From Brevinematales bacterium (GTDB taxonomy: Bacteria > Spirochaetota > Brevinematia > Brevinematales > GWF1-51-8): a stretch of DNA of 64,000 bases. The stretch spans positions 22,056-86,055 of the forward strand of contig JABLXV010000001.1 in the NCBI GenBank assembly GCA_013177895.1. Reading direction: 5' to 3'. Below the pieces are notes generated by a model. The model did no database searches and was not told the origin of the DNA. It saw only the letters and a program-made list of their open reading frames with translations. Each line of letters opens with the position of its first letter. Position 1 is the stretch's first letter. Position numbers and translations under genes: made by a program. This document shows positions 1 to 64,000 of the stretch, one piece after another.

Positions 1-120
1 AGAACGACGAGGGGAAAACCCGAACCCGCGTATCGATTATCGCGCAGGATATAAAATTCCTTCCCGGAAATAGAAATCCCGGATACTCTCCCCAGAGAGC
101 TAAGGCCTCTCATCAGGCCT

Positions 121-150
121 AAAAAAAACCGCCCCGTTCAAACGGGGCGG
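121..150 (-). terminator. Rho-independent terminator downstream of 170..2248
   Basis: There is a perfect 8-bp GC stem, CCGCCCCG (129-136) pairing with CGGGGCGG (143-150), and a 6-nt loop. On the minus strand it is followed by T8 (A8 at 121-128 on +). It lies about 20 nt past the TAG stop at 170-172. Confidence 0.8.
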
Positions 151-169
151 TTACTATTTAAACTGTGTA

Positions 170-2248
170 CTATAAGCCTAATTGTGTCTCAAGACCGTAG
201 GTATCCTTGGCGACCACAGCGCCGTTAACAGTTTCGTAGAATCTTTTATAGGTTAACCCTACATAAGTGGCGTCGGCGATCTCATAGAATACCTGCGCCG
301 TCAGCACAGTTCCGTCGCCCAGGAAATCCGTAAAGAATTTCTCGGCGGCGAAGTTTTTCCGGTCGTACATGATCTTACCGTAAGCCTTCTTGACCAGACA
401 TTTATCCACATATACTTCCAGATGGAGGAAGTTGTTCGGGGGCAAATTGCTAAGGACTGCGCTCATGGAAGGATACATCTGCTCGAAGCTCAGGTAAGCT
501 CCGCCGATCTTTTCCCATGATTTCCCGATATACACCAGGAAACCGTTATAGGTGGCGGCCGTACCGGAAGTCAGGGTCAGATAGTTAATATCGCGGCTGC
601 CTCCATCGTACAGACGGTCGACATAATGCCCGATAAACCCGTTATTATAGGAGCGGAATTCGAAACGGTAATCGAATATGAGAAGCATACCCGTCAGACC
701 GGTCGAGAGACCCCATCCGATGAAATGCTTCGGATCGTTTACAGTATCCCAATACCCGAGACTCGCCACATCGGCGAATAACGTCATACTGAAAATACCT
801 ATATCGAGAATGGGCAGATCGACATCGAAGCTGTAACCGTACGCCATCGCCTCGGACTTGGAATAAGCCGCTGCATCAATGAAGGACGATAGACCGAAGG
901 CAAGCTTGGTGCCGCTGAACGGACGGAAGAATAAACGCCCCGCCATCAGTTTGGTCTCGAACGCGTCGGCCATCATCGTCTCAAGCCCGACTGCCCCGAA
1001 ATCAATGTTCATCTGGAAACCGACCTTTCTCAACGACGGGAACTGCAGGTCGTTGGCATAGCCGTCAATCAGTATCCCGTGCCCGATCTTGAAATCGGGG
1101 ATGCTTCCGAGCTTAAACAGGAAGTTATCGGTTCTGATGCCCATATAGCGGATCTTCATCAGTAAGTCGTGCAATATATCCATTACAACCATACCCGCGT
1201 CGGGATTATGCATGGATGTGCTGAAGTCCCAATCGGTATAGTTATACCACAAGCGGTTATCCATCAGATCGTCCAGATTCTGGAAATATACGGGCAGATA
1301 GAGAGACAGGACGAATTTCCCGTCGGCCAGTTTAAATGTAGGGCTGAGCAGTACTTTATTCCAGACTGTCCCGTCGATAGATTCGGAACTGACGGACCAG
1401 CTCAGACCCTCGCTGGAGCATTCGTCCGACTTAGACGGGCCAAGCGCGGGCTGGGGTATAGTCTGACCCTGCGTATTCTGGGTATCCGTCGGCAAAGTAG
1501 GAATTTCCACCGGCGTTACGACCGTGCCGCCGTCTTTATCTTTGTCCTTATCCTTATCTTTATCCTTGTCTTTATCTTTGTCCTTATCCGACCCGGGCTC
1601 GGAATACTCCTCCAACGGCGCGGCCGCTACGGCAGGTTCGTCGAACGAGTCGAAGAGTTCCTGAGGAGCGCCGGTAGGCGGAGTGATCTTACCGGGAGTG
1701 AACGCTGAATAATTACCGGGAGTAATCATCACGGGAGCGAAACCGCCCTTGGGGTCGGACACCGCGACTTTACCCTTGAAAACGACGACATTACCGGAAC
1801 TATCGCCCGCGGAGTAATTTACGCCGAACGAGGTTCCGCGTACCGCCGCGACAGCCGACTCAGTCTCGACCTTGAAGTCCTGCGACTGGCCGATCTTCAC
1901 GTTGGCGACTACGCTTCCCATAATCAGCTTGACGCCGGATTTCAGCTTGCCGCCCTTCTGATCGATGATATCCTTCACTTCGATCATCGTCGTCCCGGCG
2001 AGCTTAATCTCGCTTCCGTCAGGGAACTGGAGAACGAGATAATCGTTCTTACCGTTCAGACGGATCTGCGCTTTCTCGGGGATCTCCATATCGGAGACGA
2101 CCCTGACCCATTCGCTCTGCGGAGTAGCCCGCATTTCGATATTTCCCGCCCATGCCTGTACGGTCAGCGAAGCCGCCGCGTACATACCCGCGAATAACGC
2201 GGTGAGAAGGAACAGTGTTATCGCGAATAATTTACTTTTCGATTTCAT
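170..2248 (-). CDS. FecR-domain protein with (Asp-Lys)n linker and C-terminal putative outer-membrane beta-barrel-like domain
   Basis: 692-aa ORF. The N-terminus is a signal/TM segment (LFAITLFLLTALFAGMYAAA). A FecR-like segment follows (LQFPDGSEIKLAGTTMIEV...AAVRGTSFGV), then a DKDKDK linker. The C-terminal ~400 aa align with the neighbouring ORF 2269..3579 (KLGSIPDFKIGHGILIDGY versus KIGSINDFTLGHGLAVYRY). Confidence 0.75.
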   Translation of the reverse strand: MKSKSKLFAITLFLLTALFAGMYAAASLTVQAWAGNIEMRATPQSEWVRVVSDMEIPEKAQIRLNGKNDYLVLQFPDGSEIKLAGTTMIEVKDIIDQKGGKLKSGVKLIMGSVVANVKIGQSQDFKVETESAVAAVRGTSFGVNYSAGDSSGNVVVFKGKVAVSDPKGGFAPVMITPGNYSAFTPGKITPPTGAPQELFDSFDEPAVAAAPLEEYSEPGSDKDKDKDKDKDKDKDKDKDGGTVVTPVEIPTLPTDTQNTQGQTIPQPALGPSKSDECSSEGLSWSVSSESIDGTVWNKVLLSPTFKLADGKFVLSLYLPVYFQNLDDLMDNRLWYNYTDWDFSTSMHNPDAGMVVMDILHDLLMKIRYMGIRTDNFLFKLGSIPDFKIGHGILIDGYANDLQFPSLRKVGFQMNIDFGAVGLETMMADAFETKLMAGRLFFRPFSGTKLAFGLSSFIDAAAYSKSEAMAYGYSFDVDLPILDIGIFSMTLFADVASLGYWDTVNDPKHFIGWGLSTGLTGMLLIFDYRFEFRSYNNGFIGHYVDRLYDGGSRDINYLTLTSGTAATYNGFLVYIGKSWEKIGGAYLSFEQMYPSMSAVLSNLPPNNFLHLEVYVDKCLVKKAYGKIMYDRKNFAAEKFFTDFLGDGTVLTAQVFYEIADATYVGLTYKRFYETVNGAVVAKDTYGLETQLGL
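1532..1588 (-). repeat. In-frame coding microsatellite encoding (DK)9D
   Basis: The plus strand reads gtctttatctttgtccttatcc..., 19 alternating Asp/Lys codons inside ORF 170..2248. Confidence 0.9.
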
Positions 2249-2268
2249 TTTTTACCTCCTGCGCTGAA

Positions 2269-3579
2269 TTAAAACGCCATCTTGGTAGATATGGCTGTCG
2301 ACACAAATTCCTGCGGTACACCCAACGAATCAAGCTTAAAGGTGCGTTTGTAGCTGAGCACGATCGCGAGGGTATCTGTCACATAGTATTCTATATCGGT
2401 CATCAGGATCGAATCCGTGCTGACATAGGAGAAAATATCCTCGAACTTCGCGATATTCTGGCGTATCCATGCGAACTTGAACGCGAATTTTTGGAGTAAT
2501 TCCTTCTTAACAAGTAACTGTGCCGTCAATATAGGCTTGGTTGTATCGTCGAAAGAATCTTCTATCTGCAACGTCAGGATGAGCTTATCCTCGAAGAGGG
2601 ATACGCCCGAACTGAACAGCCATCCGCCGTACCCGTTGGTGATGTTATCGAGCAAAGCGTACTTGGTGGCGCGTTCGCCGTCATAGAACGTGTCGAAGAA
2701 ATTCGGCAGGAACTTCGGCTGAAGGACGCGTAATTCGAAGCGGTAAGGGATAAAGGAAATAACCTTACCGATAACACCCAAAAACTCGCCGGAACCCTTA
2801 CCGGAGATACCGACAAAATCCACGTAGGTCAGCATATCGATGATAGGGTTGGCGAACACCACGAGGCTGGCGTCAAACCCGAATACCGACATCGGCGAAC
2901 TCAGGGGAGAGTCGGTAAAGTCGTAGGGTGTGCTCGCGGGAGGAACAGGGTCGAGGGGATCGAGGTCGGCGGACCATGTCGCGCCGATCATCAGGGTATC
3001 GAACATCGGTATGCCGGAATTATACAGAGGCCTGCCGAATACACGCATACCCATCAAATCCCAGTCGAATATATTACCCACGAAACTCTCGAAGCCGACA
3101 TACCCGAAGTCCATATCGAACGCAAGACCCATCTTCTTGATATCGGGGTAGTTCAGCATGTTCGAATAGCGGTATACCGCCAATCCGTGCCCGAGGGTAA
3201 AATCGTTAATGCTCCCGATTTTAACATAGACAGGGTCGGCGGGACTTAACGCTTCTTTCTTACTCCACCGGAGAAATAATATTTTGGAAAGAATGGACTG
3301 CCATGTGCTCCATTCCTGCGTACGGAAATTCCCGTTCGCGTCAAACTCAAAGTTTAAATCCAATCCGACGCCGAACTTACCGATAGCGAAATCGGGCTGG
3401 AGACGGATAGAGTTGTAATTTGTCCCGTTAATCATCATACTTCCGAACTGCAATCCCGCCCCGAAAGCGGCTGCGCCGTCAGTGGACGCGGGCGCGGTGT
3501 CGTTAGTCGTCTGCGCGTTTAATGAATATGTTAACGCCAGTACAATGAACGCGACAATCCCAAAAGATTTCATTTTCAT
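2269..3579 (-). CDS. Secreted protein paralogous to the C-terminal domain of 170..2248 (putative OM beta-barrel)
   Basis: 436-aa ORF with a signal peptide (MKMKSFGIVAFIVLALTYSLNAQ). Blocks are shared with the upstream gene (GFESFVGNIFDWDLMGMRVFGRP versus GLETMMADAFETKLMAGRLFFRP). The sequence is rich in aromatic and alternating residues. Confidence 0.7.
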   Translation of the reverse strand: MKMKSFGIVAFIVLALTYSLNAQTTNDTAPASTDGAAAFGAGLQFGSMMINGTNYNSIRLQPDFAIGKFGVGLDLNFEFDANGNFRTQEWSTWQSILSKILFLRWSKKEALSPADPVYVKIGSINDFTLGHGLAVYRYSNMLNYPDIKKMGLAFDMDFGYVGFESFVGNIFDWDLMGMRVFGRPLYNSGIPMFDTLMIGATWSADLDPLDPVPPASTPYDFTDSPLSSPMSVFGFDASLVVFANPIIDMLTYVDFVGISGKGSGEFLGVIGKVISFIPYRFELRVLQPKFLPNFFDTFYDGERATKYALLDNITNGYGGWLFSSGVSLFEDKLILTLQIEDSFDDTTKPILTAQLLVKKELLQKFAFKFAWIRQNIAKFEDIFSYVSTDSILMTDIEYYVTDTLAIVLSYKRTFKLDSLGVPQEFVSTAISTKMAF

Positions 3580-3852
3580 TCAAAAACCTCCTTAGTAGTA
3601 GCAAAACTATCTGAATTGTAAATTGTACAGAACAACCCCACATTACATATTAACATAGAAGTATAAAATTTCAACTAAATCAGATAAATATTTTCGGATT
3701 TTAGTATTGATAAATAAATAAAAAAAAGGCCGCCGGTAAATATGTGTTTTATAATCAATTCCCCACAAAACTTATAAAAAAGTCCCTTAACAGTTGAAAT
3801 ATTTCGTTTTTGTATTAAAATATATAGGAGTGCTAAAAGTTAGGAGGATTCA

Positions 3853-5157
3853 ATGAAAAAGCTTTTATTGGTCATTTCTGTATTAATGATGGGTGTAAGC
3901 CTTGGCTTTTCCAAGGTGGTAATCAATTTGTGGCATGCTTATCGCGGAGCGGAAGCGGACGCTATAAACAAAGTTACCGAGATGTTCAACCTTTCGCATA
4001 ACGATATCGAGGTCAAACTGCTTCCGGTACCCTTCGACGCGATCAACAATAAGCTCCAAACGGTCATTCCCGCGGTAAATAAGGGACAGAGTCAGGAAGA
4101 GGGACCGGATGTCTTCGTATTCGGTCAGGATTTTACAGGCGACTGGGCGGAACGCCAGCTCATTCTGCCTCTCGAAAACTTTATTTCTAAAGACATCACC
4201 TCTCAGTATTTCAAGAACACGATTAACGCATTCGCCGATTATATGTACGACGGCGCGTTATGGGCATTACCGGGTTCGTTCAAGAATATCTCCCTGTTCT
4301 ATAATAAGCGTTTTATCGCCAATCCCCCGAAGAAACTCAGCGAATTGATGGCTATCTCCGGGAAGTTTACCAATCCCGGCGATAAGAAATGGGGCTTTTC
4401 TTATGATTGCGGAAACTTTTATTATCATACGATGTGGGTTCAGGCATGGGGCGGAGCCATCTTTAAAAAGATCGGTACCACGAAAAAAGGTGTCCCTATC
4501 TTTTTACCCCTCCTTTATTCCCAGCCCATGATCTCCGCCGGGGATTTCGTTTTTAAGAACCTGAAGAACGGGAATTTCCACGGCGCGGCTGAAGCGGAAA
4601 TCACCTACTCGTTCAATAACAACAAGACCCTGTTCGCCATCTCCGGGCAATGGTTCCGCGGTGAAATCGCCGCCAACATCGATTACGGTGTGGCCGAGCT
4701 TCCTATAGTCGATGAAATCGGCGTACAGGCGGTTCCCTTCCTGACAGTCGAAGGTTACTTTATGGCGTCATGTACGAAAGATCAGGCCGCCGCGGCGGAA
4801 GTCATCAAATACTTCACCAGCGCCGCGATGGGCCGTTACTTCGGGAAGATCGGAAAACAGACCCCCGCTAATAAGGGCGCCTATCAGTATTCCGAAGTTA
4901 AAAACGATCCTATTTCCAAGGTATTCATGGCCGCCGCCGGTAATGCGATATCGATGCCTAATAACCCTGAAATGGCGCTGACATGGGATCCCGCATCCAG
5001 CGGCTTGTCGAGTGTCCTTAACGGCGCGAATTCCGCGCAGACATGGAAGGACCAGCAGATCCGCCTGATGAAACTGATCGAAAAAGAGCGCAAGATCAAT
5101 TATGCTAAACTCGGCTTCGATTATACCAAATTCACCGTCCCGCTCAGCATCAAGTAA
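3853..5157 (+). CDS. ABC transporter solute-binding protein (family 1, MalE/sugar-type)
   Basis: 434-aa ORF. An AGGAGG RBS lies 6 nt upstream of the ATG. A signal peptide is present. The N-terminus is typical of sugar SBPs (INLWHAYRGAEADAINKV, FDAINNKLQT). Two sugar-type permease genes follow it. Confidence 0.8.
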   Translation: MKKLLLVISVLMMGVSLGFSKVVINLWHAYRGAEADAINKVTEMFNLSHNDIEVKLLPVPFDAINNKLQTVIPAVNKGQSQEEGPDVFVFGQDFTGDWAERQLILPLENFISKDITSQYFKNTINAFADYMYDGALWALPGSFKNISLFYNKRFIANPPKKLSELMAISGKFTNPGDKKWGFSYDCGNFYYHTMWVQAWGGAIFKKIGTTKKGVPIFLPLLYSQPMISAGDFVFKNLKNGNFHGAAEAEITYSFNNNKTLFAISGQWFRGEIAANIDYGVAELPIVDEIGVQAVPFLTVEGYFMASCTKDQAAAAEVIKYFTSAAMGRYFGKIGKQTPANKGAYQYSEVKNDPISKVFMAAAGNAISMPNNPEMALTWDPASSGLSSVLNGANSAQTWKDQQIRLMKLIEKERKINYAKLGFDYTKFTVPLSIK

Positions 5158-5180
5158 GATACTATTTTTCATATAAAAGG

Positions 5181-5205
5181 CCCCGCTCGCGCGGGGTCTT
5201 TTTTT
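5181..5205 (+). terminator. Rho-independent terminator after the SBP gene
   Basis: Stem CCCCGC (5181-5186) pairs with GCGGGG (5191-5196) around the loop TCGC, followed by TCTTTTTTT. Confidence 0.75.
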
Positions 5206-5265
5206 GTATCGCGGCTTCGGACAATTGAAACGGGGTCAGCCCGCGGGATTGACGCAAAGTATTTT

Positions 5266-5485
5266 TGTCACCGCGAGGAGCAAGCGACCTGTCCACCTTC
5301 GCCTGCCCATCTTCTATCGAAGATGGAAGACGGGCAGGCGAAGCAGTCTATGTAATTTATTAAATGACAATAGAATAGATTAGTTCTACCGCGCTTCAAT
5401 AATCTTCGTAGCGCGGCATCGCAATGACAGGGTCATTTTCCTATTTGGTAATCTCCGAATTATTATTGAGTTACTAGAACTGCCC
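5266..5485 (+). repeat. Composite palindromic intergenic element, copy 1 (TGTCAYYGCGA family) plus conserved AT-rich tail
   Basis: The left arm is tgtcaccgcgag...gcgaagcagtct with an internal hairpin (cgcctgcccatcttc/gaagatgg..ggcaggcg). A 27-nt AT spacer follows, then the right arm agattagttc...catcgcaatgaca. Positions 5339-5485 align without gaps to 60835-60981, with 10 mismatches in 147 nt by hand count. Confidence 0.85.
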
Positions 5486-5746
5486 TTAATAAAACAGATT
5501 TCTTCTACAGCCCTTTAATAAATCCTTCCGCGCGGCATTACAAAAACGTTATGAGTTTGTCGCCAGACCCCCGCGGGCAGTCTTTTTCCCCTAATACTAT
5601 ACATTATTTAAATTAATTCAAAAAAAAAGTTCAATTTTTTTTGTTTTCAATATACAATATGATTCAATTGTGGAAAATAATATTTTCTTGCAAGTTCTCT
5701 TTTTTTCCAATGATTTAACTAAGGAAAAAGAGGACAAGGAGGCGGT

Positions 5747-8572
5747 ATGCAGCGTTTCTTTCTTCGGAAATTCCGTTTTGAAAAGGGGAGTGCGTGGAAG
5801 AATCCGTTTTTAGCTATCCTGTTTTCGACGGTTATATTCCTGATTTTCCTGATCGGGTTCTATAACTATCGTTCATCGAATGTTTATTACGATGTGAACC
5901 TGAAACAGGGTAAATCCGTATGCGATACGATCGGTTTTTCCGTCCTGAAAATCAAGGACGAACTGATCGCTACCAATCTGGTGAATCCCAACTCTGAAAC
6001 GGTTCAGGCGTCGGAGTACAACAAGAAAGTGGCCGCAGAAATCGTCAGGATGATCGCGCCTCTGAACTCTTATATCGATAAGGGTTTGACCGGCACCATC
6101 TCCTCGTCGAACCTACAGGCTCTCGCTTCCAATTATGTTTTATTAAAGGGCTATATCGAAAAAATCGCCGATCAGACAGGCGAATATATCGATAAGAACT
6201 CGCCGAGGTTTATCGAAGAGCTTGCCAATGCCGCGCAGGTTCTCGACCCGTCGGACGAAACCATGTACCTCGGATCGCTTAAAAACAGCTTCAGCATGAT
6301 CGCCAACGAAATGGAATTCGCCATTTCGAAAATGATCTATAAAATTACGAAAGACGAAGCAATCGGGAAGATTTTCGATAACATCGGCTCGATGGTCTCC
6401 AAAGAGATGCAGAACGACTTTATTTCACAACTGCCTCCGCTTAATCCCGATGAAGCGTTATCGGTCGAACAGTCAAAAGAACTATTCGCGCAGTTGAAGC
6501 AAAAGATCACCTCGTACTTAAAGGATAACGCCTCGCAGATATCCCTGCGCGCCGAGATCGAACAGACTCTCACCTTCCTCGCCGGTAAAATCAATCAATA
6601 TATAGCGGTCAACCTTTCAAAAGGGAAACCTGAGATACAGGATTCCTTAGCGAAGATCGCGGGCGCCATCGAAAAACATATCAATATGAATACTTCGTCG
6701 TTTTCGGCACAGTTAAAAATATCGGATATCTCCGCGAATTTAGCCGATCCGAAAACATTCTCTCAATACCTGAACCAGGCATTGGGGCTGCTGAAGGCCG
6801 ACCTATCGAGCTACATCAATCTGAACGCCAACATGTTCCTGTATACCCTGACAATGGATCAGATTATCACCGAGATGGGAAAAGCCGACCGCTCGGTATC
6901 GGAGGTCCTCCTCTATACCGGTATCGATCTGCAAAACTACTATCTCCAGAAGGGGCTGAAACTTAAAAGTTATATCACATTGCCGAACGCCCATCAGCTC
7001 GCCCAGCGTTCCTTAGAGAACGATAATGTGCTGATCCAGAAGGGTGAAACGGCATCGATAAAAACCCTCATCAAAGCAATCAGCTACCGTTCAAAAGAAG
7101 CGAAATACGATATGGCGATGGTTAAAAAAGAGTTCACCTACTCCTTCTCGCTATTCGCGAAACTGGTATTCTTCCTGATGCTTCTTATCGTGCTCTGTAT
7201 CGGAGTGTTCTTTATCGGTAAAAAGGTGGAAAAGCCCGTTCTGCAAAGGATTCTCCTTTTTGCGAGCTTCGGGGTCTTTGCCGTGGTATCCCTCTTCCTC
7301 GCGGTAAACTTCACCGCCGCCGACTATGAAATCGCGAGCCGCGATACCGCGACCTACGCGAACAACAATCTGAGTATCGCCCAGAAGGCGTTCGAGGATA
7401 ACTTCAAGTATAAATTTACCGAAGCCGACATAACCGCGATGGTCGACCTGTATAACCATGACCGTTATAACGACCTGACCGAGGGTTATGTTTTTCAGAA
7501 AGATAAAATCATGGAAACAAAGGAATCTCACGACCAGAAAATCCAGAATAACGCCGTCACCGTATTTATGGGCTGGTTCATCGGGCTTGTTCTCGGGGCT
7601 CTGGCTCTCCTGAAATTCACTAAAAATAATGGCGTGGAACGGTTCCTCAATACGGGGTACAACTACACCACGGGGTATATTTTCGTGCTTCCGGGCATCC
7701 TCAGCATGTTCATACTGGTATTCTTCCCGCTTATCTTTACTATCATACTGGGCTTCACAGCCCTGCCTAACCTGCTGGAGGATTTGAACCTCGCGCGGTA
7801 TTTCGCCGGGTTCGAGAACTTCGGCCGAATACTCGGGGTGTTCCAGCTCAGCGACCCGTTGAACTTCTACTACACCCTGTTCTTTACAATATTTTACACC
7901 CTTGTGGCGGTTATTATCGAGGTCGTCCTCGGCGTCGTAATCGCTATCGTTCTCAACGAGAAGGGACTCAAGTTAAAGAGCGCCTATCAGGTCATATTTA
8001 TCCTGCCGTGGATTATCCCGACCTATATCAGCGGCTTGTTATGGAACTACTTCTTCCAATCGAACGGTATCCTCAATCAGGTACTGTCGGTTATCAGCGG
8101 GACGGCTGTCGAGACCATCTGGTTCAACGATCCGCTGACGGGCTTCTTCATCGTGTCGTTCATCAGCGCGTGGTATGCCTTCCCGTTTATCATGCTGGTC
8201 ACCCTCAGCACGCTCCAGACCATCGACCCGAGTATCTACGAGGCGGCGATGATAGACGGCGCGTCATGGTTCCAGCAGATGATCCATATCACTATCCCGA
8301 TGATCCGCTCCACCGTGCTGCCTTCGGTGCTCCTCACATCCATCTGGACGTTCAATAACTTTAACCTGGTGTATCTGGCGACGCGTGGGGATAACCGTTA
8401 CGATATATTGGTCACCCGTATCTACGACTACATCCTGTACCCGCAGGTCGCGGCTCAGCAGGGATGGACGTACGGGTTTGCTTCGGCGTACTCGACACTC
8501 ATATTCATCATCCTCTTGGTCTATATCTTTATATTCGCCAAGGCTTCTAAGATTACTGAAAAATCCTTCTAA
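5747..8572 (+). CDS. ABC sugar permease (MalF-like) with ~640-aa N-terminal membrane-anchored extension
   Basis: 941-aa ORF with an AGGAGG RBS. The C-terminal ~300 aa form a binding-protein-dependent permease with the EAA loop (IDPSIYEAAMIDGASWFQQMIHITIP). The N-terminal ~640 aa contain several TM segments and long polar, helical regions with no motif I recognise. Confidence 0.8.
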   Translation: MQRFFLRKFRFEKGSAWKNPFLAILFSTVIFLIFLIGFYNYRSSNVYYDVNLKQGKSVCDTIGFSVLKIKDELIATNLVNPNSETVQASEYNKKVAAEIVRMIAPLNSYIDKGLTGTISSSNLQALASNYVLLKGYIEKIADQTGEYIDKNSPRFIEELANAAQVLDPSDETMYLGSLKNSFSMIANEMEFAISKMIYKITKDEAIGKIFDNIGSMVSKEMQNDFISQLPPLNPDEALSVEQSKELFAQLKQKITSYLKDNASQISLRAEIEQTLTFLAGKINQYIAVNLSKGKPEIQDSLAKIAGAIEKHINMNTSSFSAQLKISDISANLADPKTFSQYLNQALGLLKADLSSYINLNANMFLYTLTMDQIITEMGKADRSVSEVLLYTGIDLQNYYLQKGLKLKSYITLPNAHQLAQRSLENDNVLIQKGETASIKTLIKAISYRSKEAKYDMAMVKKEFTYSFSLFAKLVFFLMLLIVLCIGVFFIGKKVEKPVLQRILLFASFGVFAVVSLFLAVNFTAADYEIASRDTATYANNNLSIAQKAFEDNFKYKFTEADITAMVDLYNHDRYNDLTEGYVFQKDKIMETKESHDQKIQNNAVTVFMGWFIGLVLGALALLKFTKNNGVERFLNTGYNYTTGYIFVLPGILSMFILVFFPLIFTIILGFTALPNLLEDLNLARYFAGFENFGRILGVFQLSDPLNFYYTLFFTIFYTLVAVIIEVVLGVVIAIVLNEKGLKLKSAYQVIFILPWIIPTYISGLLWNYFFQSNGILNQVLSVISGTAVETIWFNDPLTGFFIVSFISAWYAFPFIMLVTLSTLQTIDPSIYEAAMIDGASWFQQMIHITIPMIRSTVLPSVLLTSIWTFNNFNLVYLATRGDNRYDILVTRIYDYILYPQVAAQQGWTYGFASAYSTLIFIILLVYIFIFAKASKITEKSF

Positions 8573-8584
8573 GGAGAGGAAAAT

Positions 8585-9724
8585 ATGAAAAAATTCTACT
8601 TCCATATATTTCTGGTAATTCTCGCGCTCATTATCCTGATGCCTATCATCTGGATGGTGCTGGCGTCGGCGGTAAAAAGCACCCAGATACCGTTCATGTT
8701 CGAACGTATCTTCAAGCCGGAGAGCTTTAATTATAACGTAGAGGGGAATACCCTCAGCACCGTCTATAAGCTCGAGGGTATGAGCTCGAACATCACGTTC
8801 AAGTTCGACGCGCCCGAGCTCGCGGATCAGTTCATCATCGTACGCCTCCAGCCGAACATGCAGACCTATCAGGAGGAGTTGATGTACGAGGCGGTAGCCG
8901 CCGACCCCGCGCTCGAGCAGACCGAGAAGAAGCAATGGGTGATGTACTTTAAGCTAGACGCGAATAAGAACATCGTCCGCGAGAGTATCAAGGTCAATAA
9001 CGCGTCTATCCTGAACTTCATGAATATTTTAACCTTCGACAACTATAAGGATATTTTCCGCGACCGCGGGTTCCGTAACTGGCTCGCGAACAGCGTGATT
9101 ATATCCCTTTTGACCGGGTTAATCAGCGTATTCCTGGGCTTTTTCGCCGGATACTCCTTCTCGCGATGGAGATTCCCCGGGCGCAAGGTCGGGTTGATAT
9201 GGGTGCTCACCACTCAGCTCTTCCCGCTCGCCATGATGCTCGTACCGTTCTATATCCTCGCTACCAACGTATTCCCGGAGGTCATCCCCGGACTCAAGCT
9301 GACGAACTCCATATTCGGTCTGATAATTATCTATTCGGCGACCGCGTTGCCGTTCGCGATATGGATGCTCAAGGGATATTTCGACACTGTTCCCGTTGAC
9401 CTCGAGGAAGCCGCCGCTATCGACGGCGCGAGCCTGTTCCAGCTATTGTTCCTCATCCTGTTCCCGCTGACGCGCCCCGCTATTTTTACGGCGTTCCTGT
9501 TCTCGTTCGTACAGGCATGGAACGAATACGCGATCGCGAACCTGTTCCTGACGCTGGCGGATAAGTACACCTTGCCGGTCGGATTGCGCACCCTGCTGGA
9601 CAACAACAATATGGCCGGTTTCGCGACCGCCGCGGTTGTGGCATCCGTCCCCGTCGTCATCCTGTTCCTGTCGATGAAGAAGGAGCTGGTGGAAGGCGCG
9701 ACTTTGGGCGCGGTCAAGGGATAA
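8585..9724 (+). CDS. ABC sugar permease (MalG-like) with enlarged first periplasmic loop
   Basis: 379-aa ORF starting 13 nt after the previous stop. The EAA loop is present (DLEEAAAIDGASLFQLLFLILFPLTRPA). Confidence 0.85.
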   Translation: MKKFYFHIFLVILALIILMPIIWMVLASAVKSTQIPFMFERIFKPESFNYNVEGNTLSTVYKLEGMSSNITFKFDAPELADQFIIVRLQPNMQTYQEELMYEAVAADPALEQTEKKQWVMYFKLDANKNIVRESIKVNNASILNFMNILTFDNYKDIFRDRGFRNWLANSVIISLLTGLISVFLGFFAGYSFSRWRFPGRKVGLIWVLTTQLFPLAMMLVPFYILATNVFPEVIPGLKLTNSIFGLIIIYSATALPFAIWMLKGYFDTVPVDLEEAAAIDGASLFQLLFLILFPLTRPAIFTAFLFSFVQAWNEYAIANLFLTLADKYTLPVGLRTLLDNNNMAGFATAAVVASVPVVILFLSMKKELVEGATLGAVKG

Positions 9725-9788
9725 TTTAAAGTTAAAAAGGGTAACTATTTAAAATCCGTCTATCGAATTTACTATTTTGGGAGCTGTT

Positions 9789-10646
9789 ATGCAGACGGGT
9801 GATAACCTGAACGGAAAGATCATCGAACTATTGGATGCGGATCTGGAGCGCCGGGACGATCTGGTCGATATGATCCGCAAACTATCCAATGAGTATAAAA
9901 ACGAGGGCGAAGTCTGTAAACGTATTTTCCAGATTCTCGCCCATCTCGACCTCGAGGAAAAGGAAGCCGTCCGGCATTGGAACGCCATATCACGTCATAA
10001 GGGCGATATGGAAACCCGTTTGGGACGCTCGGTAGCGTTCCGTACCGCTCTCCTCGACTATTTCCTGACCGAGACCACCCTGATCAAGGCGCCGTCCATC
10101 GTCGAGTTTTATGTCTACGAGAGCGCGAAATACAATATCATGATCGACGACCTGACCGGGCTGTATAACCACCGTTTCCTACGGGAATTCCTCTGGAAGG
10201 AAACGAAGCGTTCCCTCCGCTATCATAAATCCTTCTCGATCGTCATCCTCGATATCGATAATTTCGAGGAAGTCAATACCCAATACGGCTACCTCGCGGG
10301 TAATGAGATCCTGAATTACGTGTCGAAGGTGATCGAGCATCATATGCGAATCGAGGATATCGCGGCGCGTTACGGCGGGGACGAATTCGTGCTGATCCTC
10401 CCGGAGACCGCCGGTGTGGGGGCGTTATCGTTCTGCGAGAGAATCAAGGAACTGATCGAGGAAGGGGATGTCGAATACGGCGACCGGACGATCGACGTCC
10501 GCGTGAGTATCGGCTATGCGACCTACCCGAGCGATCATGACGACCCGGTGGTTTTATTGGAATGCGCGGGTAAAGCGCTGTATCACGCTAAATTTATCGG
10601 TAAGGGAAGGATTGTGGCTTATTCTAAGAAGGACTTCGAGATATAA
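9789..10646 (+). CDS. Diguanylate cyclase (GGDEF domain) with uncharacterised N-terminal domain
   Basis: The GGDEF motif is RYGGDEFVLILPE, and DDLTGLYNHRFL lies at the start of the domain. I prefer the ATG at 9789 (GGGAG 5 nt upstream) over the TTG at 9777 used by the ORF track. Confidence 0.85.
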   Translation: MQTGDNLNGKIIELLDADLERRDDLVDMIRKLSNEYKNEGEVCKRIFQILAHLDLEEKEAVRHWNAISRHKGDMETRLGRSVAFRTALLDYFLTETTLIKAPSIVEFYVYESAKYNIMIDDLTGLYNHRFLREFLWKETKRSLRYHKSFSIVILDIDNFEEVNTQYGYLAGNEILNYVSKVIEHHMRIEDIAARYGGDEFVLILPETAGVGALSFCERIKELIEEGDVEYGDRTIDVRVSIGYATYPSDHDDPVVLLECAGKALYHAKFIGKGRIVAYSKKDFEI

Positions 10647-10670
10647 ACGACACGGGTTCCGATTTATCCG

Positions 10671-10871
10671 TTACTTCTCTTTAGGCTTGGATTTCTTCTT
10701 ATCACGGTACGCCGCGATCACCGCGATTATCGCCATCAGGAAGAATATCGCCATGACAGCAAGGGGCGAAAATTCATCGAAGAAGGGGTTCCCTATCAAA
10801 ACCTGGTACAATCCGAAGCACAGCATAATAATCAGGAACGCTATAGAAACCACTCTTACAGAACGCTTCAT
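10671..10871 (-). CDS. Small two-TM membrane protein with Lys-rich tail
   Basis: 66-aa ORF beginning 10 nt downstream of the TPR gene. It has two hydrophobic segments and ends KKKSKPKEK. Confidence 0.45.
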   Translation of the reverse strand: MKRSVRVVSIAFLIIMLCFGLYQVLIGNPFFDEFSPLAVMAIFFLMAIIAVIAAYRDKKKSKPKEK

Positions 10872-10881
10872 ACGTACCCCG

Positions 10882-12237
10882 TCATAAATTCTTCATGATG
10901 CCGGAAAGTTTCTGCCTGTCAAACAGGTCTACCGGCCGGTTCTCGGAGTATCTCATAGCCATAGGGGCGAATTTCCCGGTGGTGATATAGATAGAACGGA
11001 TACCGTGCTGGAGCTTGGTACGTTCGACCAGCGCGGCGACCTCGTCTTCCATGATGTCGTTATTACTCCGCGAGATCATCACAAGCACTCTTCCGCCGCG
11101 GACATTCCGCCATTTCTGGGATTTCTCCACCCCCACTATCTGCACCGTATCGTCGCCCATCATGGAACTTTCTATTACTTCGTACCCCAGTCCGCCTACC
11201 ACCTTCTGGCAGATATATTCATAGGTCGTAGGGGTCGCGGTCATCAGGTCTTTCAGTTTATCGTCGATACGGAGGTCTTCGTACTGCCCGAGTTTCGTCT
11301 GGACATCCTTGAAATTAGGCCGCATCTGCGAAACCTTCTCCCATTGTTCGACCGCTTCCAGAAGCCGGCGCTGTTTTTCGTACGCCAGACCCAGCGTATA
11401 ACGGATGGATATCATCACATTCGTATCGTCGGTGGAGTATTTCAGCGAACGCTCAAAGTCCGCTATCGAGTTCTCGATATCCCCCATCTCGAGCTTGCAC
11501 AAACCCTTCTGGAAGATGGACTTCACCTTCAGCAGGCTTTCCTTCGCCTTCTCGGATTCGTCGAACTCGGTGATCGCCTTCCCGAAGTTCCCCATCGCCT
11601 TCAGGATCATCCCCACATAGAAATGGGACTCGGAGTTCTTGGGCTCGAGCTTGAGACAGTTCATAAACGCGTTGAGAGCCTCGGTGGGATGGTTCATATC
11701 GTAATAGATCATCCCCAGAAGGAAGAAGCTGGGAGCGTGGTTATGGGTGATTTTCTGGACGCGTTCGAGGTAGGCGAGCGCCTGTTCGCGCATCCCGCGG
11801 TCGTAGAATATTTTCCCGATACTGTAAAGGTACTCGTAATTGTGGGGTTCGAGCTTGATGAGCAGGAGATACTCCTTCTGCGCCTCCTCGAACTGCCCGA
11901 ACTTCATATAGATATCCGCGAGACGTTTGCGGATAACTTTCTCGGTCGCGCTTTTATTGAACTTGCCGGACGACAGCACCTGCTTGTATTCGACCAGCCC
12001 CATTTCGAGGTTCCCGCTGTAGTAATAACTTTCCGCGAGATAGAGGTGCGCGAGCGGGTTACTCTCGTCGTTCTTCAGAAACGTATTCAGGGAGTTGATG
12101 GCATCCTGATACTTTCCAGCCTCCATGAGCTTCTTAATGTTATCCAGTTTATGCGGATTCACCAGCGCGCGCATGAGATAAAACAATCCCAATCCGACCG
12201 CTATCAAGATTAATCCGCCAAGTATGATAATATCCAT
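10882..12237 (-). CDS. Membrane-anchored TPR protein with C-terminal Mrr-cat-like (restriction-endonuclease-fold) domain
   Basis: 451-aa ORF with an N-terminal TM and multiple TPR-like repeats. The C-terminal ~110 aa (YEYICQKVVGGLGYEVIE..GDDTVQIVG..RVLVMISR..IYITTGKFAPMA) follow the Mrr_cat pattern, but ISR stands where the (E/Q)xK is expected. Confidence 0.65.
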   Translation of the reverse strand: MDIIILGGLILIAVGLGLFYLMRALVNPHKLDNIKKLMEAGKYQDAINSLNTFLKNDESNPLAHLYLAESYYYSGNLEMGLVEYKQVLSSGKFNKSATEKVIRKRLADIYMKFGQFEEAQKEYLLLIKLEPHNYEYLYSIGKIFYDRGMREQALAYLERVQKITHNHAPSFFLLGMIYYDMNHPTEALNAFMNCLKLEPKNSESHFYVGMILKAMGNFGKAITEFDESEKAKESLLKVKSIFQKGLCKLEMGDIENSIADFERSLKYSTDDTNVMISIRYTLGLAYEKQRRLLEAVEQWEKVSQMRPNFKDVQTKLGQYEDLRIDDKLKDLMTATPTTYEYICQKVVGGLGYEVIESSMMGDDTVQIVGVEKSQKWRNVRGGRVLVMISRSNNDIMEDEVAALVERTKLQHGIRSIYITTGKFAPMAMRYSENRPVDLFDRQKLSGIMKNL

Positions 12238-12269
12238 TCCTAACTCCCTAACTCATAAGATTCGGGGTC

Positions 12270-14486
12270 CTAGAGACCCGATAGATACGAATCCACTTTT
12301 CCTATATTTTCATATTTCGGGAACTTGGTTTTCAGTTCCGAAAACACCTTCTTCGCCTGATCGTTGTTCTGCTGGAGAATATAACATTCCCCGAGGCGGA
12401 AATACGCGTCCGCGTTCTTGCCGCCCGATAACTTGATCGACTTCTCATAATAGTTTACCGCATCGGGATAATTCTTCGTCTTATAGAAGATATCCGCGAG
12501 CGCGACCATCGTCTCGATATCCGTCGGGTCTTTATCGAGCGCGTTCTTGTACGCGCCGACCGCATCGTCGTAAATACCGCTCTTTACATACGCGTCGCCC
12601 ATCCCCTTATATCCCATGCTGGAATAAGGGTTGAGGTCTACCGCCTCCTTGAAATTCTTCAACGCCTTGTCGTAATCGCCGCGTTTCAGATAAAGTGTGC
12701 CTAATCCTATATAAGCATCGGAATCTTTAGTGTTAAATTGAAGTCCTTTGTTGTAAGAGGCTTCCGCTTCGGTATATTCCTTCAGCGCTAGGTAACTATT
12801 GCCCAGATTGATGTGGGATGAGGCATAATCGTTCTTGAGCGAAATCGACTGCTGGTACATCTTGATCGCGCTCGCGTGATTCCCGAAATTCGCGAGCATC
12901 CGCGCGTAATTGTAGGCCGTAAGGAAATCCCCGCTGTCCATGCTATAGGACTTCTCGTATGCCTTCAGCGCCTTATTATAATTCTTCATTTCCTCATACG
13001 CGTTCCCCAGTTTCTGGTACGCCTTCGCGGTCGGGCTGACGGCGATACTTTTCTCGAGGAAATTTACCGATTTCTGATACTGTTTATTGTCATAGTAGAG
13101 ATAGCCCACGTTCAGGAGGGGCTTGTAGTTCTCCGGGTCTTTCTGGATAGACTGCTCGAAGTACTTGAGCGCGTTATTGTTATCGTTCAGCTTCGAATAG
13201 GTCAACCCGAGGTTGTAATAGACTTTCTTATAATTCGGGTCGATGTCGATCGTGGTCGTGAACTCCTTGCGGGCGGTCTGGTAGTCCGCCTTGAGGTAAG
13301 CGATCACGCCGAGCATAAAATGCGCGTCCGCGTTATTGGGGTTACTCTGCACCGACTTGCTCAGCTCGCTGCGGGAGTCGTCGTAAAGTTTCTCGTCGAA
13401 AAATATCTTGCCGAGCGTATAATGCGCGGTCGGATGGTTCGGATCCTTACCGAGCGCCTGACGCGACTGATCCATCGCCTTCTGCTTATCGCCCTTCTCG
13501 TAATACGTAAGCCCTTCCTCCGCCCACGCGTCCGCGTTGTTGGGGTCGAGCTTCTTGGCTTCCTCGAACGAATCGACCGCCTTATCGTAATACCCCGCCT
13601 TCCGGTACTTGACGCCGTTGGCAATCAGCTGCTTCGCCTTCTCCTGCGGGGAGAGCCCGTCGGTCGGGAGAGTGACCACCGGTTCGGGCTTCTTTACCGT
13701 ATCGACCGGCTTCTTGCCGGTATCGATACCGGTATCGGCGGGCGACGAATTCTGTACGATGATCGTCGGGTTCTGCTTCTGCGCGTCCTTGAGCTTCTTT
13801 TTCTCGATAATCATTTTACGGAGTTCGTCGATCTTCGGGTTATTCGGTTCGATATCTTCGGCGGTATCCACCAAGTCCAACGCACGGTCGAATTCCTCAT
13901 AACGCAGGTATTCCTCGGCGCGCGCGAGCAGCTTCTGCACCTGCGGGTTCTGGCTGGTATCTTCGATATTGATAATATTCGTCATACCGCCGTTCCCCCA
14001 CGGGTTCGCGGGATTGCCGGCGTTGAGGATAGTCATCACCGTGCCGAGCAGAAGCCCCAGAAGGAGAACCGCGTACCAGATAATAATCATCCTGCGGTCT
14101 TTCTTGTCGCCCTCGTCTTTCTTCGGCGCGCCGGGGTTCATATACTGGGTGATATCCTCCGACGACGCGGTCATCCACAACGGGGAGGCGTCGGTTTGCT
14201 TCGTTTCGGGTTTCTTCGGAGCCGTGGCGGGCTTTCCCTTCTTCGGGGGCGCCGATTTGATGGTTTGAGATTTTACGTTCGATTTGGGGGATTCTTTCTT
14301 CGGGGCGGCCGGTTTTGCTTTAGGGGCGGTTTTGGCCGCGGGTTTCACTGCCGCCGGAGCGGCTTTTTTCTTCACAGGCGCGGCGTCCGCTTTTTTAATA
14401 GCCGGCTTCTTTGCCGCCGTTTTCTTCCCGCCGGATGCGGGGCTTTTTCCTTGCGCGGCGGGGGCCTTTTTTTTGTCTTCAGCCAT
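12270..14486 (-). CDS. TPR repeat protein with Lys/Ala/Pro-rich N-terminus and one TM segment
   Basis: 738-aa ORF with a GGAGGA RBS. The N-terminal ~100 aa are KKPAxK-type low complexity. A TM segment (IIWYAVLLLGLLLGTVMTIL) follows, then more than 10 TPR units (AxxxLGxxYxxxxxYxxAxxxF). Confidence 0.8.
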   Translation of the reverse strand: MAEDKKKAPAAQGKSPASGGKKTAAKKPAIKKADAAPVKKKAAPAAVKPAAKTAPKAKPAAPKKESPKSNVKSQTIKSAPPKKGKPATAPKKPETKQTDASPLWMTASSEDITQYMNPGAPKKDEGDKKDRRMIIIWYAVLLLGLLLGTVMTILNAGNPANPWGNGGMTNIINIEDTSQNPQVQKLLARAEEYLRYEEFDRALDLVDTAEDIEPNNPKIDELRKMIIEKKKLKDAQKQNPTIIVQNSSPADTGIDTGKKPVDTVKKPEPVVTLPTDGLSPQEKAKQLIANGVKYRKAGYYDKAVDSFEEAKKLDPNNADAWAEEGLTYYEKGDKQKAMDQSRQALGKDPNHPTAHYTLGKIFFDEKLYDDSRSELSKSVQSNPNNADAHFMLGVIAYLKADYQTARKEFTTTIDIDPNYKKVYYNLGLTYSKLNDNNNALKYFEQSIQKDPENYKPLLNVGYLYYDNKQYQKSVNFLEKSIAVSPTAKAYQKLGNAYEEMKNYNKALKAYEKSYSMDSGDFLTAYNYARMLANFGNHASAIKMYQQSISLKNDYASSHINLGNSYLALKEYTEAEASYNKGLQFNTKDSDAYIGLGTLYLKRGDYDKALKNFKEAVDLNPYSSMGYKGMGDAYVKSGIYDDAVGAYKNALDKDPTDIETMVALADIFYKTKNYPDAVNYYEKSIKLSGGKNADAYFRLGECYILQQNNDQAKKVFSELKTKFPKYENIGKVDSYLSGL

Positions 14487-14497
14487 AGTTCCTCCCC

Positions 14498-15214
14498 TTA
14501 CATCTCTATATCTTCCATCTGGGAATCCTCTCCCTTACCCTTATCGCCGGGCTTCACATCGCCCAGAACCCCTTCTATATCAGGAAGTTTCGTCGTCACC
14601 TGTACGCCCTTGTTCGTCGACTGAGTATTCGTCCCGCTCGCCAGTAAATCCACCCCGTCGGGCGGAAACTGGAAATTGGTCGCTTTCAGTATCTCAATCG
14701 CCTTCATAATATTCGTTGTCTGCGGTCCCTGCGGCGCGAGCGCGATATAGCTTTCCCATTCGCGTATCACCGATTCCTTATCCCGCAGACGGTAATACGC
14801 CATCCCCTTCGCCCAGTATGTCTGAGTCATCCCGGGGTTCATCGCGTAGGACTTATTAAAATACGCGATGGAATTCGTGTAGTCCTTCTTCAGGTAGTAC
14901 GCATATCCCATCTGGTACAGCACAGTCGACTGAAAATCCGCGGCGCCCGAAAACTCGTAAGCGACCAGGTAATTATCGAGGGCGGAATCGTATTCCTTGT
15001 TGTTCAGGAACAGGTACGCGTTGCCGAGGTAAAAATAGACATTCGCGTCATGGTACCCTTCCTGTATCGCCTTCTTGAACGAGCCGATCGACTGCAGAAA
15101 TTTTTTCTGCTTGTAGAACGCCATTCCGGCCTTATAATTAGGGTTATCTTCCACACTGTAGACAATCGCCAAGCCCAGAAGCATGATGAATAACGCCGTA
15201 ACTATCCGGGTCAT
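14498..15214 (-). CDS. Secreted/anchored TPR repeat protein
   Basis: 238-aa ORF with an N-terminal hydrophobic segment (IVTALFIMLLGLAIVYS) and TPR-like repeats. It is the first gene of a four-gene minus-strand cluster with 10-32 nt gaps. Confidence 0.75.
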   Translation of the reverse strand: MTRIVTALFIMLLGLAIVYSVEDNPNYKAGMAFYKQKKFLQSIGSFKKAIQEGYHDANVYFYLGNAYLFLNNKEYDSALDNYLVAYEFSGAADFQSTVLYQMGYAYYLKKDYTNSIAYFNKSYAMNPGMTQTYWAKGMAYYRLRDKESVIREWESYIALAPQGPQTTNIMKAIEILKATNFQFPPDGVDLLASGTNTQSTNKGVQVTTKLPDIEGVLGDVKPGDKGKGEDSQMEDIEM

Positions 15215-15479
15215 TTTCCGCTCCTTATGGACATCTCATCTTATACTACGCGGTAAACACTTCATTATAACATTCCGCGTAACTTCCGATTTGCCCATAG
15301 TACAATATATCCCGCATTCTTATTTTCGGCAATATATCGGCTTGCATAAGTAAAACAGCCGCGATAACCTGAGTATTATTCCGCGCGATCCCGAATAAAA
15401 AAATCATTTGAGAAATACGCGCGAAAATATTTCCCCACATAATTTTAGCGTTAAATAGCAATAAAGTCAACTGCTGCGC

Positions 15480-15962
15480 AGGCTAAACCCGACTCCACGG
15501 ATGGAGAAGTCCCGCGTGCACATGGATGTGCAGAAGCGGGACGACCCGCAGGACGCGGGAAGTCCCGCAGCGACAGCTTGCCTTCCGTTTCCTACGGGAG
15601 GGGATGTGCAGGAGCGGGACGATTTCATTCTCCAAACTTTATTCAAAAAATTCCCTGCTATATAGAAGCTATTCGGTAAACACATCACTCAGGCTTCGAC
15701 AGGCTCAGCCTGACCGGAGCAAGCACTTTACCCGAAGCACGGGTAGCATTCCCGCAGGGTAACTGTATATTTCCACCGGCCGCCGAGCGCAGCCGAGGCG
15801 CGACCATCAAGTGTCCATGAACGCCACCCGAAGCACGGGTAGCATTCCCGCAGGGGATGCCGATGGGTGTGAATAACCTCTATATCATGCTTCGGCAGGC
15901 TCATGCTTCGGCAGGCTCAGCATGACTCTGCGCGCAACATCTATATTCCCGCGGGGGATGCC
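15480..15962. repeat. Repeat- and hairpin-dense intergenic mosaic
   Basis: A direct repeat acccgaagcacgggtagcattcccgcaggg occurs at 15730-15759 and 15826-15855. A tandem catgcttcggcaggct x2 lies at about 15886-15917. GCGGGAAGTCCCGC-type palindromes are present, together with cttcgacaggctcagcctgac (an A-family unit). Confidence 0.8.
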
Positions 15963-15970
15963 GGCTTAAA

Positions 15971-16639
15971 TTAGTACGTAAACTCCGGGAGAGATGAGAA
16001 CGGATAGATGGGGTTATGGATGAGGTAGCCGTCGCCGCCGAGATACTTGATCTCCTTGCCGTTCATCGAGAACGAGACTCCCTGCACCGCGGTAAACTGC
16101 GCGGCGGTATAGACGATCTGGTAAATCTGTATCTGGTAGCCGAGCGTACCGTAGGAGTTCTGCCCGAACGCGTCGGTAAAATCGATAGTGGCGATGCCGC
16201 CTGTGATGCTGATACTGCGGATTTTCGTCTGGTACGGGATATAGTTCTCGATATCGCCGTCCCCCCGGTAGGAGATCAGCAGATTGAGGGTATCCTGTAA
16301 TAACGTCTGGCTGACCGGGACTACCGCCTCGACGGGTATCAGGCGCACCTTGGTAGCGGACGTTTTCCCGAGATATAACGTTACCTTGATTTCTTTTTCG
16401 CCCGGTAACGCGTTGGTCTGCTCGATTAACGGATTAACGACGGCCGCGTTCGTTTTCATAGTGTTGGTGTTCAGGGGTGAATTGTTGGTGGAAATAAGTT
16501 TACCGAATCCGCCGTCGTAGAGCGTCTTGGAATAGGAGATAAAAAACGCGATAACTCCGGCGGTGACAATCCATATTAACGGGGTATACTTGCCGGTCTT
16601 GCGTTTTCTGCTGCGCGACGAGGTCTTTTTTTCAGGCAT
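15971..16639 (-). CDS. GerMN domain-containing membrane-anchored protein
   Basis: 222-aa ORF with a basic N-terminus and a TM segment. The GerMN-like region reads IATIDFTDAF...YQIVYTAAQFTAVQGVSFSMNGKEIKYLGGDG. Confidence 0.65.
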   Translation of the reverse strand: MPEKKTSSRSRKRKTGKYTPLIWIVTAGVIAFFISYSKTLYDGGFGKLISTNNSPLNTNTMKTNAAVVNPLIEQTNALPGEKEIKVTLYLGKTSATKVRLIPVEAVVPVSQTLLQDTLNLLISYRGDGDIENYIPYQTKIRSISITGGIATIDFTDAFGQNSYGTLGYQIQIYQIVYTAAQFTAVQGVSFSMNGKEIKYLGGDGYLIHNPIYPFSSLPEFTY

Positions 16640-16642
16640 CGA

Positions 16643-17110
16643 CTACGATATTTCTTCTTCTTTCGCTACAAGGAGTTCGTAGAAAGCCTGCGGAGTTTTC
16701 ACCTTTTCAATCGCTTTCTCGAGATCGGTCTTCTCGTAGATCTCGGCGATAATCCTCAGGACTTCGAGCTGCTCGTGCGGCGAATAGTCGTCCGACGCGA
16801 TCGCGGTAAAGAAAAGGTGCGACGGCTTCTTGTCATAAGCGTCGAAATCCTTCCCTTCGGGATCGTAGACCACAATCAGATGCATTCCATCGATACGCGG
16901 GCTGCGCCCGTGCGGGATAGCAAGGCCGTTACCGACTCCGGTAGACCCTTTTTTCTCGCGTTCGAGGATAGCCTTGAACACGTCCTTCTTATCGATACCG
17001 GGATGCGATAGGGATAAAAAGTCCGCGAGTTCCTGCAATATATCTTCTTTGGTCTTTCCTTCCAATCCGACCTTAACATATTCCGGCTTTAAGAGTTCCG
17101 CCAGTTTCAT
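16643..17110 (-). CDS. ptsN: PTS EIIA type-2 (PtsN/EIIA-Ntr-like) regulatory protein
   Basis: The phospho-His loop is GVGNGLAIPHGR, preceded by the N-terminal VKVGLEGKTKEDILQEL. I prefer the ATG at 17110 (GGAGG 8 nt upstream) over 17170. Confidence 0.8.
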   Translation of the reverse strand: MKLAELLKPEYVKVGLEGKTKEDILQELADFLSLSHPGIDKKDVFKAILEREKKGSTGVGNGLAIPHGRSPRIDGMHLIVVYDPEGKDFDAYDKKPSHLFFTAIASDDYSPHEQLEVLRIIAEIYEKTDLEKAIEKVKTPQAFYELLVAKEEEIS

Positions 17111-17188
17111 AACCGCCTCCATCCAAATATTTATTGGAATAGCTCTAATAATTAGAGTATTATAATTCAATTCGTAAATAAAGACAAC

Positions 17189-18934
17189 TTAAATTTCATT
17201 ATCTAATTTAACTTTTGTACCCACAAACGAATTCCCGTAAAAATCGAAAAACTCCTTCATCGTATGCAGGTGACGGATATTCTGCAGGAGCGTATTCTCA
17301 TGCATCCGGTAAAAGAAATTATCCCCGTTCAGGAAATCTTCCACATATTTTACGCCGAACCCGTTTTTTTTGCAATATTCTTCAATCGATTTTAACACTT
17401 CCAAATCGAACACTAAAAACGTGTGGGGTTCTATCTCGATTACTTTATTTTTAAAGTTTTCCTTGACCTGCGAGGACTCCTGCGAGTTCAGCTGGATGAT
17501 CTTGTATTGCTTCATATCATGGATATCCAAACTGCCGATAAAACTCTCGATGCCGGTCACTACGTTTTCCGGGAGTTCGTGCTTGGAGTGCTTGGCGAGG
17601 AACTTCAGAATCTCGTCCTTCTTGATACCGTAGGCGAACGAACGGTAGATCGACTCCTTGGTGATCTTGAATATCGAGATAGTCTGGATAGTGACCGGTT
17701 CCGCGATCACGGCGAGCTTCAGGAGCACCTTGGGCTTCAGATACGGCTCGACAATCACCTCATAATTCGGCTCGACTATAAAGCTCCGGTTCTTGAACTT
17801 CGCGGAGAAGTCGGCGTTCTTCAGGAGAGAACTATGGGGTTCGTTCATTATTATATAATCCTTCGCGATTGAGACCGAACCCTCGTCGCTGCGTTTGATA
17901 GCCGCGATATTCTCGTTCTCGAGCGCCTTCACGAAAAACGTGAATTTCAGCTCCTGGTGCTGAATGTACTGTTTGAGGTTTTTTACCTCGTTCTTCAGCA
18001 CGAAGTACATTTCGCAGTTCAGGAAATAGAAAAATAATTCCCGCAGCGATAACCCGTTAGGACGGTTAGCCAGTATCTTCAATGTCATAAAGTAGCTTTT
18101 TTTGAAATCGAACTTGTCCATAAATTTATACAGGAACACGATAAAGAGCTGTTCGTTCACCGAGAGGGAAACGATACGTTCGAATATGTTCTTATTGACT
18201 ACTATCCGGTTATTCAGCTTCTCGAAAAACCCGAACTGCGAGAGCTTTTTTATAATATTATCGATCCGTTCCTTCGGGGCGAAATCGGAGAAATAGTCGG
18301 ACATTTTCACAAAGTCGATCTTGTGGATTTCGTTGGTCTCGGAACTGCGCGGAGAGAATGTCACAATATACGACAGCATCCCCGCGATCAGGGTAATATG
18401 CTGATAGGTGGAAAGTTCCTCACGGAGTTCTCCGAGCTCGATATTTTCTTCGTTCTCAGTCGGGGCATACCCCTCTTCTTCCATAATCGCCGCGATACTG
18501 TCGAGGAACACTTTAGGTGCGAACAGGAGATTGTACCGTTTCAGCCGCTCCAGCTTGAATAAAAGGAACTTTCCCATCAGGGATTCTATTGTTTTGCGGA
18601 CGACTGCCGCGTCGAACTTATAGATCATCGAAATTATCCCTATCATCGAATCGATCTGCTCGAACACGAGCCATCCGAAGCATTGGTTCAGTATATAGAC
18701 TAGAAGACGCTCGTCGCTGTTTAACTGCGAATAGATTTCCCTCGCGTTCTCGCGGAAATACGAATAGACATGGTGCATTCTCGACGTGTTTTCACTGGTG
18801 TACAGCGATAACTCATGGTCTTTTTGCAGGTAGAAGTCGGCAATTTTCTTTACCAGTTTGGGTTCTTCCGGTATCATCCTGTCCATCGCAGGGAGTTCCA
18901 TAAACGGAACCATCTCGTTATTAACGGTCAGCAT
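17189..18934 (-). CDS. XPB-associated protein with p52/Tfb2-like and XPB-NTD-like C-terminal region
   Basis: 581-aa ORF starting 8 nt after the XPB stop. The segment FIVEPNYEVIVEPYL...IFKITKESIYRSFAYGIKKDEILKFLAKHSKHELPENVVTGIESF parallels the XPB N-terminus FYRITPISLWNAAANGMPLESILAILEQYKKYDIPKNIVEYV. No catalytic motif is evident. Confidence 0.6.
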   Translation of the reverse strand: MLTVNNEMVPFMELPAMDRMIPEEPKLVKKIADFYLQKDHELSLYTSENTSRMHHVYSYFRENAREIYSQLNSDERLLVYILNQCFGWLVFEQIDSMIGIISMIYKFDAAVVRKTIESLMGKFLLFKLERLKRYNLLFAPKVFLDSIAAIMEEEGYAPTENEENIELGELREELSTYQHITLIAGMLSYIVTFSPRSSETNEIHKIDFVKMSDYFSDFAPKERIDNIIKKLSQFGFFEKLNNRIVVNKNIFERIVSLSVNEQLFIVFLYKFMDKFDFKKSYFMTLKILANRPNGLSLRELFFYFLNCEMYFVLKNEVKNLKQYIQHQELKFTFFVKALENENIAAIKRSDEGSVSIAKDYIIMNEPHSSLLKNADFSAKFKNRSFIVEPNYEVIVEPYLKPKVLLKLAVIAEPVTIQTISIFKITKESIYRSFAYGIKKDEILKFLAKHSKHELPENVVTGIESFIGSLDIHDMKQYKIIQLNSQESSQVKENFKNKVIEIEPHTFLVFDLEVLKSIEEYCKKNGFGVKYVEDFLNGDNFFYRMHENTLLQNIRHLHTMKEFFDFYGNSFVGTKVKLDNEI

Positions 18935-18942
18935 AAGTTACC

Positions 18943-20643
18943 CTATTCGCCGGTTTCGGACAGGACAAGCGGCATAGAAAGCTCGCCGTTCTCCTGTTTA
19001 TTGGAATAATCGACAATCGTATATTTATAGCCCTGTTCCAAAAGGAACATCTGCCGTTTTCTGGAAAAATCCTCTTCCAGCGTATCCTTCGAGACCAGCG
19101 CGTAGAAGTAGGATTTCCCGGAATCGGGACGAAGTATCCGTCCCAGACGCTGGGCTTCCTCCTGACGCGACCCGAACACTCCCGATATCTGGATCGCCAC
19201 ATCCGCGTCGGGAAGGTCGATCGAGAAATTCCCCACCTTCGATATCACGAGAGCGGATATCTTTCCCGCCCGGAACGCGTCGTATATCTCGGTACGCTCG
19301 TTGTTCGGCGTGCTTCCCGTTATCAGCGGGAGGTCGAACAGTTCGGCGATCTCGCGGAGCTGGGTCAGGTAATGCCCGATGATGAGGATATGATGGTTCT
19401 TATAGCGTTTGATGAGCATGTCGATCATATCGACCTTATTGGGGTTCTCGCTTGCGATACGGAATTTGGTGCGGTTGTTGGCGTTTTTATAAAATTCGTA
19501 ACCCTCCGAAGTCAGAGGGATGCGGATTTCATAGCAGAACGCCTCCGCGATCCAGCCTTCCTTCTCGAGCGTCTTCCACGGGTACTCATAGACCTTCGGC
19601 CCGATGAGCGTGAAGACCTCCGTCTCGAGATTATCCTCCCGGACCAGCGTCGCGGTCAATCCCAGACGGCGTTTGCTCTGAATTGCGGTCGTCATCCGGA
19701 AGATCGGCGCGGGCAGGAAATGCACCTCGTCGTAAATAATCAGGCCCCAGTTCTGGCGGCTGAATATGTCCATATTACGGAACCCGCCCTCGGAATTCTT
19801 CCGGTATATCAGCATATTATAGGTCGTAATCGTGATCGGGCGGATGCTTTTCTTATCGCCCGTGTATTCCCCGATCTGATCCTCGGTCAGCGTCGTCTTG
19901 TCCATGATCTCGCGTATCCATTGCCGTACCGAATCCACGCTGGTGGTGATAATCAGGGTGTATTCCTTGATATCCTGCATGATGCCGATACCGACCACCG
20001 TCTTCCCGGCCCCGCACGGCAGGACTATCACGCCGCTGCCCTCTCTCCACTTCGAGAAGCTGTACACCCCTTCGGACTGGTAGTAACGCAGCGCGAAACG
20101 CTGGTTGCCGAGGGTGACTGCGCGGAGAGTGATATCGAGACTGTTGCCGCTCTCGTACCCGGCGATATCGTGCACGGGTATCAGGTGACGGATGAGGGTC
20201 GCCTTCAACTCGCCGCGGTACTTCTTCTCGAATACGAAACTCCCGTCGTCGTCTTTTTTCGCGTAATCGGCGGTAAATTTTTCTACTTTTTCGGTGATTT
20301 TAGGATTGTTGATTCGGAGGCGCAGATTTTCCTCGCCGTCCTTCTCGAGGATGACCTGCCCGTAGGCGAGATAGTGCCGTTTCACATACTCGACAATATT
20401 CTTCGGGATGTCATATTTTTTATACTGCTCAAGAATTGCGAGTATGGATTCCAACGGCATACCGTTCGCCGCCGCGTTCCATAAGGAAATCGGCGTGATC
20501 CGGTAAAAATGCAGGTGCTCCGGGGTTTTTACCAATTCGGAAAAACCGATGATCTGTTTCCGCACCTCATCGAAATCCGGATGATGGGTGTCGAGCAGAA
20601 GCGTCTTGTCGGATTGTACTACCATGGCTTTTTTTCCGGTCAT
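18943..20643 (-). CDS. XPB/Ssl2 (ERCC3/RAD25)-type SF2 DNA helicase
   Basis: 566 aa. Walker A is VIVLPCGAGKTVVG and the DEVH box is LIIYDEVHFLPAP. Further motifs are GLTATLVRED and the motif VI-like QEEAQRLGRILR. An N-terminal damage-recognition-like domain is present. Confidence 0.9.
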   Translation of the reverse strand: MTGKKAMVVQSDKTLLLDTHHPDFDEVRKQIIGFSELVKTPEHLHFYRITPISLWNAAANGMPLESILAILEQYKKYDIPKNIVEYVKRHYLAYGQVILEKDGEENLRLRINNPKITEKVEKFTADYAKKDDDGSFVFEKKYRGELKATLIRHLIPVHDIAGYESGNSLDITLRAVTLGNQRFALRYYQSEGVYSFSKWREGSGVIVLPCGAGKTVVGIGIMQDIKEYTLIITTSVDSVRQWIREIMDKTTLTEDQIGEYTGDKKSIRPITITTYNMLIYRKNSEGGFRNMDIFSRQNWGLIIYDEVHFLPAPIFRMTTAIQSKRRLGLTATLVREDNLETEVFTLIGPKVYEYPWKTLEKEGWIAEAFCYEIRIPLTSEGYEFYKNANNRTKFRIASENPNKVDMIDMLIKRYKNHHILIIGHYLTQLREIAELFDLPLITGSTPNNERTEIYDAFRAGKISALVISKVGNFSIDLPDADVAIQISGVFGSRQEEAQRLGRILRPDSGKSYFYALVSKDTLEEDFSRKRQMFLLEQGYKYTIVDYSNKQENGELSMPLVLSETGE

Positions 20644-20808
20644 GCAGTCACCCTATCCCCTGTATCGGTCAATAGTAAGGACATATTTTAAAGAGAATAG
20701 GCGGGGATGTCAAGCCGTAAGGGTGTTTTTTTCTCACTTTCCATAACATGCGGCGCCTTACTGAAATTTGACGATTTATTGTTTTTATATTATAATATAT
20801 TAATATAT

Positions 20809-21024
20809 ATGGAGCGGATCAACATGATAGAAATCAGAGAGGAATACTGCCCGCAGAACCATCCCTGCCCGGTCATGCGGATATGCCCGGTAAGCGCGAT
20901 CACCCAGAAGGGTTACGGCGCGCCGATTGTCGATATGGAAAAATGCACGGGATGCCGGAAGTGCGTCCGCGCGTGCAGTACGTTCGCATGGGTGGAAGAT
21001 AAAGTCCCGAATACGCCGCAATAG
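20809..21024 (+). CDS. Small ferredoxin-like 4Fe-4S binding protein
   Basis: The motif CTGCRKCVRAC (CxxCxxCxxxC) is present along with an upstream CPQNHPCPVMRICP. The start is uncertain: ATG 20809 or 20824, with no clear SD. Confidence 0.5.
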   Translation: MERINMIEIREEYCPQNHPCPVMRICPVSAITQKGYGAPIVDMEKCTGCRKCVRACSTFAWVEDKVPNTPQ

Positions 21025-21092
21025 GGTTTTGGAAAGGGATACCCGCGCGGATATAGGGCTTGATGACGACGTAGCAATTTTTTAATATTTTC

Positions 21093-21204
21093 TGTCACTG
21101 CGATACCGCAACGCGGTGAAGCCGTCTATTTTTTCCTTAGAAGTATAAAAATAGATTGCTTCGGTACTGGTTCGGCAAGCTCACCATGACACCTCGCAAT
21201 GACA
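21093..21204. repeat. Palindromic TGTCAYYGCGA-family element, copy 2
   Basis: The left arm is tgtcactgcgata..gtgaagccgtct. An AT-rich spacer separates it from the right arm agattgcttcgg...cctcgcaatgaca. Confidence 0.8.
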
Positions 21205-21260
21205 AAAAACAATTCGTCAACACACCCATATAGGGTGCGTTTTATAACTCTCCACAGGAC

Positions 21261-21303
21261 AGATCGCTTCACCGTTCGGCTTCGCTCACGGTTCGCGATG
21301 ACA
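21261..21303. repeat. Solo arm of the TGTCAYYGCGA family
   Basis: The sequence agatcgcttca-ccgttcggcttcgctcacggt-tcgcgatgaca has the same inner and outer boxes as the right arms of the full elements. Confidence 0.6.
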
Positions 21304-21344
21304 TCAACCCGTAACAAGCCGCGCATAGCGAGCGTAGCCGCAAT

Positions 21345-21420
21345 GTCACCCTGAGCCTGTCGAAGGGCAATCACGCGTGCAGCCGGGATGCACTCCCGTC
21401 ATCCTGAGCCAGTCGAAGGA
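21345..21420 (+). repeat. Two GTCAYCCTGAGC-N3-GTCGAAGG units (A family)
   Basis: The two units are gtcaccctgagcctgtcgaaggg (21345-21367) and gtcatcctgagccagtcgaagga (21398-21420). Confidence 0.85.
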
Positions 21421-21444
21421 TGTTTGCCGGGCGCAGCCGAGGCG

Positions 21445-22971
21445 CTACTTCAGCAGCGACCCCAGTATCCCCCGGAACAGGCTTGCCCCTGCGTTCGCCG
21501 CGGCATTCTTCGCCGCAGTCTTCGGCGACCCGCCAAATCCTCCCATTCCGCCTAATCCGCCTAGCACGCCCAATCCGCCTAATATCCCCGCTAGGCCCGC
21601 GGCCTGATTTCCCTTCATATGCGGCTGCTGACCCATACGCTGCTGCTGCTGCCGATCGGGTTGTCCCTGTTGTGCCTGCTGTTGCTGCTGAGTCTGTACA
21701 CGTTTCATCAGCACTTCATACGCCGATTCGCGGTCGACGTCCTGATCGTACTTTCCCTGAAGCCCCGACGCGCTCATAATTTGGGTACGCGCCGACGGGT
21801 CGATCGGGCCGATGTGGCTGACCGGCGGGCAGATTAACGCGCGCTCCACCGGTTCGGGCACGCCGTCCGCCCCGAGGAACGACAACAACGCCTCACCCAC
21901 TCCCATCTGCGTGATCGCTTCCTCGACATTCACCCCCGCGTTCGCGCGGAACGTCTCGGCGGCGGCTTTCACCACCTTCTGATCCTTCGGCGTGTACGCG
22001 CGCAGGGCATGCTGGACACGGTTACCGAGCTGGCCGAGGATACTGTCGGGCACATCGGTCGGGTTCTGTGTGACAAAGAAAACCCCCACCCCCTTGGAAC
22101 GGATCAGGCGAACGACCTGCTCGATCTTCTGCAGAAGCGCCTTGGGGGCGTCCGCGAACAGCAGGTGAGCCTCGTCGAAGAAAAATACCATCTTGGGCTT
22201 CTCGAGATCGCCGACCTCGGGGAGCTGTTCGAAAAGTTCGGAAAGCATCCACAGCAGGAACGTCGAATAAACCTTCGGCGCCATAATCAGGCGGTCCGCG
22301 GCGAGGATATTCACCATCCCCATCCCGTTGGCGTTCACCCGCATCATATCGTTGATATCGAGGGCGGGCTCGCCGAACAGCATTTCCGCGCCCTGTTCTT
22401 CGAGCGCGAGGAGGTTCCGCTGGATGGACTGTATGCTGATCTCCGATACCTTACCGTACTCGGTCGATATCTTATCCGCGTTCTCTACGAGAAAATTCAG
22501 CGTCGCGCGGAAATCCTTCATATCGAGAAGGAGAAGCCCGTTCTCGTCGGCGACCTTGAACATCAGGGAAATATTCCCGCTCTGGACATCGTTCAGGTCG
22601 AGGAGGCGCGAAAGGAGCATAGGGCCGAGCTCGGAGATTGTCGTGCGGATACGGTGGCCTTTCTCGCCGAAAATATCCCAGAACGCGACCGGGCATCCGC
22701 CGAAGTTATACGGGGGCAGGCCGAGCTGTTCGATACGTTCGTCGACCTTGGGGTTTCCGCCGCCGGGTGCGCTGATGCCGGAAAGGTCGCCCTTGACGTC
22801 CGCCATAAACACCGGCACCCCGATACGGCTGAAACTTTCCGCCATCACCTGCAGCGTCACCGTTTTACCGGTGCCGGTCGCCCCGGTGATATACCCGTGA
22901 CGGTTCGACATCTTCGGTATCAGCGTTATATCCTTATTAGACTTAGCGATCAGTAAATTATTGACTGCCAT
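21445..22971 (-). CDS. HerA-like ATPase, DUF853 (YjgR) family, with Gln-rich and Gly-rich C-terminal tail
   Basis: 508 aa. The N-terminus MSNRHGYITGATGTGKTVTLQVMAE carries Walker A, and MVFFFDEAHLLF carries Walker B. The tail reads QQQQQAQQGQ...GILGGLGVLGGLGGMGGFGG. Confidence 0.8.
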   Translation of the reverse strand: MAVNNLLIAKSNKDITLIPKMSNRHGYITGATGTGKTVTLQVMAESFSRIGVPVFMADVKGDLSGISAPGGGNPKVDERIEQLGLPPYNFGGCPVAFWDIFGEKGHRIRTTISELGPMLLSRLLDLNDVQSGNISLMFKVADENGLLLLDMKDFRATLNFLVENADKISTEYGKVSEISIQSIQRNLLALEEQGAEMLFGEPALDINDMMRVNANGMGMVNILAADRLIMAPKVYSTFLLWMLSELFEQLPEVGDLEKPKMVFFFDEAHLLFADAPKALLQKIEQVVRLIRSKGVGVFFVTQNPTDVPDSILGQLGNRVQHALRAYTPKDQKVVKAAAETFRANAGVNVEEAITQMGVGEALLSFLGADGVPEPVERALICPPVSHIGPIDPSARTQIMSASGLQGKYDQDVDRESAYEVLMKRVQTQQQQQAQQGQPDRQQQQRMGQQPHMKGNQAAGLAGILGGLGVLGGLGGMGGFGGSPKTAAKNAAANAGASLFRGILGSLLK

Positions 22972-22998
22972 AAAAAACTCCTTTCTACTGCATTTTTT

Positions 22999-24171
22999 CT
23001 ATAATCCTAACTTTTTCTCGATAGCGCTCAGCCGTTTTTCAAGCTCGGCGTTCTTCGCCTTCAGCGAATCGTTCTCCTTCTTGAGGGCGGAGAGTTTATC
23101 TTCCTGCTGAAGGATATACAGGAACGCCTCCTCGAGCTTTTGCAGGGTCAGGGTCGCCTGTTCCTTGAGGAATAACCCGTCCTTTTTCACCTGCTCCGCC
23201 GACGGCATCCCCGGAAGGTGCCCGTTGGCATGGATGTACTCCGCGACTTTCGGGAGCGACATCAGCGCATACCCCGGCGCGAACACGAAATCGGGGTATT
23301 TCGCGACATCGGTAATCAGGTCGCCGGAGATTTTGATATCCCCGAGGACAACCAGTTTCGCATCGGGGGCGGAACTCCCGATACCGACATTCCCGTTACT
23401 CGCGATTGTGATGCAGGAATTGTTCTTTATCCCGAACGTCATGGTCTTACTATAATTGTTGAACGCGATGACGGCGGATTTGGTATCGTTCTGGTCGCCG
23501 AAACGGATGCCCACCTGAAGGGTGGACGGCGCGAGGAGGGTCATGTATGAATTGAAGTCGCTCTCGATAATCGCGCTGACGTAGGAATCGATATAGTACG
23601 GCCCGACCGACCCCTTTTTCACATGGAGCATCGCCCCGGGGACTGAGGTGCCGATACCGACACGCCCGTTAGTCAGGAGTATCAACTGCGGAGGCAGCGA
23701 AAGGTCGTCCGATCCGGCGGGCGACACCCTGAACCCCATGCCGTACCCCAGGTAGGAATACATGGTCATCAGGAGAGTGGACGATGCGAGGCGCACGAAC
23801 GGTTTCCCGGCCGAGTCGAACATCTCCATCCCGCCCTTGCCGAATTTCGCCTGTACGGGCTTGTTATCGATGGAATACGCGATATGCAGGGGATATTCGG
23901 GACTGATGAGACCGATGCCGACATACGAACCCTTGACAGTCATCTGCCCGCCGCTCACCTTCCACATCATACGGCCGTCGAGCAGGAGGTTCTCCATATC
24001 GATACCGCCGTTCGCCCAGTTGTAGAGTACATTGAAGTTGGAATTAAAGTCCGTGGATTTTATTAACGCGCCGGGCGCGAAATCGTACGGTTTCTTAACC
24101 GCCGCCGCATGGACTATCAGGGGAAATAAAAATAACAGGGTTATACCGGATAAAACGGCTCTTTTTATCAT
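22999..24171 (-). CDS. Secreted tail-fibre-like repeat protein with C-terminal coiled coil
   Basis: I prefer the ATG at 24171 (GGAGG 5 nt upstream). The signal peptide is MIKRAVLSGITLLFLFPLIVHAAA. G(N/R)VGIG(T/S)S.P...L.V motifs recur three times. The C-terminus reads YPDFVFAPGYALMSLPKVAEYIHANGHLPGMPSAEQV followed by a heptad-rich tail. Confidence 0.6.
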   Translation of the reverse strand: MIKRAVLSGITLLFLFPLIVHAAAVKKPYDFAPGALIKSTDFNSNFNVLYNWANGGIDMENLLLDGRMMWKVSGGQMTVKGSYVGIGLISPEYPLHIAYSIDNKPVQAKFGKGGMEMFDSAGKPFVRLASSTLLMTMYSYLGYGMGFRVSPAGSDDLSLPPQLILLTNGRVGIGTSVPGAMLHVKKGSVGPYYIDSYVSAIIESDFNSYMTLLAPSTLQVGIRFGDQNDTKSAVIAFNNYSKTMTFGIKNNSCITIASNGNVGIGSSAPDAKLVVLGDIKISGDLITDVAKYPDFVFAPGYALMSLPKVAEYIHANGHLPGMPSAEQVKKDGLFLKEQATLTLQKLEEAFLYILQQEDKLSALKKENDSLKAKNAELEKRLSAIEKKLGL

Positions 24172-24246
24172 CGTGACCTCCGAATGATTCACTGAATACC
24201 ATTTTAGCATGAAGCTGGGAAAAAGTTAAGATTTTAAGAATTTGAC

Positions 24247-27231
24247 CTATGCTTGATGGAGAAGACGGCTTACCGTATCCAGAAATTGCGGGATTTCATA
24301 GGGCTTTTTAAGGAATGGTATTCCCTGCTCGTCAAAAAAACTGCCGTCGAGCTGTTTTTCCACATATCCCGAAGTCGCGATGATTTTTATAGCCGGATCG
24401 ATATTTTTCAGGTAAAGGATATATTCCATACCGAAACCGTCGGTGAGTACCAGATCGGTAAATACCAGCGAAATTTCGTCTTTTTTATTGTGGTAGATAT
24501 CCTTTGCTTCCGCGATAGTACCCGTAGTCAGCACCCGGAAACTGTTCTTTTCCAGAACCCGCCGCGCGAACTCGGCCAGCGCCTTTTCATCCTCAACCAC
24601 AAGAATCAGTTCTCCGTTACCGTCGACGGATTTTTTCGCCGCGGGAACCGTTATAACCTGCGACGGGGATAGGCGAGAATCAAGCGCGGGAAAATAAATC
24701 TCGAAACGCGTCCCTTTTCCCAAATCGCTCAGCACATGGATATACCCGTCGTGCTGTTTGACAATCCCGAATACGGTAGGCAGGCCGAGCCCGGTTCCCT
24801 CCCCGACGCGTTTAGTGGTAAAAAACGGCTCGAAAATTTTCCCCACTGTTTCCTGCGACATACCGATACCGTTATCCTCGATAGTCAGACGGACAAAATC
24901 CCCGCTGACGGGATCGGGAACGGCCGGGATAGTCCTATTTTGAAAATGCTCGATGCCGGTGGAAATGGTTATTCTCCCGCCGTTCGGGAGCGCGTCATGG
25001 GCATTCACCACCAGGTTCATCAGGATTTGCTCTAACTGGCTTCTATCGGCCTTTATCGGGGGAATTGCCGGATCGGGTTGTATCAGCAGTTCGATATTTT
25101 CGTGAACCACCCTGATCAGCATCTTCTCGAGATGGGTGAGAATCCCGTTCAGGTCGAGAACTTTAAAATCGAGCACCTGTTTCCTGCTGAACGCGAGGAG
25201 CTGGCCGGTCAGCGAGGTCGCGCTGATGGCGGCTTTGAATATCTCGTTCAGACTCTCGCTCATTTCAGAACCTTGTTCCGATTTAATAAGCAGTATCTCG
25301 GTATATCCGCGGATAATAGTCAGGAGATTATTGAAGTCGTGCGCGATTCCACCCGCCAGACGCCCGATGGCCTCCATCTTCTGAGACTGGTAGAACAGCA
25401 TTTCCTTGCTCTTCAAGTCCTCCTGAGTCTTTAAAATCTGGGAAATGTCCTGATAAGTATGAATAACACCGATTAATTCGCTATGGAAATCGAAGAAAGG
25501 CTTGGAATTCACATAGCAGGGAACCGGGGTTTCGTCGCTCCGTTCCCATACCAACTGGCTCTCGCAATGTTTTTCTCCCTCCAGGATTCTTTTATTAGGG
25601 CATTTTTCAGAAAAACACTCCTCGCTTCGAAAAACCTGGTAACATTTCGAGCCTATGATATCTTTCAGGTCTAGTTTGGCAAGCGCACAGTATTTTTCGT
25701 TGGACATAATCACATTATACCCTTTATCGATCAGGCACATTCCTACCGGCGAGGAATTGAAAATCTGGTTCAATTGATAATAAGTCTCGTAGATTTTCAT
25801 ATCTTTATTTTCAATTACTTTTTTCAGGTCGTCATAACGCTCCAGCTGGCGCCCCAACTCCTCCTCCTGTTCCCGTATCTGGGTTATTTCCATCGAGACG
25901 CCCAGAACGCACATCTCGTCCAGATACCGGAACGGGGTTTTTATCGTCCTGAACCACCGGACTTTTCCATCCCTGGAAGTCACGCTTTCCTCGGGTATGA
26001 TTATAGGTTTCCCTGTCTCGAGGACTTCTTTTTCATCGCGTATCATTAACCCGGCTTCGGATTCAGTGATCATTCCCGCTGCCGCCATTTCCATCGCGGT
26101 TTTACCGAGCAATTCCCCGAGACGGATACCGAACACCTCGCAGGATGACTTATTCGCGTGGAGAATCCGTAAATTTTTATCCTTGACATAGATACGGTTA
26201 GGCGAAACATCGAACACATGACGGAGAAGTTCCTCGTTGTCGGAGAGTTTTTTCTGCGCGCGGTAACGTTGGATAGCCCATCCGTAGTATTCCCCCAGAC
26301 GGATCACGGACTTCAGATCCAGATTGGTATAATCATTCGGGGAATTTGCCAACGCAATCTGCCCGATCACTTTGCCCTCGAACTTCACGGCAACCGATAA
26401 AAACCGTACGATCGGGATATGCCCCTCGGGAACTCCTCTGGAAGCGGGATGTTCTCCCGGAGAATTAGTATAGAAGGATTCACCGGTATTCAGGGAATAT
26501 CCGTGCAGGCCGGAAAATTTCCCCCCGGCATCCCGTGGAAATACAGAACACTTATCAGCCTCGCTGATGCCGCACCCCGTTTCCATCATTTGTACAAGTG
26601 TGTGCGCCACATTATCCCCGGTGACCGGGTCGATTTCAGAGACATATCCATGCTTACTGCCCGTCAATTCCAGAGCATGGGTTAAAATCAGGGAGGCGAT
26701 TTTCGGTATGGATGTATCCTGATAGTTAAGGGGCATATAGATTTCGGATAGAATTCTATTCATTTCCATTTCTTTCGAGAGCACGGTTTCAGAAAGTTTC
26801 TCTTTAGAAAAATCGATGACGGTAGAAACCGCCCCATGGAATGAACCGTCCTTATTATAAAACGAAGCGGTCTTTACAGAGGTATAAACTTCTCTGCCGT
26901 CCTTATGCAAAAAGACTATGCCGGTTTCTTTTGTCGTATCAGTGTTTTTTTGAGGCAGGAAATCGCGGGCAGTTTTTTCCGATCCGGGAGATATAAAATA
27001 TGAAAGGGGTTTATCCGTCATTTCACAGGCGCTGTACCCGAGCATGGAAGCCATTACAGAATTGACGAAAATAGTGTTTCCCGACTTATCAAATACCCAG
27101 ACTCCCTCTCTGAGGCAACCGGATAGCTTCAGGAAAAATCCCGTATCCCCGGATAAATCATTTTTCAGCAATAATGCATTAAGATCGAGTTCTCCCTCTA
27201 ACCCCGCTTCAGTTTTTTTAGTTTCCGCCAT
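24247..27231 (-). CDS. Hybrid sensor histidine kinase/response regulator with multiple PAS and GAF domains
   Basis: 994 aa. The H-box is GRLAGGIAHDFNNLL. The HATPase region includes NLVVNAHDA and GTGLGLPTVFGIV. The C-terminal receiver contains LVVEDEKAL...VFTDLVLTDG. The N-terminal ~600 aa are PAS/GAF-like. Confidence 0.9.
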   Translation of the reverse strand: MAETKKTEAGLEGELDLNALLLKNDLSGDTGFFLKLSGCLREGVWVFDKSGNTIFVNSVMASMLGYSACEMTDKPLSYFISPGSEKTARDFLPQKNTDTTKETGIVFLHKDGREVYTSVKTASFYNKDGSFHGAVSTVIDFSKEKLSETVLSKEMEMNRILSEIYMPLNYQDTSIPKIASLILTHALELTGSKHGYVSEIDPVTGDNVAHTLVQMMETGCGISEADKCSVFPRDAGGKFSGLHGYSLNTGESFYTNSPGEHPASRGVPEGHIPIVRFLSVAVKFEGKVIGQIALANSPNDYTNLDLKSVIRLGEYYGWAIQRYRAQKKLSDNEELLRHVFDVSPNRIYVKDKNLRILHANKSSCEVFGIRLGELLGKTAMEMAAAGMITESEAGLMIRDEKEVLETGKPIIIPEESVTSRDGKVRWFRTIKTPFRYLDEMCVLGVSMEITQIREQEEELGRQLERYDDLKKVIENKDMKIYETYYQLNQIFNSSPVGMCLIDKGYNVIMSNEKYCALAKLDLKDIIGSKCYQVFRSEECFSEKCPNKRILEGEKHCESQLVWERSDETPVPCYVNSKPFFDFHSELIGVIHTYQDISQILKTQEDLKSKEMLFYQSQKMEAIGRLAGGIAHDFNNLLTIIRGYTEILLIKSEQGSEMSESLNEIFKAAISATSLTGQLLAFSRKQVLDFKVLDLNGILTHLEKMLIRVVHENIELLIQPDPAIPPIKADRSQLEQILMNLVVNAHDALPNGGRITISTGIEHFQNRTIPAVPDPVSGDFVRLTIEDNGIGMSQETVGKIFEPFFTTKRVGEGTGLGLPTVFGIVKQHDGYIHVLSDLGKGTRFEIYFPALDSRLSPSQVITVPAAKKSVDGNGELILVVEDEKALAEFARRVLEKNSFRVLTTGTIAEAKDIYHNKKDEISLVFTDLVLTDGFGMEYILYLKNIDPAIKIIATSGYVEKQLDGSFFDEQGIPFLKKPYEIPQFLDTVSRLLHQA

Positions 27232-27456
27232 ACATTACGCTAAAGTACGTACGGAAACCAAGAGACCAGAAATCTCATACTGAACTCCCGGAATATATTA
27301 CCTGATTATTATATCAGATATTGTTGAAATATAACCAGTTTTTATTAAATTTTTCAGAGAATCTTTCAGATAATTTTTACCGATTTCAATAGACATTTCT
27401 CAAAAATCGAATTATGCTAATGCATCGATAAAAACATATTATTTTAGGAGGCGAAT

Positions 27457-28626
27457 ATGGCACCTTATGAAGAAGTTACCCATACCGGTTGGGGCGGTAA
27501 CATTAAAAACAGTTTCACGGGCTTTCTTGTAGGTATCGTAATGTTTATTGCCGCGTTTCCGCTTCTTTGGTGGAACGAGGGCCGTGTTAATTTAGCGAAT
27601 ATCGCAAAAACCAGCGAGGTCGCCGAAGCCGGACAAGCCGGGAATATGAACGGTAAGTTTGTTTCGGTCACAGGGGAGATCAGCGCGGACAACCCGGTGT
27701 ACGACACCGTGTTTATGAAGTCCGGGAAGTATGTTGTCGTCAACCGCTCTGTCGAATACTATGCATGGGAAGAAGATGTTCATACCAAGACTAAGAAGAA
27801 CGTCGGCGGCTCAAGCGATACGGTCAAGACATACACCTACAAGCTCTCATGGCAGTCCAGTCCTAAATCCGTGGGTGATTTTAATTCCAGCGGGGTCAAT
27901 CAATGGGAGAACGAACGCAACGTAGTCATCAAGAACGTTGTGGAAAGCTATTCCAGCGACTCCTTCAAGGCCAATACCGCAAAAATCGGTAAATGGATTA
28001 TCGATCCCGATAACATCAATATCGACGTCCCCGGCGAGAGTATTTCACTCAGCGATAAAAACGCCAAACTCTCCGGCAAAATGAAGATTACCGACGGGAA
28101 ATTTATTTATATTCCCTATCTCGCATCTTCTACCGGCGAAAATAATTTCAACGATATCCGTATCAGTTTCAACGGGCTCGAGAACGGCACTAAAATGACC
28201 GCGTTCGGCGAGGCCAACGGGAACTCCCTCGACTCGTACAAATATAGCGAGGACGAGAACGAACCCGCCTTCTCGCGCGTACTGCTGGGCGACCGTGCAA
28301 CCGCTATCTCTACCCTCAACGCCGAGCACCAGATGCTGACATGGATACTCCGCGGCGTCGGATTCCTTCTCATGTGGATAGGCCTGTCGTCCTTATTCGG
28401 ACCGCTCGTATCGGTACTCAACGTTCTCCCGTTCCTCGGGGACGTCGGCGGCGCTATCATCGGTATCATCACCTTTGTAGTCGCGGCGGTACTGAGCTTC
28501 CTGACTATCATTATCTCGGCAATCTTCCATAACATTATCGCCCTGATTATCGTCGCGGCGATTATTATCGCGCTGATCGTGATCGTGATGGCTACCAAGA
28601 AGAAAAAAGCCCCGGCCGTTCAGTAA
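27457..28626 (+). CDS. TMEM43/DUF1625 family membrane protein
   Basis: 389 aa with an AGGAGG RBS. The N-terminus reads THTGWGGNIKNSFTGFLVGIVMFIAAFPLLWWNEGR. A large middle domain is followed by a C-terminal cluster of TM helices. Confidence 0.65.
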   Translation: MAPYEEVTHTGWGGNIKNSFTGFLVGIVMFIAAFPLLWWNEGRVNLANIAKTSEVAEAGQAGNMNGKFVSVTGEISADNPVYDTVFMKSGKYVVVNRSVEYYAWEEDVHTKTKKNVGGSSDTVKTYTYKLSWQSSPKSVGDFNSSGVNQWENERNVVIKNVVESYSSDSFKANTAKIGKWIIDPDNINIDVPGESISLSDKNAKLSGKMKITDGKFIYIPYLASSTGENNFNDIRISFNGLENGTKMTAFGEANGNSLDSYKYSEDENEPAFSRVLLGDRATAISTLNAEHQMLTWILRGVGFLLMWIGLSSLFGPLVSVLNVLPFLGDVGGAIIGIITFVVAAVLSFLTIIISAIFHNIIALIIVAAIIIALIVIVMATKKKKAPAVQ

Positions 28627-28645
28627 AATTTCTATTCAAATCATA

Positions 28646-28690
28646 CCCCCGCTTGCTCCCTAAGGGAAAGGCGGGGGTTTTTATTTTTCT
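28646..28690 (+). terminator. Rho-independent terminator
   Basis: Stem CCCCCGC (28646-28652) pairs with GCGGGGG (28671-28677), followed by TTTTTATTTTT. Confidence 0.7.
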
Positions 28691-28796
28691 CTATTATTTC
28701 CCGTTTAGTTGTGGAAAAATCCCCCGTCCTGTATTATAATATACACGTATTCAGATACTATTGGGGGCGTTTCCTTAGGGTGTGACGGGAGGAAGC

Positions 28797-29633
28797 GTGG
28801 ATATAAAAAAACGTGAGAAATTCTGCTTTCCGAAGGGCAGACTGAAAGCGCTGGTTTTGAGCTATGACGATGGGAGCGAGCACGACCGCCGTCTGATCGA
28901 TATGATGAATGCGAACGGGATTCGCGGGACGTTCCACCTGAACTCCGGGAAGCTCGGCGGGGCGTACCATGTCCTTCCCGGCGAGATATCCACCCTCTAC
29001 AAGGGGCACGAAGTCTCCTCGCATACGGTCAATCACCTGCATCTCGAACAGCTTGACGATACCGAGCTCCGCCGTGAAATCCTGAACGACCGCAAGGCGC
29101 TGGAAGACCTGACCGGGTATCCCGTGCGCGGGATGTCTATCCCGTTCGGCACCTACGACCAGCGTGTGCTGGACCTCCTGCCGGAACTCGGCATCGAGTA
29201 TGCGCGCGGCGAGGAGTCCGGCGATTCCGGTAAATTCGACCTCCCCAAATCCTTCATCCTTTGGCCGTCAACCGCACACCATACCAACGCGCTCCAGCCC
29301 GCCGAACGTTTTCTCAGCCTGATCCCCCTGAAAATGATGCTGTTCATGGTGTGGGGGCATAGTTACGAGCTTGACGGATTCCTGTCAACCGACACCAGCA
29401 AGGGATGGAAATATATGGAGTACCTTTGCGAACGCCTCGGCGGTCAGAAGGAAATCTGGTATTCCACGATGGTCGACGTGATGGACTATCTCAAGGCGAT
29501 CGATCAGGTGAAGTTCTCCGCCGATGAGACTATCGCCTATAATCCCTCCGCCCTCTCCGTCTGGCTGAAGAACGACGACTCGCCGATAGAAGTAAAAGGC
29601 GGCGAACTGAAAAAACTCTCCCTGCCTGAATAA
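28797..29633 (+). CDS. Polysaccharide deacetylase (NodB-type) family protein
   Basis: The motif VLSYDDGSEHD and the His motif GHEVSSHTVNH are present. I prefer the GTG at 28797 (GGGAGG 5 nt upstream) over the GTG at 28782. Confidence 0.75.
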   Translation: MDIKKREKFCFPKGRLKALVLSYDDGSEHDRRLIDMMNANGIRGTFHLNSGKLGGAYHVLPGEISTLYKGHEVSSHTVNHLHLEQLDDTELRREILNDRKALEDLTGYPVRGMSIPFGTYDQRVLDLLPELGIEYARGEESGDSGKFDLPKSFILWPSTAHHTNALQPAERFLSLIPLKMMLFMVWGHSYELDGFLSTDTSKGWKYMEYLCERLGGQKEIWYSTMVDVMDYLKAIDQVKFSADETIAYNPSALSVWLKNDDSPIEVKGGELKKLSLPE

Positions 29634-29634
29634 A

Positions 29635-29795
29635 ATGATAATCGACTCTCACTGTCATTTCGGCAACACCCCGCGTTTTCATTGTCCGCTTACCCTGCTT
29701 GTCGATTCGACGCTATCCGGCGGGAATTATCCCCCTCGTACGCGGACGACGTCTTATGGCGGAACTCCGCGCGGCTGTTCCGTCTATCGCTCTAA
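29635..29795 (+). pseudogene. Remnant of an amidohydrolase-family gene (N- and C-terminal ends only, frame-shifted)
   Basis: Frame 1 starts MIIDSHCHFGN, a metal-binding HxH N-terminus. About 110 nt later a different frame reads ..SYADDVLWRNSARLFRLSL* (stop at 29793-29795), a typical amidohydrolase C-terminus. The roughly 250 codons expected in between are absent. Confidence 0.5.
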
Positions 29796-29826
29796 ATTTT
29801 ACCGTCACCCGAAATCCTTGTTCCCC

Positions 29827-29849
29827 GTCACCCTGAGCCCGTCGAAGGG
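29827..29849 (+). repeat. A-family unit GTCACCCTGAGC-N3-GTCGAAGGG
   Basis: The unit reads gtcaccctgagcccgtcgaaggg. Confidence 0.85.
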
Positions 29850-29958
29850 TAGATACACGACTAAGCAACCGGTCAATCGGTAGAACGCTTCTACCACTCT
29901 ACACACATTTTTGACAAAGTCTCATTATTATAGTACGATTCTATTCCCGGAGGTTACT

Positions 29959-30648
29959 ATGCCGCGTTTAGCATTGCTCTTTCTCGTCCTGTTCCTTGCG
30001 CCTATCATCCTGTTCGCCGATAAGATCGAGCCCGGCCTTAACGGGAAACTCGGGGCGACCGCCGGTTCAGGATCGCTCGACCTCTCCGCCCTCAATTCCC
30101 GTTTCTCTGCATACGGCTACCCCGCCCTGCCCGAATGGTACTTTACCCTCGGCGGGATATACCAGCTCTCCGACGGGGGTATTATCGCGGAGTTCGAATA
30201 CCTCCGCTATATCAATAATTCCGCTACCGGTAACGGGTTTATCGCGACCGCCGGGGGATGGTGCTCATGGGTAAACGTCGGGTATGCATTGATCAATCTG
30301 CCGTTTTTACAGATTTACCCGATTGCGGGGATCGGCGGCGGCACATTGAGCGTCAAGGTGACCGAAGATTTTTCCGTTAACGGGTTCGACAATATTCTCT
30401 CTCAGACGAATAAAATCATCGAGCTGGAAAAAGCGACCTATACCGCGTTCATCGGCGGCGGGGTGGATTTTGTGATCGATATGGGCCCGGAGTCTCAGGT
30501 CGATCTCCTGCTTGGAGCGCGCGCGGGATATGTGTTCGACCTGTCCGGCTCGTCGGGATGGTCGTCACTGGGAGTCTCGCTACCCAGCGGGCCTTCGTCG
30601 GGATTCTCCGGCCCCCTCATCCGCGTCTTCATCGGCATCTACGAATAG
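29959..30648 (+). CDS. Putative outer-membrane beta-barrel protein
   Basis: I prefer the ATG at 29959 (GGAGG upstream). The signal peptide is MPRLALLFLVLFLAPIILFA. The sequence is Gly- and aromatic-rich with an alternating pattern. No specific family is recognised. Confidence 0.45.
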   Translation: MPRLALLFLVLFLAPIILFADKIEPGLNGKLGATAGSGSLDLSALNSRFSAYGYPALPEWYFTLGGIYQLSDGGIIAEFEYLRYINNSATGNGFIATAGGWCSWVNVGYALINLPFLQIYPIAGIGGGTLSVKVTEDFSVNGFDNILSQTNKIIELEKATYTAFIGGGVDFVIDMGPESQVDLLLGARAGYVFDLSGSSGWSSLGVSLPSGPSSGFSGPLIRVFIGIYE

Positions 30649-30897
30649 CGACCCGCACGATGCGGGAAGTCCCGCGATGACAGGATGTCATAGAGCGGGG
30701 CGACATTGCACGATGCGGGGAGTCCCGCGATGACAGGATGTCAAGGAGCGGGGCGACATTGCACGATGCGGGAAGTCCCGCGATGACAGGATGTCATGGA
30801 GCGGGGCGACATTGCACGATGCGGGGAGTCCCGCGATGACAGGATGCCAAGGAGCGGGGCGACATTGCACGATGCGGGGAGTCCCGCGATGACAGGA
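30647..30897 (+). repeat. 53-bp tandem repeat, about 4.6 copies, each unit with two short palindromes
   Basis: Units start at 30655, 30708, 30761, 30814 and 30867. The consensus is gcacgatgcgggRagtcccgcgatgacaggatgYcaWRgagcggggcgacatt. It contains GCGGGAAGTCCCGC (first copy 30662-30675) and ATGACAGGATGTCAT. A degenerate partial unit overlaps the stop codon at 30646-30648. Confidence 0.95.
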
Positions 30898-30911
30898 CGC
30901 CCACTGCGTGA

Positions 30912-30961
30912 CGGCTATCCCCGATATGAAGCGAACACCTCATATTAGAATATAGCCCGCG
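30912..30961 (+). repeat. C-family module GCTAWYCCCGAT-N26-ATARCCCGYG, copy 1
   Basis: The module runs from cggctatccccgatat to atagcccgcg. The spacing of 38 nt between box starts matches copies at 45161 and 56994. It is preceded by cactgcgtga, whose complement flanks copy 2. Confidence 0.7.
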
Positions 30962-31008
30962 ATAGCAGGGTATCCATTAATAGTGTAACCAGCGACATAG
31001 AAATATCA

Positions 31009-31032
31009 CCCTTCGACTGCGCTCAGGGTGAC
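31009..31032 (-). repeat. A-family unit (inverted orientation)
   Basis: The unit reads cccttcgactgcgctcagggtgac. A 7-bp stem (tcaccct/agggtga) is possible. Confidence 0.8.
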
Positions 31033-31106
31033 GGCGTTTCCCATTAGCAGGTTATCTTCTTCGATACCGTTTATCTATAATTCAATCAACATCAAATCGT
31101 TAGCCG

Positions 31107-33884
31107 TCATGCAATGACCTTCCGGCGGATAATCATATCCCACGCGAGCTTGAACACCGACGTGACAAGCGACAATCCGCCAATCAGCGCCCAGATACTC
31201 CAGTCGTAGATCGGCAGGGTCTTGAATACCAGGTTCAGCGGGGGAACGAACACAATCGCCGCGATCATCCCAGCGGTCACGAGGAAGAAGGATTTCAGGA
31301 GCTTGTTCGGCGCGGTAAGCCGTTTCAGGAAACGCCCGTCGCGCAGCATGAACACGTGCATCTGCGGCGATAAAAGGGTTATCGTGAACGCCGCCGTGCC
31401 CGCGAGAAGGAGACGCGCTTCGTCGAACTTCTTCGCCGCATCGGACGGGATAAACGCCGCGAACGACGTAATCGCCGCGATGTTTTCAGGGGTGATATAA
31501 TGATAGACCAGCACATACCCGAGGGTGATCGCCGCCCCGAAGATAAATCCCTCGATAATCATGCGTATCCGTTCCTTGCGGCTGATGATCGGCTCGGACA
31601 GCTTCGCGGGCTTCTTCCGCATAATCGTCTCGTCCGCGGAGTCGATCGATATCGCGACGCCGGGGAATGATTCCATCACGACGTTCGACCACAGGAGCTG
31701 TACCGGCAATAGCGCGCTCCCGCCGAATACGAATAACGGCGCGGCGAGGATCGCCACCACTTTCCCGAAATTGTTCGTAATCAGGTACCGCACGAGTTTT
31801 TTCAGGTTCTGGTAGATGACGCGCCCCTCGCGGATAGCCTTCACGATAGTGGAGAAGTTATCGTCGGTCAGGATGATGTCCGCCGCTTCCTGCGACACCT
31901 GAGTGCCCGCGCGCCCCATCGCGATACCCACGTCGGCCTTCTTCAGCGCCGGCGCATCGTTCACACCGTCTCCGGTCATCGCGACTATATGGTCTCTATC
32001 CTTCAGCGAATTGACTATTTTCAGCTTGTCGAGCGGCGCGACCCGCGAGTAAACCCGCAGGTACTCCACCTTAGCGGAGAGTTCCTCGCCGGACAACTGC
32101 TCGAACTCCCGCCCTTCGATCGCCTGTTCGATATCGTCGGCGATCCCCACGCTTTCCGCGATGGAGAACCCGGTCTTCTTGCTGTCGCCGGTAATCATCA
32201 CCACCCCGATATTCGCGCCCTTCGCCTCGGCGATCACCTGCTTGACCTCGTCCTTCGGCGGGTCGTAGATCATCGCGGCTCCGAGGAACACGCCGTCTCT
32301 TAACGCCGACGCGTCGAGCTTTTTGACCGCCGCGCCCTGCTTCTTCATCGCGAAGCCGATGAGGCGGAATCCCTTTTCGGAACGGGTCGACAGGTCGTGT
32401 AGGATACGCCCGCGCAACCCGTCGTCGAGCGGGACGACAGCATCCTTAATCAGCACGCTCCCGCAGAGTTCGAGCGTCTTGTCAGGCGCGCCCTTGATAT
32501 ATATCCCTTTATCCCCGTGCGCGTCCTGCAGCAGGATCGCGGAGTACATCAGTTCCGACGAGAACGGGATACGGTCGATTTCCTTATAGGTATCGAACTG
32601 CGCGGGCTTGAACCCGGACAGGATACCCGCTTTAATCAGGGATGTTTCTGTCGGGTCGCCCATTTCGTTGACGATACTCCCATCGCGCTCCTCCACCTTC
32701 GCGGTCGAGCATTTCACCGAGGTCAGGAAAATGTCGTGGATAGCCGTGAGTTCGCCGTCGGTAATCTTGCGGAGGATATCCGCCATATGGTAAAACTCGT
32801 TATCGATATAGTATTCCCGCACCGTCATTTTGTGCTGGGTGATCGTGCCGGTCTTATCGGTGCAGATATAATCGATATTGCCGAGAGTCTCGACCGATGA
32901 GAGTTTCTTCACGATGACCGAGTTGCGGGCGAGGCGCTCTACGGCGAGCGACAGCGCGATGGTGATCGACGCGGGGAGTCCCTCCGGGAAAACCGCCACC
33001 ATGATACTGATAGCGGACAGGAGGGGGAGTTCGATCAGCTTGATAAATTTCCCGATATCGGACGGCATCCCGCCCATAAAACGGGGGATACCGGTCACAA
33101 TCAGCACGACGACCGCCGAGAAGAACGCGAGCACCACCAGGTACTTGATCTCCTTATCGAGCTTGACCTGTAACGGGGTACGTTCGTCATCCGCTTCCTG
33201 TATATTCTTCGCGATCTTGCCCATCTCGGTAAACCCGCCGGTCTTGACCACTATGGCGCGCCCTTGCCCGTTCAGCACCTTGCTCGCGCTGAACAGCATA
33301 TTTTTCATCTCGTACAGCCTCGGGTTATCACCGGATATGGGCTTCACATCCTTATGCACCGGTTCGCTTTCCCCGGTGAGGTGCGCCTCGTCCACCAGCA
33401 CGCCCGATCCCTCGATCAGCCGTGCGTCGGCGGGAATAATGTCCCCCGACTCAAACTCGATGATGTCGCCGGGCACGATATATTTCGACGCGATCGTCTC
33501 GATATTGCCCTCGCGGACTACCCGGAACTGCGGGGAAAGTATTTTCCGCAGGGCGTCGACCGCTTTTTCGGCCTTACTGTCCTGCACGAGGCTGATAATC
33601 GTATTGATCAGGACGACGCCGAGGATGGCGCATCCCTCGATATAATCTCCGATCAGGAATGAAAATACAGTCGCCACGAACAGGATAAGCACCATCGGCT
33701 CTTTCACCGACTCCCATATCTTCTCGAGCAGGCTTTCCTTACGGACTTCGCCGAACTCGTTGGGACCGTACTTCTCAAAAAGTTGTCCGGCCTGCTCCAT
33801 CGTAAGCCCGTTCACCGAACTGCGAAGTTTTTTAATCGATTCCTGCGCGGATATGGAAGTAAATTCCTTTAATTCAGGCTGCAT
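31107..33884 (-). CDS. Cation-transporting P-type ATPase, P2 (Ca2+/SERCA-PMCA-like) subfamily
   Basis: 925 aa. Motifs present are ICTDKTGTITQH, TGES, PEGLPASITIALS, MITGDSKKT and MTGDGVNDAPALKKADVGIAMG. Confidence 0.92.
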   Translation of the reverse strand: MQPELKEFTSISAQESIKKLRSSVNGLTMEQAGQLFEKYGPNEFGEVRKESLLEKIWESVKEPMVLILFVATVFSFLIGDYIEGCAILGVVLINTIISLVQDSKAEKAVDALRKILSPQFRVVREGNIETIASKYIVPGDIIEFESGDIIPADARLIEGSGVLVDEAHLTGESEPVHKDVKPISGDNPRLYEMKNMLFSASKVLNGQGRAIVVKTGGFTEMGKIAKNIQEADDERTPLQVKLDKEIKYLVVLAFFSAVVVLIVTGIPRFMGGMPSDIGKFIKLIELPLLSAISIMVAVFPEGLPASITIALSLAVERLARNSVIVKKLSSVETLGNIDYICTDKTGTITQHKMTVREYYIDNEFYHMADILRKITDGELTAIHDIFLTSVKCSTAKVEERDGSIVNEMGDPTETSLIKAGILSGFKPAQFDTYKEIDRIPFSSELMYSAILLQDAHGDKGIYIKGAPDKTLELCGSVLIKDAVVPLDDGLRGRILHDLSTRSEKGFRLIGFAMKKQGAAVKKLDASALRDGVFLGAAMIYDPPKDEVKQVIAEAKGANIGVVMITGDSKKTGFSIAESVGIADDIEQAIEGREFEQLSGEELSAKVEYLRVYSRVAPLDKLKIVNSLKDRDHIVAMTGDGVNDAPALKKADVGIAMGRAGTQVSQEAADIILTDDNFSTIVKAIREGRVIYQNLKKLVRYLITNNFGKVVAILAAPLFVFGGSALLPVQLLWSNVVMESFPGVAISIDSADETIMRKKPAKLSEPIISRKERIRMIIEGFIFGAAITLGYVLVYHYITPENIAAITSFAAFIPSDAAKKFDEARLLLAGTAAFTITLLSPQMHVFMLRDGRFLKRLTAPNKLLKSFFLVTAGMIAAIVFVPPLNLVFKTLPIYDWSIWALIGGLSLVTSVFKLAWDMIIRRKVIA

Positions 33885-34150
33885 ATTTTTCCCCTCGTGT
33901 TACCGGTATAAGAGTGTGCCGACGATACTACGCGAATATTATAGGATATTCGGGGCAAACCTGTCAAATATGTACTGCATACCTTCAACTTATCCGCCAC
34001 CTCGCGATAAATGGAAAGGATTTTTTATTCTTATACACCATAGACTATTCAGGGAAACGCCAGATACACGATTGTGAAATGTACGCCTCTTTTAGGCGTA
34101 GTATTTTGCGTATTTTGGTAAATCGGGTATATAATAATAAGGGAGAGAAG

Positions 34151-35194
34151 ATGAGGCGCTGGATATTTTTACCCGCGATTTTATTTTTTTTAATTATCGG
34201 ATGTACGGGTAAAGAAAAAACGCCGGAATCACGGACGGTCACGCTCTGCTTCGCGGGGGATGTGACATTCGACTATGCCGTGAAAAAAACTCTCGCCGCG
34301 AAGATCGACCCGTTTTGCGAAGTAAAATCGTTTATCCCTCATGCGGATCTGGCAATATTCAATCTTGAAACGGCGATAACGACCAACACTATTAAGATGG
34401 TGAAATCGTTCAATTTTAAAAGTCCGCCCGAGGCGCTGGCGCTGGTCACTAACGCCGGGTTCGATATCGCGACTATCGCGAATAACCATTCGATGGACTA
34501 CGGATGGACGGGGCTGAACGAGACCATCCGGGCGTTGAAGGATTATAAACTGGAATACGGCGGCGCGGGGAGCAATCTCGCGGCGGCGTCCGTACCTCTA
34601 TATAAGGAAGTGAACGGGATAAAAATCGCGTTCCTGTTCTACGGCTATGTCAACCCGCCGTCTCTGTACGCCGGGACGAAAAAGCCGGGGATTGCCCCTC
34701 TCGACAGCGAAGCGATGGTCAAAGCGATCGCCGCCGCGCGGACGAACGCCGACTTTGTGACCGTCAACGTACATTGGGGCGACCAGTACGAGGATTACCC
34801 GAACAATTTCCAGACGACCCTCGGGCATACGCTGATCGACGCGGGCGCGGATCTGGTGATCGGGCATCATCCCCATGTCCTCGAGGGTATCGAGTACTAC
34901 GGGAACGGCGCGATATTCTACAGTATCGGGAACTTCGTCTTTCCGCAATGGGCGGACGTCAGGATGATGTACTCCGCGCTGGTGTGGGTCGTGCTGGAAA
35001 AGAAGGACGGGAAGGTTTACCCGAAGTATGAGGTGATTCCGCTATTACGCGGCTATGAATACTATTATCCCAAATTGACGTCCCCTGCCGAAGAAAAAAC
35101 GATTATGGCGCATTGGACGAAAATCTCAAAGGGGCAGGCGGTGTTCAGGAAGGGCGGGACTATGGGAGCAATGTTTTACAGTGTTATAAAATAG
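34151..35194 (+). CDS. CapA/PGA_cap family metallophosphatase-like lipoprotein
   Basis: The ATG at 34151 has GGGAGAG upstream. The lipobox is FFLIIGC. Family-typical segments are LCFAGDVTFDY, IATIANNHSMDYG, VNVHWGDQY and LVIGHHPHVLEGIEYY. Confidence 0.8.
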   Translation: MRRWIFLPAILFFLIIGCTGKEKTPESRTVTLCFAGDVTFDYAVKKTLAAKIDPFCEVKSFIPHADLAIFNLETAITTNTIKMVKSFNFKSPPEALALVTNAGFDIATIANNHSMDYGWTGLNETIRALKDYKLEYGGAGSNLAAASVPLYKEVNGIKIAFLFYGYVNPPSLYAGTKKPGIAPLDSEAMVKAIAAARTNADFVTVNVHWGDQYEDYPNNFQTTLGHTLIDAGADLVIGHHPHVLEGIEYYGNGAIFYSIGNFVFPQWADVRMMYSALVWVVLEKKDGKVYPKYEVIPLLRGYEYYYPKLTSPAEEKTIMAHWTKISKGQAVFRKGGTMGAMFYSVIK

Positions 35195-35197
35195 ACA

Positions 35198-36022
35198 ATG
35201 GAGCGGGCTATGACGGAAACGTTGATAGTGCTGAGTGTCGCGATCGCACCGGGGCTTTTCTGGCTATGGTTTTTTTATAGCCGGGATAAGCTCGAAAAGG
35301 AGCCGCTTGGGCAGGTGGTCGCGGTATACCTGTTCGGCATGCTCGCGATTATACCCGCTCTGATAATAGAACTTTCATTTACGACCAGCACAATGATAGA
35401 TACCGTCATCATTGCGCCGTTAGCCGAGGAACCGTCCAAGCTACTCTGCCTCCTGATTCTGCTGAAGCGCAAGAACGGGAAACTCCGCCGGAATTTTAAC
35501 GAGCCGATGGACGGGATAGTCTACGGCGCGGCCGCCGCGTTGGGTTTCGCAACTGTCGAGAACGTGTTCTATATTGTCAACGCCGCGGCTAATGATGGAA
35601 TGGGCGCGATATCGATACTCCGCGCGATATTCTCGGTTCCCGGGCATGCCCTCTGGGGCGCGTTCTGGGGGTTTGCGGTATCGAAGGCGTGGTTTACCGT
35701 CGGGTCGCAGGGTAAAAAGTTCGCGATCATCCTCGGCGGGTTGATCGTCGCGATGCTGTTTCACGGGTTGTTCAATTTCGGCGCGGGAATGTCGGATCTC
35801 GCGGGTATCGGAATTATTCTGGTGCTGAGCGTGTTTTTCTGGATACTGATTATGCGCCGGATCAAACGCGCCGAGGCCGCCTCGCCGTTTTCCCGTTCAG
35901 CCGCAGTACCGCCCGACAGCGCGTCGGCACAGGTTCCGCCGGGCGCGCAATGGCCTGACAAGGCAGGCGGTCAGCCGGATAAAATAGCGAACGATGATAA
36001 AAACAGCGGGATGGGAATATAA
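35198..36022 (+). CDS. PrsW-family intramembrane protease
   Basis: 274 aa and multi-TM. Motifs are APLAEEPSKLL, AAALGFATVENVFY and VPGHALWGAFWGF. The start could instead be the ATG at 35210. Confidence 0.75.
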   Translation: MERAMTETLIVLSVAIAPGLFWLWFFYSRDKLEKEPLGQVVAVYLFGMLAIIPALIIELSFTTSTMIDTVIIAPLAEEPSKLLCLLILLKRKNGKLRRNFNEPMDGIVYGAAAALGFATVENVFYIVNAAANDGMGAISILRAIFSVPGHALWGAFWGFAVSKAWFTVGSQGKKFAIILGGLIVAMLFHGLFNFGAGMSDLAGIGIILVLSVFFWILIMRRIKRAEAASPFSRSAAVPPDSASAQVPPGAQWPDKAGGQPDKIANDDKNSGMGI

Positions 36023-36045
36023 AAATGGGACAGGGGTAACAGCCG

Positions 36046-36321
36046 ATGAAGCAAGGAATCGAAGATTTAATTAAAGGTACGGTAGTTAATATTGTGGATG
36101 AAAATATGTTCGATATGAAGGTCACGCATGTCGGGCATACGGTGAATGGAAATTACAAACCCAGCGAACGGGTGCATATCAGCGCGCTCGTAGGGGAAAG
36201 CCTTCTCGCGAAGCGGACTATCTCCGATTTGGAGAAATTGCTCAAGGGCAAGGAAGTCCGCTGTCATGTCCTCACCCGCGACCTGTTCGGCCGGCTAGTC
36301 GCCAAGGTTCAGGTGCTGTAG
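36046..36321 (+). CDS. Small SNase/thermonuclease-like OB-fold protein (catalytic residues not evident)
   Basis: 91 aa. The pattern GTVVNIVDENMFDMKV...LLKGKEVRCHVLTRDLFGRLVAKV resembles the G.V..V.DGDT......L.gk.V.....D.yGR.va.v layout. The SD is weak. Confidence 0.35.
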   Translation: MKQGIEDLIKGTVVNIVDENMFDMKVTHVGHTVNGNYKPSERVHISALVGESLLAKRTISDLEKLLKGKEVRCHVLTRDLFGRLVAKVQVL

Positions 36322-36404
36322 GGACTTTCGCCCCTCGTCAAGTAATTGATACCTTTAACGAATATTACGCTTAATATCGCATAATCGAACGGAAATTTTA
36401 ACGG

Positions 36405-36436
36405 AAAACACCCCCGCGAATACGGGGGTGTTTTTT
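36405..36436. terminator. Bidirectional Rho-independent terminator between convergent genes
   Basis: A 9-bp stem, ACACCCCCG (36408-36416) pairing with CGGGGGTGT (36423-36431), is flanked by A4 on the left and T6 on the right. Confidence 0.8.
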
Positions 36437-36453
36437 ATATCGGAAGCTCTGTT

Positions 36454-38097
36454 CTATTTCAGGTTGTACAAAAAGTACGTATTGGTCGGCGACATCCCGG
36501 TATCCTTGAAATTCAGCTTCACCGTCTCATCCTTGTCGCTCAGGTTAATCACCACCACGATACTATCGTCGAGACCGTACCGCAGGTAGGCGATAATCCT
36601 CGAATCGCTCGTAGTTATCACGACGATTTCGCCGCGTTTCAATGAGGGCTCTGACTTACGCAGGGCGATCAGCTTCTTATACGTATTCCACAGCGAGCCG
36701 GGGTCTTTCATCTGCGCCTCGACATTATTCCCTTTGCCGCCGGATGTATAGACGGATATCCACGGTTTACCGGCGGTGAACCCGTTCGCGTTACCCTCGC
36801 CCCACTTCATGGGGTTGTACTGTCCCTGCAGCGCGTACTCGGTGCCGTGGTAAATATAGGGGGTTCCGGGGAATGTCAGTAATAGCGCGGCGGCGGCCTT
36901 GAGACGGTCGTCGCCCTTCCCGATAGCCTCGACCAGACGCGGGACGTCATGGTTTTCGAGGAACGAAGCGAAGTAATTCTGCGGGATATCCTTCGGGCGG
37001 TTTTTCAGCAAATTGATGAGCCCGTACTTGGAGCCTGCCTTCAGCGCGTCGCGAACGGTATACATGAACGCGAAACTGAAGCACTGGTCGAACCCCTGAC
37101 CGCCGAGGTAGTATTTCGCGACCACCGCGTCGGACTCCCAGACCTCTCCGACACTCATCGCCTCCGGCTTGGTTTTCTTGATATTCGTCTGGTACTGCTT
37201 CAGATATGCCATAGTCGAGGCGGTATCCGCCTGCTGGGGATGAGGCCCTTCCTCGATCAGGTAACGGATAGCGTCGAGACGATACCCGTCCACTCCCATA
37301 TCGAGCCAGTACGACGCGATTTTCAGGAACTCCTGCCGGACGCCGGGAGTGTTAAAATTGAACTCGCCGCCCCATGTGGCGTAGTAGTATTCCTTTCGGA
37401 TTTTATCGAAATGCCAGACGTCGGCGGGTTTTCCGCCGCCCCACGGGTTCTGCCACTTTCCTTCGGGGATAGTCTTCGACCAGATAAACCAATCCTTATA
37501 TTTAGGGTCTTTCTTCTCCGACGCCTGGAACCACGCGCTGTTGGTCGCGCCGTGATTGATCACCATATCCATAATGACCTTGACGCCTATCGAATGGGCT
37601 TTCGTGATATAATTTTTATACTGGTCGATTGTGCCGTAATCGGGGTCGGTCGCGTAATAGTCGATCGCCTCATAGCCGAGGGCGCGCCCGATACCGCCGT
37701 CATGGAAACTTTTAAACACCGGCAGCGTCCACACCGCGGTCGCGCCGAGATTGGTGATATAGTCGATCTTTTCGGTCAGCCCCGCGAAGTCCCCGACGCC
37801 GTTACCGTCGCTGTCGTAGAAACTGCGGACATAGAGCTGATAAACCACCGCGTCCTTCCACCATCCCGGGGTCGCATCGACCTTCGACGGGTTGCAGAAG
37901 TTGGAAATTTTTATTATCTTGACCTCGTAGGGTTTCATATCGAGGGTATACCCGTTAAAAGTCTCAGGCGTGAGGTCGGGGATATTCCCGTAGACAAACC
38001 CCGCTGGGTTCGGGGGGAGGTCGGGGCGGGTCTGCCCGCATGCGGCGAACAGGGATAATAATAACATTACCGTCAGGACGGATAACACTTTTTTCAT
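36454..38097 (-). CDS. GH13 alpha-amylase family lipoprotein
   Basis: I prefer the ATG at 38097. The lipobox is LSLFAACG. GH13 regions are DAVVYQLYVRSFYDSDGNGVGDF, VIMDMVINH, GVDGYRLDAIRY, VGEVW and FLENHD. Confidence 0.88.
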   Translation of the reverse strand: MKKVLSVLTVMLLLSLFAACGQTRPDLPPNPAGFVYGNIPDLTPETFNGYTLDMKPYEVKIIKISNFCNPSKVDATPGWWKDAVVYQLYVRSFYDSDGNGVGDFAGLTEKIDYITNLGATAVWTLPVFKSFHDGGIGRALGYEAIDYYATDPDYGTIDQYKNYITKAHSIGVKVIMDMVINHGATNSAWFQASEKKDPKYKDWFIWSKTIPEGKWQNPWGGGKPADVWHFDKIRKEYYYATWGGEFNFNTPGVRQEFLKIASYWLDMGVDGYRLDAIRYLIEEGPHPQQADTASTMAYLKQYQTNIKKTKPEAMSVGEVWESDAVVAKYYLGGQGFDQCFSFAFMYTVRDALKAGSKYGLINLLKNRPKDIPQNYFASFLENHDVPRLVEAIGKGDDRLKAAAALLLTFPGTPYIYHGTEYALQGQYNPMKWGEGNANGFTAGKPWISVYTSGGKGNNVEAQMKDPGSLWNTYKKLIALRKSEPSLKRGEIVVITTSDSRIIAYLRYGLDDSIVVVINLSDKDETVKLNFKDTGMSPTNTYFLYNLK

Positions 38098-38381
38098 GGC
38101 GCGCTCCATGCTATTTATTTGTCATATTGTAACACGGATGCGGGAAATGTAAAGGAATTAATCCGATGGGGGCGGGAGCGCACGGAAATCGAGTGCCCGA
38201 AGGGCGTATCGGGATTTCCGGTTCGCGGCGCATCGGCGGGGGTAAATACGGAACAGCCTCTACGGCCTCAATATATCCCGCGCTTCACGCGCGACACTCG
38301 ATAACCGGACGGCAACCCCACTGCCGCGCAGTCTAACCCCATCACGCAATACTAATATATCCTCAGCCGCGAGCCTGCGAC

Positions 38382-38405
38382 GTCACCCTGAGCAATGTCG
38401 AAGGG
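38382..38405 (+). repeat. A-family unit
   Basis: The unit reads gtcaccctgagcaatgtcgaaggg. A 6-bp stem (caccct/agggtg) is possible. Confidence 0.85.
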
Positions 38406-38429
38406 TGTCAGGACACTCAAGAGCCCATG

Positions 38430-38461
38430 GCACTTTCTTTCTTGCAGAAGAAAGAAAGTGC
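38430..38461. repeat. Perfect 14-bp-stem hairpin (ACTTTCTTTC core)
   Basis: The left arm gcactttctttctt, loop gcag and right arm aagaaagaaagtgc were verified position by position. Confidence 0.9.
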
Positions 38462-38567
38462 CCAAAGAAAGACTGCCCGCCTTGATGCCGCTCCTGAGAA
38501 GAGTGACGCGAAACGGGAAACGCCGTAACTCCTCCCCCGCTTTACTGGATCGGCCGACCCGCCATCC
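38462..38567 (-). repeat. D-family repeat, copy 1 (inverted relative to 57119..57222)
   Basis: The reverse complement aligns with 57119-57222. A 33-nt perfect core, aaagcgggggaggagttacggcgtttcccgttt, lies at 38511-38543 (as complement) and at 57143-57175. Confidence 0.85.
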
Positions 38568-38910
38568 ATGGCTCCTGTCGGCACTTCCCCCGTCCTTTGG
38601 GGTCGTCGAACAACGGCGTTTCCATCCGTTTCGCTTAGAAGAGTCACGGCATAGCGACGGGGGTAAATACACAACAGCCAAAAACAAAGACGGAATACAA
38701 AGTTCTTTCATTCCCCGGCTGTTTTGTCTTTTGCATTTTCTTTCCTCCGCGCTTAATAAAGCGCTTCCCGCTACCGGGAAATCCGACCGAGGGCGTTTGT
38801 CCGATGCTCACCCGCTTTCGCTTTTGACGAGCATATCATGCGAGTTACGCCCGACTCGGATTCCCCGGCTCTTTCCCGAAGCTTTATCATTGCGCGGCAT
38901 CCTTACTTTG

Positions 38911-38942
38911 TTACTTTCTTTCCGATGCGGGAAAGAAAGTAA
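38911..38942. repeat. 13-bp-stem hairpin with the same ACTTTCTTTC core
   Basis: The left arm ttactttctttcc, loop gatgcg and right arm ggaaagaaagtaa are related to the hairpin at 38430-38461. Confidence 0.9.
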
Positions 38943-38983
38943 ATTGCTTTCATACATATGAACGCGGATAAAATTCCGCCATT

Positions 38984-39098
38984 CAGTATATCCGAATATT
39001 TCTTGCAATTCGCGCGCGCTCCAGCATTCAATACCTTCGAGTAGATAGCGGGCTTCTTCAAATTTCTGAAACAATTCATGGATTAATTCTTGTTTCAT
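38984..39098 (-). pseudogene. Truncated N-terminal fragment of a DinD (DNA-damage-inducible protein D)-like gene
   Basis: MKQELIHELFQKFEEARYLLEGIECWSARELQEIFGYTEWRNFIRV matches the DinD N-terminal pattern (..FE......G.E.W.AR.L...LGY..WRNF..V). After that the ORF runs into repeat sequence with no further similarity. Confidence 0.55.
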
Positions 39099-39111
39099 GT
39101 TTTTCTCCTTT

Positions 39112-39414
39112 TTAACCCTCATTGACGATGCTATTGAGAAGTTTATGATCTAGTAAAATCAAATGGTCGCCAGTTATTAATTCTTTGCTTTTATCTCTGA
39201 TGTAATCATGCACCAATTCCTTTTTATCAGAGCCCATATTTCGTAATAATTCCACAACAACATATGTAACAATGTAGTGTAAGTTACATGAATGGCAATC
39301 GACTTGAAATAAATGGTCATGCTCAGCCATTAAAAGATGTTCTCCTGGGGTAAAGCGCATTAATTTTTTGGTGGCGTTTCGATTGCATATGGAACACGTG
39401 TTTTCATTATTCAT
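39112..39414 (-). CDS. Hypothetical small protein with four-Cys zinc-ribbon-like N-terminus
   Basis: 100 aa. CSIC occurs at residues 7-10 and CHSC at 40-43. The gene is AT-rich and is the last gene of the low-GC island. Confidence 0.5.
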   Translation of the reverse strand: MNNENTCSICNRNATKKLMRFTPGEHLLMAEHDHLFQVDCHSCNLHYIVTYVVVELLRNMGSDKKELVHDYIRDKSKELITGDHLILLDHKLLNSIVNEG

Positions 39415-39435
39415 ATTTTTCTCCTGTATAATTTT

Positions 39436-40449
39436 TTATCTAAATCCAAAAAAGTCTTGAATACTATCGATTTCTAAATAATCTCCAAAACCAATACTGC
39501 CTTCCAGATAAACATAATACAGATCCTGAAAATCAAATTTGGATAAATAGTATTTGAATCCAAGTGAAATATAGACAGGCATATTCATATATCCCCATTG
39601 CAGTTTTGTCCTATAAGAAGCATTTAAATCCAAATATGGAGTTTGTAATAATCCTGCTTCAACTTCAAGATATACATCTTTCCTAGTTTTATATGAAGGA
39701 TAAGTATATAAAGGTAAAAGAATTCTTAGTACAGGATAGGAGGTGACATTTTGGATATGGATAAATCTTAATAGTGATAAACCGAAACCAAATTTCTTGG
39801 ATATTATCAAATTTAGATCAAGAAACTCTCCCTCCCAGCTTCCTCCCGGTAAACTATTAAGATTAAGAATTATATTTACATAACTATACCAAAATAAATG
39901 GGATGAATCATTATATGAAACTGAAGGTTTTTGATAAGAAACATTTGCATTCTGCTCTTCCTCAAGAAAAAAAGAAGTTGAAACTGAGGTAATTATCTCT
40001 CTTGTATATATATCAACCAAGCGGGCATTTATTGAAATTTCCCCGTTTATTTCAGAAACGGTTCCTAATAAAACATAATCGGCTCCGATCATCTGCCCAA
40101 TTTTCTCTAGCTTTTTACTATCAACTACTCCCGATAAAGCTAATTTTTGTTCTTTCACTAAGACATTTAGTTGAGCGTTTTCTACTACCGTAAAACCTTT
40201 TTGACGTAACATATTAACCAATTTTTCTGAAAAATCCATTGCGATAATTGCTATTTCTTTATTATTATATGAAACAAAATTTGCAACTGCGATCACTCCA
40301 TCATTAGGCAAAACATACCATTTGATCTTATCAATTATTATGTTTGCGGAATCTTCTGACTTTTTTACTATCGATTGATTTGAGCAACTTGAAATCAATA
40401 AAAAGATCATAATTATGGCAAAGATTAATTTAAAACAATATTTTTGCAT
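39436..40449 (-). CDS. Lipoprotein with CsgG/LpoB-like N-terminal domain and beta-rich C-terminal domain
   Basis: 337 aa with lipobox LLISSC. The segment VIAVANFVSYNN..FSEKLVNMLRQKGFTVVENAQLNVLVKEQKLALSGVVD..IGQMIGADYVLLGTV matches the CsgG/LpoB-type pattern. The C-terminal ~170 aa are aromatic-rich and alternating, ending DFFGFR. Confidence 0.6.
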   Translation of the reverse strand: MQKYCFKLIFAIIMIFLLISSCSNQSIVKKSEDSANIIIDKIKWYVLPNDGVIAVANFVSYNNKEIAIIAMDFSEKLVNMLRQKGFTVVENAQLNVLVKEQKLALSGVVDSKKLEKIGQMIGADYVLLGTVSEINGEISINARLVDIYTREIITSVSTSFFLEEEQNANVSYQKPSVSYNDSSHLFWYSYVNIILNLNSLPGGSWEGEFLDLNLIISKKFGFGLSLLRFIHIQNVTSYPVLRILLPLYTYPSYKTRKDVYLEVEAGLLQTPYLDLNASYRTKLQWGYMNMPVYISLGFKYYLSKFDFQDLYYVYLEGSIGFGDYLEIDSIQDFFGFR

Positions 40450-40462
40450 TCTATTATTTCAA

Positions 40463-40846
40463 TTAATTGATATTTAGATTAAACTTATAGTTTTCATCAT
40501 TTCTAATGAATTTATTAAAGAATTTTCCTTTCGAAGGTGAATTAATAAACTCTTCCCAAAAATATGATTTCATACCTTCATATATATAATACTTTTTACC
40601 TTTTACAAAAAATATTAAAAAGACTCCTCTTTTACTATTATAAAAATATATTAGCTTTTCTATTGCGGTACTGTCAGGCATAACAGAATAAAAAGTAAAA
40701 TTATCAAAGTAAAACTTCGTCGCCTCTTCTTCAGAATAAAAATTCTGATATTCTTCTTCACTCCTACTCTTACTAGTACATGATAAAACGATTAAGCCTA
40801 AAAAAAAGATAATAAAAGTGGTTTTAATAAGATTTCTTCTATTCAT
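40463..40846 (-). CDS. Lipoprotein with KTSC-like domain
   Basis: 127 aa with lipobox IVLSC. The segment IEKLIYFYNSKRGVFLIFFVKGKKYYIYEGMKSYFWEEFINSPSKGKFFNKFIR resembles the KTSC pattern (Y....L.v.F..G..Y.Y..v.......f..a.SkG.yfn..Ir). Confidence 0.55.
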   Translation of the reverse strand: MNRRNLIKTTFIIFFLGLIVLSCTSKSRSEEEYQNFYSEEEATKFYFDNFTFYSVMPDSTAIEKLIYFYNSKRGVFLIFFVKGKKYYIYEGMKSYFWEEFINSPSKGKFFNKFIRNDENYKFNLNIN

Positions 40847-40910
40847 TTGATAATTATAATTACTTATTTTTATTTGTCAATATAGATGTGTTCATTTATA
40901 AAAAGGGAGG

Positions 40911-41123
40911 TCATTTTTTATAATATTTTTTTATCAATCCGATGATAAATTGTATAATTGCGAGAGGGATAGAAATTATAAATAATACTACTAGTATTAA
41001 ACTAATTATCCCATCAAGTAATGGCGCTATATAAATATGAAAATAAATTAATAAACATACTCCCGCAATAAATGCCATTGCAAAAAGCCAACCTAGCAAA
41101 CCTTCTTTTAAAAATTTTAACAT
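40911..41123 (-). CDS. Small two-TM membrane protein
   Basis: 70 aa with two long hydrophobic segments and a KKYYKK tail. It is the first gene of the low-GC island. Confidence 0.5.
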   Translation of the reverse strand: MLKFLKEGLLGWLFAMAFIAGVCLLIYFHIYIAPLLDGIISLILVVLFIISIPLAIIQFIIGLIKKYYKK

Positions 41124-41204
41124 TAAATAATCTCACTTATTATTTTATGCTATACTAATATCCAAAAATCATGTGGTTTTAAATCTTTTCGCCTTCAATA
41201 AAAT

Positions 41205-41226
41205 CCCCCGCCTGTTACAGCGGGGG
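41205..41226 (-). terminator. Terminator hairpin downstream of rpoD (island boundary)
   Basis: Stem CCCCCGC (41205-41211) pairs with GCGGGGG (41220-41226). On the minus strand it is followed by ATTTTATT. It lies 20 nt past the rpoD stop. Confidence 0.65.
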
Positions 41227-41246
41227 GATATTTTACTTTGATTCGT

Positions 41247-42944
<1,698 letters not shown>

Positions 42945-42958
42945 AATCTATATCTCCT

Positions 42959-44761
42959 CTATATTTTTTCAATTTCATACTGCGAGATGAATGACTTGAT
43001 GTCTTCCAACTCCAGCGCCCATTGCTGCATCTCCCGGAGGATTTCGTCTATCCGTTTCGCCCCGCCTTCAGAGGGAGGGTTTTTCTCGAGACGGGCGATT
43101 TCGCTCCGTAACGCGGCGGTCTTGTTATGCACATATCTCGCGCGCAGACGGTAGGCCGCGATAAATCCGGGGTTCAATTCGGGGCGGAGACAGTAATGAC
43201 TTACCTCTTCGGTAAGCGTTTTGTTGTTCACCCGCGCGAGAATTCCCTGAGTGGGCTCCGTCATATCGCCGAGCATACTTTCGTACAGGTCGCGGAACTC
43301 CTGGTTCGCGATCATCTCCGGCTCGATCACTTTCGACGTCTCCGGTAAAAGTTTCATATCGGAGATCACCGCCGCGAGATAATCGAGTTCCAACTGGTCG
43401 ACCTTGGCCTCGGCGTTTTTATTTTCCTGCCGGACAAATTGCCCGACCGGTTTCTTCTTTAAAAAATTCCCGTACTCTTCCTTAATAATCTCCGTGTCTT
43501 CCCGTAAAAAATCCGCCGTCGCCTTGAGGGAGTTCTGGCGGAGCACGGCGCTCTTGAGCTTCTCTATATAAGTGAATAGGACTGTGATAAACTTCAGCTT
43601 GTTCTTCCCGGGATCGATCCGTTTCGCGTTAAACCGAATCTTGAAATCGATTGGCTCCAGCTTTTTCGCGGATACGAACTCCGTGAACTCCTTCCCGCCC
43701 TTCGACATCACAAAATCGTAGGGGTCCATCTTATTCGGCAGGATGACGACCGAATGCGGGATATCGGTGCCGGAAAGCGCCGTCAGGTCTAGCGCCCGAT
43801 CCGCCGCCTTCACCCCGGCGTCGTCGCCGTCGAAAATAAACGTTACATCCTCGCAAAAGCGCTTCAAGACGATCAATTGGCTTTCGGTAAGCGCGGTTCC
43901 GAGCGGCGCGACCGCGTTTTTTATCCCGTGCTGGTACAGCGCGATTACATCCATGTACCCCTCGACCACCAGTGCGTGACCGGTGCGGGAGATTTCCTCC
44001 TTCGCGAAATTTAACGCGAATAACTGACTGCCCTTATGAAAAATGGGGGTTTCCCCGCTGTTCAGGTACTTCGCGGCGGTCTTATCTTCGGTCAGTATCC
44101 TTCCCCCGAAACCGATAATCCGGTCGCGGATATCCATAATGGGGAATATCACCCTGTCTTTAAAACGGTTAAATACGCCCTGCTTTCCTTTCACCGCGAG
44201 CGACCCGGTAATCATCTCCTCATCGTTGTAGCCCTGTTCCCTGAGATGGTCGGTCAGCCCCTGCCATGAGGAACCGCCGTAGCCTATACGGAACATCTTG
44301 ATCATCTCGGGGCTGATATTCCTGCCCTTGAGATACTGCATCGCGATACCGCCGTTCTCCGCCCCCTTGGGGTCGGTGAGATTGCGGTAAAAATACTTCA
44401 TCGCTTCCGTCTGTAAGGCAAAAAGACGATCTTTCTGCCTGTTATCGGAGGCCTCCCCGTCATCGGAATACTTGGATAGATCAATACCCGCGATCTTCGC
44501 GAGCTCTTCGAGAGATTCCCGGAAAGTGAGCTTGCGGTACTCCTTCAGGAACGTGATAGCGTTCCCGGAAGCCCCGCAGCCGAAACAGTGATACAGCCCC
44601 TTGTCGTCGCTGATCGAGAACGAGGGTGTTTTTTCGTTATGAAAGGGACATAAAGCCAAATGGTTTCTATTACTGCTCTTGTTTACCTCAATGTATTGAC
44701 CGATTAACTCAGAGACCGAAACCCTCGTCAGTATTTCATCGATAACGTTCTGCGGTATCAC
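42959..44761 (-). CDS. dnaG: DNA primase
   Basis: 600 aa. The CHC2 zinc finger is CPFHNEKTPSF..YHCFGCGASGNAITF. The TOPRIM region is LVVEGYMDVIAL...FDGDDAGVKAA. The dnaG-rpoD synteny is the classical arrangement. Confidence 0.95.
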   Translation of the reverse strand: MIPQNVIDEILTRVSVSELIGQYIEVNKSSNRNHLALCPFHNEKTPSFSISDDKGLYHCFGCGASGNAITFLKEYRKLTFRESLEELAKIAGIDLSKYSDDGEASDNRQKDRLFALQTEAMKYFYRNLTDPKGAENGGIAMQYLKGRNISPEMIKMFRIGYGGSSWQGLTDHLREQGYNDEEMITGSLAVKGKQGVFNRFKDRVIFPIMDIRDRIIGFGGRILTEDKTAAKYLNSGETPIFHKGSQLFALNFAKEEISRTGHALVVEGYMDVIALYQHGIKNAVAPLGTALTESQLIVLKRFCEDVTFIFDGDDAGVKAADRALDLTALSGTDIPHSVVILPNKMDPYDFVMSKGGKEFTEFVSAKKLEPIDFKIRFNAKRIDPGKNKLKFITVLFTYIEKLKSAVLRQNSLKATADFLREDTEIIKEEYGNFLKKKPVGQFVRQENKNAEAKVDQLELDYLAAVISDMKLLPETSKVIEPEMIANQEFRDLYESMLGDMTEPTQGILARVNNKTLTEEVSHYCLRPELNPGFIAAYRLRARYVHNKTAALRSEIARLEKNPPSEGGAKRIDEILREMQQWALELEDIKSFISQYEIEKI

Positions 44762-45044
44762 AAATTACCCCGTATTAATACGATGGTGCTTATATATACA
44801 GGAAAAGCACTTCGATTCCTAAATATAATGAAAATATTTTTTTATTCTATCCCGTCGTATTGTAATAATTTACTACCTTTTCCCGCTCCCGGCAAGTGCG
44901 CGGGGAATACTCTGATATCAGACAGATGTAAAATCGTAATGGTTTGTTTATGAGATATAAGAATCGGATTTTCAGGCGGATATCTTGAATAAAGGCTCCG
45001 CGCTCGCATTGCGGCTGCTAAACCCGGTAGAATTGCAACACACC

Positions 45045-45118
45045 GTCACCGCGAACTTAGTGAAGCGGTCTGGTTCACAATAACAGATTGCTTCGCCGCT
45101 TCGCGTCTCGCAATGACA
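45045..45118. repeat. Palindromic TGTCAYYGCGA-family element, compact copy 3
   Basis: The left arm is gtcaccgcgaacttagtgaagcggtct. A 13-nt spacer separates it from the right arm agattgcttcgccgcttcgcgtctcgcaatgaca. Confidence 0.8.
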
Positions 45119-45160
45119 CTTGGGTGGAGTGCAGAAACGGAGGTAGGAGGCCGTAGTCAG

Positions 45161-45284
45161 CGGCTAATCCCGATATGAACCGAGTAACGATTATAAAGAA
45201 ATAACCCGTGCTCAGAGGTTATTACCACTTTCAACACGGGCTGACTATTTCTACTATCGTAACGTTTGATATCGGGTCAAGCCG
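45161..45284 (+). repeat. C-family module, copy 2, bounded by imperfect inverted repeats
   Basis: The left end cggctaatcccgatat (45161-45176) matches the complement of atatcgggtcaagccg (45269-45284) at 13 of 16 positions. The internal box ataacccgtg lies at 45201-45210, and an acccgtg/cacgggc hairpin is possible. Confidence 0.7.
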
Positions 45285-45296
45285 TCACGCAGTGAC

Positions 45297-45381
45297 TGCC
45301 GGGAGCGGGGGTCGAACCCGCACGAGCATTACGCCCAAGGGATTTTAAGTCCCTTGTGTCTACCAGTTCCACCATCCCGGC
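45297..45381 (-). tRNA. tRNA-Leu (anticodon UAA)
   Basis: I folded the reverse complement gccgggatggtggaactggtagacacaagggacttaaaatccc...gggttcgacccccgctcccggca by hand. It gives a 7-bp acceptor stem, an anticodon loop CUUAAAA, a long variable arm and a T-loop GGTTCGA. No CCA is encoded. Confidence 0.93.
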
Positions 45382-45394
45382 GGGGTAAAATAAT

Positions 45395-45465
45395 AGGGGA
45401 TGGAGGGAATCGAACCCTCGGTGAAGGCTTTGCAGGCCCCGGCCTTACCACTTGGCTACATCCCC
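45395..45465 (-). tRNA. tRNA-Cys (anticodon GCA)
   Basis: The reverse complement is ggggatgtagccaagtggtaaggccggggcctgcaaagccttcaccgagggttcgattccctccatcccct. The acceptor stem is GGGGATG/CATCCCC, the anticodon loop is CTGCAAA, the T-arm is GAGGG-TTCGATT-CCCTC, and the discriminator is U, as expected for Cys. Confidence 0.92.
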
Positions 45466-45541
45466 ATCGGGAACAATATTATAACGAACGGCATATTTTC
45501 TGTCAAAGTTATCGGTATTCCCGCCTTGAATATGGAGAACC

Positions 45542-46996
45542 CTACCCCATTTTCTCGATCAGAATCAGCGTAATATCGTCATGCATCGGGCGTGTCCCGA
45601 CGAAATTCCGGAGGTCGTTGATAATCCGCTGGATCGATTCCTCGATACCCCCGGGAGACTTGATATCCTTCAGATGACGGATCAACCGTGCCTCGCCGAA
45701 CTCGTTACCGTCATGATCGAATTCCTCGATCAGCCCGTCGGTGAAGAGCGCGAGACGGTCGCCGGAACGGTACTCGACTTCGCGCTGGGCGTAGACTGAC
45801 CCGATCTCCGCGCCGATGATAGTGCCGGTCGATGATAGTACGACAATCTCCCCGCCGGCGCGTACCATATACTGGTCGAAATGTCCCCCCGATGCGTACA
45901 CGATCTTCCCGTGCGCAAGGTCGATATCGATAATAACCGCGGGGAATAGCAGCGTCAGCCCGCTGTAGGTCGTGATAAAGCTCTCGTTCAGCTCACGGAG
46001 CGCGGACGACGGGTCGAGCGAGGACATTTTCCGCTTCTCGTACTCGCTTTTCAGAAGCATGGTCACCAGCCCCGCCTCCACCCCATGCCCGGTCACATCG
46101 GCCAAAAGGATACGGATCGAGTTATCGGAAAAATGGCAGATATCGTAGATATCTCCGCCGACCTTCATTAACGGGAGATAGCGGACTGCGATACTGATCT
46201 GCGGGAAATCCGAAAAATCGCTCGGCAGAAAGTTCGACTGCATTTTCCGCGCGAGTTCCAATTCACCCTCGATCAGCTTCTCCCGTTCCTCGAGCACGCT
46301 ATACGCCCGGTGCAGCTCGGTATTCTTATCCTCGATCATTCGCCTGTTGATAAAAATCCGCTTGATATCGTAATACAGTACCCGCGAGCATAGCCATGAT
46401 AGCACGGTAAAGATAGTAATATTGAAGATATTCGAAAGTACCAGAAAAGTGCCGTCGACCGCGACCACCGTCATCACGATACCGATAGCCCATCCGATGA
46501 TATAAATCCACAGGCTCTGGGAGAACGAGAAAAAGATAAACGCGGTGATGGCGAACAACGAGAAAAGGAAAACCGTAATCGAGCCGGAGATTTTAAGGGT
46601 ACTGTATACTTCAAGCCCGTCGATAATGATAAAAAGGAGAAAGAAGATAAACACGACCTTCTTCGCGAGATTGAGGTTCCGCGCGTCCGGTTTCTTCAGG
46701 ATTTTCCTGATAATCAGATAACTGACGATTGAAAACAGCGCAACTGAAAGATGCCCGTAGAGCGCGAGATAAAACGGGAATGCTCCCGACCCGATGATAA
46801 AACGGATATCGAAGTAGAGATAGACGAGTATCAGCGCTAAAATCACCGGGAAACCGATCATCAGCCGTCGGATATTGAGAAAACTCATATGCTGTAAAAA
46901 TTCTTCACGAATACCCGGCTCGAAGTCCCGGATAAATAAAGCCTGCTTCAACCGGGATATCATATTTTTTATGTTCAAACGCGCTCCGTAAGACAT
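45542..46996 (-). CDS. SpoIIE/PP2C-family (RsbU-like) phosphatase with N-terminal multi-TM sensor domain
   Basis: 484 aa. About 7 TM segments are followed by a coiled linker. PP2C motifs are VGGDIYDI, LLADVTGHGVEAGLVTMLL, LFTDGLIE and MHDDITLILIEK. Confidence 0.85.
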   Translation of the reverse strand: MSYGARLNIKNMISRLKQALFIRDFEPGIREEFLQHMSFLNIRRLMIGFPVILALILVYLYFDIRFIIGSGAFPFYLALYGHLSVALFSIVSYLIIRKILKKPDARNLNLAKKVVFIFFLLFIIIDGLEVYSTLKISGSITVFLFSLFAITAFIFFSFSQSLWIYIIGWAIGIVMTVVAVDGTFLVLSNIFNITIFTVLSWLCSRVLYYDIKRIFINRRMIEDKNTELHRAYSVLEEREKLIEGELELARKMQSNFLPSDFSDFPQISIAVRYLPLMKVGGDIYDICHFSDNSIRILLADVTGHGVEAGLVTMLLKSEYEKRKMSSLDPSSALRELNESFITTYSGLTLLFPAVIIDIDLAHGKIVYASGGHFDQYMVRAGGEIVVLSSTGTIIGAEIGSVYAQREVEYRSGDRLALFTDGLIEEFDHDGNEFGEARLIRHLKDIKSPGGIEESIQRIINDLRNFVGTRPMHDDITLILIEKMG

Positions 46997-47112
46997 TTTA
47001 TATTATTCTATCGTATTATCGCGGATTGTCAACAGAAATATATGATAATATCCATCTTGGTATTGCCATGTATTAAAACCCTCATTATAATATACCGTAG
47101 AAGGAGGGTATC

Positions 47113-47598
47113 ATGCCGGATAAAAAAGTTCAGCCGCGTACGGAATTTATGTCGCCCGACGATATACAGATGGTAAAAAACGCGATGAAGCATGCCGGTT
47201 CGCCGTTTTCCTTTATGATATTTCTCAGCGTCGCGTTCGGCGGATTGATTTTCCTTGTGATCGGCGTCGCGGTCTATAACACCCTTGTTTCCATCATCGG
47301 GGGTATCTGGCTCGTCGTTTTCGGGTTCCTCTCGATCACCGTAAAATGGGTCGGGGGCGATTATAAGAAAGACCTTGCCGAACAGCGGAAAATTGTCGAG
47401 CACGGCGAGATACTCGGTAAGCGGATCGATAAGGAGAAAACGGGAAGCAAAGTTGTCATCCGCCATCTTTTAATTATTAACGGTATGGAATTCGAGGTAT
47501 CGGAAGGACTATATACCCGTTTCGACGCGGGCGACGTTGTGGAAATCCGTTACTCCAAGCACGCGAGAGTCCTGCTCGCTATCCATGAAGGTAAATAA
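47113..47598 (+). CDS. Two-TM membrane protein, tandem paralogue 1 (unknown function)
   Basis: 161 aa with a GGAGGG RBS. It is collinear with 47695..48177 (e.g. GKRIDKEKTGSKVVIRHLLIINGMEFEVSEGLYTRFDAGDVVEIRYSKH versus GKRIDADSSLNKTVKQNILILNDLEFEVPEKTYNQFEAGETVEIQYTKS). Confidence 0.65.
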   Translation: MPDKKVQPRTEFMSPDDIQMVKNAMKHAGSPFSFMIFLSVAFGGLIFLVIGVAVYNTLVSIIGGIWLVVFGFLSITVKWVGGDYKKDLAEQRKIVEHGEILGKRIDKEKTGSKVVIRHLLIINGMEFEVSEGLYTRFDAGDVVEIRYSKHARVLLAIHEGK

Positions 47599-47694
47599 AA
47601 AGACCGGGTTTATTGCAGTATATAGTTAACTGCAAAAATAGATTACCAGTTCATCATTTCTGAACAGTATTTATTGGATGGGACGGAGTAGTGC

Positions 47695-48177
47695 ATGTCA
47701 GAAAAAACATCGATGCAAAGAACTGATGCTATGTCCCAGAAGGAAATCAAGAACGTTAGAAAAACCGTGAAAATAACCGGTTATACCCATGTTTTTATCG
47801 GGTTTATATGCCTTATGATTGTAGGTCTGGTACTCCTGATTATTGGAATAATCTACCCTCAAACTCATATCACTGTAGCGGGAGGGATATTTACAATACT
47901 CTCGGGAATTCTCGCCTTCATAATCGGCAGGTTGGGGAAAAATTTACAAAAAGATATGGCAGGTTCTGAAAAAATCACAGGATTTTCAATAATAACAGGA
48001 AAAAGGATTGATGCCGATTCATCCCTGAATAAAACCGTCAAACAGAATATCCTCATCTTAAACGACCTTGAATTCGAGGTACCTGAAAAAACATACAATC
48101 AGTTCGAGGCCGGCGAGACAGTGGAAATCCAGTATACCAAATCCACCGGAATCCTGATATCTATCCATAAACGCTAG
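47695..48177 (+). CDS. Two-TM membrane protein, tandem paralogue 2 (unknown function)
   Basis: 160 aa with the same architecture as 47113..47598. It is visibly more AT-rich than paralogue 1. Confidence 0.65.
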   Translation: MSEKTSMQRTDAMSQKEIKNVRKTVKITGYTHVFIGFICLMIVGLVLLIIGIIYPQTHITVAGGIFTILSGILAFIIGRLGKNLQKDMAGSEKITGFSIITGKRIDADSSLNKTVKQNILILNDLEFEVPEKTYNQFEAGETVEIQYTKSTGILISIHKR

Positions 48178-48755
48178 ACAACCCCGTTCAGAATTTTATC
48201 CATAACCCCCTTGATATACGGGCTTTCGAACTCCTCCGCGAGCGCGTCCATATTCGCGACATCCCACCCCTTCCGGCCGAAAAACGTCTCCTTCCGCTGG
48301 ATACCCAACATTTTAAATCCGGCCTTCTCGTATGCGCGCACGCCGCGTTTATTGAACTCCTTCACCTGGAGACGGATGCTTTCCAGATTGAGGATATTGA
48401 ACCCGTAGTCGAGGATCAGCCGGGTCGCCTCGGCGCCGTACCCCTTCCCCCAGAACTCCTTCTCCCCGATCATGATGCCGAACGAGGCGGTACGGTTGAC
48501 CCAGTCGATCTCGTGAAGCCCGCAGTCGCCGATATGCGTGTCCGTCGCCAGATCGACAATCGCGAACCCGTGATCTCCCGCCTTCAGCCCTCCGGTCAAC
48601 TGCTCGCCGATATTCACCTCGTTCGGGGCGATCCGAATACTCATATTCATCGACGTCTCGACATCGTTCAGCCATCCGGCGGATTTTTTACAGTCGTCCG
48701 GGTCTCGCGGGGATAGGTAGCAGAGTTTTCCGGTCAGTTTTTTATAGTAGGGCAT
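48174..48755 (-). CDS. GNAT family N-acetyltransferase (RimJ/RimL-like), paralogue A
   Basis: 193 aa. The acetyl-CoA site region is FWGKGYGAEATRLILDYGFNILNLESIRLQVKEFNKRGVRAYEKAGF. Confidence 0.85.
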   Translation of the reverse strand: MPYYKKLTGKLCYLSPRDPDDCKKSAGWLNDVETSMNMSIRIAPNEVNIGEQLTGGLKAGDHGFAIVDLATDTHIGDCGLHEIDWVNRTASFGIMIGEKEFWGKGYGAEATRLILDYGFNILNLESIRLQVKEFNKRGVRAYEKAGFKMLGIQRKETFFGRKGWDVANMDALAEEFESPYIKGVMDKILNGVV

Positions 48756-48758
48756 GGT

Positions 48759-49319
48759 TCATTCCTTGATAAAATTCACTACATACGGGCTTTCGAACTC
48801 GTCGGCGAGGATATCCATCATCACGAAATCGTAACGCTTCCCGGCGACCTGCACCGCCTTCCGCCATCGCCCGATCTGTTTGAACCCGGCCTTCTCGTAC
48901 GCGCGGATCGCGCGTTTATTGTATTCCATCACCTTCAGGAAAATGTTATAGAGATTGAGGATATTGAAACCGAAGTCGAGGATCAGGCGCGTCGCCTCCT
49001 CGCCGTACCCCTTGTTCCAGTAATCCTTGTCGCCGATAAAGATGCCGAATTCCGCGTGACGCCCGATCCACCCTATATTATGAAGCCCGCAGTTCCCGAT
49101 CAGCTTATCGGTCGCGAGGTCGACTATCCCGAATACGGGGTTGCCCTCTTTCAGATTGGTATCGATAAATTCACGCTCATTCACCAGATTGATCGTCGTC
49201 AGCGAGAGGTTGACCGTGATCTCGAAATCGTTCAGCCATTCGACATATTTCGGCGCGTCGTCCGGGTTGATCGGCGACAGGTAGCACTTTTTCCCCACGA
49301 TTCGTTTAAAGTACGGCAT
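48759..49319 (-). CDS. GNAT family N-acetyltransferase (RimJ/RimL-like), paralogue B
   Basis: 186 aa. The segment YWNKGYGEEATRLILDFGFNILNLYNIFLKVMEYNKRAIRAYEKAGF is collinear with paralogue A along its whole length. Confidence 0.85.
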   Translation of the reverse strand: MPYFKRIVGKKCYLSPINPDDAPKYVEWLNDFEITVNLSLTTINLVNEREFIDTNLKEGNPVFGIVDLATDKLIGNCGLHNIGWIGRHAEFGIFIGDKDYWNKGYGEEATRLILDFGFNILNLYNIFLKVMEYNKRAIRAYEKAGFKQIGRWRKAVQVAGKRYDFVMMDILADEFESPYVVNFIKE

Positions 49320-49385
49320 ATCGGCCTCCTCGAAAGGAGAATTATAACAACGGAGCGATAAAAACGCAACTGCCCGTTAACTCCT

Positions 49386-49408
49386 GTCACCCCGAGCCTG
49401 CCGAGGGG
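49386..49408 (+). repeat. A-family unit (variant)
   Basis: The unit reads gtcaccccgagcctgccgagggg. Confidence 0.75.
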
Positions 49409-49523
49409 GAATAGACTATACCTATGAGCCTTTTACCGTTTCCAAACACGGGCAATTTACTGATACATAGAATAGGTTTGATATAGGAATTAGCCTGCTT
49501 GAACCCATTAGGGTGCGCGGCAG

Positions 49524-51671
49524 TTACTTATCGATCAGAACCACCGAACTTCGGGGCTTCAATCGTATCCCGTTGGTGTCGAGCGGGAGTTCCTTACCGT
49601 GCGGGTAAAATCCGGGGTGCGCCGACGTATCCGCCGCGACATACCACTTCTTCCCCCGGACGGGATAGGGCAGGATAAAGAGCTGTTCCTCCCAATGGGC
49701 GTTGAACGCGACATAGATATCGTTATCCGGCTGACTCGCGCCGGTCTCATGCGGCGCGCCGTCGAGCATGAACGCGATCTCGCGGGATTCGTATCCCCAG
49801 TCCGGTTCGCCCGGGCGCAGACCGTGCCAGCTGATATCCGGGAGTTCGTTGCCCCCGAGGTCGAGGCCTGTAAAGAAATGCTCCCGCTGAAGCGCGGGGT
49901 GCTTTTTCCTGAAATGTATCATAAACTTACAGAACTCGTAGATTTCCTTATTCCGCGACTTCAATCCCCAATCAATCCAGTTCAATTCGTTATCGTGACA
50001 ATAAGTGTTATTGTTCCCCTGTTTGGTGAAACCGATCTCGTCCCCCGCGAGCAGCATCGGGGTTCCCTGACTGACCATCAGCATCAGGAAGAAATTCTTC
50101 ATCTGCCGGATACGGAGTTCGCTAATCGCGGGGTCGTCCGTCTCGCCCTCTACCCCGCCGTTCCAGCTCATATTCTGATTCTCCCCGTCCATATTTCCTT
50201 CGCCGTTCCGGTCGTTGTGCTTCTCGTTGTAGCTGACCAAGTCCCTCAGCGTAAACCCGTCGTGCGCGGTGATGAAGTTGATGCTGTGATACGGCTTTCC
50301 CTGACGGTGCTCGAACAAATCCGCGCTCCCGGATATCCGTTTCGCTATCTCGGAGACCATGCCTGGGTCGCCCTTGATAAACGATCGCGCGTTATCGCGG
50401 AATTTCCCGTTCCATTCGGCCCACCCCGGAGGAAATCCGCCGACAGTGTACAGTCCGACTGCGTCCCATCCCTCGGCGATCACTTTCGTGTTCGACAGGA
50501 TGGGGTCGCGGCTGATCTCGGAAAGCACCGAATAGTTCGGCATCCAGTCGCCCTTTTCATCGCGCCCCAGTATCGCCGCGAGGTCGAACCGGAATCCGTC
50601 CACATGCATATCCACCACCCAGTAACGCAGCGAATCGAGGATCAGCCGTTTCACCACCGGGTGGTTGCAGTTCAGCGTGTTGCCGCATCCCGAGTAATTA
50701 TAATAGTAACGCCCGTGATCGAGCATATAATATACCCTGTTATCCAGCCCGCGGAAGCTGAGGGTCGGCCCGTACTCGTTACCCTCGCCCGTGTGATTAT
50801 AGACTACGTCGATAATCACCTCGATCCCCGCCTTGTGGAGCGCCTTCACCATCTCCTTGAACTCGCTGACGGCCGTGAAACCCACCCTGTCCGACGCGTA
50901 CCATGAGCACGGCGCGAAGAACGCGAGTGTGGAATATCCCCAGTAATTCACGAGCGGCTGGCCTGTTACGGGATCGGTGTGGAAATTCTCCTTTTCGTTG
51001 AACTGCTGAACCGGCAGAAGCTCGAGCGTGGTGATGCCCAAATCCTTGAGATAGGGTATCATATCGATAATCCCGAGGTATGTTCCGGGATGTTTGACCT
51101 CGGAGGAATCGTGGCGCGTCATCGAACGGATATGCGCCTCGTAGATAATCGTATCGTTCATCGGTATGCGGAGCGGGCGGTCGTCCTCCCAGTCGAACGA
51201 GGACTCGTCCAGAACCATACTTTTAGCCTTGATATTGATATTTTTTTCCGCGCTGAACGACAGATCGCCGTCCTTGGAATTGCGGGCATAACCGTATGCC
51301 GAGGTCTCGTTCCAGTAATACTCGCCCCCGACCGCCTTGGTGTATGGGTCGATCAGCAGTTTATTACCGTTAAAACGCTGCCCTTCGAGAGGCTTGTACG
51401 GTCCGTCGACCATGTAGCCGTAGTACTGCCCGTCCTCGACGTCATGCACGAAGATATGCCAAACGTCGCCGGTACGGTTGCGGTGCGGGTCGAACGGGAT
51501 AACATGGGTAGGGGTGAGCGCGGTGTGACTGTTGAACAGGAGAAGCGTAACCGATGAGGCGTGACGGGAAAAAACGGCGAAGTTGCACCCGTTCCCCACA
51601 ATCGTAGCGCCGAAAAGATAGGGATTCCCGGATTCGGTCTTCATCCCGTCGATCTCAAAAATCTTTGACAT
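49524..51671 (-). CDS. glgX: Glycogen debranching enzyme (GlgX-type, GH13)
   Basis: 715 aa. The N-terminus is GATIVGNGCNFAVFSRHA. GH13 regions are IEVIIDVVYNHTGEG, HVDGFRFDLAAILGR, VIAEGWD and FITAHDGFTLRDLVSYNEKHN. Confidence 0.9.
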   Translation of the reverse strand: MSKIFEIDGMKTESGNPYLFGATIVGNGCNFAVFSRHASSVTLLLFNSHTALTPTHVIPFDPHRNRTGDVWHIFVHDVEDGQYYGYMVDGPYKPLEGQRFNGNKLLIDPYTKAVGGEYYWNETSAYGYARNSKDGDLSFSAEKNINIKAKSMVLDESSFDWEDDRPLRIPMNDTIIYEAHIRSMTRHDSSEVKHPGTYLGIIDMIPYLKDLGITTLELLPVQQFNEKENFHTDPVTGQPLVNYWGYSTLAFFAPCSWYASDRVGFTAVSEFKEMVKALHKAGIEVIIDVVYNHTGEGNEYGPTLSFRGLDNRVYYMLDHGRYYYNYSGCGNTLNCNHPVVKRLILDSLRYWVVDMHVDGFRFDLAAILGRDEKGDWMPNYSVLSEISRDPILSNTKVIAEGWDAVGLYTVGGFPPGWAEWNGKFRDNARSFIKGDPGMVSEIAKRISGSADLFEHRQGKPYHSINFITAHDGFTLRDLVSYNEKHNDRNGEGNMDGENQNMSWNGGVEGETDDPAISELRIRQMKNFFLMLMVSQGTPMLLAGDEIGFTKQGNNNTYCHDNELNWIDWGLKSRNKEIYEFCKFMIHFRKKHPALQREHFFTGLDLGGNELPDISWHGLRPGEPDWGYESREIAFMLDGAPHETGASQPDNDIYVAFNAHWEEQLFILPYPVRGKKWYVAADTSAHPGFYPHGKELPLDTNGIRLKPRSSVVLIDK

Positions 51672-51841
51672 AGAGCATCCTTAATATCAGTTAATCATAT
51701 TATAATAAAACATATTAAGAGTCAATTCCGCGCTCGTATGAAAAAGTTTTTGATTTGCTAAGAAAAGTTGTTAAATAAAGCAGGGCTGCCATTCCGACAG
51801 CCCTAGTTTTTAGATTGCCAGTCGTTTTTATATATCGTTCA

Positions 51842-51887
51842 CCCTTCGACTTCGCTCAGGGCAGGCTCCTTCGACTTCGCGCAGGAT
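51842..51887 (-). repeat. A-family units (inverted orientation, 1.5 copies)
   Basis: cccttcgacttcgctcaggg is followed by ctccttcgacttcgcgcagga. Confidence 0.75.
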
Positions 51888-51913
51888 TACGCTATGCCGC
51901 CGAAAACCGAACT

Positions 51914-52573
51914 TTATATCCTGATACCCAACGCGACATTATACTTATATTCGTACATCCAGTAGATATAGTTATTGCCGGCCAGTTCCGCCGCGTCGTT
52001 CATCTTCGGCATCAGATTATACCCCAGCGTAAACGAGGGAATCAGATAGATCGCGGTGCCGAAATTGAGGTTCAGACCGCCGCCCACCAGCGCATAGATA
52101 TCATTCATCATATTAAACGTCGTACCCAAATCGTCCACGCCGTCGCCGTTATAATCCAGCGCAAGATACATCCGGTAACCGAAACCCGCGCCGACCCAGA
52201 GACTGCCGATGCCGATATCCAACGGGAGCTTGAACATCAGGTCGAACGAGAGCGCGGAAAGCGTCGCGTTGCCGTAGTTGGTCGGGGTAACCGATATTTC
52301 CGTTCCGCTCGCGACCATCCTCTGGATATCGACATTCCCCGCTAGGCTCATATTGTATTCTACGTCGAGACGGGCGTAGACCATATCGAAAAAGACGCCC
52401 GCGCCGATATTATTGAAATAACTTTCGCTTGCCAGATAGTTTTTATCGTCAAGCCCCGATCTCACACCCCCGACAGACGGAATAAAATTCGCCTTCAAAC
52501 CCAATACCATATCCAGCGAGTAAACCATATTCGATGCAAAAATAATGATAAAAACCAAGGCCAGCTTCTTCAT
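51914..52573 (-). CDS. Putative outer-membrane beta-barrel protein
   Basis: I prefer the ATG at 52573 (GGAGGA upstream). The signal peptide is MKKLALVFIIIFASNMVYS. The sequence is Gly/Tyr/Asn-rich with an alternating pattern. No specific family is recognised. Confidence 0.5.
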   Translation of the reverse strand: MKKLALVFIIIFASNMVYSLDMVLGLKANFIPSVGGVRSGLDDKNYLASESYFNNIGAGVFFDMVYARLDVEYNMSLAGNVDIQRMVASGTEISVTPTNYGNATLSALSFDLMFKLPLDIGIGSLWVGAGFGYRMYLALDYNGDGVDDLGTTFNMMNDIYALVGGGLNLNFGTAIYLIPSFTLGYNLMPKMNDAAELAGNNYIYWMYEYKYNVALGIRI

Positions 52574-52764
52574 AGTATCCTCCGCTATTAATATCCTATA
52601 TATATTATGCTCCATTTTCCATAAAAATCAACTTAAAAATCGAAAGTTTTTAGTTTTAAGCCTCTAATTATTCCATCTCCCCGGCAGTTTATCACCTCGG
52701 ACGCATTCCTTTGATATACCATACCACTATTCAGGCGATAATTCAAACATATTTCCGGGGGTAA

Positions 52765-54390
52765 TTACCGCCTTATTTCGAAAAGGTAATACCCGTATGG
52801 GCCTAACGTTACCTGATAATCAGAATCCCCGATCCGCGGGAATTCCGTATCTCCGGTCACCTCGGTGAGCCCGCATCCGTTAAACCCCCGAAGGTCGATT
52901 CGTACCGGCTGGGAACTCGCCGCCATATTAAAGACGCATAACATCCGTTCGCCGTCATACTCGAGCACATACACCAGCACTTTTTTATTCTCGGGATAGA
53001 TAAAACGAAGCGCCCCGCGCGGGAACGATTTATACCGTCGGCGGACGCGGATCATTTTTTTCATCCAGTTCAGTATGGAGCTGGGTATCATTTCCTCCAC
53101 CTGCACATTCACGCTCGTGTAGCTGTAATCCGCGTCGGTAATCACAGGCGCGTACAGCCGCGACGGGTTACAGGAGGAGAACCCCGCGTTACGGTTATCG
53201 TTCCAATGCATCGGGGTGCGGACGCCGTTACGGTCGCCCAGGAAGATATTATCCCCCATCCCGATCTCGTCGCCGTAGTAAATCACGGGCGATCCGGGCA
53301 GGGTAAACAGCAGAACATTAAGGAGCTCCACCTTTCGGTAGTCCTTCTCCAATAGCGGCACCAGCCGCCGCCGGATGCCGGTATACAGTTTCATCTGCGG
53401 GTCTTTCGCGTACTCGTTGAACATATAGTCGCGTTCCTCGTCGGTACATATCAAAAGTGTGAGTTCGTCGTGGTTCCGCAGGAATGTCGCCCATTGGCAA
53501 TTCTCCGGGAGTATCGGGGTTTTCTTGATGATATCCACTATCGGGCCGTGATGCTCCTGCTTGACCGCCATAAACAGCCGCGGCATCAGGGGGAAATTGA
53601 ACGCCATATGCAGTTCGTCGCCGTCCCCGAAATATTGCCGGAGGTCTTCCGGCCACTGGTTCGCCTCAGCGATCATTACCGCATCGGGATATTTTTCGTC
53701 CAGCATCGCGCGGATACGTTTCAGGTACGCATGCGTTTCGGGAAGGCTCTCGCAGTTCGTCCCTTCGCGCTCGAAAAGGTACGGGACAGCGTCCACCCGG
53801 AATCCGTCCAGCCCCATATCGAGCCAAAAACGGATGACGTCGAGCATCTCCTCCTGCACCTTGGGGTTATCGAAATTCAGGTCGGGTTGATGGGAGAAAA
53901 AACGGTGCCAGTAATAACTCCCGCAGTCGGCGCACCACGCCCAGTTCGATGTTTCATGGTTGATAAATATAATACTCGCGCCGGAATATTTATTCGGATC
54001 GTCCGACCAGACATAGTAGTCGTGATACGGCGAGGAAGGCCCCTTTCGCGCCTCGACAAACCACGGGTGACGGTCGGAGGTATGGTTCAGCACCAAGTCC
54101 GCGATCACGCGAATCCCTTGCATATGCGCCTCAACCAGGAATACCTTGAACTCCTCCATAGTACCGTACTCGGGATTGATACCTTTATAATCCATAATAT
54201 CATAACCGTCATCGCGCCCCGGCGATGGATACATCGGGAGTAGCCAGATGCAGTCCACCCCCAGTTCGCGGAGATATTCGAGACGGGAAGTCAGCCCGGG
54301 AATATCTCCCTTTCCGTCGCCGTTCGAATCCTGGAATCCCCGGATATAGAGTTCGTAGAATACCGCGTCCTTGTACCAGTAGTCTTTCAA
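52765..54390 (-). CDS. treS: Trehalose synthase-like GH13 enzyme (maltose alpha-D-glucosyltransferase)
   Basis: 541 aa. Matching segments are WYKDAVFYELYIRGFQDSNGDGKGDIPGLTSRLEYLRELGVDCIWLLPMYPSPGRDDGYDI, ADLVLNHTSDRHPWF, GFRVDAVPYL, IAEANQWPED and FLRNHDELTL. Confidence 0.8.
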   Translation of the reverse strand: MKDYWYKDAVFYELYIRGFQDSNGDGKGDIPGLTSRLEYLRELGVDCIWLLPMYPSPGRDDGYDIMDYKGINPEYGTMEEFKVFLVEAHMQGIRVIADLVLNHTSDRHPWFVEARKGPSSPYHDYYVWSDDPNKYSGASIIFINHETSNWAWCADCGSYYWHRFFSHQPDLNFDNPKVQEEMLDVIRFWLDMGLDGFRVDAVPYLFEREGTNCESLPETHAYLKRIRAMLDEKYPDAVMIAEANQWPEDLRQYFGDGDELHMAFNFPLMPRLFMAVKQEHHGPIVDIIKKTPILPENCQWATFLRNHDELTLLICTDEERDYMFNEYAKDPQMKLYTGIRRRLVPLLEKDYRKVELLNVLLFTLPGSPVIYYGDEIGMGDNIFLGDRNGVRTPMHWNDNRNAGFSSCNPSRLYAPVITDADYSYTSVNVQVEEMIPSSILNWMKKMIRVRRRYKSFPRGALRFIYPENKKVLVYVLEYDGERMLCVFNMAASSQPVRIDLRGFNGCGLTEVTGDTEFPRIGDSDYQVTLGPYGYYLFEIRR

Positions 54391-54400
54391 TATTTCGTCC

Positions 54401-56617
54401 TTATTTCTTTTTTGCTTTTATCAGACGGGAGAGAATACCCCGGATATCCTTGTAATTCGCGACATTATACTTCGCGCGCGAGTAGTCGTAGCCTACCTTG
54501 ACCGTAATCGCGTCATCGTCCAATACGCCGAACATATCCTCGTCGGTCACATCATCCCCGGCCGCAAGGATAAAATCGTACTTACTGCGCGATATCCAGA
54601 ATCTGCATCCCTGCCCCTTCGATATCCCCACGTCCTTGATCTCCAGCACCATATTCCCCTCGAGAATACCGATCTTATGGTTCTGGGTCAGGCTGATCAG
54701 CGAATTTTTCAGTTCGGTAGCGCGAATCTGCCCTAATTCCGGGTCGGTCTTCCGGTAATGCCACACCAGCGAAAAATCCTTCTCCTCGATAAACGTGCCG
54801 GGGGTACGCAGTACGAAACGTTCCAGTACGGGGCGAATCTCCTGCTTCCATTCGGTAGAGGAGTGCGCGGTCGACCGCCATTCCTTTTCATCCTTCCGGT
54901 AGAACCACCCCCCGTGCTCCGCCATCAGGTTGATATCTATCCCATCGAACCAGCGTCCTACGCTGTCGCGCCCTCTCCCGCTGATAATCACTGTTTCCGT
55001 GCCGGGGATAGACGCGAGGGACTTCAGGATAGACGCGAGCGCGTGATCGGGCGACGCGTTCTCAGGACGGTTATTAAACGGGACTAACGTACCGTCATAA
55101 TCGAGCAGTATCAGCGCGTTTTTACTCGCGGCAAATTTCAATGCTATATCTTCCAATTCCGCCTCATTTAGGGTGGTTTTTATAATAAATTCGTTCTGCG
55201 CGCGAATACTCAGCAGTTTTTCGAGGAAATCCTCCGCCCATTGGGTGATATTATACGCCTCCAGACGCTGATGCATCGCCTGAAGGTACATCTCCTGCTC
55301 GGGATGCGACATCCGCAGCGCCCGCGCGATCGCCTCGGCGACCTCCTCATAATTATAGGGGTTTACCTGAATGGCTTCGCCAAGTTCTTTAGCCGACCCC
55401 GCGAATTCGCTGAGAATCAATACCCCGTGGCCGTCCTCGCACACGGCGATATATTCCTTCGCGACCAGATTCATCCCGTCGCGTAACGGAGTCACGAGCC
55501 CGATATCGGCCACAGTATACAACGCCATCATCTCGGTGAAACTCATCGTCCGGTAGAAATACTTCACCGGGTCCCACCCGATCGAGCCGTACTTCCCGTT
55601 CAGCGCGCCGACCTTCTCCTCGACCACCTTTTTGATCGATATATAGTCCTCGATACCGTCGCGCGAGGGCGACACTACGAGGATCAGGGTGATTTTCTCA
55701 CGGTAGCCGGGATACTTATCGAGGAAGTACTCAAACGATTCGATACGCTGGATAATGCCCTTCGTATAATCGAGCCTGTCCACGGAGAGCAGGATTTTTT
55801 TATCCTTCATCTCCGCGCGCATCTTAGCGGCTTCCTTTTTTACTTCGGGCAGACCGGCGCTATCGCGGTATTTCCGGTAGTCGATACCCATCGGGAACGT
55901 ATCGATTTTCACCGCGCGGTTTCCCATCCGTACCTGCCCGAGGTTATGCTCCATACCGAGGATATTCCGAAGGCAATCGAGGAAGTAGGAAACATAGTCG
56001 TAGGTGTGGAATCCGATCAGATCGGCGCCCATCATTCCATCGAGGAGCTCCCGCCGCCATGGAAGCAGGCGGAAAATATCGTAGACGGGAAACGGGATAT
56101 GCAGGAAGAAACCGATCGGGATATCCGGGTATTTCTCGCGTATCATCGCGGGAAGCAGGAGAAGCTGGTAATCGTGTATCCATACGATATCGTCCGGCTT
56201 TATCTGCGCAATTACCGCGTCGGCGAACTTCCTGTTGACATTGACATACTCGTTCCAGTAAGAACCCTCGTATTTCGCGAGGAGCTGGAAGTAATGAAAC
56301 AGCGGCCACAGCGTCTTATTCGAAAATCCGTAATAGTACTGCTCGACCTCACGGCGTGAGAGATGCACCGGATACATGCCCTTCGCGGACATTTTATCCA
56401 TAATATCCGTTTTCTCATGCTCGGTGAGACGTTCCGAATTGATGCCGCTCCACCCTACCCAGAGCGCCGGACGCGACTCGAAGAATGACGAAAGCCCTGT
56501 CGCGAGACCTCCCGCGCTGAAATTAATATTAATCCTGTTATTCGTCTTGGAGAGCTTAACCGGCAGGCGATTCGATACCATAACTATTCGTTTCAAAAAC
56601 ACTTCCCCATGTAACAT
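54401..56617 (-). CDS. otsA: Bifunctional trehalose-6-phosphate synthase (GT20, OtsA-like) / trehalose-phosphatase (HAD, OtsB-like) fusion
   Basis: 738 aa. The N-terminal part reads VSNRLPV..GGLATGL..LWPLFHY..DGMNLVAKEY. The C-terminal part reads LILLDYDGTLVPF...AAGDDVTDEDMF. The start is ambiguous (56617 or 56581). Confidence 0.88.
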   Translation of the reverse strand: MLHGEVFLKRIVMVSNRLPVKLSKTNNRININFSAGGLATGLSSFFESRPALWVGWSGINSERLTEHEKTDIMDKMSAKGMYPVHLSRREVEQYYYGFSNKTLWPLFHYFQLLAKYEGSYWNEYVNVNRKFADAVIAQIKPDDIVWIHDYQLLLLPAMIREKYPDIPIGFFLHIPFPVYDIFRLLPWRRELLDGMMGADLIGFHTYDYVSYFLDCLRNILGMEHNLGQVRMGNRAVKIDTFPMGIDYRKYRDSAGLPEVKKEAAKMRAEMKDKKILLSVDRLDYTKGIIQRIESFEYFLDKYPGYREKITLILVVSPSRDGIEDYISIKKVVEEKVGALNGKYGSIGWDPVKYFYRTMSFTEMMALYTVADIGLVTPLRDGMNLVAKEYIAVCEDGHGVLILSEFAGSAKELGEAIQVNPYNYEEVAEAIARALRMSHPEQEMYLQAMHQRLEAYNITQWAEDFLEKLLSIRAQNEFIIKTTLNEAELEDIALKFAASKNALILLDYDGTLVPFNNRPENASPDHALASILKSLASIPGTETVIISGRGRDSVGRWFDGIDINLMAEHGGWFYRKDEKEWRSTAHSSTEWKQEIRPVLERFVLRTPGTFIEEKDFSLVWHYRKTDPELGQIRATELKNSLISLTQNHKIGILEGNMVLEIKDVGISKGQGCRFWISRSKYDFILAAGDDVTDEDMFGVLDDDAITVKVGYDYSRAKYNVANYKDIRGILSRLIKAKKK

Positions 56618-56756
56618 TTCCTATATTTTACCGGCTATTACATTAGATTGCAAGTATATACCGGTTAAATAATAAAAAATCCCCGCATTCAGCGTAACCG
56701 CTTGATTTTTACCGATATTATTGTTATGATATATTATCAAATTCAGGAGGCGGGAA

Positions 56757-56999
56757 ATGAAAAAGAAACCCCGGAACACGCTCGTGCTCGCCTCGCTCGA
56801 GGGAAAGAACAACCTGAATAAGGCGTCGGTGATTCCCTCCGCGCGCGAAAAAGAGCGGTATGACAGGAACTACCGGAAACGGCAGTTCAGGAATGAGACG
56901 GAAATGTGCCGTCGCGATAACCATAACGGTTGGAGCGGCGGCCTTTTTGATTCAGGAAATAATGTAACGGCCACAAGCGGCATACTGCGTATGTGCTAA
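56757..56999 (+). CDS. Hypothetical small basic protein
   Basis: 80-aa ORF with a strong AGGAGG 6 nt upstream of the ATG. No recognisable motif. Its 3' end runs into the repeat region. Confidence 0.35.
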   Translation: MKKKPRNTLVLASLEGKNNLNKASVIPSAREKERYDRNYRKRQFRNETEMCRRDNHNGWSGGLFDSGNNVTATSGILRMC

Positions 57000-57041
57000 T
57001 CCCGATGCCGGACAAATAATTATCATAAAAATATAACCCGT
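56994..57041 (+). repeat. C-family module, copy 3
   Basis: The boxes are gctaatcccgat (56994-57005) and ataacccgtg (57032-57041). The 38-nt box-to-box spacing is the same as in copies 1 and 2. The module is preceded by actgcgt, as in copy 1. Confidence 0.7.
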
Positions 57042-57118
57042 GATGAGAGTATGTCGCTAATATCAACTATGCGGCACATTGCGTGCGGCCCCCACCTCCC
57101 TCTACGCGTAAGGCAAGT

Positions 57119-57222
57119 GGATGGCGGGTCGGACGACCCCGCAAAGCGGGGGAGGAGTTACGGCGTTTCCCGTTTTGCGATCCTTCTTCCCAGAAGCGGC
57201 ATCAAGGCGGGGCGCTCTTTGG
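57119..57222 (+). repeat. D-family repeat, copy 2
   Basis: It aligns to the reverse complement of 38462-38567. The first 14 nt are identical, and so is a 33-nt core at 57143-57175. Flanking segments have mismatches and one or two small indels. Confidence 0.85.
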
Positions 57223-57234
57223 ATACAGAAAGTA

Positions 57235-57954
57235 TCATATCTCCCCTGCGTTTCCGGCATCGGGGGACTCCTTTGTTTCTTCTAATTGGACTGATTTACA
57301 TTTGCCTTCTTTAATAAGATTCACAACTCGTTGTATTCCTTCCATCGCGAAGATAATCTTTACTCTGCTATACCGAACTTCCGGTGCTCCTTCTAATAGG
57401 GGAAAATCTTTTAGCTTATCTATTCCTATTTTCCAAGCGATTATACTTATCATTTCCAAATTATATCCATATCCGTCTTCGCCCATGTGTTTGCTGAAAA
57501 AGTAGTTATAATTCGTAGGAGAGACCCCGAAGAAACAAATAATAAATGATGTTCCGTCCCGTTTGTGAAACTTCAGATACCCCATATTTGTATTCTGTTT
57601 CCGGAGACCGCCTGCGATAAATCGTACTTCCTCGATTTCATTCCACTCTGCGAATTTCTTTTCGCCGATGAATATCCGGTACCAGAACTTTTTCCCATAG
57701 ATACCATCGTTCTTTAAAGTGACGTTCCATAATCCGGTAATAATCTGGGTAATAAAATGCGGATATTCTCCTGTATAAACACACCAAAATGTTAAAACCA
57801 AGGGTAGAATAAACGCTCCGGAAAATGTACCCGCAATAAAAATTCCATACACTAATAGTATAATTAAAAATCCTGCAATAAAATATGGTAAAATAAACTC
57901 GAAAAGGAATACCCCCATAGGTCTTTGCTTGTAGCTTACGTTAATTTGTGCCAT
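57235..57954 (-). CDS. Membrane protein, candidate immunity partner of 57941..59080
   Basis: 239 aa. Its ATG lies inside the last codons of the upstream gene (14-nt overlap), with AGGA upstream. It has 2-3 N-terminal TM segments and a soluble domain. GC is low (38% in the sample line 57781-57840). Confidence 0.6.
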   Translation of the reverse strand: MAQINVSYKQRPMGVFLFEFILPYFIAGFLIILLVYGIFIAGTFSGAFILPLVLTFWCVYTGEYPHFITQIITGLWNVTLKNDGIYGKKFWYRIFIGEKKFAEWNEIEEVRFIAGGLRKQNTNMGYLKFHKRDGTSFIICFFGVSPTNYNYFFSKHMGEDGYGYNLEMISIIAWKIGIDKLKDFPLLEGAPEVRYSRVKIIFAMEGIQRVVNLIKEGKCKSVQLEETKESPDAGNAGEI

Positions 57955-59080
57955 GTGGTTTTCCTAAATCCTTCATTGATTTTTTCCACCATTCGCCAAA
58001 AAAATCAAAGAGAGTTTCAACTGAAGAAAATACCGTACCTAGAGCAAATTGTCCGGCATGCGCTCCCTGCATCAATGCCCCGGTTTGCGCCCCGCTGGTA
58101 ATTGTAAATCCTGTATTTATACCGAATCCGGCCGAACCGACGATTAACGAACCTACTCCCGCTTTAAAAAGTGTTTGCGCCCATCCTCCTTTATTCCAAT
58201 AACCATCTAACGTCTGACCATCAATCAGGAACTGACTTGAAACATCCTCCGCTGTATAATAAATAGCAGAAAACTTTAAAGCAGAGTTTACTGTATCAAA
58301 AGCGCGCGTCCCGGTGCCTACAGCGCCGAAAACCGATCCTGAAAATCCCGCCCATAATAAATCCGCTCCCGGATTTTCCCATTGATATCCTGGCATTAGT
58401 CTTATTTTCAACCCCTCCATTCCCGCTTTCAATCCTATGTTTAATGCCGCATTGATAATCGCAGAATCGAAAACCGCTCCCCCGGTCGTTCCCAATACAC
58501 CGGGTAATAATGGAAGTCCTATTCCGGTAGATATTGCCAAGCCTACAAGTGCAGCGCCGCCCGTCCAATTCGCAAGTGTCTTATTTTGATCTTGTTTGTC
58601 AGCATAGAACTGATTGATGTCATTATAATGATCCCCCCAGAAGAAGTTACCATTGACGGTTTGAGTCGGCAGTGTTGGTCCATACGAATATCCGCCTGCA
58701 ACCCCACTTCCCGCAGCGGCCAGTTGAGCCTGCGCCTGGGCGGCTTCCTTCGCCGCCTTGGCCGCCTGCGCGGCGTCCCAGTTCTGCCATGACGCCATCT
58801 CCATATCCTTCGCCTTTTCCGCCAAATCCGCCTGCGCGAACTCCATGAACTTGTCGATCGCTTCCTGTCCGGTATAAACCTTCGGGTTGCCGTCCCTGTC
58901 CTTCTCCGTCGGGCTGGTGTACCCGTTCTTCATGATGTCGTTGATCTTTCCCGCGAGTTGCTGTTTCAACGCCTCCGCGATCTGCTTCGTGCCCTCTTCG
59001 CCGGATACCGAACGGTCGAAATAATTGAGCGCTTTCGCGAGCTTCATTATATCGGGATTCATGCTCTCGAACTGTTCCAT
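57941..59080 (-). CDS. Glycine-zipper-rich protein, candidate membrane-active toxin (helical N-domain + Ala/Gln linker + Gly-rich hydrophobic C-domain)
   Basis: 379 aa with no signal peptide. The linker reads AAQAAKAAKEAAQAQAQLAAAG. The C-terminal 230 aa carry repeated small-xxx-small segments (TGGAALVGLAISTGIGLPLLPGVLGTTGGAV, AGVGSLIVGSAGFGINTGF). GC drops from 60% (58861-58920) to 43% (58141-58200) within the gene. Confidence 0.55.
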   Translation of the reverse strand: MEQFESMNPDIMKLAKALNYFDRSVSGEEGTKQIAEALKQQLAGKINDIMKNGYTSPTEKDRDGNPKVYTGQEAIDKFMEFAQADLAEKAKDMEMASWQNWDAAQAAKAAKEAAQAQAQLAAAGSGVAGGYSYGPTLPTQTVNGNFFWGDHYNDINQFYADKQDQNKTLANWTGGAALVGLAISTGIGLPLLPGVLGTTGGAVFDSAIINAALNIGLKAGMEGLKIRLMPGYQWENPGADLLWAGFSGSVFGAVGTGTRAFDTVNSALKFSAIYYTAEDVSSQFLIDGQTLDGYWNKGGWAQTLFKAGVGSLIVGSAGFGINTGFTITSGAQTGALMQGAHAGQFALGTVFSSVETLFDFFGEWWKKSMKDLGKPHGTN

Positions 59081-59205
59081 ATTCTTCTCGGCGTTCGCCC
59101 CCGCTACGCGAGGACAAGCTCAGGGTGACGATAGGTCGCAGGCAGTCTGCTTATAGCGCGATAGTATGCCGTAATGGAATTTGGCTGCCACGCAGTGGGC
59201 AAGGA

Positions 59206-60585
59206 CTACTCCATGTTCTCCTCCGAAACAGCGTCGATATTCTTCAGCCACAGGTACTTCTTCGTCTCCGCCGCAACCACCCCGCTGAGGAATATCAATG
59301 TCACGATATTCGGGATAGCCATCATCGCGTTCATCGCATCGGCGAAATCAAACACGAGGTTCAGGCTCAGCACCGACCCCACAAACACCGCGACCACCCA
59401 CACGACACGGTACGGGATAATCGATACCTTTCCGAAGAGGTACTCGACCGCGCGCTCGCCGTAGTACGACCATCCGAGGATAGTGGAGTACACGAATGTC
59501 AGAAGCCCGCCGGTCAGCACGATCGGCCCGACCACGGGAATCTGCGAGAACGCCATCTTCGTCAACTGCGCGTCCTTATAGTTCATAAGGGTGTCGGGAA
59601 ATTTCATAATCGTCGTCACGAGCACCAGCCCCGTCATCGCGCACACGACCACCGTGTCCCAGAACGTCCCGGTCGCCGACACGAGAGCCTGACGCACGGG
59701 GTTACGGGTTTGCGCAGACGCGGCGAGGATAGGCGCGGAGCCCAGCCCCGATTCGTTGGAGAACAACCCGCGCGCGATACCGTAGCGTAACGTCATCATC
59801 AATGTCGCGCCGACAAATCCCCCGCCCGCAGCCTCAGGAGTGAACGCCGAACGTGCGATCAGCCCGAGCGCGGGTATAATAAAACTCCCGTTAATGAAAA
59901 GGATGATGATGCATCCGAGTACGTAGAAGAACGCCATCAACGGCACCAGCAGACTGGTCACCCTCGCGATCGCCTTCACCCCGCCGAGAATAACAAGCGC
60001 GGTCAGGACGGTGAGGACGATCCCGGTGATGGCGGGGTCTATCTGGAACGTGTCCTTCACCATACCCGCGATGGAATTCGCCTGCACCATATTGCCTATC
60101 CCGAACGCCGCGACAGCGGTAAAGATACTGAACAGCACCGCGAGCCATTTCATCTTCATCCCCTTCTCGAGCGCGTACATCGGGCCGCCCAGCATCGTTC
60201 CGTCCGAGGTCTTGACACGGTACTTGACCGCGAGGACTCCTTCCGCGTATTTGGTGGCTATACCCAGTACGCCGGTGATCCACATCCAGAATACCGCGCC
60301 GGGCCCGCCCATCGAAATAGCGGTGGCGACCCCGATGATATTCCCGGTGCCGATAGTCGCGGCGAGCGCGGCTGTCAACGCCCCGAACTGGCTGACGTCT
60401 CCCTTCCCCTCGTCGTCTTTCTTTACCGACAGCTTGATGCCGAAGAATGTATAGGACTGGATAAACCGTAACCGGATAGTTAAAAACATATGCGTGCCGA
60501 TCAGGAGAATCAGCATCGGCGGGCCCCATAAATACCCGTTGATGAACTTAATCCCGCCGTGAATTGCTTCGATTATCGCCTGCAT
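59206..60585 (-). CDS. Sodium:alanine (amino acid) symporter, AGCS family
   Basis: 459 aa. The N-terminus INGYLWGPPMLILLIGTHMFLTIRLRFIQ, the segment GDVSQFGALTAALAATIGTGNIIGVATAI and the motif FSNESGLGSAPI are typical of AgcS. Confidence 0.88.
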   Translation of the reverse strand: MQAIIEAIHGGIKFINGYLWGPPMLILLIGTHMFLTIRLRFIQSYTFFGIKLSVKKDDEGKGDVSQFGALTAALAATIGTGNIIGVATAISMGGPGAVFWMWITGVLGIATKYAEGVLAVKYRVKTSDGTMLGGPMYALEKGMKMKWLAVLFSIFTAVAAFGIGNMVQANSIAGMVKDTFQIDPAITGIVLTVLTALVILGGVKAIARVTSLLVPLMAFFYVLGCIIILFINGSFIIPALGLIARSAFTPEAAGGGFVGATLMMTLRYGIARGLFSNESGLGSAPILAASAQTRNPVRQALVSATGTFWDTVVVCAMTGLVLVTTIMKFPDTLMNYKDAQLTKMAFSQIPVVGPIVLTGGLLTFVYSTILGWSYYGERAVEYLFGKVSIIPYRVVWVVAVFVGSVLSLNLVFDFADAMNAMMAIPNIVTLIFLSGVVAAETKKYLWLKNIDAVSEENME

Positions 60586-60785
60586 AGTATTCCCCGTAAA
60601 TATTTTCGGATATTATACATTCTGCGGGTCTCCCGTGCAACACTTATTTTATTTACCCCCTGAGCCGCCGATTGAACGTTTACTTGCATTATGTATGATA
60701 ATATAATAAACTATAGAGTAGTTCTAAAAACTTCACGGAAATGAAATGAATACGTATAATTATCGAATAAAAGAAGATATTACTA

Positions 60786-60981
60786 TGTCACTGCGAGCCT
60801 GCCTTCTACCGAAGGTAGACAGGGAACGCAGTAACGAAGCAGTCTATGTAATTTATTAAATGACAATAGAATAGATTGCTTCTACCGCGCTTCAATAAGT
60901 TTTGTAGCGCGGCATCGCAATGACAGGGTTATTTTCCTATTTGGTAATTTCTGAATTATTATTGAGTTATTAGAATTGCCC
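60786..60981 (+). repeat. Composite palindromic element, copy 4 (TGTCAYYGCGA family) plus conserved AT-rich tail
   Basis: The left arm is tgtcactgcgagc..acgaagcagtct. A spacer separates it from the right arm agattgcttct..catcgcaatgaca (ending at 60925). A tail extends to 60981. Positions 60835-60981 align to 5339-5485 at 137 of 147 positions. Confidence 0.85.
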
Positions 60982-60995
60982 TATATTATAAAACT

Positions 60996-62792
60996 ATGAG
61001 TATAAAGAATAGATTTTTCACTATACTATCGAGCGGTATGACACCGGAAAAACACGGTTATGAAAATGTTGCCCAGGCAAGATTTATTAACTCTATCGTC
61101 TATTTTTCATTGCTGGTCTGTATATACTTATTCTCTCTCTATATTGTCCGTAACGCGCCCCTCAGGGATTTCATCGTCCTAGTTATCGTAATCATATGTA
61201 TCTTATTTATCATCCTCGTTCAATGGCGTACCAAGAGCACCGTTATATCGGGTTTTTCCCTGAGCGCGCTGGTTAGCATGATTATCCTGCGCGGATTCCT
61301 CTGGCAAACCATGTTCGGCGCATCGACATACCTGATATTTTCCTTCCCTGTGATCGCGTTTTATATGAACGGGAAAAGGCGCGGGTCGTGGTGGGTTTTC
61401 TCGGTTTTCCTGATTACCCTGCTTTTTTGGATATCGTCCCTCCTCGGAATATTCGTACCGCCGGTTCAACCCGTCGAATTAGCCCAGATGCTTCTGGTAT
61501 ATATCGGTATCAGCACGGCAACCTTTTATTATGAAACTATCCGCCTTCAGAACTTAGAAACCATGAAAAAACAATTGGTCACTGATCAATTAACCCGCCT
61601 CCCCAACCGGACAGCCCTTGTATGCGATATACGGAACTCGAAGGTTTCCCATCTCATTCTGATAAATATCGACGGGTTTAAGGAATTGAACGATTTTTAC
61701 GGGCATCCGGGCGGGGATGAAATACTCAAACAAGTCGCGCAATCGTTGGAGGAAAGAGCGCATTCCGGGAGGGTTTACCGTCTGTATGCCGACGAATTCG
61801 CAATCCTGATCGATAAACAGATGAAGCCGGACGAATTGAATTATATCATTGAAAATATCCGTCTGCACTTTAAACGGGATAGTTTCAAATTGGAGGCCGA
61901 GGAGATTAAAATCAATGTGACTATGGGTATCTCCGAGGGAAACGCCAAACTTTTGGAAATGGCGGATATCGCGCTGGGAATGGCGAAAAAGGAGCACATC
62001 GGCTATAAATATGCCATGGATTGGGAGAAGATATATTCGGAGTATGGGGAAAACCTCGCAATACTGAAAACCCTTCGTAACGCTATCGACAACGACCGGA
62101 TCGTCCCGTACTTTCAGCCGATCTACGATAACCGGACGCGAAAAATCGAGAAATTCGAAACCCTCGTGCGCGTTATCGACGATGAGGGCAAGGTCATACC
62201 GCCCCTATTATTCCTGGATATCGCGAAGAAAACCAAACTCTACCCATATATCACTAAAACTATGATTAAAAAATCGTTCGAGAAATTCTATCATACCCCG
62301 TGGCAGTTTTCGATCAACCTGTCGGTGGACGACATCAACGATTACGATACGTCGGAGTATATCCAACTCAGCCTGAAAGAATCGGGAATGGCTAACCAGG
62401 TCGTTTTCGAGATCACCGAGTCCGAGGGCATAGAAAATTTCGATACGGTATCGGAGTTTATCTCTCAGGTCAAGGAGCTCGGGTGCAAAATCGCCATCGA
62501 CGATTTCGGCACGGGTTATTCGAATTTCAGTTACCTTATCAGCCTGAATGTCGATTTCCTGAAGATCGACGCGTCCCTGATCCGCAATCTCCCGTCCGAT
62601 AAAAATCTCCAGATCATCGTCGAAACTATTGTGTCGTTTTCGCACCGTCTCGGCATCAGCACGATCGCGGAATTCGTCCATTCCTCCGAGGTGCAGGATA
62701 AAGTCGTCTCGATGGGTATTCATCACTCGCAGGGATATTTCATCGGCAAGCCCGATAAGGAAATCGTCACCGAAGCGTCGTTTTCCCGGTAA
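60996..62792 (+). CDS. Membrane-bound GGDEF-EAL protein (degenerate GGDEF, EAL-type phosphodiesterase domain)
   Basis: 598 aa with 5-6 N-terminal TM segments. The GGDEF position reads YADEF (RLYADEFAILI). EAL domain motifs are FQPIY...FETLVR, FEITESEG, IAIDDFGTGYSNFSYL, LKIDASLI and HHSQGYFIGKP. Confidence 0.85.
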   Translation: MSIKNRFFTILSSGMTPEKHGYENVAQARFINSIVYFSLLVCIYLFSLYIVRNAPLRDFIVLVIVIICILFIILVQWRTKSTVISGFSLSALVSMIILRGFLWQTMFGASTYLIFSFPVIAFYMNGKRRGSWWVFSVFLITLLFWISSLLGIFVPPVQPVELAQMLLVYIGISTATFYYETIRLQNLETMKKQLVTDQLTRLPNRTALVCDIRNSKVSHLILINIDGFKELNDFYGHPGGDEILKQVAQSLEERAHSGRVYRLYADEFAILIDKQMKPDELNYIIENIRLHFKRDSFKLEAEEIKINVTMGISEGNAKLLEMADIALGMAKKEHIGYKYAMDWEKIYSEYGENLAILKTLRNAIDNDRIVPYFQPIYDNRTRKIEKFETLVRVIDDEGKVIPPLLFLDIAKKTKLYPYITKTMIKKSFEKFYHTPWQFSINLSVDDINDYDTSEYIQLSLKESGMANQVVFEITESEGIENFDTVSEFISQVKELGCKIAIDDFGTGYSNFSYLISLNVDFLKIDASLIRNLPSDKNLQIIVETIVSFSHRLGISTIAEFVHSSEVQDKVVSMGIHHSQGYFIGKPDKEIVTEASFSR

Positions 62793-62873
62793 TTCGCGTT
62801 ACCCTATCTTGACTTAATCCCCGTCCATTTTTACAATATTGCATCCCATTTTTACCGAAAAGCGGAGGGCGCT

Positions 62874-64000
62874 ATGAATACGTTATGGCTCCTTTTAATC
62901 GTCGTTGCAATCTATCTGATTTTTTATTTCGTCTACGGGAAATACGTCGAACGGAAGATCGTATGCGCGGATAACAATTGCGCCACCCCGTCGCACCGTC
63001 TCAACGACGGGATCGATTATGTTCCGACCCATAAATTCGTCCTGTTCGGGCATCATTTCGCGTCGATCGCGGGCGCGTCCCCGATAGTCGGCCCGATCCT
63101 CGCGCTGATATGGGGATGGGTTCCCGCGCTGTTGTGGATACTCTTCGGGAATATCTTCATCGGCGCGATACACGATTATCTCTCGCTCGCCGCGTCTATC
63201 CGTCACGAGGGCAAGTCGATCCAGTGGATCGCCCGTAAGCATATCAAGCCGAGCACCGGTACCATCTTCGCATGGTTTATCCTTTTCGTCCTGGTGCTGG
63301 TCGTCGCGGCGTTCAGTTCCCTGATCGGGAGCACGTTTGTAAAAAGCCCGCAGGTCGCGCTCGCGAGCATCCTTTTCATGGCGGTCGCGCTCCTGTTCAG
63401 TCTGATATTCTACCGTTTCAAGACTAACTTTATCCTTTCGACCGTCATCGGTGTACTGATGATGGGCGGAGCCATCTGGATATCCACTATCGAATTCACC
63501 GCCCCCGCCGACATGCTGGTCGTCAACATACCGGCCGGAGGGACGAACTCCTCTATCTCCTACTATCCCGTGCTGGACGGTAACATGGTCACTCCCCTGC
63601 CCGCCGGGGCAATGGAGTATCTGCCGACCAACGCGCTGAAGATTATCGACGCCGCGTCGTATGAGGGCTCCGGCCTGAATATCGACCCGTCGGTAAGAAT
63701 AGGAATCATCTCCATCGCGGGCCAGCCCTATATTGTCGACGCCAGGGTTCCGTTAAGTATCCCCGTCAATCCGTTTATGACCCCTAAGGCAATCCCGTGG
63801 ACAGTGTACCGTTCCGGCGAATCGCTCGGATACCTGCTGGGAATACCGCTGCCGTACGAGATATGGCTGATTATCCTGCTCGTCTATATCATAGTCGCGG
63901 CGTCGCTCCCGGTGACCGTGCTCCTCCAGCCCAGGGACTACCTGAACTCATGGATACTCTATATCGGGATATTTCTCGGCGGTGCGGCGCTTCTCGTTCT
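62874..64000 (+). CDS. cstA: Carbon starvation protein CstA (5' part; continues beyond window end)
   Basis: This ORF is absent from the ORF track because there is no stop codon in the window. The ATG at 62874 has GGAGGG upstream. My own translation reads MNTLWLLLIVVAIYLIFYF...NDGIDYVPTHKFVLFGHHFASIAGASPIVGPILALIWGWVPALLWILFGNIFIGAIHDY...LLQPRDYLNSW, and the frame stays open to 64000. Confidence 0.85.
   Translation, partial: MNTLWLLLIVVAIYLIFYFVYGKYVERKIVCADNNCATPSHRLNDGIDYVPTHKFVLFGHHFASIAGASPIVGPILALIWGWVPALLWILFGNIFIGAIHDYLSLAASIRHEGKSIQWIARKHIKPSTGTIFAWFILFVLVLVVAAFSSLIGSTFVKSPQVALASILFMAVALLFSLIFYRFKTNFILSTVIGVLMMGGAIWISTIEFTAPADMLVVNIPAGGTNSSISYYPVLDGNMVTPLPAGAMEYLPTNALKIIDAASYEGSGLNIDPSVRIGIISIAGQPYIVDARVPLSIPVNPFMTPKAIPWTVYRSGESLGYLLGIPLPYEIWLIILLVYIIVAASLPVTVLLQPRDYLNSWILYIGIFLGGAALLV

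Follow-up and report, generated by a model that had tools for sequence, protein, structure and literature searches.

A candidate toxin–immunity cassette with an exchangeable C-terminal domain in a Brevinematales genome

Introduction

Polymorphic toxins are a main currency of bacterial competition, and they have been catalogued mostly in Proteobacteria, Bacteroidota and Firmicutes, together with known delivery machines. Our literature searches on the order Brevinematales turned up no account of either toxins or secretion systems. A stretch of 64,000 nucleotides from a Brevinematales bacterium (contig JABLXV010000001.1, positions 22,056 to 86,055; henceforth the window) contains two overlapping genes that a preliminary description had read as a candidate toxin–immunity pair, produced by replacement of the C-terminal domain of the first gene. 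The question raised by this locus is whether such a pair is indeed part of a polymorphic toxin system, and what each of its parts would do. We conclude that it is probably a two-gene polymorphic toxin–immunity cassette, presumably acquired by recombination, whose first gene would encode a putative pore-type membrane toxin with an exchangeable C-domain. Comparison of loci supports the proposed domain replacement, and membrane insertion is the putative mode of action.

Results

Gene layout and composition break

The sizes and the overlap of the two genes, as first described, were confirmed on the sequence:

57941-59080, minus strand: ORF of 379 aa, candidate toxin (ORF call)
57235-57954, minus strand: ORF of 239 aa, candidate immunity gene, its start overlapping the toxin stop by 14 nt (ORF call)
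57962-57965, minus strand: AGGA, ribosome-binding-like site within the 3' end of the toxin gene, 7 nt 5' of the immunity ATG (sequence reading)

The toxin stop codon TAA occupies 57941-57943 and the ATG of the 239-aa gene 57952-57954; the AGGA site and the 14-nt overlap together suggest translational coupling. Neither ORF is interrupted, and comparison with homologues indicates that both are full length. Two other loci (L003 and L004) keep the same context around the toxin start. The upstream regions of the cassettes are alike only over ~25 nt before the ATG, so that no 5' element common to them was found.

The two parts of the first gene differ strongly in composition, and the contrast sharpens when only third codon positions are counted. 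Their GC content (GC3) is 0.79 in the stretch encoding aa 1-124, against 0.37 in that encoding aa 125-379 and 0.38 in the downstream gene, as compared with 0.66 +/- 0.13 for the 37 other ORFs in the window. In sliding windows of 30 codons, GC3 drops at codons ~110 to ~130 (~nt 58690-58750), at an Ala/Gln linker; the composition switch reported before is real, but lies ~50 nt upstream of the 58640-58680 given at first. All the other cassettes with the same N-domain (see below) follow this pattern, with a GC of about 0.58-0.60 in the N-domain, 0.40-0.42 in the C-domain and 0.25-0.30 in the immunity gene.

A conserved N-terminal domain joined to different C-termini

The composition break coincides with a division of the 379-aa protein into three parts:

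58775-59080, minus strand: conserved N-terminal domain, aa 1-102, helical, charged and without signal peptide, with a host-like GC3 of ~0.8
58709-58774, minus strand: Ala/Gln-rich linker, aa 103-124 (AAQAAKAAKEAAQAQAQLAAAG), where identity ends and GC3 drops (codons ~110-130)
57941-58708, minus strand: variable C-terminal domain (candidate toxin), aa 125-379, GC3 0.37 (homology, family alignment, hydropathy)

A search of other genomes bore out the expectation that this N-terminus would be joined to different C-termini elsewhere. The N-terminal ~120 aa were found again in five other proteins from Brevinematales-type genomes (P0002, P0003, P0006, P0007 and P0008), at 53-97% identity. P0002 is encoded in the same genome (HPY53_14425, with the shared locus-tag prefix HPY53). 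At 97% identity, it matches the window protein over aa 12-~118, as far as the AQAQAQ linker, and past this point the two are unrelated. The other four, which come from related MAGs and metagenomes, are 53-88% identical to the N-domain. The domain carries at least three C-terminal types, including at least two unrelated to that of the window, and the C-domains of P0002, P0003 and P0008 have no similarity to the latter. Identity to P0002 and P0006 stops directly after ...EAAQAQA(Q), and we infer that the linker is the recombination junction between conserved and variable parts, the crossover site itself probably lying here.

As for its function, the N-domain presumably acts as a lineage-specific delivery or trafficking module. 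It had no hit in Pfam or NCBIfam, whose trafficking families went unmatched at E<=1 (hmmscan), no hydrophobic or signal-like segment was seen in the hydropathy profile of aa 1-168, and sequence and profile searches of the PDB with the N-domain alignment gave marginal matches at best. The residues LAG at aa 42-44 are not kept in the homologues. A metagenome scan with the N-domain found the GWF1 contigs again and nothing further.

The C-terminal domain as a candidate membrane toxin

The C-domain is rich in Gly, Ala, Ser and Thr (17% Gly, 12% charged residues). It has an NFFWGD motif at aa 146-151 and a conserved hydrophobic Gly-rich segment at aa 174-197 (nt 58490-58561), and a segment of this kind occurs at the equivalent position in every member of the family. 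The earlier notion of a glycine-zipper domain holds insofar as the region is Gly-rich with one strong hydrophobic segment, but the spacing of small residues does not exceed what composition predicts. When compared with composition-preserving shuffles, the counts of GxxxG (9 vs 7.0), small-xxx-small (33 vs 27.6) and zipper motifs (11 vs 8.9) are not raised (p = 0.08-0.6; zipper p 0.29), and the term "glycine zipper" thus describes a composition and not a proven periodicity.

Homologues of the C-domain are few. A library search covering 1.84 billion representatives returned eight proteins at E<=1e-3, three of them matching the C-domain (P0009, E 1.8e-8; P0010 aa 708-884, E 2.9e-5; P0011, E 5.1e-5), and when the C-domain alignment served as the query of a word-indexed profile search, two proteins only were recovered. 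The family is tiny and its library E-values are modest; in pairwise comparison the match to P0010 reaches E 7e-13. Neither the 379-aa nor the 239-aa protein had a significant match in Pfam, NCBIfam, PHROGs, PADLOC or the PDB, and the relatives of both were likewise devoid of above-threshold domain matches in scans of Pfam, NCBIfam, PHROGs and PADLOC. Sub-threshold noise in the domain scans consisted of SLATT_1, BrxA, DUF4781 and one PHROG of unknown function. AlphaFold2 models of the full 379-aa protein from single sequence (pLDDT 42) and of the C-domain with a 4-sequence alignment (pLDDT 34) were unusable, and a Foldseek search of the PDB with the former gave nothing at E<1.

These searches bear on whether the gene could encode a structural or phage-derived protein with a Gly-rich region, such as a piece of a tape-measure or tail protein, given that tape-measure proteins also have Gly/Ala-rich low-complexity stretches and long predicted helices. 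Homology of this kind, which the preliminary description had named as evidence against a toxin, was not found: PHROGs gave nothing at E<0.05 (best E 0.058, unknown function), tblastn against 50,697 phage records and against plasmids gave no match, and viral contigs held no relative. The neighbours of the cassette are moreover housekeeping genes (an alanine/cation symporter-like ORF and trehalose-metabolism ORFs), and we regard a phage origin as extremely improbable.

A more serious alternative retains the polymorphic-toxin architecture and makes the C-domain an enzyme or a binder of a specific target, such as a protease or a lipid or cell-wall enzyme, rather than a pore-former or ionophore. 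Under a strict hydropathy threshold for TM segments, only one stretch of the C-domain qualifies, there is no enrichment of zipper spacing, and the neighbouring modules in two other loci (L007 and L005) belong to the peptidoglycan hydrolases (TseH, Peptidase_C92, MepA-like). The PDB was searched with alignments of the N-domain, the C-domain and the immunity protein, and none of them yielded more than marginal matches (SN4m, E 0.006; DegS, E 0.014), the latter between the C-domain family profile (positions 77-211) and the DegS protease domain. We dropped this match, since no catalytic residue is conserved in the family: the position that matches the DegS catalytic Ser varies, across the five aligned members only N, G and G (glycines G201 and G217) are invariant, and no conserved set of His, Cys, Ser or acidic residues is present. 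The score is also marginal for a compositionally biased query, and the membrane-embedded immunity proteins described below suit a membrane-acting toxin better. An enzymatic C-domain is, in our judgement, unlikely.

The toxin domain and the partner gene are inherited together

The 239-aa protein is a membrane protein. As had been noted, it has N-terminal TM helices, two strong segments that form a hairpin at aa 12-59 (nt 57778-57921, Kyte-Doolittle peak 2.49), followed by a soluble domain of ~170 aa with conserved GIYGK and WEEI motifs. The suggestion that the foreign C-domain comes with its own partner gene was confirmed at two further loci. In L006, a homologue of the C-domain forms the tip (aa 708-884) of P0010, a 946-aa RHS protein, after its RHS-associated core (TIGR03696, 63.8 bits, aa 383-468), and a homologue of the 239-aa protein is encoded directly downstream (pairwise E 8e-13). 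In L007, an orphan toxin array, the same C-domain family is one of several alternative C-termini on modules that have the prefix EEIERSRWIGEQWER in common, one neighbouring module carries TseH, and the 324-aa toxin is followed by another homologue of the 239-aa protein (tblastn E 1e-15). Toxin domain and immunity gene are thus inherited together on three unrelated scaffolds, and identity among the immunity homologues is 27-31%.

Where the C-domain changes, so does the next gene. P0002, P0003 and P0008 are followed by two-TM proteins of 111-117 aa that are related to each other (E 6e-11) and unrelated to the 239-aa protein; all the immunity candidates are membrane proteins by hydropathy. L002, from a related metagenome, encodes a protein (P0005) that is 65% identical to the 239-aa protein, with no toxin gene beside it. 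Varied C-termini, a mobile C-domain, a co-varying downstream gene and, in related genomes, orphan modules are the traits by which polymorphic toxins are recognised; no orphan toxin or immunity module was found within the window. Flanking genes differ between cassette loci, and a DUF3467 gene that lies between two cassettes in L001 was not found at the others.

As in the preliminary description, we detected no secretion or trafficking domain in the protein and no linked secretion gene among the scanned window ORFs (Pfam, NCBIfam, hydropathy), and export is therefore assumed. The same observation would fit an intracellular toxin–antitoxin or abortive-infection module, in which the N-domain is a sensor or regulator and the C-domain permeabilises the cell's own membrane on a trigger, with no export at all. 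The tight two-gene overlap looks like that of toxin–antitoxin operons, and SLATT_1 (NF033634), a two-TM suicide-effector domain, appeared below threshold (E 0.006, 16.5 bits vs a cutoff of 41). PADLOC, however, gave no significant match that would favour this reading, and the same C-domain occurs behind an RHS core, a scaffold for delivered toxins, and in an orphan toxin array with TseH. The immunity gene without a toxin in L002 is best explained by a toxin arriving from outside. Taking both sides together, a purely intracellular role appears quite unlikely.

The 3' boundary of the cassette

Two repeat modules lie at or beyond the end of the immunity gene:

57207-57272, minus strand: conserved repeat of the intergenic region, containing a short hairpin; 3' boundary of the low-GC cassette (alignment with L001, L002 and L003)
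57118-57179, no strand assigned: further repeat module of the 3' flank, found inverted (92%) at window positions 38507-38568

The aligned sequence in L001, L002 and L003 also follows the immunity genes. The hairpin reads GATAC-TTTCT-GTATC here; its stem is 11 bp long in the copies from L001 and L002. A role like that of integron attC sites was set aside for this repeat because the 5' boundary of the cassette falls inside a coding region.

The immunity ORF ends within the first repeat, which encodes its final ~12 codons, a trait that might be expected of a decaying relic, i.e. the chimeric remains of a past insertion, no longer expressed or functional. Damage is also common among the relatives. 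In L004 the toxin is broken up into two ORFs, P0011 carries a frameshift and P0008 an aberrant insert of 21 aa, and what follows P0009 is a degraded immunity remnant. From the split and the frameshift it is apparent that some copies of the cassette decay. At the locus studied here, on the contrary, both ORFs are intact, with a plausible ribosome-binding site, a coupled start and a toxin start context kept in L003 and L004, and we consider it very unlikely that this copy is a relic.

Discussion

Proposed mechanism

The reading that we prefer is that of an exported membrane toxin with its own immunity protein. The N-domain and the Ala/Gln linker would serve the export or delivery of the 379-aa protein. 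The C-domain and the 239-aa gene would together make up a single low-GC module of foreign origin, ~1.45 kb long (about nt 57270-58720) and gained by recombination with a 5' crossover in the linker-coding region and a 3' crossover in the repeated intergenic element. Once delivered, the Gly-rich hydrophobic helices of the toxin may enter the cytoplasmic membrane of cells that lack immunity, and the inserted toxin may dissipate membrane integrity or potential. The 239-aa protein, predicted to reside in the inner membrane, would neutralise it in or at the membrane through its two-TM hairpin and cytoplasmic domain, and translational coupling would ensure that producers are always protected. We infer the membrane-pore mechanism from the conserved hydrophobic Gly-rich segment, from the lack of conserved catalytic residues and from the membrane location of the immunity proteins.

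A bolder proposal, which we offer as a tentative and somewhat doubtful one, is that the ~120-aa N-domain might be the recognition module of an undescribed route for the export or delivery of interbacterial toxins in Brevinematales, and that the NFFWGD C-domain with its two-TM partner might form a new cross-phylum family of membrane-targeting toxins with their immunity proteins, shared with RHS toxins. The N-domain was found in a handful of Brevinematales-type MAGs only, has no signal peptide and belongs to no known trafficking family.

If our reading is right, the same logic of polymorphic toxins operates in an order of spirochaetes that has hardly been studied, and three parts of the locus were without annotation, namely a carrier N-domain with no known link to secretion, a toxin domain that RHS proteins of other bacteria also use, and a family of membrane immunity proteins. 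The carrier domain could provide a handle on toxin export in Brevinematales-type bacteria, and the toxin–immunity pair, which is compact, may provide a new antibacterial protein that targets membranes. Placed between a linker and a repeated intergenic element, the cassette also offers a clean example for the study of module exchange.

Comparison with known systems

Among systems with a membrane-active toxin, the T7SS LXG toxins with Gly-rich C-termini, TelE with its partner TipE (PMC10434224) and EsxX (PMC12744356), provide an analogy of design, with a small helical domain for delivery at the N-terminus, followed by a linker and a Gly-rich C-terminus that damages membranes, and with a specific immunity protein. 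The window protein, by contrast, matches neither LXG nor WXG100 and lacks sequence similarity to TelE or EsxX. Its partner combines two TM segments with a soluble domain, where TipE is a small DUF5085 protein. The CdiA-CT ionophore toxins are paired with integral-membrane CdiI proteins that are ~30% identical within a group (Halvorsen et al. 2024, PMC11630599); the combination of polymorphic, membrane-inserting toxins with divergent membrane immunity proteins is similar here, with 27-31% identity and a putative membrane insertion. The CDI ionophore toxins, whose fold is a five-helix bundle, have no detectable sequence relationship to the C-domain described here, and the window locus has no CdiA, TPS or VENN context. 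Returning to the LXG toxins, the organism here is a spirochaete-type diderm, a kind of cell in which T7SSb is not known.

The relationship to RHS C-terminal toxins is one of homology, as both the C-domain and the immunity gene have their counterparts in the tip of P0010 and the gene that follows it. The window protein differs in having no RHS/YD repeats or RHS core; the module sits instead on a helical domain of ~120 aa.

The locus also has its parallel in polymorphic toxin systems as defined by Zhang, de Souza, Anantharaman, Iyer & Aravind 2012 (PMC3482391). Unlike the typical members, the window protein is small (379 aa), has no signal peptide, matches no LXG, WXG100, PAAR, RHS, TPS/filamentous haemagglutinin or MafB-N domain (Pfam/NCBIfam, E<=1), and the cassette contains no catalogued Tox, Ntox or Imm family. 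What it has in common with them is a shared N-terminal part with interchangeable toxin C-termini, a downstream immunity gene that varies along with the toxin, orphan modules of either kind, and a single C-domain carried on different delivery scaffolds.

Two overlapping genes and a composition break

The candidate cassette comprises two minus-strand ORFs, overlapping by 14 nt:

57941–59080, minus strand, 379-aa ORF (called), candidate toxin gene
57235–57954, minus strand, 239-aa ORF (called), candidate immunity gene

An AGGA lies 7 nt before the ATG (57952–57954) of the latter, within the final codons of the former. The two products are exact matches to HPY53_00325 and HPY53_00320, hypothetical proteins of the Brevinematales MAG. 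Judged from their translations, the flanking genes look like housekeeping genes, presumably an alanine/cation symporter-like protein upstream and what we take to be trehalose-metabolism enzyme-like proteins downstream.

Mean GC of the window is 50%, and GC3 of its 37 other ORFs is 0.66±0.13. Within the 379-aa gene, GC3 is 0.79 for codons 1–124 and 0.37 for codons 125–379; in the 239-aa gene it is 0.38. Sliding 30-codon windows place the fall between codons ~110 and ~130 (~nt 58690–58750), and GC climbs again at ~57270, the start of a conserved repeat, giving a low-GC block of ~1.45 kb. The drop thus coincides with the Ala/Gln linker and the codons immediately past it, and the gene is truly chimeric. 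The overlap and chimeric composition reported for 57235–59080 in the preliminary description are thus confirmed by the ORFs and GC3, with a real breakpoint no more than ~50 nt from the position estimated there. All other cassettes sharing the N-terminal domain (head) display the same pattern, with GC of 0.58–0.60 in the head, 0.40–0.42 in the tail and 0.25–0.30 in the downstream gene.

One head, several tails

Word-indexed and exhaustive HMMER searches recovered only a handful of relatives of the head. One of them, P0002 (HPY53_14425), is encoded by the same genome; between aa 12 and the AQAQAQ of the linker it matches the window protein at 97% identity, and beyond that point the two are wholly different. 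P0003 and P0006, both on a single JGI contig (L001), and P0007 and P0008, from contigs L004 and L003 of 'Spirochaetes bacterium GWF1_51_8', share 53–88% identity across the same ~100–120 aa, and their C-termini differ from that of the window protein. The fusion of this N-terminus to different C-termini, anticipated from the window alone, is therefore found in other genes. All-against-all BLASTP revealed no relationship between the window C-domain and the tails of P0002, P0003 and P0008, whose genes are each followed by one for a 111–117-aa protein bearing a pair of TM helices at the C-terminus. Those short products are mutually related (E 6e-11), yet unrelated to the 239-aa protein. The head had zero matches in Pfam and NCBIfam (E≤1), and no relatives in the PDB or in the viral contigs searched. 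Elsewhere among these loci, a DUF3467 gene (L001 1782–2117) sits between two cassettes and was not found beside the others, the N-domain of P0008 (L003 10001–11245) carries an out-of-place 21-aa insert, and the toxin at L004 7585–8979 is broken into two ORFs.

Cassette boundaries and intergenic repeats

The 5′ junction maps to the linker, with the tails of the window protein, P0002 and P0006 parting directly after ...EAAQAQA. On the 3′ side, every cassette continues into a mosaic intergenic repeat, of which two modules were delimited in the window:

57207–57272, hairpin module of the 3′ repeat (sequence alignment)
57118–57179, second repeat module, in the 3′ flank of the cassette (sequence comparison)

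Copies of the hairpin module in L001 and L002 (another contig), where it follows different immunity genes, show 92% conservation. An inverted copy of the second module at 38476–38568 (match 38507–38568, 92% over 62 nt) adjoins a second low-GC island. Homologous recombination at the conserved head on one side and the 3′ repeat on the other would be a plausible route of cassette exchange.

A ~150-nt intergenic repeat is present at 38741–38888 (minus strand) in the window and at L001 1570–1730, L002 1310–1470, L003 3184–3339 and L004 9451–9599, directly 3′ of the toxin cassettes in L001 and L002. It has a long nested stem fold (RNAalifold on five copies, 38 pairs, six with compensatory changes; folding z = −2.8 for the L001 copy) and no match in Rfam. 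It may represent a structured RNA without annotation or a palindromic, MITE-like element of Brevinematales.

The second foreign-looking island (39436–40846, minus strand, GC 0.24–0.30, GC3 ~0.22) encodes a 337-aa FlgO/CsgG/LpoB-like lipoprotein and a 127-aa KTSC-domain protein. Intergenic repeats border it, and low-GC sequence, apparently with small ORFs, extends to ~38960. Other repeated sequences of the window were a tandem 53-nt unit at 30655–30919 (at least five units, 82–98% identity) just downstream of ORF 29911–30648; a 148-nt direct repeat (93% identity) at intergenic positions 5339–5486 and 60835–60982, 55 kb apart, the latter just upstream of an ORF at 60996 that, from its translation, we take to be GGDEF/EAL-protein-like; and adjacent minus-strand paralogues of ~190 aa each (48174–48755 and 48759–49319), 70–72% identical over 300 nt of DNA.

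The C-domain and its candidate immunity gene on other scaffolds

In the exhaustive search, three proteins matched over aa ~130–320, in the C-domain: P0009 (E 1.8e-8), P0010 (E 2.9e-5; pairwise 7e-13) and P0011 (E 5.1e-5). P0010 is a 946-aa RHS protein (locus L006), in which RHS repeats and an RHS-associated core (TIGR03696, aa 383–468, 63.8 bits) precede a C-terminal extension containing the homologous domain (aa 708–884). The gene that follows (L006 3071–3730) encodes a two-TM homologue of the 239-aa protein (E 8e-13, 27% identity), with GIYGK and WEEI motifs common to both. P0009 belongs to a toxin-module array (L007 7986–20267, GCA_017880035.1, a 34% GC genome) whose modules start with a common EEIERSRWIGEQWER-like prefix and differ in their end domains: a TseH-like T6SS effector domain next to P0009, two members of the C-domain family and others without annotation. 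Small putative immunity genes lie behind each module, and IS1595/Mutator transposases are interspersed. Behind the second family member (324 aa) lies the gene for a 249-aa protein homologous to the immunity candidate (tblastn E 1e-15), and behind P0009 a decayed fragment of that gene.

On L002 (region 2–1234), P0005 is 65% identical to the 239-aa protein. Its gene lies 6 nt past a JAB/MPN-motif gene (HSHPHG...SSVD), no toxin gene is beside it on L002, and the repeat behind it is the one found behind toxin cassettes. L002 derives from the metagenome that also yielded the GWF1 contigs L008 and L009, so P0005, with no toxin gene, is the product of an orphan immunity gene. P0011 (L005 5387–6540) runs on in another frame (ORF 6118–6540). 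The relatives in L003, L004 and L005 are, by their sequences, damaged genes.

Toxin–immunity adjacencies together with orphan immunity genes are the signature of polymorphic toxin systems (PMC3482391). Three independent adjacencies and one orphan thus constitute the classic signature, and variable tails, a co-travelling immunity gene and the orphan copy support the original reading of the pair as a polymorphic toxin–immunity cassette, with predicted toxicity and protection.

Export

Pfam, NCBIfam and hydropathy identified no trafficking domain or signal peptide in the 379-aa protein, nor a hydrophobic signal-like segment in its head, and no secretion gene was present among the scanned ORFs of the window, in agreement with the first inspection. 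The flanks of different N-domain cassettes had no gene in common. A minority alternative is that the pair is an intracellular TA or abortive-infection module, for which PADLOC gave no match. The reasons to expect export of the 379-aa protein are indirect: a homologous domain carried by an RHS protein, the orphan arrays and the immunity gene that stands without a toxin.

Predicted mode of action and related systems

The C-domain is likely a membrane-acting toxin. Every family member has a hydrophobic Gly-rich segment at an equivalent position, directly past an NFFWGD...Y..K motif (aa 174–197 in the window protein, Kyte-Doolittle 1.88, with moderately hydrophobic stretches also at aa 185–221 and 301–330). 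In the five-member alignment one Asn and two Gly are invariant, and no set of His, Cys, Ser or acidic residues is conserved. By hydropathy, immunity candidates, cognate and non-cognate, are membrane proteins throughout. These three features favour membrane action. Of the packed glycine zipper initially described, the Gly-rich segment stands, but GxxxG and small-xxx-small counts are not higher than in composition-matched shuffles. This, two AlphaFold runs with pLDDT too low to use (42 and 34) and a marginal DegS match advise caution on mechanism. The DegS protease profile match (E 0.014) was itself discounted, as the family does not conserve the position of the catalytic Ser.

From its sequence the cassette is a variant of a well-known polymorphic toxin kind, with parts new to annotation. 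Its value lies mainly in a carrier domain without known family, in a neglected phylum-level lineage, and in a new toxin–immunity family shared with RHS proteins. The window pair has its closest functional analogues, by analogy and not by membership, in T7SS LXG toxins whose Gly-rich tails damage membranes (TelE/TipE, PMC10434224; EsxX, PMC12744356) and in CDI ionophore toxins, whose CdiI partners are polymorphic membrane proteins (PMC11630599).
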